A DNA stretch of 62,330 nucleotides, counting the filler. It is 10 parts of 10 records of this genome, joined end to end, with 100 filler letters (N's around TTAATTAATTAA, not from the genome) between each part and the next. Parts side by side here need not be neighbours in the genome. Positions count along the whole stretch, not along the records: positions 1 to 9,269 come from SRR15195285_47; 9 more parts are not named here. One strand, written 5' to 3'. The position numbers were made by a program, and so were the translations under genes. The notes beneath the pieces are model-generated. The model saw nothing but the letters and a program-made list of their open reading frames with translations, was not told where the DNA came from and made no database searches. This document shows, piece by piece, positions 1-62,330 of the stretch; the first letter of the stretch is position 1, and each line of letters starts with the position of its first letter.

Positions 1-1
1 T

Positions 2-3000
2 TGCGTGCTGAGCACTGTTGGCGTTGTTTGTGGATACGCTCACCTGTACCAAGCTCAGGTCAACCAAGTTCACAGTCACGCCGGAGCCGTCTGACGTCCC
101 GTCTGCCCCGGATCCTTTGTTGCCGACAAGGTCAACTATGGTCGACACCTGCACTTCAATCATCTGACCGTTGCTTTCCGTTGCGGCACCCACGGTGAAT
201 GTAGCTGTGCAAGTAGTATCCGCGCAGTCTGCCTCCATCGCATGGCCAGCCAATTGCACCACAGGATCACGAATGCGCTCGGACGTGATCAGAGTTAGCG
301 TCACAATACTGCCGTCGAACGCTACGCTTGGATGATCTACTGCGCTGGACCTCAAACTTACAGAATCCAGAAGCGGAGCAATTGTATCAATCAAAACTGG
401 TGTGCCCGAAAACACAACACCCGTCGATGAGCCGTACCCACACACATCAAGGTCGATTGAATCTGTCGTCTCGCCATTGTAACACACACCACGAGCCGAT
501 GACCACCCACGGTCGCCGACGAGGCATCCACAGCCATCAAATACACGGCCAGCACAGTGACCGTCCGAACTGGGACTGAATTGAATCAAGCAGCTTTCAG
601 TGGTATCGTCACATGCGCAGTCGGTCCCTCGCATTGGTTCACAGGTCGATGCGGTGCAGTCAGGAGAACTACCATCGGCGTCGTGGGCCCGAGACACCAC
701 CGCTGCATTACCAGACATGTCGATGCAACGGACACTAAACCCCGCGAGGCCTTGCTCAAGGCCAACGGTTTTGCTAGTCTTGACCCACGATACTTCATCG
801 TAGCAGGATCGACGCGAGCCCCCACTTCGTAGTTCCCAATGCCACGCATGGCCGTTTGACCAGCCGTCATAAGTGCAGCCAGAGCAATCGGAGAGATGGT
901 CGCAAGCTTCCTGGCACTCATCAAGGGTCGGAAACCCTCGGCAGTGTTGAGAGCACCCCCGCAAGGTTGTATCTTCGTAAGGGCCTTTGTATTCGCGAAG
1001 TGTGGTAGAACCTTGCGCATTAATCTGAAACTGAGCAGTATACGCATGCGTGGTATCGCTGGACTGGACAGCTGGAACTGACACTCCATGCAGCACGACA
1101 TCACAGGCAGATCCAACGGCTTCTGACGACGAAAAAGACAGTGTGACGATGGATCCGCTCACACCCACAGCAGTGACATCTGTAGCCAGGCCGTCGATAG
1201 GCACAGCCGGTGTGGCGACTGTATCCGTCGTGTACGACAGGATGGTGATATCGGGAGGGGTGATGTCTACGTTAACGCTCGTCGAGCTGTCGAGGTCGGT
1301 GATAGATGCACCGATATTGCCGGCCTGGTCACTGTATCCACTGATTGAGAATGTGGCACTACCATCGTCATTCACAGCGTGTGATTGTCCGACTTGGATT
1401 GTGTACGAGCAAGCGCATGTCCAAGTGGTTTCATCACAGACGAGGTCCACGTGCTGCCCGAGAATTGTCGTCGTGCCGGTTTCAACAATTCGCTCTGATG
1501 TGAAGATCTGCAGCGTGATAGTATCTCCATACGTCGCGGGCGCTCCGGTCGAAGTCAATGCAATCGAAGTGACTCGTGGAGCCTCGGTGTCTATCACCAC
1601 GTCCCGACTGAGGTGGTAGGCATCTACCCCTGAATTGCCTAACACGTCGTGATAAGCGCCAAACCTCACAGCAACAATTCCATTCCGATCATCGCTATCA
1701 ACGATGTGCGACGAGTGACAGGTCGAACTTACGCTGCTGCTTATGCAACTAACTGGCAGCGAAGAAACTAGCGACGACTGGCTTGGCCCTCCAAGCAGCA
1801 GGGTCAGCGGTGCAATCTGTGCATACGAGGGCAGGCGTCCGCCATTCGGATCTCGATGGTACAGCATGTTGATGTCGTCCGCAGAAAGACCGCGCTTGAA
1901 GAAAGCGACTTCATCAAGTCTTCCATTGAAGTGCGTGTCCACCTTTCCGATATGATAATCATCAGCGATTTCAACCGAAGGAGCTGCCGTTGCAGGAAGT
2001 CCAACCAACTCACCGTTCTTTGCAAATAAGTACTGCCCGCCCGACTTCGTCCACGTAATGTAAACCCACTCGCGTACATTTTCCTGGAAAAAATCACGCA
2101 TTTCACCGTTGTATCGCTCCATGCCGTCGCTTGTGCAGCTGTCCCAAGATAAACCTCCTGTTGCTCTGTTGAAGAAAAGAGACGGCGATCTACCAGGACA
2201 TATCCCTGTTGTCTGACGTCCTACGATGCCCTGCATCACGCTGCCGCTGGTGAGGGAATCCACAGAAACCCACATGGAGACCGCAAAGTCAGCATCCGGA
2301 TCGCTCCATGGAGCCGGCACGGACAGATAGTCATCGGTGCCATCCAGTTCAACACTATCATTGTATGAGCCTGCCACCATGTTGTAATTGTCGTTCGTGA
2401 ACCCATGAGCCACGTTTGTTGGGCGGTAGCAAGCTTCACGGGCACATGGAGCGTCAAAGAGCGCGCAGTATCCGTGTGATTTGGCGCCTGTCCAGAGTCC
2501 AAATGATAAACAGCGCTCATCCTCAACGCAAGCCGCCTCACAAAGCTCCACAGTTTCTTTGCCATTGGGCCATTCTGAGATTCTATTGCCACAGTTACAG
2601 TTTCCATCCGCGGTCTGCTCAGATGTGACACCGGATAGACCGTGGGCGCTGCCGTACCCATCGTGGGAGGACAACACTCCTGTGGCTTGCCAGGAGTGTA
2701 CTGCTTTAGCAGATGAAAAATCATAGAATGCAGCGGGCCACACGCGCCCAACGAGAGACAATGGTGGAGAGATCACTATGCTGATTGCGATTTCATCGCC
2801 CGCTTTCACAGCGCGTCGACCAGAAGTGGAGGCCACATCGAGCGACACGACTGTAGGACCGCTCAAATCGATCGCAGCTGCGTCTTCCGTGCTGCCAAAG
2901 TCCGACCCTATATTTCCTGCCTCATCTTCGTATTCCGAAACTGACCAGGCGATCGGCCCCTCTTCGATGACCCCAGATCCAGTAGGAACCCACACGTGAT

Positions 3001-6000
3001 CGGAAGTGGGTCCCGAGCAACCACATATTTGGTTGTTCCAGTTCTGATTGCAACCGTTCTGACGCACGTCCTGCCTCGCATGAGCTCCATCCAGGTTGCA
3101 AGAGCTATCGGTGTTATCCTGTGCATGCATGCATAGGCGCCCTTGTGACTCACAAAATTCGTTGCAGGTCGTGCCTCGAGTATAGACGTGGGCATCGCAG
3201 ACTTCGGCTCTGCTGTGCTCTGAGAAACTGATGGTACTGTGCCATGCAGAGTCATCAATGCTGGGGCACAGCGAGCCGCCGAGTGTATCCAACTGATGGC
3301 ACGGATCACGGTGGTCGTCTTCTTCCACACCAAAGCCGAAGCCACCTCTCGACACATCCGGGTCCACAATGAGCACCGCATCGCAGGATAATCCAACACA
3401 TCTCGGACTGCATAAAACACCCGCGATTCGTACCAACGGCAGGCGTACAATTGGCTCTGAGATGGCGAATGCCAGGGTGACAGTAGCCCAGGGACCTGCA
3501 ACCGTGGTGCCATTGAGCAGAGGGCCAGCCAACACGTTGCCGGTGGCTGATAGCTCGGCTGCAGTGATCTGTGGAGCAGAGGAGTCCAGGAATGCAATTT
3601 CAGTCCCAGCGATCTCTGTTCCGTCATCGTCCTGCTCTCGCCACGCTTCCACGTTGAAGTCGACCCCTTGAGGTATCGCAACTGTGATCGTGACTGCTGG
3701 CACACACATGTGTGCAGCTGGCTGTGCTGTTGCTGCTGACATTGCGCCAATGGCTAGAGCTGTTCCTGTCAGCGCCGTCCACTCATTTCTATCCTGGTGG
3801 GCATGAGCAGCTGCAACGATGCATACAGCAGGGATTTTCCAGCTACTGGACGCTCCTGCTGCACCGCTTGCACACTCGTTCTCGACTGTCTGCAGGGCCA
3901 CATCTTGGAACTGGCTGAGCCCGTCGAAGGCACTGAAGAACACCAAGCCCTGGCTAGGTTTCGTGTCAACAACATCCAGCCTCAGATATTCGATGGGATC
4001 CGTTGCCTGCAGGCGCCTACGAGAGCCGCCATCGCGTGTGACCAGCAGCCATGCTTCTCCCTCTTGGCTCACAGTAACTCTCGCCTGATCGACGGGCAAA
4101 TCTGGGGCAACAACCACGTTGATATCTCCAAAATCATTGGCAATTCTCATTGTCACAGAGGCATCTGAGAGGTTCTCAAGATTTACGACACCGGTGAAAT
4201 TCCCTGCCAATCGTCTATCACAGAGCTCTTCTCGGGACGGGATGTCATATGCACAAGTGCGCAAGTCGGCATCTTCTGTCTGCTCACCAGGGCTGCAAAT
4301 TCCCAATTCAGACGACCACCCATACTGATGATCGTGGCGAGCATCATCTGACGCAGCGGCTAGTGTCATACACCCACATGCATCGTACACACGCCCTGCA
4401 CAGGCGACGCTTTCGCACTCCGAAGTCACACCGTTGCAAAAACAGTCCCTTGACCAATCAGCGAGGCACCATTGCGGCAGCTGTCGGCAGCCATGCACAC
4501 CACCGAGCGAATCGTCCGCCTGGTGCGCGTACCCGCCAGGACTGACTGTGATGCAGCTACCATCGGTGGTCGAGTCCACCATGTCCCCTGCATTGCCTGC
4601 TAGATCGACGAAAGACGCAATTTCGATTGGCAAGCACAGGCCTGTGCCTACAAGACCGTCGATGTCTGCTGCAGTGAGATTCCTAGAGTACGTGCACTGA
4701 TACCGGTCGGGCAAATCCACCCGGTTCGCAGGACATGAGAAGTAGCTGCTTCCCACCCTCGATACACTGCTTACCCTCGTCCACGACGCTCCCTCAGCTC
4801 CACATTCGGCTGGCAATTTTACGTCAAGCTCTTGCCATCCGTCACAGCAGTATTCGAAGCCCAAGCTCTCCCATTCGTAGTTGCCTGCTTCCTCGATCCT
4901 TTCCTCAAAATAGATCCATCCCCAGACGTCTCTCGACCAGGAAGTGCAACCGCCTGGACTCTGCGGCTCACCAGCCTTACGGAAGCAGCTTACACCTCCG
5001 TGGCCCCAGTCGGCATGAAAACGAAACCTGTACGTCCCAGTGTGGCCCGACAGCACCTGGAACGGCATCTGATAATGAAATGCGATGTTGCGGACGTCCT
5101 CCCCGCACTGCGCGTAGTTGCCCCAGTCTCGGCCATAGTCAAGGGTGCGGCTGCAATATCCTGCGCCACCAGGGTCGGCCGCATTGAACGCAGCCAACGC
5201 GTCCTCGTAGTCATCGGCAGGATCGCTGTCGCCCTTTAGGCTGAAACCGCCCACACGTGGCCGTGTCTCGTACTGGATATCTTGGAAGATTATTGCGGTC
5301 TCACCTGCAGTCACGCTTACAGGCTCACACGATCCTGCAGTATCCCCGCCGCTGATACGAACGTCGACAGGCTCCGTCAGCGTCACACACATACTTGGGG
5401 CAACCAACTCCGTCTCATCCGCTCCTGCCTCTGGATCTGATTGACAGAGGCCGTTGCCAGGGCAATCCTCGTCTGTCGAGCAGGGAGACCCGACCGACAA
5501 AACACAGGACTCCGAATATAGCGGCTCACTAAACACCACTGTGACTGTTGCGGGGGTGCCGACGACTGCTGCCCCATCACCAGTGGCGTACACATTCCAG
5601 CGACAGCGGCTCTCCCACCCAGAAACGAAATCCAAGCCGTCCACGCAGATGCAATCGTTGCTGCGTCCGCCGTCACTGGTGTACAAGCCGTCTGAGGAAA
5701 CCCAGCCCATTGGATTGCCATAGCTAAATGCATCGTGTCCGAGCTCTGCGCATATTGCAGAGCAGTCTTCGATTGTCGGTGTCTGGTCCTCTTTGTACTG
5801 CGTGCCCGTGTACCGACCAGGAGTACACTCGTGTACGACGCTCCAGTCACCTGGATTGTATGGGGCTGAGACTTCTACAGAAATCACTGAGGGGCTCTCA
5901 AGCTCAACGGCGACAGCCCTGTCCGAGAACCTCTCAACTTTTCCTGGGTTCCGCCCAGCATCCTCGTATCCTGAGACAACCACATCCACCAACCCAACTG

Positions 6001-8982
6001 CATCACCTGGTAGGACGGTGTGCCTCGCTTCACACTCCATCCCACTGCAAGTAACCGTGGCACTCCCCCCAGCAAGCGTCACAGTAGGGAAGACAGTCAG
6101 CTGCTCAGAGGACTCAAACGTTAGGACAAGCACAGACCCTACGCCCGCCACAGTCGTGTAGACGGGCCGTCCATCGTTGCAGTCCCGATCGGTCCGCTCA
6201 GCCTGCAGGAGCATGTTCGATAGCACAGGCGGACTTATGTCGAAGCAGCGTTCCGGTCGGGCGCCCGGTTGCTCGCCCGACAGGCACGTTTTGCCAGACG
6301 GGCACTCTCCACAGTCCAGTGGATTGCCACACCCATCTGTCTGCTCACCACATACGAGTGGCTGAGAGTCGCACGTCCAGGGTTCGCATACACAAGCGTT
6401 GGCCTCGCATCGCTGTGAGCCAGGGCAGGGTCCACAATCCAGGGTTCCTCCACAATTGTCGTCCATGGCGCCACATGCGAGTCCGCAGGTCGTTGCTGTC
6501 AGCGGTGTGCAGGCTTCTGTGCACCCCACATCTGTGCTTGCAGTCCCAGGAGACGATTCTAGTATAGTAAAGCCTGGGTTGCACTCGGAATGCGGAGTAC
6601 AGCTCGTGGCAGTGCTACTGTCGCTAGCCTGAAAATGCCCGTCTTCGCAGGCGCTGCACTGACGGTCATCTGCCGAGGTGCAGTCCGCCGATGCGTACTG
6701 CCCAGCGCCACAAGTGCGACAAGAAGCACACTGGCGCCCGAGAAAATCGGCCTCCGATTGGAATTGACCAGTGGCACAGGTCGCACACTCGGTGTCGCTG
6801 GTAGCTGTTGCGGCACGTACTACGTATTGTCCTCTGGCACACGAAGACGGCGTTGAGCACTCTGAGCCAGAAAAGGCGTCAGATTCTTGGTGCTGGCCAG
6901 GGTCACAGGCTTCGCACACCGAGTCTCTTTCAGCTGTACACTGCGCTGTCATCTTCGTGCCAGCAGGACAAGCGCTACGGCACACACTGCAGGTTGCACT
7001 GTCCTCAGTGCTGAACTTTCCATTCGGGCAGTCGCTGCAAGTTGCATCCTCGTGATGCGAGCAGGCAGACGCGAGCACCTTGCCTGCGCCGCACGGAGTG
7101 CAAGCGGTGCATGACGCTGCGCCCTCAGCTGCCACAGCCTGCGTCTGGAACTTCCCTGCGGGGCAGTCTTGGCAGCGTGCGTCGGATGTGGCTGTGCACG
7201 GCTGGAGCAGAAACTGACCAGCTTCACAAATGCTGCAAGTCTGACACCCGGCGCCCGTAAACGCCTCCTCGAGTTGAAACTTGCCCACAGGGCAAGCCTC
7301 GCAGGTACTTTGCGTGCCGCCTGCCGCACTGCAGAAGCACATCCGTCGTGCCCCGTGGGAAGCAGCATCACAGTTGAAGCCTCGTGGATCCCTGGTGCCT
7401 TCGGGATGGTAACAGGAGCAAGCGAAGTCGTTGCTGTCTGAGCATGCAAGGTACGGCGCCCAGTCGGCTGTGCTGGGAGAGGAGCGACCACTGTCGCATT
7501 CGACTGCGTTGAATCGATCTCCCCCGCCCTCGAACCGCCAGTTTCTATCGCCGCCTATCTCCATGCGAATATCCGGCGTACGTCCGTGGTCGTAATCTCT
7601 GGGCGTGGTAGCACGGAGGTAGTAGCGATGCGCGCCTTTGTTCCTGCCCTGCCGAGACGCTGCTGGGGAAAGGAGCTGGAGCAGCCCTTCCTCTGAGTTC
7701 ATATCGGCCTGGTTCGCGTGAGTAGCAGCCGGCGAGCAGGTCATGCCGTAGTGACCACAGGTGGTGGCGCAGGACTCGCCCAGTCCACCGAGAATCCAGC
7801 CACCGTCAGTGCCGTGCGCTGGCAGGGCGCTGTCGGAGGAGTAGGTACACGCATAGTCTTGGAGCCCGTCGACAAAAGCGTAGAATGTACCGTGTCCATT
7901 GCCACCATTGCCCATGATTTCGATCGTTCCCGCTGCGAAAGTTCGCGAAAACACGCGCCCTGGGCTCCGCGCAGAGTGGTGGTAATTTCCGTACTGCCCT
8001 CTGAAGGTGGTGCCCTCCATCGCAGTTTCATGGACCCACTGCGAGGTAGGGGCCAGCAGCCATCTGGGGTAGTGGTCATCGTAGCCCCAGACATCGAGAT
8101 AAATCGTCACCGGAACATCTACGGTGAGTGTCCACATCACGCTGTCCGCTGGCGTGTTCTTGTCGCTGTTCGGAGGCTGCACAAAGTGCATGCTCGTGCC
8201 CGCAAACGAGCCCATGCTGGTGAAATGGTAGCTGCGGTCGGTAAAGGGTCGCTCGCGAAGAGCTGGCGGAGCTGAGAGCATTTTGATATCGCGTCCGCTG
8301 CTGGCCTGCGCCGTCACGCACGTCTGGCCTGAAGTGCTGTCTGGCGAGTGCACCAAGAAAGTTCCCGGTCCGCAGCCGCGCGACAGGACCCCGCCTGCCG
8401 CTGCTGCTGCCGGGCCCACTTTCCCGCCCAGCCGACACTGCCGGGCCTCGTCGACGCGGAAGCCCGCCGTGCTGCCGCCCTCGTAGTTGATGGACACGTC
8501 GCGTGTCTGGTGGTCGTACTTGCACTCGTCCGGCGCGCCGGTGCACGCGCCGCCGCTACCGAAGCTCGGGCACTTGTTGATCCCCCAGTACACCGCGTCG
8601 TTGTCGCCCGGCGGCACGCCGGCCTCGCGCGTGAGGCAGCCGCACGCGTCAAAGACGCGGCCACGTGCGCACTTGAAGGAGTGGCAGAAGTGGGTGGTGC
8701 TCGGGCAGTAGCAGTCCACGTCCCAGTCTGGCACACCGCCACTGCCGTACCTGCAGCGTCCAGTCAAACACCCATTGCCACGTACCTCAGCAGGCTGGGA
8801 GCGAGCGAGAGAGGGAGGGAGGGAGGGAGACGGAGAGGGGGATCGCACATGATCGCTGCGTTGGAGGCCGCCCGGTCCACCAGCAGGCTGAGCAAGAGCG
8901 CAGCAGCCAGTGGCAGTGCAGCAGGTTGCCGTCTGCGTGGTCTGCAGCAGCTGCAGCCGGTGGCTCCAGCCCGCAAGGCCAT
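2..8982 (-). CDS. Giant secreted mosaic protein, >2,960 aa, 3'-truncated by the window edge. Order: signal peptide, Cys module, bacterial-type beta domain, TNFR-like Cys repeats, myxobacterial-type Cys repeats, then >=7 Ig-like repeats carrying inserted CCXG-like, LamG and PAN-like domains
   Basis: Exon 1 8982-8849 (MALRAG...LAAALLLSLLVDRAASNAAI), intron 8848-8751 (GTGCG...TTTGAC...CTGCAG), exon 2 8750-2. Manual translation showed no stop, and the ORF track lists no ORF in this minus frame over 8.7 kb, as expected for an edge-truncated open frame. Motifs read: DTEAPRVTSIALTS..GDTITLQIFTSE..YSDQAGN; SLGFEYCCDG; LDGTDDYLSVP..FNGRLDEVAFFKRGLS; C..CP.GKFQ repeats. Confidence 0.88.
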
Positions 8983-9269
8983 GGTGCCTCCCGCCCTGGC
9001 CCCCTCCCTGGCTGCCCGCCTGGCTGCGGTTGGCTGGCTCAGGCGTCAGCGCGCTCCGTAGTGCAGTGCTGTGTAGTGCCGTCCTGTCCTGTCGGCACGC
9101 GGGGAAGCTGCGCCGCCGCGCGCGCACACCAGCTGGTGCGCATATCCGATATCGGTGAGGCGTACCCTGCATTCGAATGTTCTGGTGTAGGATCCTAGAG
9201 GATTATCGCTAATTCTCGAATCGTACTGTAGGATCCTACGTACGGCAACCGCGCTCGAAATTGTACGGC

Positions 9270-9369
9270 NNNNNNNNNNNNNNNNNNNNNNNNNNNNNNN
9301 NNNNNNNNNNNNNTTAATTAATTAANNNNNNNNNNNNNNNNNNNNNNNNNNNNNNNNNNNNNNNNNNNN
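9270..9369. other. Artificial contig spacer
   Basis: 44 N + TTAATTAATTAA (stops in all six frames) + 44 N; identical at nine positions. Confidence 0.98.
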
Positions 9370-9388
9370 CTGTTGAATCGAGATGGCA

Positions 9389-12355
9389 TTACTGTGCTAA
9401 GAAAAGCGACTTCAGCACCTCGGACGCGGGCTTGTTCTGGGGTGTGTAGCTGTCGTCCGAGCTGCCGCCCGCGTCCGGATCCGTCCGCCAGAGCCACAAA
9501 TACACCCCGTTGAACCAATCGTGCGGGTACAGCGCGTTTATCCTACGTGCATCAAGCGCGGGATTTTGATAATTGCAGGCCAAAGCTCACAGCGTCTGAC
9601 TCAAATCTAAAATGGTAGCAGATTCTACTCCATGCAACAGAGTGGTGCCCACGCACAGCCCCTCATACGCGCGCGCCTGGGCCAGTAGGTTCACGCAATT
9701 TGGCGTCGAGCTGCAATCGACCGGGTCTAGCTCGACATCGTTCAGTCCACGAATCCAGGCATAATTACGACTCTGGTAGCCCACCTCCGTGCACGTGACT
9801 GTCTTGCCTGTGATCTTCGTAATGTTCTCCAGTTTCTTGACAGTCGGTTGCCATCCCGCAACGATCTCCTCCGCGCTTGCAACCGACCAAAAGTGTGAAA
9901 GTGCGTTCAGGTCTGTGTAGATGGGCCAGTCTGCATACGCAAATCCGGATAGCGTGTCAGCAGCCCCGTCGACAGCTCAAGTCCAGGTGCGAGACGCACA
10001 ACAGTCCAAACCAATGAAATCGAGCTCATCGATCCAAGGGATACCATTCCTGTCCATGTCACTGAAGAAGGGATTTCCGTTGAACGCCACGGAAACGTTG
10101 CCACTGTAAGTTGTGCGCACTCGTCTTATCAAGCTGCGCCAAGAGGCCTCATTATTCGCGTTTGTGAGCATGGTGTGCAGCTCGTGGCCGACGTGGAACG
10201 CGTCTACGCCAGTCTCCTCTGCAAGCTTTGCATAGTCGATAATTATGGATCCGTATGCATTAAACCACTCTTTGATCTGCGCGGCACTCCAACCACTTCC
10301 CCACGTTCCTGTCCTCGACACACTCGCATACATGAATCGAGTCAACGGAAGCACAGCAGGCATACCATCAGTCATTCTCACCTCTCCCAGCTCCACCGCC
10401 AGCCAGACTTTTGTCTTTCAACGTTTTCCCGGAAGAGGCGTTCCACCATGGCAACATTGAAAAGTCAGGGTCGAACATCGGGGACAGCGAGGTTTTCATG
10501 CCAAGACGCTTCGCAGCAGCAATACCCACTCTGAGCTCATCGTCGGTATCAGTGGCGAGAGCATTAGGCAGTTTTGTCTGCTGCCCTCGGTACATTGTGA
10601 TCGAGTTCGTCTGCTTCCAGTCTGTCGGGAAAAACCAAGTTGGAATAAACTCCACGCTGTTGATACCATGGGACTTAGCGCTAGCAAGAGAAGCCTCGGC
10701 AGCGGCGGAGCTCAGGCGGGAAGAGTTGCGCGGGTCTTCAAAACTGGTCCATTCACCGCTGCCGACGACGATGCCGTTTTCTTTGGACGGCCACGGGCCA
10801 CCATTCAGCGACACGTGGCTGCGGTGCGTGGCACGCTTGCCTGCGTACGCTGCTGCATTAGGCGCGGCCAGGATTGTCCCCTGGTGCTGTGCGAATCTCT
10901 TCATCTCGTTGGCGGCCGGTTTGCCTTGAGGCGTGAATGACATGTCGTTGACTCCGCCAGAGGACGGATCGGACCGCCACATCCACCACAAAACACTGAT
11001 TGCATCACAACAAACTGTTCAGGAACTTTCGGGCCGGGAACTGTTCTGACAAACCTAGCTTGTGCGAAATGGAAGTATTGTTCTGGTTTCTCACCCAGCA
11101 AACCAGCTGTCCTCGCGGTCGGTTGCTGATTCAAACGCTTGATAAAAGGCCTCGTAGGCTAGCCGCTGGTCTTCCATGCTGTAGCACTTCATGTAGACGC
11201 TGCAATCGCCAGGGTTGAATCTCGGAGAGCCAGCGGGAGAGAAATACGACCGGGGTCGTGACTGGAAGCCAAGTTCCGTAGCCAAGACTGGCTTACCGAG
11301 AGTTGTCGAAATGTTTTTAAGCCAAACAATGTAGCCAGACCATGCTGAGGCGAGCGTCGCGAGCGTCGGTGGCTCTTGTGCGGGAAGCGGCAAAGCGCCG
11401 TACTCGCGCAAGCCGTTGTACATGTCGAACCCCAGAATGTCGACCGCATCGCTCCAGGGGATGACGATATTGGCGTTCGCCGCAACGGCCAGCTTGCCGT
11501 GATACACTGCTCGCACCTGTGTGGTGAGCTTGCGCCAGCGGCCGGCATTCGTCTTGTGCAGCATGGCCGCCGAGAGCTCTGCAGCGACGATCAGGACCTC
11601 AGCTCCGTGCTTCTCTGCGAGCGCCGCGTTGGCCAGCATCATTGATGAATACGAGGCGAACCAACTGTCCCACTGCCGCTCAGTGAAGAACCTGCCGATG
11701 GACCCTCGTCCTTGCTTCGGAAGGTCGCCTGAATCGTGGCAGTGAGCAGGCCGTGGAGCCTCTGGGTCAGGCTTGCCGCTGCGCCAAAGCAAGCACTCGG
11801 CTCCCGGATAACCTGCCCGCAACACACCGGGTAGCGCGTAGTTTGGGTCGAGCAGTGGTCCTAGGATCACCTTTGCTCCAAGCGACCGAGTCAGCTCTAT
11901 TGTATGCCCAATATGTGCATCTGACTCTGTCGCGAAAGGCCCAGCGCTGGAGCTGTTCTTGTTGCGATAAACCACTGTGCTGTTCGCACCATCCGTGTAC
12001 CAGGTTGGGATCAGACGGATCGTGCTCGCACCGCTTACAATGGCGGCACGCAGTGACGCATCAGCGGGTGCGCTGCCGAGCGGGGCATCGACACTGGACC
12101 ACTCGCCACCGCCAAACACGACGCCGTGGTACCTGCTCCAGGGAATAACGCAGGACCGTGACGGAGCAGCGTGCAGTGGGTCACGCAATTACCAGGCACA
12201 CCTCGCTCGTGATTGAAGTGGTTGAGAGAGTGCGTTGGGTGGAGTGCGTACGTCCAGGGTGGCGCAGCAGCTGATACACTGCGTAACGGCGGCGGTAGCA
12301 GTAGCAGCAGCAGCAGCACTGCACCAAGCAGTGTCGTCGGGGCCAGCATCCGCAT
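9389..12355 (-). CDS. Secreted glycoside hydrolase with two tandem GH113-like (clan GH-A TIM barrel) domains, ~830 aa, 6 exons
   Basis: Exons 12355-12252, 12132-11095, 10995-10382, 10308-10000, 9930-9657, 9542-9389, joined by GT-AG introns in consistent phase. Leu-rich signal peptide. Each domain shows WF.SY/AY...A.LAE..G, acid/base Glu (AAEL / GHEL), D..G.D.Y, nucleophile TELGFQS / TEVGYQS and W.WR.DP..GG..D.S.TPQ.KPA. Confidence 0.85.
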
Positions 12356-12420
12356 TCCACGCCGCACGGACGCGCCGGTCAGCTCGGGTCCCTCAACGTG
12401 CGCCAGACGTGTCGATCAGA

Positions 12421-12520
12421 NNNNNNNNNNNNNNNNNNNNNNNNNNNNNNNNNNNNNNNNNNNNTTAATTAATTAANNNNNNNNNNNNNNNNNNNNNNNN
12501 NNNNNNNNNNNNNNNNNNNN
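12421..12520. other. Artificial contig spacer
   Basis: 44 N + TTAATTAATTAA + 44 N. Confidence 0.98.
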
Positions 12521-12738
12521 ACAGCACTGGCGGACTACAGGCGGCTGCCGCTGACTGCATCAGCTAACAAAGCCCTAGCACAGTCCTCGGTGAGCCTGCT
12601 GTCGCCTCAGAAGGCAGCAGATAGAGCTTAGAGGGGGCCACACTCCGTGGACACCCGCTTTGCGGGGTTATAAGGAAGCGTAGCTAAGGAAGCGTAGACG
12701 TTTGCTGGGTCACAGGGGAGGGTATTTTAGCGAGGGGG

Positions 12739-13140
12739 ATGCGTGGCGGTGGTGTATTTTGCCTGAGTCTAGGCTTTGGGCTGTCTATCGGCTACCTGCT
12801 ACCCGAGGAGGCGACGCGCTGGGAGGCCGTCAAGCTGGCGGCCGCAGTCGGCTTCTGCTTTGCGATGCTTTTGCTCTCCTACGACCACCACTATGGTGAT
12901 GCCGCCCACGAAACAGAGCTGGCTCAGCAGCAGCAGCCAAGCGCTGACGAACCGGCCGTGGGTACATCGTGTAGACATGTGGGGGTGCAGACGGCAGACC
13001 TGGTCGGGCTTGTGCCGCTGCATGAAGTGCTGGCAAAGGGAGCAAAGCGATCTTCACAGGCGCAGCAGAAAAAGCAGACGAAGCGGGTGAAAAACCAGGC
13101 AGGTGTCGATGGCGATGGCGCACAATTCTTTGTCGATTAA
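12739..13140 (+). CDS. Hypothetical small membrane protein (two hydrophobic segments), possibly the last exon of a gene starting upstream
   Basis: 133-aa ORF with VFCLSLGFGLSIGYLL and LAAAVGFCFAMLLLSY, then a Q/K-rich tail. No family recognised. Confidence 0.4.
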   Translation: MRGGGVFCLSLGFGLSIGYLLPEEATRWEAVKLAAAVGFCFAMLLLSYDHHYGDAAHETELAQQQQPSADEPAVGTSCRHVGVQTADLVGLVPLHEVLAKGAKRSSQAQQKKQTKRVKNQAGVDGDGAQFFVD

Positions 13141-13247
13141 CCAGGCTATCTGGAAAATGCACGTGAATAATGCAGAATGGATAAGTATCGGTCTTCATCA
13201 TTGTGCCATTTTGAGCTCGTGCGATCTCTGAGGTGAGTGTTAACAGA

Positions 13248-13308
13248 GTGTTCTGTCTAGTTCCGATCTTGGAAAGAGAGTGGGTGTTCTGTCTAGTTCC
13301 GATCTTGG
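13248..13308. repeat. 25-bp direct repeat, 2 copies, 36-bp period
   Basis: GTGTTCTGTCTAGTTCCGATCTTGG at 13248-13272 and 13284-13308; the second copy spans the stop codon of the LRR gene. Confidence 0.9.
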
Positions 13309-16300
13309 TGCAGCTCGCCTGTTCGAGGGTCGCGCCATTTCAGCAAACCGGTCGCCGGCTGCATTCCTCCTCCTCCTCCACTGGCATCTTGCTTTCTAGC
13401 TTCGGACTGAGCGGCTGCAGCCTTGGCCTCGATCGCAACGATGCGCTTCGCAACTTGCCGGGCGCGATTCTCCAGCAGATCGAACCGGCCGGCGTCGCCC
13501 TTGGGAAACCGAGACGGCTGCTCCAAACGAAGGACATAGCAAATACAGAACAGACATGTTGAGCAAACATCACAGATGGCATCGATTGAAGTATAATGCT
13601 CATGGAAAAGACGAGCTGAGACGGGTCCATTTCGCGCACCGGCAATTGAGTCATGGACAGGTCTGTGCTGTTCAAGCCAGCAAGTAGCATCTCCGCTGCC
13701 TGGTCGGTCTGATCCTTGATGAACCTATGATGAAATCCTCGGTGAGGCCCTTCAACCTTGCCAGCATATTGAAGCGGTACCTCATCGACACTGCGCAGGC
13801 CTGAGCCAATGAGCTCGGCCTCAGCCCGAAGTTGAGGTTCCAGCGCTGCAATCGAATCGTCACGCCGCGAAAGCTCTTGCTCCTTCCGTCGCAGCTGCTG
13901 AAGGCTCTTGCGTGGCCACCCTACGTTTGTCCGTGATCCTGCTGAAGCACTGGGTGCAGGCGTGATGTAGCCTAGGTTAGCAGGAAGCCGTGCCATCAGC
14001 TCATGACGTATGCGTTGCACCCGTGCCTCGTCGACTAACACGCCCTCGGCAACCTGCTCCTGCCGCCTTTGCCACAGCGCTGCGTCCATTTCCTCGTCTT
14101 GAGCCGTTGAAAACTTGTCGTGGAACTCCGGATCGCTTGCTTTGGTCTCAGTTGTTGTGATCCAACCATCTAGCAGTCTGTGCCAATGGCCACTGCTATC
14201 ACCTGGGTCAATGAAGCTGAGTGTCATCGGTCTACCGGCTGATTTGATCATACTTACGACTTGCTGGAATCGTTGTGTGTTCGATCCAGCCGCTTTCTCC
14301 ACGGGTACTCCCGCAACACTCTGCAGCAGCATTCCAACCTTCAACTCATGGATATTTCCAGCATTCCTGTTTCCTGCCTGTAGCTGCTGCTCAATTGCTC
14401 TGACTTCAATGCCATTCTTGCCGCCCGTGGCTTGGTCTGGCAGTAGCTCCAGTCCGATCGCACCTGGCTGTGTAAATGTCACGAATGTGGAGCTCAACAT
14501 TTCGTGAGCATGCCTCCCCAAACCGTTACCTTCAATCTTGATCGCACGCAGCCCTTGCCCATTGCCTGCACCGTTTGCACATGCTGAACGCAGCGCCGTC
14601 ATCGCACTGCGAAGAGCAGTAACGAAATCTGCATTCGGTGGCGGCTCGCAGTCATTGGTTGGCGCAGCCCCAGCGTAACTGTTCAGTGCTGCCCCTGGTG
14701 GTCGGCTCTCGTCGTCGCGCAGTGTCGCGATGTTTTCGTCTTGTCGATGTGGCGCTACTGGCGTACTGCTCACAAGGGTTGCGAACCCCCACGCTGGCTT
14801 TGGGCGTTGTCGTCGCCTTCTGCCACTGGAAGCTCTATGCTGTGCCCGTCCACCTCTGCCTGCCGCTGCTCGACGCTTTCGCTGTTCTATGCTCTTGCGC
14901 AGCTCGTCGTCCGTCATCTGCGACACCTGTGCTACAACTGCATTGTACGGCCCCGCGCGATGCTCACTGGGCTGGCATATGGTGTCAGCACGTCGTCCTG
15001 GGGACACAGCTGGACTTGCAGGAGGAGACGCCGAGCCCTGGCCCTTAGTTTGGCTACTACTGCTGCGTATGCCTGTAGGTGGCTGTGGCTGCGGGCCACG
15101 TTCTCCTGCACCGCCCAAATTATTTGCACTCAAATCAATCTTCAGCAAGCGCGGCCAGCTACCAACGTCAGCGCCACTGCTGTAGGCTTGTTCCAGCAGC
15201 TTTGCGAAGGCAATTCCACCGTTCGGGCCAAACGCATTGCCAGCAGCCGACAGCTTCGTGACCTGAGATGATGACTCTCGGGAGCACACGGCGTTTGCAC
15301 TGCATGCGCGTGCCCATGTACAACACACAGTCAGTCTAGGGTCAGAGTGCGGCGTGGCAACCACAGCACGACGTTGCACAGAACAACAACACGGGTGTTT
15401 GGCGGGTACAGATACGCACAGCGCCGCGGCTCCATTCTGTCCGATGGAGTTGGAGTTCAACGCCAGATCTGTAAGGGCACAACCTTCTCGCAGTGCATCG
15501 CTGATAGCTGCTGCTCCGTCGTCGCCCATTCCAACGCACGTCATATCGAGCTTCCTCAACTTCGCGAGGCTTATCGGCTGGTGGTCCTCGGTAGAGTGAC
15601 CGCGGAGCGCGGATGCGAGCAGAAACGATGCGCTGCCGGTGCCGAGCTGGTTGCCGCTCAAGTCCAACGCCTCTAATGCCGACGACGCACTGACAACATC
15701 CGTTTCCGGTGCATCCGCTGACGGTGGGCCGGCAGCGATGCCGAGAACAACGCGCAGTGTAGATTCTGTGAGTCCGCAGTAAGCTAGGCCGAGCTCGCGC
15801 AGGGCACTACTCTTGCTAAGCAGCCTGGATAAGGCGAGCGCGCCGTCTGTTTTCGCTGCTTTCTCCGATGGAACCGCGCTACCTGCACACGCGAACGCTG
15901 GGCGGTTGCCGGACAGGTTCAGCACACTGATAGCAGCGAAGCCGGGGGTGCAGGCTGCGTCACAGAACGCCTGGAGCCCTGCGCTCGCGATCCGGTTGTG
16001 CGAGAGATCCAGCGTGGTCACGCTCGGAGGCAGCTGCGCGGCGAGTAGCGCTGCTCCCACGTCGCCGATGCGATTGCGGCCCGCCCGAACCGTTGCCAGC
16101 GTCCCGGAAGCGCTCGCCTCGTGCAGCTCCTTGACGAACTCTCTCGCTGAAACGATCCGCAGCTCGTCCTCGTACTCGTCAATGCGCGCCTGCGCGCGCT
16201 GCTTCAGCCCCTGCAACCTCGTTTCGGACAGCTTCCCTCGCCTCAGCATGTCCCTGTCGTCATCGGGAACCGCTGGCGGCCCGCACTCCCGAACCAACTG

Positions 16301-16936
16301 GCGCTGCTCGTCGACCAGCTGCTCCAGCTCCGCCATTCTCGCGTCGTCGAGGCCGCTGCTTGTCCGGTCCACTCCGCTCGGCTGCTTAGCGTCAATGCTG
16401 GTCTGAACCTGCTTCTTCGGGGCTGCCGACACTTGCCGCAGGAGGCTGGGGTCCTTGACGGCCGCTGCCAGCCGCTCCAAGATCGCCCGGGACGGGTGCG
16501 CCACACCGTCCTCGTACGCCCCGAGCTGGTCAGCGAGGAGCACCGTCGGCTGCGGCGCGTCACGCAGCACCTCCGAGAGAGTATCCAAGGACATGCGCTG
16601 CGCCAGCCGTGCGGCTTGGAGCCGCCGCGCCAGGTCCGACGGCACGGGCTTGCCGTTCGGCGCTGGGCGCGAGGTCCAGGGTGAGGAGCCGGCCGGATGC
16701 GGTCGCGGGATGATCGCATCGCGCCTCGCTGCGTAGGACGACGTCGCGCTCGCTGAGGGCGCGTCCGCAGCGCCCTTGTCATCAATCGCGCCCGTGTATG
16801 CGACGAGGCCGCTCCTCGGCCTGTCCTTGAGCGTGGTGGAGGTGTGGCGCGAGGCGCTGGTCGCCCTGGCCTTCTTCTTGAGCCCCGCGACCGTGCTGAC
16901 GAAGTGGATCGCCTGCAGCTCCTCCGCCGTCGCCAT
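13293..16936 (-). CDS. Protein with Cro/C1 (MBF1-like) HTH, RNI-like leucine-rich repeats and a PDZ-like domain, ~1133 aa
   Basis: HTH LARRLQAARLAQRMSLDTLSE...YEDGVAHPSRAILERLAAAV; LRRs LDLSHNRI, LNLSGN, LDLSGNQLG, LALNSNSIGQNGAAAL; PDZ-like VTFTQPGAIGLEL..LKVGMLLQSVAG..IKSAGRPMTLSF. Predicted introns 15419-15300 (in-frame) and 13639-13518, both with GTGCG donors. Confidence 0.8.
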
Positions 16937-17078
16937 CCCGCAGCCGCTGCCTGCTGCCTTCAGCTCACTCGACCCTGCGGAGGGTCGGAGTGCGGTTAGG
17001 CTTCGGGAGAGCCCTGTGGCCTGTGCCCTCGCTCACTCCCTAACCGCCAGCGCAAGGCAACCGCCAGCGCACTCCGCA

Positions 17079-17149
17079 GAGCTCGAGCTCGAGCTCGAGC
17101 TAGCTCACGGGCAGGTGGGGCAGGTAGCAGGTAGCAGGTAGCAGGTAGC
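17079..17149. repeat. Short tandem repeats (GAGCTC)n and (GCAGGTA)n at contig end
   Basis: GAGCTC x3 and GCAGGTA x4 read directly. Confidence 0.8.
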
Positions 17150-17249
17150 NNNNNNNNNNNNNNNNNNNNNNNNNNNNNNNNNNNNNNNNNNNNTTAATTA
17201 ATTAANNNNNNNNNNNNNNNNNNNNNNNNNNNNNNNNNNNNNNNNNNNN
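17150..17249. other. Artificial contig spacer
   Basis: 44 N + TTAATTAATTAA + 44 N. Confidence 0.98.
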
Positions 17250-17377
17250 TCTGGCGCCTCGACTCGGGCGTAGCACTCACTGGCGCCCGCGCCCGCGCGC
17301 CGGGTCCAGGTGCGCATCGCCGCGGACGCCGCGCGCGCCGCGACGCGACGTCGACCGACGCACGCCGCCGGGCCGCG

Positions 17378-20300
17378 ATGCAGCTGGAGGAGCCGCATGC
17401 CATGGACGCCATGTCTGCGCAGCAGGAGGAGCTGGGAAGCGCTCCACAGGCTGCCGGCGATCTGACGGCCGCCATCGGTGCAGGAGGATCGCCGCTGCAG
17501 GATTGTCAGACTCAGTCGCCCCAGCACGAGGTGCTAGATGAGCCGGAGCAAGCAGACGCCACGGATGGTGAGGCTGTGCCAGAGTCTGCGGCAGAGTCAC
17601 AGTCACAGTCTTTGGGAGCGGATGTTTCCATCCTCTCAGCAGCAGCACTCGCCGCGGTACAGCGCGCCGAGGCCCTCCAGCATTCAGACTCCGAGGCTGC
17701 AGCCGGCGCCTACCATCAGGCAGCAATGCAACTGCTGCACGCCGTTGAGGATCTGGGGCCAGACGAGCGGCGGGGCGAAAGAGGTGTTCAGATGCAGCAG
17801 CAGGCCGAGAGACTCGCAGCTCGGGCAGCAGAGCTTCGTGAGCAAGCCGACACCTGCAGCCAGCTTTCCCAGGATGACCAGGAAGTGCAAGTCGACGAGG
17901 AGGCGCCGGAAGAAGCGGTGCCGAGCCTGTTGGCAGGTGTGAACCTGCAGCGCATCACCCCTCCGAAGCCTCCTGGCACCCAGTACCGCTGCATCGGGAA
18001 TGCTGTCATCCGCAAGGGATGCGCCATGGACTCCGACAAAGCTAAGATCGACAAATTGGAAGCCGGGCAGGAGATTACTGTTCTCGAGCGGGTCACTCTG
18101 GATGATGGCACCGTGCGACTTCATTTCGAGGACGGTGCGCGTATCGTCTCGCACGGTCTATCCTGCTGCGCCGATGTAGCTGACCTCAACCCTCTTTGCA
18201 CTCCTGCACTCCTGCCTGTTGCAGGTTTTAGTTTTGGTGGGATGAGGTTTGGTGGCGGGTGGACATCCGGTGTCACGAAGGCAGGAAAGGTCCTCGTGGA
18301 GAGATTAGATCCGAACTCCGACGAGGATGAAGCAGATCCGACAGAGACACTGATCTCGTCGGCGGTGCTTAAAGACAAGGTCGTGGCGCTGTACTTCGCC
18401 TCTGCACTCAACGAGAACTGTCAGTCGTTTACGCCGAAACTCAAGAGATTCTATGAGGTCGTTGCTGAACGTGAGGCAGCAGGATCTCACTCAGTTGCAG
18501 AACTTGCCAAGGGTCGCCTGGTCAATGCAGCCGCTGCAGCGGCTGCGGTGGCTGGCACCCAAACCACGATCGCTGAGAGCCAAGCAGTTGCGTCCGCCTC
18601 AAAGGAAGAAGATGACCAAGCTGAACATAAAGGGGTCGAGGCAAAAGCTGACGAGGGCGCGCAGGGACTGGAGATCGTGTTTGTCTCCTCAGACACATCT
18701 GCTGCTGCGGCTGTGGAGCACATGGAGAGCACTCACGGCACATGGCTAGCGGTGCCGTTCCATGATTTTGCAGCAAGGGAAGCACTGACCAAACGATATG
18801 TGCGTGGTGGTCTACCTGCTCTCGTTGTAATTCACGAACCAACTGGCACAGTGCTCTCAGCCAGGGCGAAAGAGGAGGTTCTCAAAGCAGATGAATTGCT
18901 GAAGTGGAACACAGAGTGCTTTGAAGAGGTGAGAGAATTCAATTTCTGCCGCTTTGCTTCAGCCTCCTGCAAACAGTGTCGTTTCTTTGCCTATTTTTTC
19001 ACAGCATGTTTGCATTAGTATGTGTGGGCATCGCACATTTGCTACATGCTAATGCTGGCGTGTTGTGGTCACTGTCGGATTCGTCACATTTCAACAATTT
19101 CTGTATTGCTGGAAAATTTCAGTGGCGCTCGAAAACGATTGACGGCCCGACTGCGATCGACGACTTTGCAGCTAAGGCCAACGAGGCCTTACTGGGGGCC
19201 GCAGTTACAGCAGCCAGCTTTTTTGCCCGCGCAGGTGCTAAGGCAGCCGAGCATGTGCCCCAGCTATCAGAGGAAGAGAAGAACAAGAAGATGAGCCTCT
19301 CTGGTCGTGCTGCACTGGCTAGTGCGAGCTCTGTCGCCAGCGTTGCTGCGTATGCAACTGGTGGTACTATTTCGAAAGGGGCATCGGCCTGTAAGGTGGC
19401 AAAGTCTGTGAATGATTTGCGGAGTAGCGGAGGCTCCGGGAAGGTTGGGAAGGCCGTGGCTGTAGCGCAACGCACAGGAATTTCAAGTGGTGCGGAGGCG
19501 CAAGAGTTAAAGCGCACGACCTCTGGAACTGCCAGTAGGCTCCTTGCGAGCCTGAGCGAGGCTGCTGAGATAGTCGCTGCTGGTGCGAATAAAGGTGTCG
19601 CGGAGGCGGTCGAGGCTCGCTACGGCGAGGATGTTGCCAAGCGCATCTCGGAGGCCCTTCCTGGCGACAAGGAAAGTGCCGTATTATTGCCTGGTGCAGA
19701 CACCACCGGGGACTCAGTCTCTATCACAGCCGCGAGTAAGAATCCAGAGCTTGGGTGCCCAACGCAATCTGAGCAACAGGCTTCTACTAAGCTACAACCA
19801 GAGCCACAATCAGAGCCACAATCAGAGCCACAGCTGGAGCCACAATCAGAGTCACAACCAGAGGCACAACTGGAGCAACAGCTAGAACCAGAGATTGCAT
19901 CCAAGACACTCCCGCAGTTGGCAGCTTTGACAACTGCGTTAGCTGTGCGTACAGGCCGAGGAGACCCAGAGCAGGATGAGGTAAGCAACAATGGGCATCC
20001 AGCAACACTGACAGATCGTTCAAGACGCTTGCTTACACTTCATTTGAAACCCAGTAGTGTATTGGCGTTGTTGACGTATCGTTTGACTGCTCGGCTCTAC
20101 AGGATGTGCTCTTTCGTCGCTGCAGCTGGTGCCTAAATCACACTGACCACTCGATTAAGACACGAAACAAGGTCCGGCGCAGTGTCTACACCTGCACTGG
20201 ATGCAGTAAAGACACGCTGGCTTGCAAGACCTGCGACAAGAAACGGCCAACCATCGATCTGGGTGCGTGGTAGTAATTTGTTTAGTGATGTCGCTGTTTC

Positions 20301-20746
20301 GTGTTGTCCCGCAGTAGAGAGGGATGGGAACGCAACAGAACACGCAATTCGTCGTTCTGACAGGTATGGCAAAAGAGACACCCATGTATTCCTACGACCA
20401 GTGCGCAACTTGTAAAGGCGACATCAAGGCCTGGCCAGACGATGTTATCACGCGGCACTGCAGCTGGTGTCTCAAGCGGACGCAGCACGCGTTGAAAGTC
20501 AGAAACAAAGTGCGAAGAAGCATTTACACATGTCAGAACTGTGCGAAGGATACAGTGCAGTGCAAAGTCTGTGCGAAGGAAAAGCCCGCTTGTCCAGCGA
20601 TGGCGAAAGATACGCAGGTGTACAGTTATGACAAGTGTGTGCTCTGCAGCGATGAGCTGGAGGAGTGGCCAGTGGAGTCAGCGAATCCAAGCGACACGGA
20701 AATGCTCGGTTCTTCCGGCGTAGTAGAAGTGAACCAGTCTAATTGA
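17378..20746 (+). CDS. Multidomain protein, ~953 aa: MIT-like helical domain, SH3b-like domain, nucleoredoxin/tryparedoxin-like thioredoxin fold (degenerate active site), senescence/spartin-like domain, two 8-Cys repeats
   Basis: Exons 17378-18134, 18225-18928, 19123-19980, 20103-20262, 20364-20746 splice in frame. Motifs: AVQRAEAL..AAGAYHQAAMQLL..AERLAARAAELRE; YRCIGNAVIRKG..WTS; KVVALYFASALNENCQSFTPKL..LEIVFVSSD..WLAVPF..GLPALVVI; SLSEAAEIV..VAEAVEARYGEDVA; CSWC..RNKVRRS.YTC..C..DT..CK.C..MAK.T..YSYD.C..C x2. Confidence 0.78.
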
Positions 20747-20772
20747 CGCAACGGACTTTCCTGCCATGTGTT

Positions 20773-20852
20773 CAGGGTGCAGTGCCGCGAGGTTGGCACG
20801 CGGATGCATAGACAGGGTGCAGTGCCGCGAGGTGGGCACGCGGATGCATGGA
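20773..20852. repeat. 40-bp tandem duplication between convergent genes
   Basis: CAGGGTGCAGTGCCGCGAGGT(T/G)GGCACGCGGATGCAT(A/G)GA at 20773-20812 and 20813-20852, 2 mismatches. Confidence 0.9.
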
Positions 20853-21115
20853 CACAGAAGCGACGAGATGCAGTCGTTGCTTCAACGAATTAATACCCAT
20901 TGCTGACGGCGCATCTGCGTCCGGAGACAGCTGTGCCTTTTGAAAATATGCATGAGGATAGGCCGAAATGCATGGTGTATCCAGTATGCAAGATACCTGG
21001 TATTCATAACAGTAAAAGTTCCTACCTGGGTACGCAGTACATTAGGTAATGGCATAGTGGTAGATCCAATTGCTTGCATCCAGCATGTATTGCCGACTGG
21101 ACTAAATAGGCTAGC

Positions 21116-24100
21116 TCATAAGCCGTCGGTCAGCGCTGCACACATTGTGCGCACAGTAATTGGCCTGGCCCGCAAATCTTTCGCTTGTCTGCGGACGGTC
21201 ATCGGCTCTCGAAGCACAAGAGGTGTCTTTGGGACATGCACCCCACTCCCTGTCCCTGCGACGATAGCGGATATCTCAGCATGTCGCACACTACCTCGCT
21301 GTCCGCGGTACGGAGCGGATTTTGCTACTAGTGGCGACTCCTGCACTGCGTCGTTGTGCAGACCGAGTCGCGGAAGTCTCTGTGTCATGGCCCTTCGTTT
21401 CGATGCATCGTTGATTTTCCTCTGGATTTGAACTCGGCGAGTGCGCTCTGGCGCCGTATCCATTTCCCAAAATCGCGCTGAAGATGTGGAGCGAATCTGT
21501 CGTACACTTGCAGCTATCAAAGCCTACAACGCCGCACCGGACGTACAACAAGCAAGTCAGAGCATGGCGTGCCAAGGCCGGCGGGAGTATAATCTAAAAC
21601 ATGCTTTAAATAGTACAACTCACTTGCTGCTGCTGTATCGCGTCTTGCGCGCGCAAATCGTCCGCAAAGCCATCAGTTAGCACAGGTCGCAAATTGTCAC
21701 CACTGGCCAATCGATTAAATGGTGTCTTTGGATGAGAGCCCATATGTTTGGTCAGCGAAGCGCGCGGCGAGTGCCAGTCGGATGGCTTGACAGCTGCGGG
21801 GCGGATTGGTGCACGGATCCTGTGCCGCAAGACCTCTGGCAACATGCACGACTCGAAGCCAACATCAGGCAGCACTTCCTTCGCCACAGGTTCTGCAGGT
21901 AGTTCCAAACCCTGTCCATGCTGCATGCCCACGGGAGTGAAAGAACTCGCCTTTCTCTCCATCCAGGCTTTCAGCTCGCTGAAGCTCACAAGGCCATCGT
22001 CGTTCATACCAATCGTGATGAGCAAAGAATCTAATTGTCGATTTGAGAAGCCGGCATCCAATCGTTTGAAGGCGCTGTGCAGTTCTTCGGTGTCAATTCC
22101 GCCAGACTGATCGATGTCGACTGCCTTGAAGAAGCTTTCAAGATCGGTCATTTTGTGGCCGTACAGGGTCATTCGATGAGCGATCGCCCGTGTCAGTGAG
22201 GCTTTGATCGCCTGCTCTGTGGCCGGGTGGAGATGTTCAGGCTTGATTTTGCGGGGAGCTGCATCGCCGCCGGCTTCGTCCTTACGACGACCTTCGACGA
22301 CCCACTTGGCACCACCTTCCTTGCGTCTACCTGGTTGTTTTCGCCTCGTTTGGGGAGGACGCGGTGACATAACTTTGCTGCGACCTTTGGGCGGAGACGT
22401 GGCCTTCCACGGCGCTGCTGCCCAGTCTGGCAAGCGTGGCGTATTAGGCTTCGCTGCTACATCGGTGCGGGCGGCAATGAGTCGTGAATCACGCCATGAG
22501 CCGATCAGATTCGGATTTGGCTCAACCCTGCGCTTCTCTCCTTCAACGTGTACCATCGGGACCACCTGATGTTCTTGTACAAACTGCGACAGGACACAGC
22601 ATGCAGAAGGAATCAACGTCGCGGGACTACCCAAGTACGTGCACTGGGCTGCAAAACATTCGAATTGTTGGTCGATGGTTTTTGACTGTATGGCTACGGT
22701 CTGCACGATACCCAGAATGGGCGAATACCGAGAATCGCAACGTATCAGCACAAATACAGCACAGTGTTGGTTGAACGGGGAGGTGTCAAAGTTCTCATAC
22801 CACTTTAGATGCCACATGTGCAAAGTCTACAGGAGGATATGATGGGATAGTGCCCTTCTTGCTGCGCTCATCCTGCAAAGGATGTTTAGGCTCTATAGAG
22901 TCGCGGTCCGGCCCGACAACACCCCAATGCAGTGCAGGGGTGGGATTCGCCACACCAGCGCCGCGCCATGCGCCCTGGGTGATTGTCTGAGCTCCTTCTG
23001 CGTCGCGGTCTGGCCCGACAACACTCCATTGTAATATCGGTTTGGGATTTGCATGACCAGCGCGCCATGGGTCCCCGCTGAATGTTTGAGCTACTTCTGC
23101 GTCTGTTGCACCGGACAGAAACCTATTTTCACCGTGGTGCGCCACGCCGCTCCTCCAGATGCCCGCGTCTCCCGACACAATCGCATTTTCTCCCCCGTGG
23201 TCGTCTCGTTGTGGTCCCGTGGTCGGACTGCGTCGCGTCAGTCCCAACCCAAGATGCGCCGCGCCAGTGCGCCATGGCAACATCCCTTCCGTATCCAGGG
23301 CGCACTTTAACGTCCCTAGTGGGGCCAGATGACGCTCTCTGCCTTCCTTCAGGTGCAGTGCAGGCTGTTCTACTGTCAGTCTGTCATATAGCGACTCCAA
23401 AAACGCTACGTACTGTTCTTCGTCGCTGAACTCGTCATCGTACTGAACTTCAGCAGACCAGTATACTGCCATCTGAAAAATGGCCTCCGAGAACACCTCG
23501 AATGTCATTTGTGAGATGAGCGGATCTGAGATCAAAAAATTCTTAAATTCGAACGCATCGATAGTACCCTCGCCATCGGTGTCAACTGCACGGAAGAGCT
23601 CCGACAACTTTTCGTCAGGCAGTATGTTCTCATCGATGCCACAATCCTCGCGGATGATGGCCGCGAACTCGGAAAGGTCCAGCGAGCCTTCGCCATCTCG
23701 ATCATACGATTCAAACAGTTTAGACCAGCCTCTTTCAACGGCAGTCAAATGCGAAGCACTCTGCAGCACGGTCAGTGTGGACTTCACATTGAAGGTCAGC
23801 ATGTCAGTGTGGACCTGCATCGCGTTGCTCATTTGGCCAGACAACTGTACTGTGTCCGGTGACTGTGAAATGAACGCAGAAAATTCGTCTGCCGACACGA
23901 CTTTGTCATTAGAGCCATCTGCTACGGTGAAGAGCAGTTGCAAATCTTTATCACTAAGAGTCTCTGGTGGCACGCTCATCACATCTCTAGCTGCCTGAGT
24001 GAATTCCAGCACGTCCAGCTCCCCAGAACCGTTCTCATCGGCTTCTTCAAAGATGGAAGACCAGCCAGTCTTGTACACAACGGCTTGTGTGGCTTCACGC

Positions 24101-25842
24101 AGCGTCAACTTGATCTCTTCAAGCCAGACGTGCACCGCTCTCTTGCCGGAGAATGCAGCAAGATCATCTGCCCATTCTTTGTGCGCTTGAAGAACAGCCT
24201 GGTCCGGATCAAAGTCAGCATCAAGAATCTTGGCGATCCTGACATGTAGTGACGCGTACGCATCCCTGGATATACGCGTGCCTTTCGTCTTTATCCGCAG
24301 CCGCTTCCACCGAGCGTGCGTCGGGCTCATGGAGTTCTGAGCCTGTTCCATCTCTAGCCGCGCCGACTCCTTTACCACAAGGTCGTAGAATTTGCGCATC
24401 GAGGCTCCGATTAAGGGCGAGGCCCGCAGGTTGTCCCGAATGTCGTTCTGTACCACCGCTTTCGACATAACTTCGAGGCAGCGCTCGTCTCTGAGAGCCC
24501 TACGCCAATCGGACTGCGCGAGCTTTAGCAAGACCACCGGTCCCACCGCGCTGACCGTCGCTGATCGATACGACACTGGGGTCATCAGCGCAGCTTCGCC
24601 AAACATCTCGCCAGCCGTTAGTTCATTGACACGGCCGACTTTGTCGACGTTCACCGTAAGGTTGCCCTCCCAGACTATATACAGGTGCCACCCGCGTTTG
24701 CCCTGCTCAACGATGGTGTCACCAACGTCGTACACAACCTTTTCCGCTACGGCGGCGAGCTGCAGCAACTCGCCAGTAGTACAGTCCTGGAAAGCCTCCA
24801 CTCCCGCGAGAAGATCCACCCTCGTTTGCAACTCGTCCGGCCCACCGATTACCTCGGTTAGTAGCTTCTGTGCAGCCTCCGTGCTCAACCGCAGCAGGGC
24901 GGTGGGCTCACTACACGCCACGACTGAAGCTTCACGCCGTTCGCGCGTCAGAAGACTGAGGTGCCCAAAGACTGCGCCCTTGGGCATGGAAGACTCTACG
25001 TCTATCGCGAGCGCCCCATCCTTGTCATGACACAGCACGGCACACGAACCTTCATCAACGATGAACATTGAGTCGCCTATCTGGTCCTCCGCGAAGATCA
25101 GGTCTCCATGGGCGCACTCCAGCCTCTGCATCCTAACGGCGAGTTTCCGAAGCTGACCAGTTTTGAACTTGCTGAATATGGCGACACCACGCAGTAATTC
25201 TGCCCTGCGGGCAATCTCTTTTCGGTGATATGATGCCAAGCTGCGCCAGGCGCCACGCCCACCTTGCCCACCAGAGAGAGCCCACGCTGACACCTGTGCC
25301 TTTGTCGCTTGAGCGCCGCCGTGGCCGTATTGTATCACAGTCTGCTCGTGGGAGGAGGCCGAGCTCGTTCCCGGGACGTCCTCGTCTTCTTTCGCCTCCA
25401 TGCCTGGTGCTCGCATGTGCATGACAGAAGTGTGCGAGCCCGTGACGCCCCACCGTGGCTTGTCGCTGGCTTTGGGCTTGTCCTGCTTGGTCTTGGCTGC
25501 AGTCGGCCCGCGGTGCGCATGCGCACAGGTGCGCTCATTCTCGTTCTTGTGCACGGCTGTGCGCTTTCGCTGCTTTGCAGTCCGCTTGCGGGTGGCTCGT
25601 CCACGCTGCTGCGCTTGAATTGTCACGGCCGCATTAACCTTCTTTTTCTTGAGCTTCTTCGTCTTCCTTCTCGCTATCCGACCACGACAGACCGCCTGGA
25701 TCTCGCTGGCTGCCTGGTCTGCCGCGCTCCACATCGCTCGTCCCGGCTGCTGCGACACCGTGCTGGCGGCTTCGACGATCCTCGGTGGAATCGATCGCTT
25801 CAGCACGCTCGGCAGACTATTATCCGCCTGCAGGTCCGCCAT
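21116..25842 (-). CDS. IQ-motif / double cNMP-binding / multi-EF-hand protein, ~1469 aa
   Basis: IQAVCRGRIARR and IQAQQRGRATRK; cNMP domains (GDSMFIVDEG..FGHLSLL..REASVVA; FGEAALM..RSATVSA); EF-hands DENGSGELDVLEF, DRDGEGSLDLSEF, DTDGEGTIDAFEF, DIDQSGGIDTEEL. Predicted introns 22800-22584 and 21623-21524. Confidence 0.82.
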
Positions 25843-26503
25843 CGCGCGGCGGGCGGGCGCCCTGGCAGCGCGGCCGGCACCCAGGTCGCCGATTCTCCAG
25901 TATCACCCTCGCTACCGAGGTACCGTATAGCGTATAGTATACTGGTACTGGTACTGTACCTGCATGGGTACATGCATGGCCGCGCTGAAATGGGCCAAAT
26001 GCATTTGATTTTGCGGGAATGAGAATCGACCTCATCGAAGAGGGTTTCTGCTTGATTCTTCTGGGTCTGTGCGGTGTGCCGCCACGAGTTTTTTGGGTTT
26101 TGTGAGCAACAGTATGTCAATTAGCGTCGTTCGGTGACTGCTGTCTCTGCTGTGGATTTGTCGGCCCGCGGATCCGATGAGCGTTTCCCCTGAATCCGAG
26201 GTGATCAGCGCGCTGGCACCACCACGACGCACGAGGAATGCTCAAGCGCCGTGGTATTTTTCTTTTCAATTTTTGTAGGATCCTGTAGTATTATTACCAG
26301 TCACAGGCTGGGTCAGAGTACTGATATTCCAAGAAAACCTTCGGCTCCGCGGGGTCTGCTTGATTTATCACTGAGTTCTATTTACTCCACAGGAATCCAA
26401 CCCCGTGCCAGCCTGGCGGACCAACCGGACCTGAGCTGTTCGAGTGTTCGTTTCCTGGCGCCCACGGTGCGTATTTCCTCGAGGAATACTCTAATCGAAG
26501 ATG

Positions 26504-26603
26504 NNNNNNNNNNNNNNNNNNNNNNNNNNNNNNNNNNNNNNNNNNNNTTAATTAATTAANNNNNNNNNNNNNNNNNNNNNNNNNNNNNNNNNNNNNNNNN
26601 NNN
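26504..26603. other. Artificial contig spacer
   Basis: 44 N + TTAATTAATTAA + 44 N. Confidence 0.98.
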
Positions 26604-26817
26604 CAGCAGCGGTCGAACTGTCACATGTATTGGTGGGCGGGTATGTATTCATTTATATCGATACAGCAGTATTGATGAGAATACATATTCATTTGCCTGT
26701 GTCCAAGAAGACGCCACAACTCGAATTGTTTCACTATTTCACGGAGCATGGCAGTTGCCGTCCCAACGATGAGAAAATATTCGAAAACTGATGAATGCTA
26801 TCACCTGCGTGGCGTTG

Positions 26818-29712
26818 TCAGCATAGAAATGCTTCAGTATATGGCCGCATGCTGCAGCATAGCAGCGGAGCGCGATGGCAGGGCGTCGGTTCGTGGATTG
26901 TATAGCGCACCGTCGAGAGAAAGGTGTGAACGAGTATCGCTCCCTTCCCCGTGTTTTTATGCGCAATCCATGCTAAAATTCCGGTCGACTCCGCTTCTCG
27001 CTCCAGCATCCGTTCCGCTACGATCTTACTGAACTCCTCACGGCGCGGCTGCATGGTAAGCCAGTAGGCAGCATGCAGCCGTGCAAGATTGTACACCGAG
27101 ATAGAGACGGATACCGAGGCGATGAAAACGATGATGAGGGACCAAGCAAGTCTCCCTTGTTCTGGATTAAGCTCAGGATCAAAGGCTCCAATCGATGTGT
27201 GATTGTCCGCCTGCAGGCAGATGCGAGAACAATCAACCATGGCGACAAGAGAGACTTACACAACCGAATTGCGCGAGCGCATGCAAGGCAAGCAGGGTGC
27301 CTGTGTCTCTCAGTGGTGGCCTGCCGACGCACCCATATCTCCTCCGCATCTTCTAGATCAAGCAGTGCCTTCTTGACGAGCACAGCGGCGTCCGCCACCA
27401 GCACCACTGCATACATGAGCCACAGCAAAAGCTGAAACCCGAACAGGGCCAGAAACTTTGCTGTCCCAAACCTACGGCCGAGGCGAGGCAAAGAAAAACG
27501 ATGAATTGTCAGGCAGCATAAAGTCTGACCGGTTTGTCATAGGTGGAATCGTACCTTGAGATCAAAGTCAAATCCGCGTGCGAGAAATAGAGCATATAGT
27601 TGTTTGCTCTTCGCTTTTGTGTGGCCAAATCCTCTGATGTCGCGTCATCCTCCTCTTCGCCAGCCTCTGCTGCACCCTCCGCCTCCTCTGTCAGTGGCGT
27701 GGTCCCACCACCTCGTCGACCCCAGCGCCCACCACCGCGACGCTTGGTCTTTTTCTTGCCAGGAGAAGGGGCCGCGTGGGTAAAAGCTGAGATTGGGGTG
27801 TGTGATATTGGGTCGTAGAGGTCGAGGGTATCCCCATTTTCGCGGCGCTGACGTAGGAACCTTCTGATCTTATCAGCAGTAGTGACGTCCTGAAGCTGGA
27901 ACCACGACAACCACAATGCGGCGAACAAGGTGCAAACGGCTGGGACAAAGCCAAGAAAACCCAGCCTTAGTCTCCACCTGATGTTGTTAATGTCAGATTC
28001 ACTGACAGTCGCAGACATTGATCCATGCCCCGGGTCACCATTTGTGCATTCAGCAGAGAGAAAAGCGATAGGAAATATCCGGCCGCAGAAGGTGATCCAA
28101 AGATGGATCAATTTCGAGATAGCCTGGTACGTCCCTTCTTGTCTGGCACCACAGATCAGCTCCCCATAATCCACGACGTCGGAGAGCAGCGCAGGCTTCA
28201 GTGACTGAATACCTCCCCATGCCAACCCAAGCAAGGCCTGCAGGACGGACAGAGTGCGGTACGCAGAAGTTAGAAGAAGAGTCATCATTTGACAGGTGAT
28301 CTGGTGGCCGTTTGTTGGAAGCCAGCAGTAGCAAAGTAGAGACAGTCAAGCAGAGCAGACAAACTCGCGTGCATATGCATGCAACGTACCGTGAAGGCAA
28401 GGAATACTCCGCGGCTGTTACCCTCGTCACCTGCAAAGAATCCGAACAGGCTGAAGAAAAACGCAAGGACCACAAAACCCCGTAGCGTGGAAAGCTTGTT
28501 GAAACGCCGCGCGAGCAGCGGCGCCAGCAGCCCCGCGGAGATCATAGCGACAGCAGCGTAAACAACCATCGCGTAGGAGGCCCACAGCAACGCCTGCCCT
28601 TGCTCGCAGCCTTCGTTGGTGTACCGATTTGTGTCGTATTTCTGCTGTTCCTCGCTGCATTCGAGTAGGTAGACATATACGGCCGGCACGATCGCCATGA
28701 GCTCTGCAATGAGGTTCAAAGGCGCAGTGGCATACATGTATATCTTCCACTGCGAATTCCGCATGATCCATCGAAGACCCGGCACGAAGGATGTGCGCGT
28801 GCGACGGAACTGCTTACCCGGCAGCGCATCAGATGGTGTCTCGGACGTGGCCAGCCACGCAGCGATGTGCGTGACGAGGAGCACCACTGCAAGTGTAGTG
28901 CCAATCACAATGCGCGGCATGCCACGAGGAATTTCACTGTTCGATTGGAAGCCAATCATTGCCGCGGCTACTGAAGCGCAGCCAGCGCCGGCGATTCCAG
29001 CTGAAGTCTGCGCTGCGAAAAGCTTCGTGCGCACGTCAGGATGATGCAAGGCCGACATCTCAGTGCCCAGCGCGTCCAGCATCGTTGTGGCGATCTCCAC
29101 GAACACCATGAGCAGCCCGAATACGATCGCGTAAAATAGCGAATTGCGCTCCAGCAAGGCGGGCGGGGAGACCAGCAGGAACGCTGCCGCCGCAGTCAGC
29201 GGCGCGAGGAAGGCCAGGACTGGCCGACGCCGACCGAAGCGTGTGCGAATGCCGTCGCCGAAGTGGGCGGCGGCGAGCTGTGTGTAGCTAGCAACGATGA
29301 GGGACCCAAACGCACTCATGGTCACGTAGCCCGCATCACGCCGCCCATTGTCTAAGTTGTCCGACTGGCTGTGTAGCTGGGTCACTGCGTGTGTTGCCGC
29401 GAATGCCTGCACACCTCGCAGCGCAAATGCAGGCAACGCGTAGCCCACCATGACGGCCCATCCCAGTGAGCCCTGCTCAGCGCTGCGGAAGGGCAGGGGC
29501 GAAACATCGCCACCACCTCCCGGATGCGCCTGCGGATAGCCCTGGATGTTCGCACTGCGGACTGACCGCCCGGAGATTTCGCCCGGGGCCGCGAACGGGT
29601 CAGTAAATCCCGGCGCCCTCCTCGCCGCGGCAGCCTGCTGCAGCAGCGGCCCGGCGCCCTCCTCCACCAGCCCTCTGCCGCCGAAGCCACCCGCCCGACC
29701 GCGCCCTGCCAT
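26818..29712 (-). CDS. MFS transporter, GPH/MelB-MFSD2-like family, with C-terminal extension (3' end uncertain)
   Basis: FGDGIRTRFGRRRPVL and ALLSDVVDYGELICGARQEGTY are GPH-family motifs; ~12 hydrophobic segments. Introns 28389-28238, 27554-27472, 27332-27211. Confidence 0.8.
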
Positions 29713-29752
29713 ATCCGCCCGTCAGCGCGGACCAGTCAACTGTATGTGTACA

Positions 29753-29852
29753 NNNNNNNNNNNNNNNNNNNNNNNNNNNNNNNNNNNNNNNNNNNNTTAA
29801 TTAATTAANNNNNNNNNNNNNNNNNNNNNNNNNNNNNNNNNNNNNNNNNNNN
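29753..29852. other. Artificial contig spacer
   Basis: 44 N + TTAATTAATTAA + 44 N. Confidence 0.98.
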
Positions 29853-30398
29853 TAAGAATACACATTTGTGTAGTGCGGACCCAGTACACGACGCGCATTG
29901 TCGTGACATTGGAGTGAAAACACCACTACGCCGAGTCCATTTGGCGCCAATTGTCCTTATCAGACACATGTAGCAGTGTTTGCATAACGAGGTTGTCAAC
30001 GGTCTCCTCCTGGATTTCATAGCCTACAATTTCACGCCCCTGTCTTTCAGGTGTGGCCGTGGTCCCGGATGCCGGTTCTGACTCCACTGGTCCGGAAATC
30101 GATGTCCGGGCGCAGTAGAAACCGCCCCTGCTCTGTCCAGAGCATGCTCTCCAGAACCCTGGGTTGTCGGCATGGCATGAGCCTCACCCTCAGTAGCAAG
30201 GCGGCAGGGGTGAGTGGAAAGTTCTGCACAACCAACAAATCACGTTGTGATGGCCTGTCGACGGTAAAAGGCGGCGGCATGCTGCATGGGGCTCCTCCGA
30301 GCTCCGTACGACCTCCGAGTCCGTCCCGCTGCTGGCTCAGTGGCTGTTCAGTGTTCTTTCGTGACCGCCTTACCCAGGTTGCACGGGCTTGTTGCTGT

Positions 30399-30632
30399 AT
30401 GCCTGACCGCATCCTGCGGAAGCCGCGCCACGACCTGGACGACAGCCCGCTGGAAGGCAGCGAAGAGATTCAGCTGCCCACGGGGCCGGAGCTCTTCGGG
30501 CTGTGTGTGATCTTCATCCCGCTGGCGCTGTGGCTGGCGCTGTGCCTATTTGGCGAGCAGGGGCTCATCAACTGGTGCAGATATGGGCGCAAGCGCACCA
30601 ACAAGTCGTACATCGAGAACCGTGCGCGCTGA
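30399..30632 (+). CDS. Small single-pass membrane protein (~77 aa; start uncertain)
   Basis: MPDRILRKPRHDLDDSPLEGSEEIQLPTGPELFGLCVIFIPLALWLALCLFGEQGLINWCRYGRKRTNKSYIENRAR*. Codons are strongly C/G-ending, with one TM segment followed by basic residues. Confidence 0.55.
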   Translation: MPDRILRKPRHDLDDSPLEGSEEIQLPTGPELFGLCVIFIPLALWLALCLFGEQGLINWCRYGRKRTNKSYIENRAR

Positions 30633-30642
30633 AAGCAGCGCG

Positions 30643-32343
30643 ATGGCGGCACGGGGTGTGCTGGCGGTGGCTCTGTCGCTGCTGGCGCTCGTCCCGCCGG
30701 TTGACGCGGCGGACAGTTCTGCTTCATACGCCGTGGTCTGTGACGCTGGTAGCACGGGCACGCGCGCCTATGTCTACAGCCTGGCGGGCGGAGTTGGCGC
30801 GCGTGTGCAGGCGCAGCGAGCAGCAAAAGTCAAGCCTGGCCTATCGACGTTCGGAGCGCGGCCGCACGAGTCTGTGGAGTATCTGATGGAGCTTGTCGCA
30901 GACGCGACGCCGCTGGTGCCAGCGCACCTTCGGTCGCAGACCCCGCTGTTCGTGCGCGCTACCGCGGGTATGCGGCTCATTCCGGAGCATCAGCAGCAAG
31001 CTGTTTACGACGCTCTTTTCGCGGGCTTGCGGGATCGCCAGGCGCAAGGCGAGTCCGGCGTCGGTGCAGTTCCGTTTTTGATCCGGCGCGAGCACTTCGC
31101 GACGCTCACGGGCGATGAGGAGGGTTTCTTTGGACTTCTCGCTGTGAACTATCTTAAAGGTGTGATCGGAGCGGATTTAATGCCCGACCTGGGTAGACCT
31201 GACCTAGCGACGGCGTTGATTCATCGCAAATACATGGATGGTAAGCCGTGGATCATTGGCGCTCTCGATCTCGGCGGTTCGTCGACGCAAATCTCCTTCA
31301 GCACCCAGCGGGGCACGCCCACTGACGGATCCGGGCGCTCCCGTCCCCTCGAGCCCCGTGACGCGTACGTGCACAGCTATCTGGGTATCGGAGCAGAGCT
31401 CAGCCGTGTGATGGTTCAAGAGCACTACGCGTCGCGTGCGGCGGCTAAGCGAACAGATCGTATCGATTTCCCGTGCTTTTTCCGAGGCTTTGAAAGTGAG
31501 GTCGTCCACCGTTCAACTGGCGTCATCGACGGGCGCATCAGTGGGAGTGGCCCTCGAATCACACTGGTGGGGTCCGGCAACGCCACCGAGTGCAGCACAG
31601 CGATCGCAGCGGTTGTTCTTGGTCGCCCACGGGCTACTTCTGGCGGCGGTGGGCTTGCGCATGTGGGCAATCCCCCAATCTGCCCGTCGCGACCTTGTGG
31701 CATCGGTGATGTCAGCCAGCCGCCGGTCGGAGGCCTAGATTTCCTTGCGATGTCGATGCACTACTATGCAGTGGACTGCATGCGTACACTGCTCCCGCCC
31801 TCATCGGCTGCGTCAGCAGGCCTTCGTGATCGGTGGCCCCAGCCGTGTATTGACGATATCTCAAGAGCCGCAGTGGACTGGTGCCAGCTAACGTGGTCGC
31901 AGCTGTCTGCTGGGCAATTGGGAACGCATGAACTCACTTCACCCGACAAACTGCCGCATCGATGCTATGATGCAAACTATGTCGCTACACTACTCGGTCC
32001 TTCGGGCTTCGGCATCCCCACGCACGAGCAGAGAGTGACTTTTTCCCTCGAGGTCGACGGTGCCGAGGTAGAGTGGACACTCGGAGCGTTTTTGCACTCG
32101 CGTCTGCACTCAAGTGCAACTGCTGCCGTGGACCGTTTGCACGCTGTCAGTGAACCAACTTTTGCCGTGACAATGGCTGCCGATGACATGGCTGAGAGCA
32201 GCAACGGTGATTTGATACCGGGCGGGTGGCTTTCGGCACTGTTGCTTGTTGCATCAGGCGCTTCGCTTTGGCAGTACAGCAAGCGGAGGAGACCAGTAGG
32301 CACAGGCGCTGCAAAGAAAATGAGGGCAATGCCAGTGCCATAG
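30643..32343 (+). CDS. GDA1/CD39-family apyrase (NTPDase), 566 aa, N-terminal signal and C-terminal TM
   Basis: All five apyrase conserved regions: VVCDAGSTGTR, ATAGMRL, GDEEGFFGLLAVNYL, GALDLGGSSTQI, VEWTLGA. Intronless. Confidence 0.93.
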   Translation: MAARGVLAVALSLLALVPPVDAADSSASYAVVCDAGSTGTRAYVYSLAGGVGARVQAQRAAKVKPGLSTFGARPHESVEYLMELVADATPLVPAHLRSQTPLFVRATAGMRLIPEHQQQAVYDALFAGLRDRQAQGESGVGAVPFLIRREHFATLTGDEEGFFGLLAVNYLKGVIGADLMPDLGRPDLATALIHRKYMDGKPWIIGALDLGGSSTQISFSTQRGTPTDGSGRSRPLEPRDAYVHSYLGIGAELSRVMVQEHYASRAAAKRTDRIDFPCFFRGFESEVVHRSTGVIDGRISGSGPRITLVGSGNATECSTAIAAVVLGRPRATSGGGGLAHVGNPPICPSRPCGIGDVSQPPVGGLDFLAMSMHYYAVDCMRTLLPPSSAASAGLRDRWPQPCIDDISRAAVDWCQLTWSQLSAGQLGTHELTSPDKLPHRCYDANYVATLLGPSGFGIPTHEQRVTFSLEVDGAEVEWTLGAFLHSRLHSSATAAVDRLHAVSEPTFAVTMAADDMAESSNGDLIPGGWLSALLLVASGASLWQYSKRRRPVGTGAAKKMRAMPVP

Positions 32344-32586
32344 AGCTCGGTGTATCGACAGTGTTCTTGCAAGAATGAAGGATTGCGAATCGACAGCCAC
32401 GCCACACTCAGAGCTGGAGCAATGCGAACGCAACAGTTGGAGGCATTGGTTGCTGTTGTCCTACTGTCCACCTCGCGCAAGCAGAGCCCACATGGAGACA
32501 GACATTCTGCAGTTGCATCATGCAGTAGCCTACCCAGCAGTGGCAGCAACAGCCGAGTCGGGGGCATACAGTCACGATGGCTAATC

Positions 32587-33212
32587 CTAGATCAATTCAT
32601 TCAACTGCTCTTGCCCTCGTGCCACTGCTTCCTCGAGGGCTACTAGGTCGGCCCGCCCGGCATCTACGCTTGCACGAAGTTGCTCCACTTCTGCGAGGAG
32701 CTCGGCATTCTCTCGCGCAAGGCTGTCGCGGTGCACGATCAACCTCCGCTGCTCCTCCTGTCCTTCTCCTGCCTGTTCCTTCTGCTCTCCCGAGACCCGT
32801 CGAGAAGGCAGTGGCGACTTAGCGACAGTGTCTCCGATGGTACTGGCGTCAGCAGCGTCCAGTCTCTCTGTGCGCTGGGTGCTGTCCTGCGTAGCGGTGG
32901 CGGCAGCACTCTGGGCGACCACGGCATATGCCGCCGCCCGCCCCGCCGCCGCGGCCAGTGCGGCTAGGGTCAGCTGCGCGACAGCCAGCTGGCGATGCTC
33001 GGGAGACAAAAGTATGTCCACAGCAGAGGCAATCAGCGCCTCGCCCATCTGCCAGTGCATCCGAACTGCTAGCTGAGCTTGATCCCAGCGCCCTGTGGCT
33101 GGCATGCGCGCGTCGGTTGCCCGCAACGACATTGATCACGCGGCAGCAGTATCTCTCTCGCTGACAGCCTCACGAGTGCCGACAGCCGCTTCGCCCCCCA
33201 TCCCGCCGAGCA
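32587..33212 (-). CDS. Hypothetical coiled-coil protein, 5'-partial
   Basis: ORF 32587-33132 ends in heptad-like DSLARENAELLAEVEQLRASVDAGRADLVALEEAVARGQEQLNELI; the contig ends at 33212. Confidence 0.4.
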
Positions 33213-33312
33213 NNNNNNNNNNNNNNNNNNNNNNNNNNNNNNNNNNNNNNNNNNNNTTAATTAATTAANNNNNNNNNNNNNNNNNNNNNNNNNNNNNNNN
33301 NNNNNNNNNNNN
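33213..33312. other. Artificial contig spacer
   Basis: 44 N + TTAATTAATTAA + 44 N. Confidence 0.98.
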
Positions 33313-33610
33313 GCAACAGCTGCTGCTGGTTGTATGCTGTTGTTGGTGTCACTGGTGCTCCTCAACATTCAATTTGAAAAGCATTTGTGAAGCCAAATTG
33401 AATTGTCATTGCCATTGTCATTGTCATAAATACCGGGGAGCGCGCGCGCGCACATAATACACGCGTGCATGTTTAGCTGAAGAGCGCGCTTGGCTACGCT
33501 GCCTTGACGGTTACGTTGGTAGTGGTGGTAGCGAGTGGGTGGGTGGCGAGACCGATTCCGATGACGATTACTACTTCCCTAGCGGAGGTAGCGATGGTGA
33601 CGATTGCGAT

Positions 33611-33636
33611 GCCTACGACTACTTGTAGTCGTAGGC
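33611..33636. repeat. Perfect 12-bp inverted repeat (hairpin)
   Basis: GCCTACGACTAC-TT-GTAGTCGTAGGC. Confidence 0.9.
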
Positions 33637-33879
33637 GCGTTGGAGTTTGTTTTGTCCACTAGCTTTCACTCGTAGTTTAGTGTGACTATTCAGTGTATGT
33701 GCCTGAATGGAAAATGCATGCCGGCCGCGCGCGCGCCGCCACTAAAACTCGGACTGCTAGTGAAGCATATAGCGCGAGCATGCATGTACGCCGCGCACCG
33801 CGCCCACAGGCGCGCGCGCGGCGGCCGGCGCGGGACAACTGCCCTCTGCCACGGTGGAGCGCACACAAATACGCGCTGT

Positions 33880-35932
33880 ATGGTGCACGCCGCCTTCTGT
33901 GGCATTTCGCACGAGACCAATACATTCGTCACTTCGGCGCTCGGCCTGACCCCTCGCGGCCCCGGTACATAAACTCGCACTCATTTCACATTGTGCCGTA
34001 ATGACACGAATGTACTAGTATCGTTGCCCGCCACCAATGAATCGATGCGAGTGAATATCCAGCCATGTCACTGTGTGTACAGGTGGCTTTGAACCAGTTG
34101 TCGGCGATGATGTACTGCACCTTTCTGGCAGCTACCTTGGAGGGATGGTCAGTGCGGCAAACGAACTGGGCTGGGATCTGACTGGGCTATTGTTTGCGAA
34201 CACGCAGCCCAGTGGCACTATCGCAGATGTGGCGTACGAAAGCATGCGCGAGGAGATACTAGCCCGTTTGCGCGATGCAATGCCTGTAGACGTGGTAGGA
34301 ATTGAGAATCATGGCGCTGGGGTTGCAGGTCAGTCATCTGCCTCCACCGGCATTAGTTGGCCGCTTTCAACCTGAAGATGCCCGTTCGCGCAAACTGGCC
34401 GCCAAACCACTCGTCGGTCATCATTTTGGACTTTGTCCCTGACCCATTTTGGTGTGTCACTCGTAGAGTCATACGAGGACGTGGAAGGTGACCTGGTGCG
34501 CGCTATCCGAGGGCTCGTTGGCCCGGATGTGGTGATTGTTGGAACCTTTGACCTGCATGGAAATATATCCGCGAGAATGGTGGCCAATTACGACTTCGTG
34601 GCGCCGAACCATCTCTATCCACACACTGACTCGTACGAGAGGGGTATAGAAGCGATGCGAATGGCGCCGCGTCTACTGGACGGCAGCGTGAAGACCACAT
34701 CACATCTAGAGTCTGTGCCACTGTTGCTGCCAATCTCGATGATGTGTACACAGCAAGGGTTTCCTGCAGCCGAGATAAACGATTTCATGTACTCGTTGGA
34801 GGCGCGCCCTGGGGTGTTGGATGTCACTGTATTTCATGGCTTTCCGTGGGCAGATATCTCTATCGTCGGTGCCTCAGTAGTTGTTACAACCAACGACGAT
34901 CAGAAGCTTGCAGCTGCAGTCGGCAGGGAGGCTGGACAGTGGCTTTGGGATCAGAGGCTCAAATTCGAGGCGACAATCTCTTCTGACGGTGTTCCGCGAA
35001 AGGTGTTAAGTGATGTTCATACAGCTAACTCGGCAATCCAAGCCGCGTTGCAAATAATCCAAGGAGGACAAGATAGCGTCGTAGACCACAGACCAGTATG
35101 CATCAACGAGACGGCAGATAACTGCGGAGGTGGCGCGCCGGTACAATTACCTCTCGCTGCACGTTGTTTTATTGATATAAGAATTGTGCATTTGATTTGA
35201 AATCAACGATTGCGGCAAGCGGCTCGAAATGCAATATTCTCACGAGACAGGGTGACGCCACGCTGCTCCTGCGCGCGCTGCTTGACGCGCAGCTGCCGCC
35301 CGGAACGGCAGCATTTGGATGGGTCTACGACCCTGAGGTGCTCGATCAATGTTTTGCTGCTGGTGTGGGTCAATCTATTGGTGTCTCCCTCGGAGGCAAG
35401 GCGGATCCAACTCTTGGTAAGGCACACCACCACGACAATACTGTCAAAACGATTACATTGCAAATGAAAGTGGCAATTTCTTGCACACGGGACAGGTGGA
35501 GGCCCGATAGAGACCACTGCGACAGTCCGAACTCTCACTGATGGCTGTTTTCCCGCCCGTGAAGGAAGTGTTGGCTGGTCGCCTGGCTCGTCGCGTCAGA
35601 TGGGGAAAATGGCACGAATAGAAATCGCCGGCGTCGATGTGCTGGTGAATTCAGTGCGCAGCCAAGTCTTCGATGAAGGAGCTTTCACTTTGGCTGGGAT
35701 CGACATCAACTCGTACCAGATCATCGGCGTGAAGTCTTCGACGCATTTTCGCGCAGGTTGGGCGCCAATTAGCCGCGCGATCCTAACAGCAGACGAGCCT
35801 GGTTGGACTTCGAATGACTTACATGTCTTCGACCCGATGCGCAAGAATCTTGCTGAGCGCAGCCTTTGGCCTGTGGATGCAAGAGCAACCTACCCTTTAG
35901 TGCTAGCAACTGGCGTGCGACCAAAAATGTAG
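33880..35932 (+). CDS. mlrC: MlrC-like M81 family metallopeptidase/deacylase, ~535 aa, 5 exons
   Basis: Exons 33880-33964, 34083-34328, 34467-35140, 35251-35416, 35496-35932. Motifs GISHETNTF, NHGAGVA, TFDLHGN, YPHTD, GFPWAD, ADNCGGGAPGDAT, VKSSTHFRA. Confidence 0.9.
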
Positions 35933-36089
35933 ACGATGTGATGTAGAGGGCCAGCAATCAGCATATTTGCTGTGCTCTGAGAGCTGCAATGCGGTAGGCG
36001 CAAACGGTCGCCAGGGCGATGAAATTGATTTGTCGACTGCAAACGGCAAAATTTGTAGCGGTTTCGAGTTGCCATGCAACGAGATACAT

Positions 36090-38769
36090 TCACTTGCCGC
36101 GCTTTGCCACCGCCAGCTTGGCAACACGTTCGAGTCGCGCATGCGACCGTTGCTGTGCTCGGAGCGCGGCGTCCCTCGCCACTTGCGCCGTTTTTGCTTC
36201 GATCATCGCAATTCTTTGCTTGCGGTAGGCATCAAAACCACCTTTCTCGAGCCTCAACCCACCATTATCTTTTCTACCGTCGCATACCCAGAGCTCCGTC
36301 GCGGTTGCGACAAGACGTTCATCGTGGCTCACTAAAACTACACCACCTCTCCATGTCGTAAGACCTGAGATGAGTGCGTCGACGGACTCCAAGTCCAGGT
36401 GGTTTGTTGGCTCGTCAAGAAGAAGGATGTGTGGACGCAGAAGCCGCAGAAAAGCGAAGACCACACGCGCCTTCTGCCCTCCAGACAGTGCCGCCATCGG
36501 AACGAGGTGCTGTGGACCGGAGAGCCCAAACATACCAAGTGATGCTCGCGCTTCTTGCTCCTTTACATCTGGAAATTTCTGTTGCAAAAACTTCAGAGCG
36601 CTGGTACGTCGTGCGTCCTACATTTGAAGCAATGTAAGTTTCGGTTACGTACATCTCTAAAATAGACAGAAGGGGACACACCACTTCATGAAGCACCTCG
36701 AAGTGCTGGTCGTAGGAACCAACAACGCATCGCCTCTCGATCGAGATCTCTCCCTTCGTTGGCAAGAGCTTACCACTCAGCAGCCGTAGCAGCGTAGACT
36801 TACCACCGCCGTCTACAGAACCACACTCAGTAAGAGCCTACTTTGTCCGACAAATAAGCTAAGCCGGCAAATGAATGAACTTTAAGCGTGCGGACAGTAG
36901 CGACAGCAGCGGCGGCGGCGGCGGCAGCAACACCCCGTACTTTTCCCAACAACAGCAATTCGACTGTCGCCGTGGATCCCAAAGTTGAGCCCTTCAAAGA
37001 GTTCGTTGTGGAGCGGCTGAGTACCCTCGTCGCTGTACCCGAATCCTACATCGTGCGCACCGATGGCTGCGTACCCATCATCGCGCCCAAGGAACTCGAA
37101 ACGGACAGTGTACTCGCGTGGTTTCTCGATCAACATCGGGAGCTTTCTGAGGTACGTCGGGTAAATGAGACTACAGAAGCCTCCAATGACTGTGCCGCTC
37201 TACCACAGATGAGACACCCATTCTGGTGAAGGCGCTGGGCTCAATACTCACAGCTGTGTCAGCACCTCTTTTTCTGCTTTACGCTCACTCATCTTCTTCG
37301 ACCCACCCTTGTATTGAGTGAGAAGCTTCTGCTGCTTCTCAAAGTCACGCTTGCATTTGTCGAGGCGAGAGGAGCGCGATCTGCAGAATGCATCCACATC
37401 ACCTGCGTACCGCTCGAGCCGTCCATCTTGCACGTGCAGCAGAGCGCTTGCAACGCCGTCTAGAAAGCCAGCGTCATGGCTTACCGCCAAGACGGTCCCT
37501 CTCCACTCCTTGCTCAAATGCTCCTCAAGCCACAGCTTCGCATCAAGGTCTAAGTGGTTTGTTGGCTCATCAAGCAATAAGAGCTCTGGGGTCATAAGCA
37601 GTGCGCGGGCTAGCGCCACTCGCATCCGCCATCCACCAGATAGACTTTCTGTCCCTTCTTCAACCATGTCGGCAGAGAACCCCAAGCCGGCAAGAATCTT
37701 GCGCGCTCGGGGTTCCAGGTCTGCTTTAAACTCCAACTCGGATGAGACCGAGCTAAGATGATTCACTTTTGCCTCCCTATACAGTACCAGACACAATACA
37801 CGTGTGGCAAGCAAGTGTGTGCGTGAACAGCGGACAGTCAGTCAAACAGGGTCTAAAGCACAACTATCATGAAATGAAGATTGTACAGTACCCACCACTC
37901 GGCAACCGAGACACGCTCATCAGATTCCATGGCCTCGAGCTCAGTCAACAATAGCTGTTCCTCAGCAAGGAGCTCAATACCCTTCACGTCGGCAGCACAC
38001 ACCTGAGCAATCACACTGTTGGAAGAAGCCTCCACCTCTTGCTGCACTAGCAGCACGTTGGTATTTGCAGGTAGCGGCATGCGCCGTGCAGCCAAAAATC
38101 TCAGCAAAGTTGTCTTGCCCCGGCCGTTAGGCCCAAGTAGTCCATACTTTCTTCCTGCCACTAGATGAAGGCTGGCTCCCACGAACAGTGGCATCGACGG
38201 GGCTGCAATCGAAAACTCGGGCACTACGATGTCCCTGCTTCCTTTGCCATCGTACTCCACATCCTCCTGTGGGTCAACGAAGCGGCTGCCTGCACCGCCC
38301 AAGGCGAACGCAAAAGACTCCAGCTCGTCCGACTCCTGAGGCTCCGGTTCTGACGCCGTGGCGGACGGTTCCTTACCGTACTTCTTGATGAGCCTCTTGT
38401 CGCGCATAGTCAGTTTCTCGTTTGCAGCAAGTTTGGCACGCGCGGCTGCCAACTGCTCTTGCAGAGGTGACTCGTTGTCGTTAGTAGGCCGCGTTCCCTC
38501 GCTTGCTGCTGCTGCCACCGCCGCCGCCTTCGCAGCGCGCCGACGAGCGGCCGCTTCACGCTCGTCTTGCTCGGCTTTTCGCCGTGCAGCTTCCTCGACG
38601 GTGATCGTATTGCCGAGTTTATCTTGGGTAAACCGAGGCGCTACCTTCCCCTGCAGAAGCTCGCCACCTGTCGACTCTTCTTCATCGCAGTCTTCCTCGG
38701 ATGACTCAGACGCTGGCATCTCGCCCATCGCTCCTTGTCGAACCTTCCCACGTTTCGCGGCGCGCTTTG
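36090..38769 (-). CDS. ABC-F family ATPase (ABCF/GCN20-like), multi-exon, possibly 5'-partial (in-frame ATG at 38728)
   Basis: Two NBDs without TM domains: GPNGRGKTT, LSGGWRMRVALARAL, LLLDEPTNHLD; GKNGGGKST (spliced), LSGGQKARV, LLDEPTNHLD, VSHDE. Confidence 0.92.
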
Positions 38770-38869
38770 NNNNNNNNNNNNNNNNNNNNNNNNNNNNNNN
38801 NNNNNNNNNNNNNTTAATTAATTAANNNNNNNNNNNNNNNNNNNNNNNNNNNNNNNNNNNNNNNNNNNN
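38770..38869. other. Artificial contig spacer
   Basis: 44 N + TTAATTAATTAA + 44 N. Confidence 0.98.
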
Positions 38870-38988
38870 GGGGGGGGGGGGGGGGGGGGGGGACTTGGTT
38901 TGTGGGAGTGTCAGTGGCTTGTATGGCGTGAGCGAGAGCTGTTTGGCTCGCTTGTAGGGAAGCTGCAGGAGCTGCGGGAGATCTCTCG

Positions 38989-39741
38989 ATGAGCGTGGAA
39001 GTGCGCCACCCGGATGCGGACCCGGCGACGCGGAGTCGAGGGGCGATGTTACGGCAGCTCGGAGGGGGTAGGGCGCTGGGGGGCATCGGGACCAGAGCCA
39101 TCGCCACGGTCTCGCAGAAGCTGGGGACGGAGAGAGAGCGTGAGACTCTGCTGGGAGCGGATGGCTTGGGCATGCATCAGCACAAGCCAGTTGGAGGGCC
39201 TCTCGACCCCCAGCTGGTGCTAGAGCCCGAGCCAGAACCCGAGCCAGAGCCGCAGCCAGAGCAAATCGCGGCCACGGCGCCTGCCGGCTCGTCTCGCGAC
39301 GATGACGCTTTCAGGGACGGCATGTTTGCAGGGTACCTGAACCGCGTGGAGGAGAAGGGCTGCGCGTGGCGACAAGAGCTGAATCGGTGCGGCATCGTTC
39401 TGACGTTCGAGGCCTCGCCGCGGACGTCTGCGAGCATCGCGGCAGCACAGCAGCTGGTAGCGGCCGCAGAGGCCCGGCACGATGTGCCGGCGTCGGCGCC
39501 AACTGATCTCGCGCCGAGTGTCGCATCGCCTGCACGTGAACCCGCTGTCTCACGCGGCAGAGTGATGGTGAGGAGCGACCGGACTGCCGACTGGGTTCCC
39601 GGCGAAATTGTGAGTATCGAAGAGTCGAGCAGGCTAGCCACGGTGCGGTACGGCTCAAACAGCACAGTTTGCGTACTGTTGACGGATCCAACGCGTGTCC
39701 GTCTCATTCCGCCGCACAGCCCGGGTTCGGCGAGCCGGTAG
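38989..39741 (+). CDS. Hypothetical protein with (EP)n linker and a possible C-terminal Tudor/SH3-like barrel
   Basis: 250-aa ORF containing EPEPEPEPQPE and GRVMVRSDRTADWVPGEIVSIEESSRLATVRY. Confidence 0.45.
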   Translation: MSVEVRHPDADPATRSRGAMLRQLGGGRALGGIGTRAIATVSQKLGTERERETLLGADGLGMHQHKPVGGPLDPQLVLEPEPEPEPEPQPEQIAATAPAGSSRDDDAFRDGMFAGYLNRVEEKGCAWRQELNRCGIVLTFEASPRTSASIAAAQQLVAAAEARHDVPASAPTDLAPSVASPAREPAVSRGRVMVRSDRTADWVPGEIVSIEESSRLATVRYGSNSTVCVLLTDPTRVRLIPPHSPGSASR

Positions 39742-39860
39742 GTGGATAAACGTGGTTGAAGTGCCTGGATAGAGCTGTTGCTCCTCGCGTCAGCTTGAAT
39801 ATACAAATGGTTTCTGGCAACCAAAACAAGCGGTGCACTTGGTACCGTCCTAGTCTAGCT

Positions 39861-42728
39861 TCATGCCATTCCGAAGGTGTCAGACTGGTTCAGGGTCTCA
39901 GGAATCGTCGAGAACCCATGTCCAGCTGCCGCGGCAGTCTCACGATCGTGGTGCTGCTCCGAGCGCGACGGTTCCGGGCCAGCCGCTGACTTTTTAGGCT
40001 GCAAGCTGGCAGACCTGATGCTGTCGTCTGTACGCGCCCGCTTGCCGTCAACGTGTAGGCTAGTGCTGCTACTGCTACGGTTGCTGCCTGTCCGATGTGC
40101 GCTGCCACAAACTTGAGCGATCTTTTGCGGTATCTCCTTCAGCAGCTGCTCCTGTACCTTGTCCACGGCCTGTGAAACTGCGTGGTCGCGTGCACGGAGC
40201 AGCTGCTCCATCTTCTTCCGCTCTGACGCAAGATCACTTTCTGCAACGATTCGCTTATCACGTTCTGCAGCGCACTTTTGCTTCTGCTCCTGCTCGCGAC
40301 CCTCTGCATGGTCGCGTTCGGCCTGTGCATGCGGACAGAGCACACACCATCGGACGTTGCGGTCTTAGAGCTTACGACCGGTCTTAGAACGTACGGCTTG
40401 CACTGTGCTGCGCTGCACTGTGCCGTACGCACCTGCAACGACTTTATCTGGCGCCGCGCCTCGCCAAGATCTCTTTTCATACGCAGCAGCTCCTCCTCCT
40501 GCTGTGTGGCGTTCGTGCAAGCCAGTCGAAGCTTTCGCAATTCTTCTGCCATGCGATCCTTTTCGTCGTGTAACTGTTCAATCTCAGCCTGCACGAGGGT
40601 ACGCGCGTGGCCAATCACACCAGAGTTATAATCAGCATTGCTCACCAAAACGATGATGGTGCATTGGAGTAAACAGAGCTGGGTACCTGTTTCCGCTGCA
40701 TCTTGTCGCGATGTTCCTGAAGCATCTGTTTGCGGAAATCACTCTTGCTCCCCTGCGATGCACGCACACAGCATCGCGACGCCATCAGCCGCAAGAACAC
40801 AACAGATACTACTTCCGTGTGCAGGCACGGCTGCCCTCACGGAGTCAGGATCACTGAGGTCACTTTGCGAAGCATGCGGCGAGCGACCGCCAACTGGAAC
40901 TGTTTCTCTGACGAGCGGCTCCGAATCTCTACCCAGTCCGAAAGCGTCCCGCGTGGCCGCAGCTCCTGCCACTCGTTTCCGGGGGGATCCAGGAGCGCAC
41001 GGGCTCGAACCGACAAGTTCTTGAGAGGTCTGCAGAGATTGCCAGTCATCATCGGCGTTCGGCGTCGGACCGACACCCTGCGACTCTAGCACAACTTCGC
41101 AGTCGCCATAAGCCTGCCGTTGTTTCTTGGCCGACCGCTGAGCAGTGGCCTCTACACTAGAGCGTTTCAAGCTGCCCAGGTCGTGGTTGGTGACACTGGG
41201 CAGGGCGCTGGGCGCTTGCATGCCTTCATCATCTGATTCGCCGAGAAGCTGTGAGTCTGAGCCCAACGGTAACTTCACTGAGACGTTAGCTGCATCCTCT
41301 CGACGGCTCCCGCGCCGCGTGGATGCGTCGTGGAGCATTATATTGTCTGCAGCAGCAAGTAAAGCAGACGACTCGTAGTGAGGCAAAAGCTGAAGAGCTT
41401 GCCGTTAAGTTCAAAAGCTCAAGCCCAGATATTTCTAGCGTCTAATGTGCGAACGCACTGTTTCGATTAGCTTGTCCGGAATTTTGCTGTCCTCGCACAG
41501 CACTGCTGTTCAATGCAGCACTGGCAGGCTGTTTGTCCTCCTGAGTGTCAGATTTTCCAAAGAGGCTGTCCTCATCGTCGTGTTCCTCAGCACCCGTATT
41601 TTTCCCAAGTAGTGGTTCGCTGTGATCGGTCAGCGGCTCTGTCCGTTGAGATGCACCAGGGGTTGCAGCCGAAAAATAGTGACTCGGGTAGTGCTGCCGG
41701 CAGCCGCATAAACTCAGTGACACGCACACGGAAGCGACACAGGGCAGAAGAGTCAGAGAGCGTACAAAGATGAAGTGAAGAGACTCATTTTCCTTGCCGA
41801 GCTTGATCCGATCACCTTCGTACAGCTCCTTGGATGTGCCCTTTTTGACCAATGTTCCGTTGATGCAGGTTCCATTCGAGCTTGTGTCGTCCCATATGGC
41901 CAGAAATCGGTTCTTGCCCCAGCTCGGCTTGTGCGTGTCCTCGAGCTTACTTGGTTTGACACGCGCATGGCTCATGCTGATCGTTTTAAACTGTTGGTGT
42001 GAAACAGTGTTGCAAAAATTGATATCGCAGTCGTTGTCCTTGCCAAGCTTCATCACGCTACGGCACAGCTCGATCGAGCCGGCAAACTCCTGGCGCGTTG
42101 ATTCGTAGCCGCGCAATGCTGTCTTCATCGATCCCACCGGCTCCAGCAAGCCCCAGACATCGTCACCGCGCATATTATGCCTACTTGAGGATCCAGACTG
42201 CGTATAGCGCTCACTCTTAGCCGGTGTCGATCCCGGGGTGCTGCGCGTCGGGCGGTACTGGCTACCGCTGCTGTTGCTGCCGGGCGGGCTACCGTCGCTC
42301 TCCTCACCGAACTCCATGGTATATTGCAGCAGCGCAGCGACTACATGTTTACACACTGCATCCTGTCGCCGCTCTGACTTTTTGTGGCTAGGGCACTCGC
42401 ACGTGTGACTCTGAATTCTACTCCCGGTCGAGTTGAAACCTACATGCTGGATGTACGTCGTACCGCTGTTTGAATCGGACGGCACGCGGCACTCGATACC
42501 CGCGCTCTTGTCGCATGGCGTGTGCACTGATACACTGACGCGGCCGCCGTGTGAACTGAGCACCTTATCGGCCTTAGCCTTCAGTGCTTTCCACTCGTCG
42601 GGCGTCAAGCCTTTGCTGAAGCAATACGACTCGATTGCGCTCACGCGCATCGACCGCAAGCCCCGCGGCTGCGAGCCAGCGCCCGGGCTGCTCCTCCTGT
42701 CTCGGCGCGCGCGCGAGCCTGAGCTCAT
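39861..42728 (-). CDS. SWIM zinc finger + FHA domain + C-terminal coiled-coil protein (multi-exon)
   Basis: SWIM HTCECPSH...VCKHVVAALL; FHA KLGKDNDCDI..ISMSHARV..DTSSNGTCINGTLV..LYEGDRIKLG. Introns include 41765-41694 (in-frame) and 41458-41347. Downstream ORFs 40139-40648 and 39861-40343 are coiled-coil. Confidence 0.75.
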
Positions 42729-42972
42729 ATCCCGAAACACCCAAAGTACCCGCTCCAGGCAGCGCCGCGTCTCTCCCGCCTCGGCAAGCTCCGCGCCGAC
42801 AATCACAGACACCGCGGGACGGGCCTGCGCCCCTCCTTCACAGATCACACATCTGTCCAGCCGACGGACGTCGATACAGTGACCACACCTCTCCAAAGTT
42901 CATCCCCCGCGCGGGGCCAGCAAGCTCCTCTACTGTACGCTTCCCCAGTCCCCGGGCACTGCCTACCAAACC

Positions 42973-43075
42973 GACTATAGCTAAGCGAGGCAAGGCCGGG
43001 TCCACACCCTAGCGCTGCTTGACCAGGGCAGAGACTATAGCTAAGCGAGGCAAGCCCGGGTCCGCACCCTGGCGC
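42973..43075. repeat. 43-bp imperfect direct repeat, 2 copies, 60-bp period, in divergent intergenic region
   Basis: GACTATAGCTAAGCGAGGCAAG(G/C)CCGGGTCC(A/G)CACCCT(A/G)GCGC at 42973-43015 and 43033-43075. Confidence 0.88.
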
Positions 43076-43590
43076 AGCTCTGCCAGAGAGCACCCCCTTC
43101 GGCGGCGTTGTTTCCGTCTTGTCTGGTCAACGCCGGTGAGCTTCGAAGGATCACAACTGGATTGATGGTCTCCGGACAGATTTCCTGACAAATTTCGTGA
43201 GCAGTGGCGTCACAGTGGCGTCAGAAGCGCGTCACCGCGCGGGCGCCGACGCAGTGGCGTCAGCCGTCACACTCGACAAACTCCAACACATCCAGATTCA
43301 ATTGTTCGATTACATTCCATTATATATACGAGTTATAATCTGCGGACTTCACGTTTGTTTCACCTGGCACAGCACCGCGTACCCTCACTGACCCGCCGCA
43401 CGGACACACGGACTCCTTTCCGACCACGGCGGACGTTTTCTCGTACTATACGTTAATATCTTAACCGGTTGGTGGCAGCGTTGAAGGCGGCAATTGTCGG
43501 TTTTACTCGCATACTTCGTCCGTTCGCCGACCGCAGGCTGTATCAGCGGAGGGAGCGCCACGTTTCCGCAAACCGACCGGCAGCTGCTGA

Positions 43591-44580
43591 ATGCGGGTCA
43601 CCTGCGTGGCCACGTGCTGCTTGAGCTTTGTGGTTTCAAGTGGCGTGGTTGCTCAGTCGTCTGATTCGACCAACGACTTCCGTACCACGGCTGAGCTGCT
43701 GGAGATCTTTGACGCTGGCATCACGGCTGGCATCACGTCTGACGTACTCGGCGCATCCACGCAAGATGAGTGCCTGCGAGAAGCGAGGCGTCTGGACAAC
43801 ACCGCAGAGGCAGGGGGCGCCACACCAAGATACTGCGCGGTGAATTTTTACGCAGACGGGCGTGCAGGCAATATGGAAACTGGCGGTGCTGGACGGTGTG
43901 AAGCCGTGCGGCCGCCTTGCAAGCAGGCTTCCTCGAGTGGTTCGGCCAGCGTGGTCACAGCCCCAATATACTTGTCGCTCGACGATCCGCGCCTCCCAGA
44001 GTTCGGGCCAATCGCACCATCGTGGGGCGATGCGGTCAGTGCATGTGCAAATCTTGCAGCATACATCCACGGGGTATGGACTGCGGGACCGACAACTACC
44101 ATCGGCCGTGATATATCGCAGCTGGACTGCATCGGCCTCGCGAATCATGCCGAGGCGCAGTACTGCGCGGTCAATTTCTACCCCAACCCAAGCAGCGTGG
44201 ACAGTTCAGGTTACGGTATTGCGGGTAGATGCGAAGGCGTGCAAGCGCCGTGTGAAGCGGTGTTTGCAAACGACGAGAGCGTGGTCTCGACGGCTGCGCT
44301 CCCAGTCGACCACGACGGTGGATGCGAGTGGACAGCGGACACGTTGCCAGCACTCTTCGAGAAGATCAATGCGGCCTGCTGTGCACCAGGAGAGGACTGT
44401 GCGACTGGTCCGCCTACTACGTGCAGCCCTGAGTGTCACGATATCGTCCTGGGGGCATGGAGAGACAATGTTTGCAAAGATGTGATGCTTGACATGCTCG
44501 GCGAGACGATGGTTTCTTTCGTCTCGCTGTGTCAGGAGCCAACGAGCAACGACAAAGACGGCGAAGGAAGCAAACATTAG
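43591..44580 (+). CDS. Secreted Cys-rich protein with an internal duplicated module, 329 aa
   Basis: Signal-like N-terminus; YCAVNFY...GRCE.V..PC occurs twice; C-terminal INAACC..EDC..GPPTTCSPEC...C...C module. Confidence 0.72.
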   Translation: MRVTCVATCCLSFVVSSGVVAQSSDSTNDFRTTAELLEIFDAGITAGITSDVLGASTQDECLREARRLDNTAEAGGATPRYCAVNFYADGRAGNMETGGAGRCEAVRPPCKQASSSGSASVVTAPIYLSLDDPRLPEFGPIAPSWGDAVSACANLAAYIHGVWTAGPTTTIGRDISQLDCIGLANHAEAQYCAVNFYPNPSSVDSSGYGIAGRCEGVQAPCEAVFANDESVVSTAALPVDHDGGCEWTADTLPALFEKINAACCAPGEDCATGPPTTCSPECHDIVLGAWRDNVCKDVMLDMLGETMVSFVSLCQEPTSNDKDGEGSKH

Positions 44581-44625
44581 CGCAGCACAATGTACAGGTG
44601 TGCCCGAATATATTTATCTCGATCG

Positions 44626-46109
44626 TCACGCGTATCCCACGCTAGCAAAGCATAGCCCAACCGCAGGAGCGGGCGGTGCTGTTGCAGCCCTGATCTCACT
44701 GATCGATAGCGCCGGCCGCTCATTGGGTAGCTGGGCATAACGAAGAAGCTCGTCATTGTCGGCAGCGCATGCAGAAGCAGTGATCACGGCAGGGTCAGCA
44801 GGCTTGGGTGGGTCCATCTCCGCTTCCGCTCGTTTTGCAGCCTCCCGCACCGCGGTAGCAACGAGTACTCTGACCATCTGGCGCAGGAAACGCGTCCCCA
44901 CAACTTCAATTACGATTACCTCTATTCCGCATGGAAGGGTCGTCGCGCCGACCCGACAGCGTAGCAAGCAACACGTCGAGGCATCACCGGTTTGGCGACC
45001 ATTGCTGCGTGCGAAGGCTGTGAAGTCTAGTCGCCCAGCCTGTACCAGCGGCTGCAGAAATGCACTGATCGACTCTGCATTGATATCGGGACAGTTGGCC
45101 ATGTCTCCTCTGATTTCGGTGAGTCCGTCTGGTTTTGCTACCTGGCGACGCGGCAGAACATACACGTAACGTCTCCATCGTGCGGCACTTGTTGCGTGAA
45201 AGCCATCCTGGTCACACGTTGCGGCAGTCACGCGTCACAGGGTCAAACACATACACGTAAACAAGCAGGACTCTACAGCAGGGGTTCTCCCACCGTTGCA
45301 CGGTCGCAGTTCACCACGCGTAGGGTCGGGCCACGGCATGATGCAACAGCAGCTGCAGACCCTGGCTGCTGTGCCTGTTGCATCGCCCGGCGCTCAGCTT
45401 TGCGAGCCGCCTTTCGCACACGCCGTGAATCGGACGTCGTGGCACTCGGACTGGGCTCTTGTGGTGCTGATTCTACTGTTTCTGCTCCAGTTGGACTAGC
45501 AGGAACGGTAGCCGCAGCCTCGGTGATCACGCGTGCGATGGTCGTTGCGTCAACATTCTGGTCGAGCGTGTAGAAACTGAAGACCTGGCCAGCCGCACTC
45601 ACTCCCGCATCGGTGCGGCCAGAGCACGCCAGACGTGGACGCCGACCCTCGCAAACGGCAGCCAGGGCCAGCTGTAGCTGACCTTGCACGGAGCGGTGCC
45701 CATGTGCAGGCTGCCACGCCCAGCCGCCATAGGCCAGGCCGAGATAAGCCACACACACACGAAATGATCGCTGAGGCCGCCAGCCAGCAACGCCCTGCCC
45801 AGTTTCGTGGCGTGGGCGTTCGGCAGCGTGCTCGTCATCCTCTTCATCGCTGCCCGCACAACGTCCAGCACGGGCTTCTGGCTCCTCTGGGATGGGTACC
45901 GGAGAACTCTCGCCCAGCGCGCTGAGAACCAAGGTCTCCAGGCAGTGTTCGCCGACGACGACGCCTTCCCAGTATCGGGCAACTGCGGCCCATGGCCGAC
46001 CCACCGCCAAGTAGGCGGACGTGCGCTTCACCCCCCACCGGCTGGTGGTCTCGTCTCTGCCAGCCGCCCTGTGCCGCTTCTTGGGTGGCGGCAGCGCCTC
46101 ATGCGACAT
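44626..46109 (-). CDS. truA: TruA-family tRNA pseudouridine synthase, ~465 aa
   Basis: YLGLAYGGWAWQP, SVQGQL, SGRTDAGVSA.GQV (catalytic Asp), FHAT..ARWRRYVY, FLRQMVRVLV, APPAPAVGLCF. Intron 45293-45208. Confidence 0.88.
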
Positions 46110-46658
46110 CGATCGGTGGGCTACGTATGGCGTATCGTATCGATACTGCTGTAATGGTGCAGCAGCGAGACCCGATGACGCGATGAGTGGGATCTTTATG
46201 ATATCTTCCTCGGGTTGCAGCTGTATCGTGTCGGTAGCGATGAGTTGCCAGTGCCTTGGGTGCTTAGCTGCTTGCCCACGCGCGGTGCACTGGGACCTAG
46301 CTACCAGTATGTCATATGCATGAGGAACATTGAGGATCCTGCGTGAACGGCTGAACACGCCGCCGACGCGCGTGCGCGGCGCGTGCGTGCGCCGAGCAGG
46401 ACTCGAGGACTGATGGTGATGCTATCGACAGGCAGGTACCGTATCCTCTCTCTCGTCTCTGAGAATTGAGAATCGATACCAGTCCGCCCGAGCCGGTGTA
46501 CTAGAGTCATTCCAGTATGGTAGCGAGCGCTATGAATTGGTAACCGTTTCGCATTAACCGTTTTTCACGGAATTCGGACCGGACTAGCGCTCTTCGTTAC
46601 TTTGTTGCGGCTTCACCCATCTTTATTTCAGGTGCAGAGCTATAGTGGTTTAGGAGAG

Positions 46659-46758
46659 NNNNNNNNNNNNNNNNNNNNNNNNNNNNNNNNNNNNNNNNNN
46701 NNTTAATTAATTAANNNNNNNNNNNNNNNNNNNNNNNNNNNNNNNNNNNNNNNNNNNN
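46659..46758. other. Artificial contig spacer
   Basis: 44 N + TTAATTAATTAA + 44 N. Confidence 0.98.
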
Positions 46759-47618
46759 TTAACATCCACTTGAATAGATACGGAAAAAGCGCGTGCGCCA
46801 AGGCGACTTTCCGAGAGAAAGTGAACGGCTCTTTCAACATCATGATGATCGCTGGTGGCTTTATAGTGCTGTTGCTGGCAGCTGGCGTTGTGACCTCACA
46901 CTTCATCGTGGTTACTGAGAATCCGATCCCGGGCAAAATCGAACGTGAGGGAGGAGATTCACTCAAGGGGAACAAGCTCTCTCGGAAGGAAAAGAAAGAA
47001 GCCGACAAGAACGATACGCGGACGAAGGCCGAGAAAAAAGCGGCCAGAAAGGAGGCCAAAGAGGCTGAAAAGGCTGAGAAGCTCAAGCTCAAGCAAGAGG
47101 TGCTTGAGAAGGAAACGGAGAAGAAGAAGGAAAAGAAGAAGAAGAAAGCGGGAATCTCTGATAGCAGCGGTACAAGTACTATCAACAATCCGCTAGGCGA
47201 TGATGATTGTGGAGGGGACACGGACAGTGATGCTGCAAGCAAGACGTTCGAGAAGGAGAAAAAGATTAAGAACGAGAAGAAAGGGAAAAAGAAAGAACGC
47301 ACGGCAGTAGCTCAAAATGATGCAGACAGCAGCGAGAAGAAGCGTCTGCTAGCTGTATGGCAGTCGGTCGACTTGGATGGCTCAGGTAGTCTGGACCGCA
47401 ATGAGGTCCGGCAGGCAATGGAAACCATGGGTCACGCTCCAATGAGTGACAGTGACTTTGACAAGGTTTGGCAAAAGGAGCTGGACACGGATGAGAGTGG
47501 AGAAGTATCATTTGATGAGTTCATGGCATGGTGGCAACGGCAGGATGTGGAAGCGCAGCAGCAGCTCCTAGCCCTCAAACAGCTTGACTTCTCCTCGTTA
47601 GGTGCCGACGAGGTCTAA
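46759..47618 (+). CDS. 5'-partial membrane protein: TM helix, Lys/Glu-rich region, EF-hand pair
   Basis: IMMIAGGFIVLLLAAGVVTSHFIVV; DLDGSGSLDRNEV; DTDESGEVSFDEF. Confidence 0.75.
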
Positions 47619-47982
47619 GTCGATGTTTATGCTCGGTATCAACCTACGTCATGCGTTTGTACTCATAGACTGGGACGCCTTTTCACCTCACCCATAAAAC
47701 CAAGATCTAAAATCTATTCGAATAAGAATCGTGTCTCGACAGGGGACACATTGTCGTGCGTGAAGTTGAGAGCTTCTGAGCACTTATTATTGACCTGCCG
47801 CTGTGATTCCGTCGCTTCAGGAGTGTCCTTGATAATATAGCGCGCTGCTCCCAAACGCGCAGCGCTTCCTGACATTTTGGAAATTTCCCTCTAGCTCTAG
47901 CTCACGCTACCTTCTCGCGGTCGCTCCACGCTTCCCGCTTAGCCAGGCCACGCGGAGCAGAGCGCCGAAGGCACCTGTCTAC

Positions 47983-48853
47983 TCAGAACTCAAATTTCGA
48001 ATGAAACGGTCCCTTTTCAGGAGCCAGCGCCGAACTAAAGGGGTGAGCCGATTTGCGGTATGCAATCAGGTCCTCTCGATCGGATACAGTGAGCAGTACC
48101 ACCGGCGGTTGGCGTGGGTACTTCTCGTCAGATGAGTCGAGGCCACTGTCCGTAAAGTCGGCCAGGGCATCACCGCCCCCGTCGGCAGCATGTTTCCTGC
48201 ATCGCCAGTTCGTGCGACTTCGTAGGCGACGGAGGAAGTTGCGGCAGCACGCGACCTGTGCCACGCAATCGCCGGATCGCACCTGACAGCTTCTGATGCA
48301 CAAAGGCAGTCTTAAGCCGGTCCTGGTCAAAGCTGGCTGCGCGTTTGTGTTGCTTCGCTTCCACGTTGTGCACTGAGTCAATGTCATGCCGTTTGGATTG
48401 GGTCAGGGTGCGTGTGTGGGCCATCGTGTCCGACACGCGCCCAATGATGAGCGTTGACGACCCAGAGTTCCGGGTATCTTCCCACGCATCTCGGGTGGGC
48501 GCCGACACCTCCGATTTAGATCCATTTGCGTACGCCAGTAGGATCACGTGTTGATTTGGACCCAGTTGAGCTGAAAATTGCTCATCAGCAGCCCTTTGCG
48601 CCATTTCCACCGTGGCATCCGCAGGTACTTCGAGTTTCCAAGGCTTACTTGGGAGAAGGCGTCGAGACTCGGCATCACGGTGATCTGTGCGTACGATCAC
48701 TCTTCGCAGTGGCGTTGGTGCCTCCGTGTTCGCCTCAAACATAGTACTTACTAGTATGTCAGCACCCATGCTATCCTGCATATCACAGTAGATTAAGATC
48801 GCCGTATCGCGCTGGTACAGGTGGTCAAACTCGCCTGTATACTGTACGTGCAT
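47983..48853 (-). CDS. Hypothetical protein (exon structure uncertain)
   Basis: ORF 48170-48853 plus frame-shifted 47983-48387, probably joined by a GTGCG..CAG intron. Weak ubiquitin-like segment WKLEVPADATVEMAQRAA. Confidence 0.35.
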
Positions 48854-49298
48854 GGGATGGTTGGGGCTGATCTATAATAGAGATCGACGACGATTGGGGG
48901 TGCGCGGGTCGCGGCCGGCTCGGTGGGTGCGATGGCCGGTGCGCCGCGGGTGCGGTGGGTTGCGGCCGGTGAGGGAGCTGACGACCGTTTTCTATACCGG
49001 TACTGTTTAAGGAGGCCTGGGCACGGGGGCCTATGCGCCATGGCATGGCTGAGTTGGGCCATGAGCTGACGTCTCTCGCAGCAGCCCCGGCTGGCTGACC
49101 AACCGGGCCTCGGTGGCCGCAGGCTGGAGCGGCTGTGGCAACTGCTGCCACGCACGCTACGGCTTGTCTCAGTCATGATGCGTCTGGCTCGCGGGCGTTG
49201 AGGTCCAGCAGTACTGAGCGTCGGCACCCAGAGCGCTGGCTGCGATGCACGCGTGGGCGCCATGATGATGCGCCCGCCGTGAGAGATTGGGCTTGGTG

Positions 49299-52200
49299 AT
49301 GCCGAAGGTCTCGATTGCCCGGGCTGTCAACAGGTTTGACCGCCAGGCGGAGGCGGGAGCTGTGGGGGAGTCGCGAAGCGGGAGGCACACAGGAGGAAGA
49401 AAGGGTGACGAAGCGCGACCGGCCAAACTCCACAGGCTTGGCGATGGTAAGCTCAGCTTTCGAATGGTTGTGCGGATCAAGCACTGGCAAGCTCGTGCAC
49501 GACGAAGACCAGTGCCCAAAGGCAAGGTGTTTGTCGAAAAGCTGGTCCACATGGCAACGTGGAATGCACCCGACTACGGGCCGCAGACAGGGCCGAAGGT
49601 TGCGGTGGATCCCATTCAACAGCGGTGGGCAGAGCTCAACGACGCAGACTACGCAAACCAGGTGATCGAGACAAGGAAACGCGTGAAACAGATCCGCGAA
49701 GATCGAGAATTCTTGGAGACTTGCTATAACTTGCTCGACAGCAACGCAGATGGCAAGCTTGCAGCTGAAGAGCTCGAGCACTGGGCCGCGTTGCTGCTGG
49801 CGGACCACGCTGCAGCCGCAGTAAACAATCCGAATGGTGTTCTGAAGTACTGGATGGACAAAAGTGCATGCGGTACGTTGACAGATGCAGAACGGCTCGA
49901 CCTGCAGGTCAGGCTCGATAAACAGTGGTGCCCACGGGATAGGCTGGAATATGACTGGCAAGATTTTCTTCTCGTCACACTAGACTTCTACACGCTCGCT
50001 GGAACGCTGGCAATGCATCAGACGTTCTGCCGGCTTCTGGCCCCAGTGGACGACGACGAGAGTCCATTTAACCAGCTCTGTGCTAAAGAACCACCGCTGA
50101 TTGCGCTCCCGCGGCCACCCATCAAGCTTCCACGCCGTCGGTGTGCCGTGATACAGGCAGGGAGCTGGCAACAGCGAGTGGGTGCTCGCGAGCTCTCTCG
50201 GACCAAGCAAAGGCAACCAAGGCGGCCGCTACCGCCCGTCCCCATAGATATACTGGGTCCTCCCCGGCCAGTCCAGCCACTGCGGCCTATGAGGCCTGTC
50301 TCGGCAATTGCGCCCGGAACGCCGAAACGTCCCTTGCCGGCACTCCGAACTCCTGCGCCGTCTTACGAGCATGGCCAATCACAGGGATTATCATCGGCAC
50401 CGAATGAGGCGGCGACGCCGACACCAGCCCAAAATCAGGCGCTCGCAGGTACAAAGGCCCGTCCTATGGCTTGGAGCAGCTACGATGTCGACTCTCACGG
50501 CCACGTTTTAGGTTACGTTGGGCCGAGGATGCAGAAACTTGTCGACACGCGCGTCAACCTTGGTGTGATGCCGGTGGGTTTGCGCCAACTCACTGTGAAA
50601 ACCGCCCTCAGTGCCCGGCGCGTGACACCGGACCTGCGGACATCATCCTCCAGCGATATTAAAGGGGAGGCGGACACGTACGGCTGGAGAAATAACCTTC
50701 CAGTCGTTATAATCCCGGGCTTGTGCTCAAGCGGCCTCGAGGTGAAGAAGTCAGAAGTGAGCCCTGCATGGGAGGGCCAAAGAGTGTGGTTCAGCCTTGA
50801 GAAGCTTGGCACGCACCGCAGCGCGACGACGAGAGTAGCGGCGAAGACGGTCGAACTGGCTGCAGACGTGGCTACGGCTCCAGCTAGGTTGGTAGGACAA
50901 GTACTCACAAGAAGTGTAAGCAACCGCGCGGCCAAGCGTGTGGGCAAACGTTTCATGCGGTTTCATCTGCATCGGGCAAGAAATTTGATCGCTGGGGACG
51001 CCGACGGTCAATCTGATCCAGTAGCACGTGTGGAGCTTCTCAACTCTGAGGGAGAGATCGTTGATGAGGCTGTGTCACGCATCAAGAGCAATACACGCAA
51101 TCCTTTCTGGGATGAAACCTACGAGCTAGGTCTGCACGTTCGATTGGATGACGTCCATGCAGTGAGGATAATCATCCTAGATGACGACGGTGTACTCTCA
51201 GCACGTGACAACCTGGGGGAGACAACGATCAAGCTGCAGCACAATCTATCAATCACTGGGGGCAGGTCATTGCCCAGAGCGTGGCATAAACTGCAAGACA
51301 CAAGAGATCAGCAGCGGTACAGCATCCTAGATTCATTGGCACACGCTTCAAGGGTGATTGACATGAAACCCGCGTCTGCAACTTTTGGAGGTGAAGTTGA
51401 ATGCTGGGCTGATGTGCTTGACCTTTGCTACAGTTCGAACTGTTCAGACTCGGAGAGTTCTGAGTCGGATGGTGAAATCGATGCTGGAAAGGAACCAGGA
51501 ACGCCCCGCCCGGCGTCTCGTGAAACGGCCTCTCGCGTCGCGCTGGCACAGGGAGCTGCCCAATCAGTTGTAGATGAGGCAACCAGAGCAGCTTTCGCGG
51601 CGGTGAATTCAGTAACACAGCGTGGCCTCACTGACCTCACTGAACATGACGACACGCCCTCCCGTGCGCGCCTGACCCAAGTCAACAGCAATGACCTCAA
51701 GGGTTTCGACACGAAGCTGTGGCTTCGCCACATGCTGCTTGCACCTGATGCTCACTCCGATGCTCCCGGGATAGAAGTACGCGCGGTGCCTGGTCTGAGT
51801 GGTGTAGACTATCTGCAGCCAGGGACCGTGATGAAAAATACGACTTGGGTGTTCGGACCTGTGATCAAATTTTTGATGGCCGGAGGTTACGACGAGTCCA
51901 ACCTCAAAGGAGCACCTTACGACTGGCGAATGCCGCCTATGTACCTCGAGAAGCGCGACGGCTACTTCTCAGGGCTGTGTAGGACCATTGAGGAGACTTA
52001 CCATGACAATGGGAACAAACCGGTGGTGCTTCTCGCGCATTCGATGGGGAACAATATGGCGCACTATTTCACCAATTGGGTTCTCAACAACGGCGACAAA
52101 GTCCAGCAGATCAAGGGGGCAGTCAAATCCAACGGTGAGGCATGGTTGGACAAGTATGTACACAGCCTGTTCGGTATCGGAGGACCGTATCTCGGCGCAT

Positions 52201-53504
52201 CTGAGGCCCTGCGCTCCTGTATCACTGGCGATGACTTCGGCATGGGTCCTGCTCTGCTTCCAGCAGCGGACGCACGCAGGCTCTGCCAAGCGATGGGCTC
52301 GGGTGCTTGGCTCCTACCAGCAGGGCGGCTGGCGGAACATTACCCGGCTGCATATGATAGCGTGAAACACAAGACGGAAACCTCTGTCAAATTGGGCAAT
52401 GGTGTGGTATCTGGACAGTATGAAACCCGAACTGTGGATGAGGCATTGCGAAGACACGCTGCTGAGCATGTTGCAGAGCAAAAGAAGCATTGGTATGACA
52501 AGGATCCCTGCATCCCCGGCGGTTCCTCCATGATGCCGCCACCCCTCAAGCGTGTATTTCACGTGTATGGGATAAACATTGATACACAAGTGGGCTGTGT
52601 GTTTAAGCAGCAAAGCGGAAGTCCTGAGCTCGACAGTAGCGTGAATTTTGGGCGTATAGACGGCATGAGATACCAAAACGGGATCATTTTCGAAACCGAT
52701 GACACTTCGCAGCGGGCCCTGCATGCCGACACGTTCGTGGAAGACAGTGGCGCCCCCCCTGAGGCGACGGACATCAGAAGGGTTTCTGGTGACGGCACAG
52801 TGCCATTCACTTCGCTGCAGCACACGTTGAGCTGGAACAGCCCGTGCTGTCTTTCGCAGGTTGTGGAGTTGGACAGGGCAGAGCATCGGGAGATACTCGG
52901 TGATGGTCGATTCCATCAGGTTCTCGGCGATTACCTGTGCGATACTCTCGTAGTCTACGTGGTAGCCGCGCGCAACCTTGCTGCAAAAGACCTACTGACA
53001 CAATCTTCCGATCCGTACTGTATCGTCACGTTGCATACGAGCCCAAAAGACCCACAGCGGCGAACGAAGACGCACAGGAACACACTCAATCCAGAGTTCA
53101 ACGAAGTCTTCACCTTCGGGCCAGGACGGTCAGGCGACGCATCAGGCGACGTGCTGGAATCCGCTCGTTGCATTAGCATCGAAGTGCGCGACTCAGATTT
53201 ACACGGTCTGAAGTCTGATCACATAGGCAGGATGGCGCTTCCCTTACAAACCATAGTCGAATCGCCCAATCATGCTGTCAACGGTTGGTTTAAGCTCATA
53301 CCAGATGATCATGCGGATGATCCGGACCTGGCGAGCCAGGCGTCACAATTGTGTAATGGCGAGATCTTTGTGCAATTTGAGCTGGAGTCAGCGGGCCAGA
53401 GCTTTCGTGGCGTGCCGGATCATTTGGACATTGTGCACGAGAATATGAGATCATACCAAACAGACCTGGGTGGCCACCATTATCACCACCAGCATCCGGA
53501 ATGA
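49299..53504 (+). CDS. LCAT/PDAT-family acyltransferase or phospholipase with an EF-hand-like N-terminus, one C2 domain inserted in the catalytic domain and a second C-terminal C2 (~1400 aa; start uncertain)
   Basis: PVVIIPGLCSSGL, GAPYDWRMPP, AHSMG (Ser), GDGTVP (Asp), EHREIL (His). C2 motifs HRARNLIAGDADGQSDPVA..NTRNPFWDE and VAARNLAAKDLLTQSSDPYC..NTLNPEFNE. EF-like DSNADGKLAAEEL. Confidence 0.88.
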   Translation: MPKVSIARAVNRFDRQAEAGAVGESRSGRHTGGRKGDEARPAKLHRLGDGKLSFRMVVRIKHWQARARRRPVPKGKVFVEKLVHMATWNAPDYGPQTGPKVAVDPIQQRWAELNDADYANQVIETRKRVKQIREDREFLETCYNLLDSNADGKLAAEELEHWAALLLADHAAAAVNNPNGVLKYWMDKSACGTLTDAERLDLQVRLDKQWCPRDRLEYDWQDFLLVTLDFYTLAGTLAMHQTFCRLLAPVDDDESPFNQLCAKEPPLIALPRPPIKLPRRRCAVIQAGSWQQRVGARELSRTKQRQPRRPLPPVPIDILGPPRPVQPLRPMRPVSAIAPGTPKRPLPALRTPAPSYEHGQSQGLSSAPNEAATPTPAQNQALAGTKARPMAWSSYDVDSHGHVLGYVGPRMQKLVDTRVNLGVMPVGLRQLTVKTALSARRVTPDLRTSSSSDIKGEADTYGWRNNLPVVIIPGLCSSGLEVKKSEVSPAWEGQRVWFSLEKLGTHRSATTRVAAKTVELAADVATAPARLVGQVLTRSVSNRAAKRVGKRFMRFHLHRARNLIAGDADGQSDPVARVELLNSEGEIVDEAVSRIKSNTRNPFWDETYELGLHVRLDDVHAVRIIILDDDGVLSARDNLGETTIKLQHNLSITGGRSLPRAWHKLQDTRDQQRYSILDSLAHASRVIDMKPASATFGGEVECWADVLDLCYSSNCSDSESSESDGEIDAGKEPGTPRPASRETASRVALAQGAAQSVVDEATRAAFAAVNSVTQRGLTDLTEHDDTPSRARLTQVNSNDLKGFDTKLWLRHMLLAPDAHSDAPGIEVRAVPGLSGVDYLQPGTVMKNTTWVFGPVIKFLMAGGYDESNLKGAPYDWRMPPMYLEKRDGYFSGLCRTIEETYHDNGNKPVVLLAHSMGNNMAHYFTNWVLNNGDKVQQIKGAVKSNGEAWLDKYVHSLFGIGGPYLGASEALRSCITGDDFGMGPALLPAADARRLCQAMGSGAWLLPAGRLAEHYPAAYDSVKHKTETSVKLGNGVVSGQYETRTVDEALRRHAAEHVAEQKKHWYDKDPCIPGGSSMMPPPLKRVFHVYGINIDTQVGCVFKQQSGSPELDSSVNFGRIDGMRYQNGIIFETDDTSQRALHADTFVEDSGAPPEATDIRRVSGDGTVPFTSLQHTLSWNSPCCLSQVVELDRAEHREILGDGRFHQVLGDYLCDTLVVYVVAARNLAAKDLLTQSSDPYCIVTLHTSPKDPQRRTKTHRNTLNPEFNEVFTFGPGRSGDASGDVLESARCISIEVRDSDLHGLKSDHIGRMALPLQTIVESPNHAVNGWFKLIPDDHADDPDLASQASQLCNGEIFVQFELESAGQSFRGVPDHLDIVHENMRSYQTDLGGHHYHHQHPE

Positions 53505-53857
53505 AAAGTCAAGTTTGCACGGTCAGAAACGTGGCAGAACGTGGGCGGGTGACCTAGAGGTCCGTCTTCAACGTCATTTAACACCGATATTCATGAATCT
53601 CACACTATGGATCTCCCTGACACTGTTGCTGGGCATAAGAGCATCTTTGCGCCTGGCAAGATGCGGCGCCAGGCCAGCCGAGTCGATGGGTGTACTGGTA
53701 CTGGGGAAGTATGAGGTATCACTATGTAAATGCATTTTGCGTCGACTGATAGGCAGGCGTACACGTAGGTCGGAGTGCTCCTCTAGCTGCTAATGACTCC
53801 AACGGACAAGAACACGCCCGAGGCATTGAGACACCGGTTTGACAATACAGCTCGCGA

Positions 53858-54619
53858 CTAGCCTGCTACAGCGAAGCTCATTCCAGGTTGGTAGCCAGCT
53901 GGAACTTGAACCATGAGCGTCATGCCGGTGATCGGAGACTGCACCTGCATAGACTGTCCAGGTTGTAGACCATCGGGGACGGTCACGTTGAAATGAGCTT
54001 GTTGCTGTACCACAGGGCTGGCCATCACAACCGGCTGCTGCTGGGGTTGCTGCTGCTGCTGGACTATCACCTGCTGTTGCGGTTGCTGTGACTGTTCCTT
54101 GGAGCAACATAGGCACGAGCAAGCCACGATCGCAACGATCGTCAACGCGAGGAGAGTGAGAAGCAAGACCAGTACAGCCCAAGAATTCTCATCTGCGCAC
54201 GTTTCCTGGTCACCGACCAGACCACTGTCAACCATACAGTCGTGCAAAGCGTAGCATGCGTCGTTGGCGCAGCACCCGTTGTCACGAAGCGGCTCTAAGC
54301 TGTGCTCACAGCCATCTTCACCACAAGCTGACATAATCTCCACACACTCGCTGTCGAAAAAACAGCTCAGCAATTCCGCGGTACATGTCATATCCATATC
54401 CGTGTCTCCATCGGCTGTATCGCCACATGGTGTCGAACAATCGTTGTCGATCGCGTCGCACCAGCTGCTGCCGCGCACCGTGCTGCAGGTATAGCAGACG
54501 TTTCTGTCATCGCAGTACGTATCGCCATCACACTCCCAGTGGCTGCTACATGCCTCCGCACGATGCGAGACAGCTAGGGCCACTGCGCCCATGGCGATTA
54601 CTCTGCGGAGACTCGCCAT
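53858..54619 (-). CDS. Single-pass membrane protein: signal, Cys-rich ectodomain, TM, Q-rich linker, small cytosolic beta domain
   Basis: CSSHWECDGDTYCD..CDAIDNDC; WAVLVLLLTLLALTIVAIVACSCLCC; FNVTVPDGLQPGQSMQVQSP..VQVPAGYQPGMSFAV. Confidence 0.72.
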   Translation of the reverse strand: MASLRRVIAMGAVALAVSHRAEACSSHWECDGDTYCDDRNVCYTCSTVRGSSWCDAIDNDCSTPCGDTADGDTDMDMTCTAELLSCFFDSECVEIMSACGEDGCEHSLEPLRDNGCCANDACYALHDCMVDSGLVGDQETCADENSWAVLVLLLTLLALTIVAIVACSCLCCSKEQSQQPQQQVIVQQQQQPQQQPVVMASPVVQQQAHFNVTVPDGLQPGQSMQVQSPITGMTLMVQVPAGYQPGMSFAVAG

Positions 54620-55000
54620 GCTAATCGCGGCTAACACCAGTCAGAGCCCTGCCAGCGCAGGTGGCCGGGCCACGTGACGCAGTATCTACCGCTCCTTGGC
54701 GGCTCTCAGGCCTCTCTGTCACCCTGCAGCGCTGCAGTCGCGAGCGCACGATCCACCGACGGCAGTACTATCTATAGCGTGTACACGCTGGACCGGAACC
54801 CTCGGGATGGGCTCACGGCCGCTCAGGATCGCACACGCTGCGGTACGGAACCCCACAGGGAGCAACTTCGTCGTTTTGGATGAACAGTTGAACACCCGAG
54901 CCAACGGCCGCGCCCGACACTGCAAACTCGTGTGTACACACTGCTGCAACACAGTACTTGAGTGTACACAGTAACGGAGGCTGGATTGCGGGCGACACCA

Positions 55001-55100
55001 NNNNNNNNNNNNNNNNNNNNNNNNNNNNNNNNNNNNNNNNNNNNTTAATTAATTAANNNNNNNNNNNNNNNNNNNNNNNNNNNNNNNNNNNNNNNNNNNN
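55001..55100. other. Artificial contig spacer
   Basis: 44 N + TTAATTAATTAA + 44 N. Confidence 0.98.
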
Positions 55101-57177
55101 GGCCGTACAGACTGCGTGGCTGAGTAGCGGAGACGACCACGTGGTAGCGGTGCACTGCAAAGCTGGCAAGAGCCGAACCGGCGTGATGATCTGTGCCTTG
55201 CTCTTGCACCTTGGTGCAGATAGTGGACTCGAGCCCTCACTGTACCAGGATCCGGGAGAATGCATTGAGTTCTACGGCAACAAACGTTGCCGCGACGGAA
55301 AGGGAGTAACTATCCCATCGCAGCACCGGTATATCTATTACTACAAGATCATTGTAGATATTGGGATGATTATGCCCAAGCCGCGCAAGGTGCAGTTGCT
55401 GCGGGTTCGGCTGATCGATGTTCCTCAGCGCTTCTTCGCGAATGCTGATGGTCAAGGCATCCAGGTCAGCGTAATGGACCATGGAGGTTACAAGATCGAG
55501 AAAGGCAAGTGGGAGGGCAACCTCTACGAGAGTGACTCTGACGAGGGCAAAGCGGGCATGAAGGGATCACTGTTTGCTACCATCGGCGGCGAAGATCGCA
55601 TGGTCCAGTGTTTAACATTCAACATCGAGCGTGATGTAACGGAGGATATCAGACTGCAGTTTTACGAGCAATCCGGAGACAAGAAGCACAAGCTCTTCTA
55701 CCTGTGGCTTCACACATCTTATTTGTCTGAGCCATCTCCGGATAACCATGAAGTCACGCTGGTAGTAGGCCGCGAACAACTGGACAAGTTCGGTGCGAAA
55801 AAGAAATTTCCTAAATCGTAAGCAATGAGATTTCGATACGCTGTGTGCATCGCGCCACACCTTCTGTTCTGGCGATGAGCTCAGTGTTGGTGTCACTCGT
55901 GCAGGTTCAAAGTTGAGATGGTTTTTCAGGACGAGAATCCTTCCGAGCGGCTCGCGGAGTGCACTGACGAAGGCGAGAAGCGATTTCGTGCAGAAAAAGA
56001 AAGGTTGCTTGCTGACTGCCTGGCGCGGCATCCGATGGGGTCCAAGGCAGCGTCTTTCGCTGGGGTTGAACCGAAAAATCTGTTAAGCGATGGCGTAGAA
56101 GAAGTGGATGAGGACGAAGAGGAGACTCAGTGGCTAAAAGCGTTGGAAGTAGTTCCAGCAGGCTGGAAAGCCGCGGCAGCTCGTCTGAAATCGACAGGCC
56201 TCAGGTTTATGGATGAGTCACTAGCGGCAGTACAGTCAAGGCCTTTTGAAGGCGAGAAAGAATGGGGTAGCTATACGATAGGGCCGACCACCATCACCGC
56301 AATGCAGATGTCAGCCGAGCATTGTGAAGTTGAAGCAATTGGCAACGGACTGACAATCAGTGCTCGTGGGATCACGGGTACGTTTGCTCCGTTTGAGTGG
56401 GCATTGAAGAGGATTAAGGTTCCACGTACCGAAGATGCCGGAAAAGCCACTGCCGCGTTCCGAGACCTTGCTGTTAGCGTCATGTTTGACGTCGATCTGG
56501 AGTCTGATGACTCTTCTGCTGGCGAACTGGTTTTAGGTGAAGCAGATGTGCAGGTCAGACTTGAAAGTATAGACTTTGTGGTGACAGAAAGCGGCAAGAA
56601 CAAGAGGTTCGTCAACATGTTCGCCGCGACTTTCAAGGACGCGCTGCGCCAGCAGGTACAAGAAGCTATGGTTGACGCCTTGAGTGATTTGACGCAGCTT
56701 CGCACCAATATTGACCGCACATTGCAGGAACTGAACAACCTGATCGTGGCCACACCACAGTGGCAGAGAAGCATCGAGGAGGGGCCGCTTATGTCTGCAG
56801 CTCAAGCTCAATCAGCAGATGATACAGCTGCAGACGTAGAGCCGGCGCCAGAGCCGGAGCCAGAGCAAATGCCGAGGGCGGAGCCGCAGATGGAACAACA
56901 GGAAGGTGGTACATCCGAGGAGGGGATCCCACCGGAAACGGATGCGACAGCGCCAACAGCTGAGCCAGCAACAGATATCAAACAGGAACTGGCGGGCCAG
57001 CAGCCCGAGCCCCAGGATGAGTCAGCCGAAGCAGCTGCAGCAGCTGATGAACCACAGCCTTCAACTGCAGGGAACCCTGCCGGGCCCGGGCCCGGGCCGA
57101 ACGACGACCCCGATTTCCAAACTGAACACGTTGCAGTGGCAGTCGGCACAGAGGTAGATGATCAAGTTGCAATTTGA
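55101..57177 (+). CDS. 5'-partial PTEN-like phosphoinositide phosphatase + tensin-type C2 + putative TULIP/BPI-like domain + acidic tail
   Basis: AVHCKAGKSRTG P-loop, GVTIPSQHRY, DIRLQFY..KLFYLWLHT..LDK. Intron 55818-55904 joins this in frame to ORF 55918-57177. Confidence 0.85.
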
Positions 57178-57471
57178 TAGGTCGGATGATAGAAATCCAG
57201 TTTGTCGCAGTCTGAAAGAAGAACCTCCGTCATTCAGGTCGATATCGAGACATCATGTCAGAGCAAGGAAGGAGCCTCTGTTGAGCGAGCATTCGTGGGC
57301 TTCAATGGCAGCACGGTTGGTTGGTGGCGTGCGTCAACGATGCTCGGCGCTGGAACCGCTCTGGATTGGCTGGAAGTTTCGCGACACGCTGTAATTGTGT
57401 ATGTTCAAACGATACGATACACACTAGCTGCTGTGTTTTTGCCTGTGGCACCCTCGTGAGCTATATCTAAG

Positions 57472-58997
57472 CTAGTTTCCAGCTGCAATTTTTGCAACCG
57501 ACTCGAATTTGCTGAGCATCTCTTCAGACTCAGAAAGAGTGGTATTGTAGGGAGGCAGCACTCTGACTACCTGGTCGCCAGAGCCAACCGTCAGCACCCC
57601 AAGCTCGTGCAGCTTGCTGACAAACTGCGCCGATGGAGAGGCAGCTTCGTTTGAGAAACCTGGGATCTGATCTTTCGGTTGGAGGACGAGCCCTCTCATC
57701 AAACCCAAACCACGTTGATCTGCAATCACAGATGGATAAGCCGTTTGGAGGGCAGTGAAGCCCTCAGAAATCCGATCTCCCACCGCGCGAATGTTGGCCT
57801 CCAGACCATCGCGATGGACGATATCAATAATCTTGTGTCCCACAGCACATGCCATCGCGTTGCCGCCGTAGGTTGTCCCATGCATCCCGGCAGTCAGCAA
57901 GCCTGCATGTTTGTCAGCCACCCAGAAACCACCGATAGGTAGTCCACCACCGAGTGACTTGGCCATTGACACAGCATCTGGTTGAAAAGCTGTTGCTGTC
58001 GCCGCCTCGCCTGTGGCTTCTTCCAGGATCGCCTGGTAAGACTGGAATCGACCGGACCGGAAATGGCCGCACTGCACAGCGTCGAAAAGCAGAAGGAGCC
58101 CGTTGTCATCACAAAGCTTGCGAAGACCGAGTAAGTAGTCTACGCTGGCAGGCATGATGCCACCCTCGCCCTGTATGCCTTCAATCATTATGGCTGCAGT
58201 CTGGTGTGGCACCGCAGCAACAAGCCCAACACGCAGAGTCAGTCCTGCGACACGTAGTCGGTGGTGGGTGAAGGGAGCCAGACGTGCTGCACTATGCGCA
58301 CCTGTGGACCAATTGCGTCGGCGGCCGCTTGCAGATCGTTGTACGGCACGTGAGCGTACCCTGGAACCATAGGTCCAAACCCAGCCTTGATCTTATCCTG
58401 GCCTGTGGCCGCGATGCAGGCGACGGTGCGTCCGTGGAAAGAGTTGTTGGCTGTGATGACTTCGTAGCGAGCGGTGGCTAGGTCTGTGTCGGTGCCGTCA
58501 CGCTGGCCCCACGCACGCGCCAGTTTGAAGAGACCCTCGTTCGCTTCGGCACCGCTGTTGCAGAAGAACACTTTGCCGCCCGCACCTTCCCGCCCGTCGG
58601 CGAACAACTCTGTGAGCGCATCCGCGAGCATCCCCTGCTCCTCGGTGTAGTAGAGGTTTGAGCAGTGAATGAGCTTCGACGCCTGGCGCTGTATCACTTC
58701 CACCAGCTCAGGGTGGCTGTGACCCAGCGCGTTGACAGCGATACCCCCGCCCATGTCTAAGTAGCGCTTCCCGTCCACGTCCCACACCTCCCTGCCGGCT
58801 CCATGCGACAGGACGATATCGTACCGGCCGTACGTCTTCAGCACCGACGTATCGAATTTCTCCAGCGTGGCCCCGCGGCTGACGCCAGCGACGCTGCTTG
58901 CGCACTGGCTGCGGGTGCCCTGGCGCGTGGCCAGCTGCCGTGCAGCAGAAGCAGCAGCAGCAGAAGCGGCAGCGCGACCCCGCAGCGCGTGCGCCAT
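57472..58997 (-). CDS. argD: Acetylornithine aminotransferase (class III PLP), ~474 aa, with mitochondrial-type presequence
   Basis: YLDMGGGIAVNALGHSHP, FFCNSGAEANE, SFHGRT, IEGIQGEGG, MAKSLGGG (PLP Lys), HGTTYGGN. Arg/Ala/Ser-rich N-terminus. Intron 58301-58201. Confidence 0.93.
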
Positions 58998-59185
58998 GCT
59001 CGCCTGGAGCAGCCAAGTCGTGGCTCGCGCTCCCGGGTCGCTGACGGTGCGCCCTGCGCGGTGCTCGGGTGCTGGGTGGGTATGTGCGGGTGGTCGGGTC
59101 CGGTGGCGTTCGTGGGTGCGGGAATGGCATCTGTCGGGGATTCGGGAAAGAAAAATGCAAAATGGTACCCGCAGTCTAGCTACAG

Positions 59186-59252
59186 TAGGAATTCCTAGTA
59201 GATCTACTGTAGATCTACACGTACGTACTAGTCTAATTCATAGTAGATCTAC
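59186..59252. promoter_or_regulatory. Palindrome-dense tract in the divergent argD/SART1 intergenic region (putative core-promoter element)
   Basis: TAGGAATTCCTA, GTAGATCTAC x3, GTACGTAC and ACTAGT within 67 bp. Function is inferred from position only. Confidence 0.4.
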
Positions 59253-59413
59253 CGCGATCTCCAGCGTATAATAGCATTAGTAAGGTACACCGGGCAGCGC
59301 CTGTCTCTTTCCGCGCTGGGCCGCGAAGCTCCCCTGTACCGTGGCAGAGCGAGCAGAAGGCGCTGCTCGGTAGTCGCCACCCTAGCGACACACTAGGAAG
59401 AGCCGGATCGACC

Positions 59414-61771
59414 ATGAACCCCGATCCGACCGAGCACACCGGGGGCGGGGAGGAGCTCTCCATGGGCGTCGACGCCTCCAATGAGTTGCGCGCAAAGCTC
59501 GGCCTCAAGCCGCTGCGCGAGGGCAAGAGTCAGAAGGATCAAGAGATACAGACCCGGCAGAAGGAGGCAGAAGACGAGCGCCAGCGGGATGAGCGGGAGG
59601 TGGAGGTCGAGACGCGGCTTGAGAAGATGCGCAACAAGCGACTGCTGCACACAGAGCTGCAAGGGCCGTCGGTGGCGGAGAAGCTTAAGAAGGGCGGCGA
59701 GAAGGCGGCGACAGCCGGCTTCGCTGACTGGGTAAGCCACAGCCGGGGCTTGGACAAGGAGCGTGAGCTGGCCCAAAAGCGCGAGGCGGAGCTGGAGGCG
59801 CAGGACAAAGAGGCTGAGTACACGGGTGCCGACCTTGCCGGCATGACGGTAGCCCACGACATCGGCGATCTTCGTGACGGCGAAAGCGTCATCATGACGC
59901 TGAAGGATTCATCCATCCTGCATGAGGAAAACGGAGATGTGTCCATGAACGATCAGGACGATGCCATGGAGAATGTCAACATGGCAGAGGCCGACCGCAC
60001 TAAACAACGACTCGACACGAAGAAGAAGAAGGCCTTCGCCCGGTACCAGGATGCACTGGCTGGGGAGGAGTCGGGCGCGATGGACGGCGGCGCGGTGCTT
60101 CCACACTATGATGACATCGACCCCGTCACTGGCGAGGCGAAGAAGGCCGCTGCGTCCACAAGCAGCTTCACACTGGGCGAGCAAGGGGCGGAGCAGGACG
60201 CAAAACGAGCGAAACTCGAGGCGATTAAGGCCAAACTCGCGAAAGGCACCGGCGGGGTGCGCACGGGGTCCGCTGCACAGAGCGTGGACGTTACCATGCA
60301 GAAGACTACGGCCACAGACTTCTACAGTGCTACTGAGATGACACAGTTTGCCAAACCAAAGGAAAAGAAAAAGCGCAGGAAGGTGCGGAAAAAGAAGAAG
60401 AGCAGCTTGGCTGACGAGCTGGAGCCGCTGGAGGATCAGGGCGCCGAGGACCGGGGTTCGCGCAAAGACGCTGCGAAGGCGCGCCGGGACGCGGAGCAAG
60501 ATGCAAAGGCCGCAGCGTCCAAGGCTAGGGGCTGGGAGAATGCGGCGGCCAAGGCAGAGCAGATGGCACGCCATATGAATGATGACAATGAGCGTGACGA
60601 TGATGTCGCAGCCATGGTGGTAGACGAAGAAGAGGACGCCGAGATGCAAAAGGCACTGGAAAGGGCTCGTCGCCTCAAATCTCAGACTGAGTCAGCCCAG
60701 GAGCGACTTGCATCTGTGAAGGCGCAAGTGGAGGCCACCAAGGCAACCGACTCGTCAACATTGTTGGCAGGTGGGGATGATGGCGGCGAGGACCTTGAGT
60801 TTACAGTCACAGGCGAATTCTGCAAGTCCATTTCGACCGACCACTTGCGAAAGAAACGCAAAGCTGAAGACGACCTGGAGCAGGAAGACGACAGCGACGA
60901 AGATAGCGACGCAGACGATGAAGAGCAAAAGGTTGCTGCATCAGGCGAGTCGGGGACACGGGCGACTGGAGGATGGACCACCGATAAAGCTGAGAAGAAA
61001 ACGCAGGCTGATGAAGATGGGGACGGCGATACCCACGAGGAACTTTACGGAGCACTCGAGGCAGAGCCTATGGCAGCAAAAGGGATGGCTGCTGCGCTGG
61101 CATTGGCGAGGTCGAAAGGCATGCTACGGCAGGCAGAAGAAGGGAGGATGTTTGGTCGCTCGAACGACATGAAGGGCCAAAGAACACAAGAGGCAGACGA
61201 GAAGAAAGCCCAGGAAAAGTCACGACAGGATGCGGAAAAGCAGGCATCGAAGACAGGCCGAGGGCGCGATGATGACAGGGGAAGGCGTTATGATCGAGAC
61301 TCGGACCGACGGGGTAGGGACACGCGTGATGCTGGCCATGGCCGCCCAGCGGCAATGGGTCCGCCAGTTGCTCGGCCACGGCAGGGCAACCTAGACGATG
61401 TGGCACGGATCGATGAGTTGATGAAGGCTAAGGCAGCAACACGGGAGATCATGTACGCAGATGAGAACGGACGGAAGCTATCGACGAAGCAAGCATTCCG
61501 ACAGCTGGCACATCAATTTCACGGCATTACGCCAGGCAAGAAAAAGATCGAGAAGCAAATGCGAATGGAGGCTGAAGAGCAGAAGATGCATGAGATGTCA
61601 GTAGTTGACACTCCGCTGAACTCGTCCACAGCGTTGCACAAAGAGCAGGAACGCTCCGGCAAAGCCTTTATTAATCTCGATGCGAAAAAGGTGTCGGAGA
61701 AAGAGATGAAGAGGCTGAAAAAGCGCGCAGCGCGCGCAGCAGAGAAAGCAGCCAAAGCGAACGCGCAATGA
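59414..61771 (+). CDS. SART1: U4/U6.U5 tri-snRNP-associated protein SART1/Snu66, 785 aa
   Basis: HIND-like EELSMGVDASNELRAKLGLKPL; LAGMTVAHD..IMTLKDSSIL; YADENGRKLSTKQAFRQLAHQFHGITPGKKKIEK. Confidence 0.92.
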   Translation: MNPDPTEHTGGGEELSMGVDASNELRAKLGLKPLREGKSQKDQEIQTRQKEAEDERQRDEREVEVETRLEKMRNKRLLHTELQGPSVAEKLKKGGEKAATAGFADWVSHSRGLDKERELAQKREAELEAQDKEAEYTGADLAGMTVAHDIGDLRDGESVIMTLKDSSILHEENGDVSMNDQDDAMENVNMAEADRTKQRLDTKKKKAFARYQDALAGEESGAMDGGAVLPHYDDIDPVTGEAKKAAASTSSFTLGEQGAEQDAKRAKLEAIKAKLAKGTGGVRTGSAAQSVDVTMQKTTATDFYSATEMTQFAKPKEKKKRRKVRKKKKSSLADELEPLEDQGAEDRGSRKDAAKARRDAEQDAKAAASKARGWENAAAKAEQMARHMNDDNERDDDVAAMVVDEEEDAEMQKALERARRLKSQTESAQERLASVKAQVEATKATDSSTLLAGGDDGGEDLEFTVTGEFCKSISTDHLRKKRKAEDDLEQEDDSDEDSDADDEEQKVAASGESGTRATGGWTTDKAEKKTQADEDGDGDTHEELYGALEAEPMAAKGMAAALALARSKGMLRQAEEGRMFGRSNDMKGQRTQEADEKKAQEKSRQDAEKQASKTGRGRDDDRGRRYDRDSDRRGRDTRDAGHGRPAAMGPPVARPRQGNLDDVARIDELMKAKAATREIMYADENGRKLSTKQAFRQLAHQFHGITPGKKKIEKQMRMEAEEQKMHEMSVVDTPLNSSTALHKEQERSGKAFINLDAKKVSEKEMKRLKKRAARAAEKAAKANAQ

Positions 61772-61837
61772 AGCTTGTATTGGTGACCTGCCCACGTGAC
61801 CGACACCATGGTGCTTGCCAGCAAGTCGATCGCATCT

Positions 61838-62330
61838 CTAGCCCATTGTGGCCAGCCCGGGTAGAGCCAACAATACCGCTGGGTCCACGCCCTTGTACTT
61901 CGTGGATTGCGAGTGGAGTACAGCTCCGGATCCACCTCGCGTCAACCGTTTGAAGTCCTTCGACCGTAGTCTCAGCAACTGCGTTCGTTCCGTTTCTTCA
62001 GCGCTGCTTTCGGAGGCGCTGCCAGCTACGACGGAAGCGTTTCGCTTCCCACCGGTGAGCAACGCCAGCTCACCGAAGAAGTCGCCCTGTTTGTATGTCA
62101 TGACCTTTCCAACGCCGTGAACGAAGGCCTCGCAGGTACCGTGGAGAACGATGTACCTGCATTTTCCAGATGCAACCATAACCATGACAGGCAGACAGAA
62201 ATCCCAGCACAGCAGCGGATGCAAAGCGACCAGAGAACCTTGCTAGGGGTCAAATGCCTGGTGTGGAAGTGATATCGCAAAGGGTTACCCACATGGCATC
62301 AGCAGATTCGCCTTGCACAATAATACGCTC
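61838..62330 (-). CDS. 5'-partial cyclic-nucleotide-binding domain protein
   Basis: Splicing intron 62292-62157 gives ERIIVQGESADAMYIVLHGTCEA..GDFFGELALLTGGKRNASVVA. Confidence 0.8.

Follow-up and report, generated by a model that had tools for sequence, protein, structure and literature searches.

A characterized precedent for the protein described here is found in the bacterial RTX adhesins, in which Ig-like "split domains," solved experimentally, project ligand-binding domains (PMC12077191). Chlamydomonas FMG1B is a giant protist coat protein that combines Ig-like repeats with a Cys-rich domain (PMC12021028). The giant protein examined in this study resembles the former in its Ig-like split repeats with inserted modules, here read from sequence and models (PMC12077191), and the latter in its probable protist origin, Ig-like repeats, and Cys-rich parts (PMC12021028). 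Because split domains are already characterized in RTX adhesins, it is a variant of a known design; the "undescribed system" proposed by the first-pass annotation was an overstatement, and a characterized family with this architecture exists in part (PMC12077191). To date, the split-repeat design has been described only in bacterial adhesins, and here it seems to occur in a protein that is probably from a eukaryotic microbe. The reading we prefer, and hold to be probable though not secure, is that of a real, 3′-truncated nuclear gene of a eukaryotic microbe, encoding a giant, fibrillar-adhesin-like protein (>2,960 aa) that is rich in disulfides, is secreted or exposed at the surface, and has split Ig repeats.

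The window, a stretch of 62,330 nucleotides, consists of ten contigs glued via N44-TTAATTAATTAA-N44 linkers, and the contig of the giant gene is 1..9269 only, with no other gene on it. The giant gene therefore has no neighbors in the window. This one-gene contig lends no support to linkage with the window's eukaryotic genes; at 54-60%, its GC stays inside the span seen in the other contigs.

On the minus strand, the giant frame is open from stop to stop over 2..9202 (3067 codons) and reaches the left window edge; its first ATG, at 9172, gives 3057 aa running past that edge. At about 57% GC, chance cannot account for an open frame 9.2 kb long. The stored gene model P0002, whose start is a GTG read as M, continues 22 residues beyond the window-edge cut and then ends. 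An ATG at 8982 (context caccATGg), out of frame with the main ORF, opens a putative leader, in which an Arg-rich n-region precedes the hydrophobic core AALPLAAALLLSLLV of 15 residues. Besides the 98-nt candidate intron there is an alternative of 35 nt, with a GTACGT donor at 8785 and the same acceptor, which ends at 8751; both bring back the main frame at 8750. A frame-confirmed intron of 152 nt on another contig of the window has the form GTACGT...CTGCAG. These signals make a 98-nt intron behind a signal-peptide-like exon plausible, and the giant protein is probably secreted or surface-exposed. The minus frame open from 8750 to the edge, with a putative leader exon upstream, thus stands as first annotated; that it was "hidden" from the ORF track is trivial, as the ORF list by default omits ORFs running off the source.

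Table 1. Features of the giant gene, ordered from its 5′ end (window positions).
Feature	Position	Strand	Details
Putative exon 1	8849..8982	-	start codon and signal-peptide-like leader; frame differs from main ORF
Putative intron, 98 nt	8751..8848	-	GTGCGA donor, pyrimidine-rich interior, CTGCAG acceptor
Main open exon	2..8750	-	2916 codons; cut by window edge
Cys-rich module copy 1	8483..8749	-	contains C..GRVFDACGC
N-terminal region, residues 231-614	7331..8482	-	without recognized family
TNFR/NGFR-type cysteine-rich repeats, six stretches	6503..7330	-	PF00020 E 7e-24
Further Cys-rich segment	6248..6502	-	motif CG...D.CGG.LDCG.CP, two copies
Ig-like repeat 1, compact	5897..6247	-	profile E 3.4e-16
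Ig-like repeat 2, split (four pieces)	4538..5896	-	profile C-part E 4e-7, and MAFFT
Cys-rich module copy 2	4253..4537	-	blastp vs. copy 3, E 2e-14
Beta-rich region, residues 1641-1860	3593..4252	-	family not recognized
Ig-like repeat 3, split	2873..3592	-	profile N-part/C-part E 2.6e-5/1.4e-4
Ig-like repeat 4, split after strand B	1601..2872	-	profile N-part/C-part E 5e-3/3e-3
Ig-like repeat 5, compact	1265..1600	-	profile E 2e-20; pLDDT 76-95
Ig-like repeat 6, split between fifth and sixth strands	668..1264	-	profile N-part E 9e-6
Cys-rich module copy 3	398..667	-	blastp match with copy 2
Ig-like repeat 7, compact	68..397	-	profile E 5.5e-26
Ig-like repeat 8, start only	2..67	-	cut by window edge

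The only close relative is the ortholog P0003, which carries a eukprot handle and is collinear with the giant protein at 83% identity. The Cys-rich module is present in three copies (copies 1 and 2 match at blastp E 5e-13), and no Pfam family matched copy 1. Residues 231-614 are 80-88% identical to P0003; Pfam gave them no credible match, the sole one (13.5 bits, E 0.069) being spurious, and the Atlas search gave no usable match. At 84.4 bits, the TNFR_c6 (PF00020) match is above its cut-off (29.4), and the six stretches match PDB TNF-receptor chains (best E 2.8e-9). Pfam searches returned no family for the Cys-rich segment at 6248..6502 or for the beta-rich region, where AlphaFold2 confidence is low except at residues 1828-1862.

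The window protein was searched with an HMM profile built from 287 prokaryote-type repeats, all taken from other proteins that are poor in Cys. The profile recovered repeats 1, 5, and 7 whole, and repeats 2, 3, 4, and 6 as complementary pieces flanking inserts (for repeat 2, the C-part only). The pieces cover profile positions 22-82 and 74-105 in repeat 3, 3-43 and 59-96 in repeat 4, and 13-72 and 70-98 in repeat 6, whose C-part (E 0.17) falls short of significance by itself; in repeat 2, the HMM missed the N-side pieces, which are placed by MAFFT only. Among 201 shuffled decoys, 17 scored ≥-0.3 bits, one ≥4.5 bits, and none ≥5.2 bits. Repeat 7 also matches Big_12 (E 3.2e-4, 21.3 bits, below the cut-off of 27), and the place in P0003 corresponding to the start of repeat 8 matches profile positions 10-37 (E 6e-6). 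Seven repeats and the start of an eighth thus lie within a few residues of where they were first drawn, and their prokaryotic type is borne out by full-length matches, at 30-35% identity, to giant tandem-repeat proteins. Named loci with this repeat type lie in marine Bacteroidota, in a Nitrosopumilus MAG, and elsewhere, and several of the giant prokaryote-type proteins carry T9SS sorting domains. Among 1.84 billion representatives, no prokaryote-type protein exceeded about 35% identity, and the matches covered Ig repeats only.

Repeat 2 holds three inserts: a PAN-like one (5588-5857), a small Cys-rich loop (5378-5506), and a CCXG-like module (4709-5287; PEP_CTERM_CCXG E 3.3e-5, 23.7 bits, far below the cut-off of 90). 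For the Cys-rich insert of repeat 3, about 130 aa (2966-3361), there are 30 stand-alone relatives, with identity reaching 65%. In repeat 4, the 314-aa insert (1811-2752) comprises a PAN-like module and a Laminin_G_3/ConA-like domain at 1868-2344 (-), with PF13385 above cut-off at E 7.4e-12, and repeat 6 carries a PAN-like insert (770-1006). The PAN similarities are weak, all below cut-offs (PAN_4 E 0.004 for the repeat 4 insert and E 1; PAN_1 E 0.22). In unforced MAFFT alignments, a single contiguous prokaryote-type repeat spans both halves of repeats 4 and 6, with 31 of 31 rows agreeing at the D of D..GN; all 30 prokaryote-type rows align across the pieces of repeat 2, and the pieces of repeat 3 are likewise spanned. 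The outer sides of each split repeat keep the boundary motifs D..GN...D and then ..P.l..v. Against P0003, inserts are 80-95% and Ig pieces 71-94% identical, with a gap of ≤2 residues in any of them. The inserts keep the reading frame and match the scaffold in conservation, so they are coding and not introns; the in-frame stops that the first-pass annotation had raised as a possibility do not occur in the open frame. Profile pieces, AlphaFold2, and conservation agree with its view that whole modules interrupt repeats 2, 3, 4, and 6, and do so at different loops; these four repeats appear to open up in order to carry the modules. Relatives with other inserts had also been predicted, and one was found: in P0060, a second Cys-rich protein, one repeat is split by an RCC1-type propeller and another, probably, by a C-type lectin.

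In AlphaFold2 models, 10-residue blocks containing Ig pieces mostly average pLDDT 72-95 (lowest 53-62), and the inserts are poor, below 50; the blocks with the four pieces of repeat 2 average 72-95, with its inserts below 50. The Ig pieces are called beta-strands despite 80-315 residues of low-confidence insert between them, and DSSP assigns strand only where a bonded partner is present. Modeled strand counts are complementary (2 + 5 in repeat 4, 5 + 2 in repeat 6, about 7 in compact repeat 5), and titin tandems of three Ig domains are the best Foldseek matches in the PDB (E 2.6e-5, probability 1.00). The confident Ig pieces are partly a product of the input, because the AlphaFold2 alignments already span both halves. 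In one model, residues 1973-1987, inside the repeat 3 insert, are aligned to a repeat strand and modeled confidently, whereas this strand sits at 1925-1937 according to the HMM and to the paralogous repeats within the protein; the exact insertion point in repeat 3 is therefore unsettled. On this evidence, the halves of repeats 2, 3, 4, and 6 would close into one beta-sandwich each.

A eukaryotic host, as first proposed, is favored by codon usage, the eukprot handle of P0003, and intron signals like those of the other contig. Between the giant ORF and a pool of eight ORFs from other contigs, RSCU correlates at r = 0.88 (out of frame, 0.58-0.59); five of the eight hold eukaryote-typical Pfam domains, and pairwise RSCU correlations among them are 0.50-0.79. 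It is very unlikely that the contig entered a eukaryotic assembly as prokaryotic contamination and that it encodes an ordinary bacterial or archaeal fibrillar adhesin, even though the Ig repeat is of prokaryotic type, the 9.2-kb frame is unbroken, P0002 has a prokaryote-style GTG call, the CCXG match, albeit weak, is to a bacterial PEP-CTERM family, and a lone gene is merely glued to eukaryotic contigs. The codon usage fits eukaryote-type genes as well as those fit each other, and cysteine makes up 5.5% of the giant protein vs. 0-0.6% in 30 of 31 Ig-rich prokaryote-type relatives, the exception being P0051 at 1.1% (a comparison excluding the window's own P0001 and P0002, the ortholog P0003, and P0060). 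The six above-cut-off TNFR-type repeats, the putative out-of-frame leader exon with its intron signals, the ortholog, and the ceiling of about 35% on prokaryote-type matches point the same way. Giant viruses carry large repeat proteins and bacterial-like genes, and the contig is short and isolated; that the gene belongs to such a virus or another mobile element is nonetheless scarcely credible, given codon usage equal to that of nuclear-type genes, GC inside the range of the other contigs, and a spliceosomal-type intron candidate.

The "half repeats" could be decayed remnants or short linkers in a beads-on-a-string mosaic with nothing nested. One-fold closure is indeed deduced rather than observed in coordinates, the models are guided by alignments that presuppose one repeat, and some HMM pieces are weak (repeat 6 C-part, both parts of repeat 4, the missed N-side of repeat 2). 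We consider this improbable: the same design has been solved experimentally in RTX adhesins (PMC12077191), and the pieces are complementary and follow in order along the profile, with scarcely any overlap or loss and with boundary motifs on both outer sides of every split repeat. Strand A of repeat 2, the N-part of repeat 4, and the C-part of repeat 6, at 13-40 residues too short to fold alone, are 85-94% conserved vs. P0003 and modeled as strands (block pLDDT 81-94 for the first two, 53-88 for the last). LamG, PAN, and TNFR-type repeats are also found in matrix and receptor proteins, and the missing C-terminus is where a membrane anchor or cytoplasmic tail would show. The same architecture might serve a structural role (cell coat, scale, wall, or extracellular matrix) or a signaling receptor instead of adhesion, which we regard as unlikely but deserving more weight than the other alternatives; FMG1B, chain 9gos of which stands at rank 15 in the Foldseek list, is a protist precedent for a coat protein (PMC12021028). 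By analogy with RTX adhesins, lectin-type modules off a rod fit ligand binding best (PMC12077191). Between coat and adhesin, the present data favor neither directly.

We propose that the adhesin-like protein would begin with a signal-peptide-like leader and a Cys-rich head (the novel Cys module, unrecognized domains, and six TNFR-type repeats), after which would come a rod made of eight or more Ig-like repeats. Outside this protein, the repeat type is one of giant surface proteins in archaea and bacteria. Repeats 1, 5, and 7 would act as plain extender domains; in the split repeats, 2, 3, 4, and 6, the chain would exit the Ig fold at a loop, build its module or modules, and re-enter to complete the fold. 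The modules carried would be three PAN/apple-like, one ConA-like LamG domain, one CCXG-like, and one Cys-rich. Reasoning from the bacterial counterparts, we infer a function in adhesion or recognition: the rod would hold different binding modules sideways, so that the cell may attach to prey, to surfaces, or to other cells through the sugars or proteins that these carry.

Between 9202 and base 2 the minus strand has a frame free of stops that spans 3067 codons, and its first ATG, at 9172, opens 3057 residues before the frame leaves the window at its left edge; the giant gene seen in the first-pass annotation is real. For this DNA the stored gene model, P0002, starts from a GTG read as M and ends 22 residues beyond the window edge. 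The gene had been described as absent from the ORF track, and the default listing does omit it, merely because ORFs that run off their source are skipped. Nine N44-TTAATTAATTAA-N44 spacers, which we take to be the customary six-frame-stop linker for joining contigs, divide the window into ten pieces; the contig of the giant gene is therefore 1..9269, with no other gene on it, and gene order or neighbourhood across the spacers is meaningless in a window of ten glued contigs. The gene is incomplete and stands alone on its 9.3-kb contig, and all evidence on it is computational. The other pieces, on contigs separate from it, encode eukaryote-typical genes (SART-1, GDA1/CD39, LCAT with C2, cNMP-binding with EF-hands), and 16 of the 21 ORFs scanned in the window have a Pfam match. 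A minus-strand ORF at 11094-12188, on a short contig of its own, matches glycoside hydrolase family GH113 (E 4e-22). Two contig ends look like end artefacts or simple repeats at an assembly break: a run of ~23 G opens one contig at 38870-38892, and a GCAGGTA tandem repeat closes another at 17120-17149.

Coordinates of the spacers, repeats, modules and comparison introns (window positions in nt; residues numbered from the ATG at 9172; N- and C-part columns give positions on the independent repeat profile)
Feature	Window position	Residues	N-part	C-part	Remark
Spacers	9270-9369, 12421-12520, 17150-17249, 26504-26603, 29753-29852, 33213-33312, 38770-38869, 46659-46758, 55001-55100				N44-TTAATTAATTAA-N44
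Cys module, N-terminus	8483-8749				
Cys module, after r2	4253-4537				
Cys module, after r6	398-667				
Repeat r2			no match	77-107	
r2, strand A		1088-1102			one of four pieces around three inserts
r2, strand B		1198-1220			with SE motif
r2, next strands		1270-1288			
r2, last part		1494-1543			
Repeat r3			22-82	74-105	
Repeat r4			3-43	59-96	
Repeat r6			13-72	70-98	C-part weak (E 0.17)
PEP_CTERM_CCXG match, large r2 insert		1315-1449			
Laminin_G_3 match, r4 insert		2277-2435			Pfam profile positions 1-151 of 151
Big_12 match		2985-3024			
MFS_2 transporter intron	28238-28389				minus strand, 152 nt, phase 0; connects ORFs 28288-29721 and 27512-28345
Aminotransferase intron (likely)	near 58200-58300				~100 nt

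Upstream of 8750 the main frame lacks a signal peptide; another frame has, at 8982, an ATG in the context caccATGg, and the Arg-rich stretch and hydrophobic core of 15 residues encoded next resemble a signal peptide. Either of two candidate donors, GTGCGA at 8848 (a 98-nt intron) or GTACGT at 8785 (35 nt), combined with a CTGCAG acceptor ending at 8751, regains the main frame at 8750. Introns for comparison come from other contigs: that of an MFS_2 transporter gene (GTACGT...CTGCAG) is confirmed by frame arithmetic, and a second, likely one with a GTGCGC donor lies in a class-III aminotransferase gene; the 98-nt version of the candidate intron agrees best with them. Against the genes of the other pieces taken as one pool, RSCU of the giant ORF correlates at r = 0.88; the values are 0.50-0.79 for the genes of those pieces compared pairwise and 0.58-0.59 for the giant ORF read out of frame. 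Cysteine makes up 5.5% of the window protein, and TNFR_c6 (PF00020) matches six stretches of it (84.4 bits against a gathering cut-off of 29.4, E 7e-24); TNF-receptor chains (best E 2.8e-9) were the sole matches of the whole protein in the PDB sequence search. Its single close relative among 5.8 billion clusters, the ortholog P0003 (83% identity), bears a eukprot handle. Were the contig a prokaryotic contaminant, it would have to combine this codon usage with a signal-peptide-like exon in another frame, intron signals resembling those of the other contigs, a cysteine-rich composition with six TNFR-type repeats, and such a relative; codon usage, 5' end, composition and relatives together therefore make contamination unlikely, and a eukaryotic origin of the giant gene is probable.

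To score the Ig-like repeats r1-r8 we used two profiles. A seed profile of the three compact repeats of the window protein recovered the half matches that the first-pass annotation had described in the others. An independent profile was made from 287 full repeats of other proteins, with the window's own repeats excluded; we took these from the matches of residues 1861-3057 among 1.84 billion representatives, 764 in all at E <= 1e-3, the best after P0003 at 32% identity. On this profile r5 and r7 cover positions 1-108 (E 2e-20 and 5.5e-26) and r1 positions 23-96 (E 3e-16), and the split repeats were scored by their N- and C-parts (see the table); among 201 shuffled or reversed decoy sequences, one reached 4.5 bits and none 5.2. 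Thirty three-repeat stretches of these proteins were also aligned with MAFFT: in A2 (covering r4-r6) a single contiguous repeat spans both halves of r4, and likewise of r6, and in A3 (covering r2-r3) a single contiguous prokaryote-type repeat spans the pieces of r2 and those of r3. In large mixed alignments MAFFT smeared the tandem repeats across the inserts or mispaired r3-N with r4-C and r1-N with r2-C; these were dropped in favour of three-repeat rows only, which left a single homologue to cover the inserts in folding and gave them low confidence. Within Pfam, Big_12 (PF19078) gave 21.3 bits, under its gathering cut-off of 27 (E 3.2e-4). Among 8000 candidates scored, no shorter relative of residues 976-3057 was found at E <= 0.001.

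The inserts themselves are 80-95% identical to P0003 and nearly gap-free (2 gapped residues, in the r3 insert), and the Ig pieces are 71-94% identical. Introns that, once spliced out, would remove the inserts had been named in the first-pass annotation among the findings that would refute a nested protein; conservation of this kind argues against introns read through by accident and indicates that the inserts are coding.

The AlphaFold2 models cover two stretches, residues 2099-2840 with a mean pLDDT of 58.8 and residues 1088-2103 with a mean of 49.2. In 10-residue blocks that hold Ig pieces, pLDDT averages mostly 72-95, with exceptions of 53-62 at the start of the r4 C-part, inside the r6 N-part and at the start of the r6 C-part; in the inserts it averages below 50, since one homologue alone covered them. 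The modelled strands number two before the insert and five after it in r4, five and two in r6, and one, one, two and then the rest in r2; compact r5 has about seven. Even strand A of r2 (seven residues, block pLDDT 87 and 81) is called a beta-strand. DSSP assigns strands only when they are bonded, and the model must therefore pair such short isolated pieces with distant ones. The best Foldseek matches in the PDB are three-Ig tandems of titin (E 2.6e-5). The models thus point to split halves that would close into one fold, from input alignments that already presuppose one repeat per pair of halves. When the two pieces of r4 were modelled as a complex, the score was 0.00, in a run without custom alignments and with the partner's own fold uncertain, and this result speaks neither for nor against closure.

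With strands numbered as they follow one another in the models, the inserts of r2 come after strands one, two and four, that of r4 after the second and that of r6 after the fifth; the profile puts the r3 insert after the fifth as well. This supports the earlier suggestion that different loops are used. For r3 the insertion point is approximate: A3 aligns residues 1973-1987, inside the insert, to a strand that is modelled confidently, and the profile, with the Cys-x4-Cys pattern of the window protein, places this strand at 1925-1937 instead. Just upstream of r3, two strands are modelled at 3587-3691 (residues 1828-1862; pLDDT 71-87), where the ortholog alone covers the alignment; they may be extras docking on r3 or the end of a domain at 1641-1860. 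For r2, r3, r4 and r6 together, sequence comparison gives good support to nesting, and the models are consistent with it.

The cargo is heterogeneous. In the r4 insert Laminin_G_3 (PF13385) matches over its whole profile with 46.1 bits against a gathering cut-off of 27.6 (E 7.4e-12). The inserts of r4, r6 and r2 have a T-x-x-x-C-x-x-x-C motif in common; PAN_4 scores 17.6 bits in the r4 insert (cut-off 27, E 0.004; PF00024 and PF14295 tested), PAN_1 falls below its cut-off in the r6 insert (E 0.22), and the r2 insert gave no PAN/apple match. Because these matches lie below the cut-offs, we term the modules "PAN-like" only; PAN domains do occur in two relatives of the r4 insert, P0010 and P0014, in other parts of the proteins. 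The similarity of the large r2 insert to PEP_CTERM_CCXG (NF038118; 23.7 bits against a cut-off of 90, E 3.3e-5) would reflect a shared module at most. For the r3 insert we found 30 relatives at up to 65% identity, including P0037 (SUEL lectin and dockerin) and P0030 (EF-hands); a search for shorter relatives gave two ENA proteins only, and the Atlas search gave leads below 0.9 only, in eukaryotic clusters with Ciliophora named for one member and Haptophyta for three. Region C (residues 445-622) was considered as a paralogue of this insert, and the comparison gave no support. A Cys module of ~90 aa (C..C...C....CA.GRV[FY]D.CGC...) occurs three times, each time bordering an Ig block. No Pfam family was found for this module, for regions 231-614 and 1641-1860 or for the second Cys-rich segment (891-975); 15 separate segments searched against Pfam gave just weak PAN and small-knottin-like matches, all under cut-off, and the Atlas search of the N-terminal region gave no usable match.

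A second Cys-rich protein with a split repeat, P0060 (2048 aa, 3.2% Cys), came from the 50%-identity representative library. The N-part (1411-1464) and C-part (1952-1998) of its repeat, each at E ~4e-12, enclose a 487-aa insert that holds an RCC1-type propeller, and by sequence another of its repeats (329-354 / 712-764) is probably split around a C-type lectin. It shares the Ig repeat of the window protein, including the Cys-x(4-5)-Cys pair that precedes strand five; it differs in its cargo (RCC1 propeller, C-type lectin, He_PIG), in having no TNFR-type repeats, and in being only ~33% identical, over the Ig repeats.

The same Ig-like repeat occurs in giant surface proteins of marine archaea and bacteria (P0004, P0006, P0086 and others). 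Compared with r5 and r7, their ~105-aa prokaryote-type repeat is 30-35% identical from end to end (profile positions 1-108), sharing ..P.l..v.i.S.n, TL.F..SE.i..P.vtiaG and D.AGN.g. Unlike the window protein, these repeat-rich relatives are nearly Cys-free and carry 10-25 uninterrupted tandem copies; extra domains sit at the ends of the arrays rather than within repeats, several C-termini bear T9SS sorting domains, and a simple pairing rule found no split N/C pairs in the arrays. In most of them the repeat goes unmatched in Pfam, and some carry Big_12, Big_13, T9SS sorting domains or, as in the window protein, Laminin_G_3. With three prokaryote-type repeat proteins (A4) as query, a loci search returned 30 loci: 11 in a Nitrosopumilus sp. 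MAG, 5 in Cyclobacteriaceae, 4 in Roseivirga and Roseivirgaceae, 3 in Patescibacteria-type MAGs, 2 in Ekhidna, and one each in Reichenbachiella, a Bacteroidetes bacterium, Natronospirillum, Spirochaetia and Neomarinimicrobiota. The Nitrosopumilus sp. MAG chromosome (1.94 Mb) thus has at least 11 giant-repeat-protein loci (L001-L008, L010, L017, L029), a large share of a small genome. No structure related to the repeat by sequence was found in the PDB with a profile of repeat proteins.

Interrupted Ig-like domains have a precedent in RTX adhesins (Aeromonas hydrophila AhLap, Vibrio cholerae FrhA and Marinomonas MpIBP, among others), where the split-domain design has only recently been recognised. 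The N-terminus of these adhesins carries a retention module, and they are not known to have a signal peptide. Further sources on RTX adhesins with Ig-like split domains are reportedly PMC10865825, bioRxiv 10.1101/2025.09.30.679566 and Graham et al. 2024 (Proteins 92:933). In the excerpts of PMC12077191, the "split domains" of these Gram-negative proteins project ligand-binding domains off axis, and nesting can go deeper, for instance with a vWFA inside a beta-roll and a further insert inside the vWFA. The window protein resembles them in its long rod of Ig-like extender domains, in the interruption of some of these so that a putative ligand-binding (e.g., lectin-like) domain would bud out in mid-fold, as the RTX cargo does in those excerpts, and in bearing several different cargo domains; its own set is three compact and four split Ig-like repeats, with closure of the latter predicted. 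It differs in its N-terminus, a signal-peptide-like exon and Cys-rich modules in place of a retention module, and in export, apparently by N-terminal signal peptide as opposed to type I secretion. Its host is probably eukaryotic (codon usage, intron signals, Cys content), theirs Gram-negative; disulfide-type cysteines reach 5.5%; the cargo comprises PAN-like, LamG, CCXG-like and novel Cys modules; the repeat belongs to another sequence family, near Big_12 and mostly outside Pfam; and r2 has three inserts in three loops. RTX adhesins end in a nonapeptide beta-roll and a T1SS signal; no RTX/HemolysinCabind match occurs in the 3057 residues present, the C-terminus lying beyond the contig end. Judged by this comparison, the window protein is built like an RTX split-domain adhesin but is not a member of that family.

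Among eukaryotic proteins, the Chlamydomonas FMG1B ciliary coat is likewise described, in the excerpts of PMC12021028, as a giant protist surface glycoprotein with chained Ig-like repeats and a cysteine-rich domain; those excerpts do not mention nested inserts. It has no detectable sequence kinship with the window protein, and its Foldseek match (PDB 9gos) is weak (E 3.5e-4, TM 0.09 by query). In open-access papers and bioRxiv we found no description of split Ig domains in a eukaryotic adhesin: the papers that matched concern bacteria or, for eukaryotes, only bacterial-like surface proteins of trichomonads. The first-pass annotation had proposed an undescribed system. As a design this is overstated, since split domains are already known from bacterial RTX adhesins.

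As a possible but rather doubtful account of origin, we suggest that a marine eukaryotic microbe took up an Ig-like repeat from archaeal or bacterial giant surface proteins and rebuilt it with disulfides into a combinatorial display rod, which would make for a family of eukaryotic receptors or adhesins with split domains. Eukaryote-type modules (PAN-like, LamG and novel Cys modules) would have been inserted repeatedly, in different loops of different repeats, and the RCC1 propeller and C-type lectin of P0060 would likewise be cargo. Such a family may have arisen independently of the bacterial RTX adhesins, or the whole design may have been transferred. We infer an adhesion or recognition function for the window protein, and a display rod could serve prey or partner recognition. 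The repeat deserves further attention, being largely outside Pfam and without a solved structure among its sequence relatives. If the reading of a nested eukaryotic protein holds, split-domain adhesin construction would extend beyond Gram-negative bacteria, and a prokaryote-type repeat carrying disulfide-rich cargo of eukaryotic style would clearly exemplify borrowing, at the level of protein domains, across the domains of life. Interrupted Ig repeats would then be a simple pointer to where giant, unannotated surface proteins of protists bind their ligands, and the LamG, PAN-like and CCXG-like modules would be concrete candidates for a part in how uncultured marine protists attach or recognise prey.
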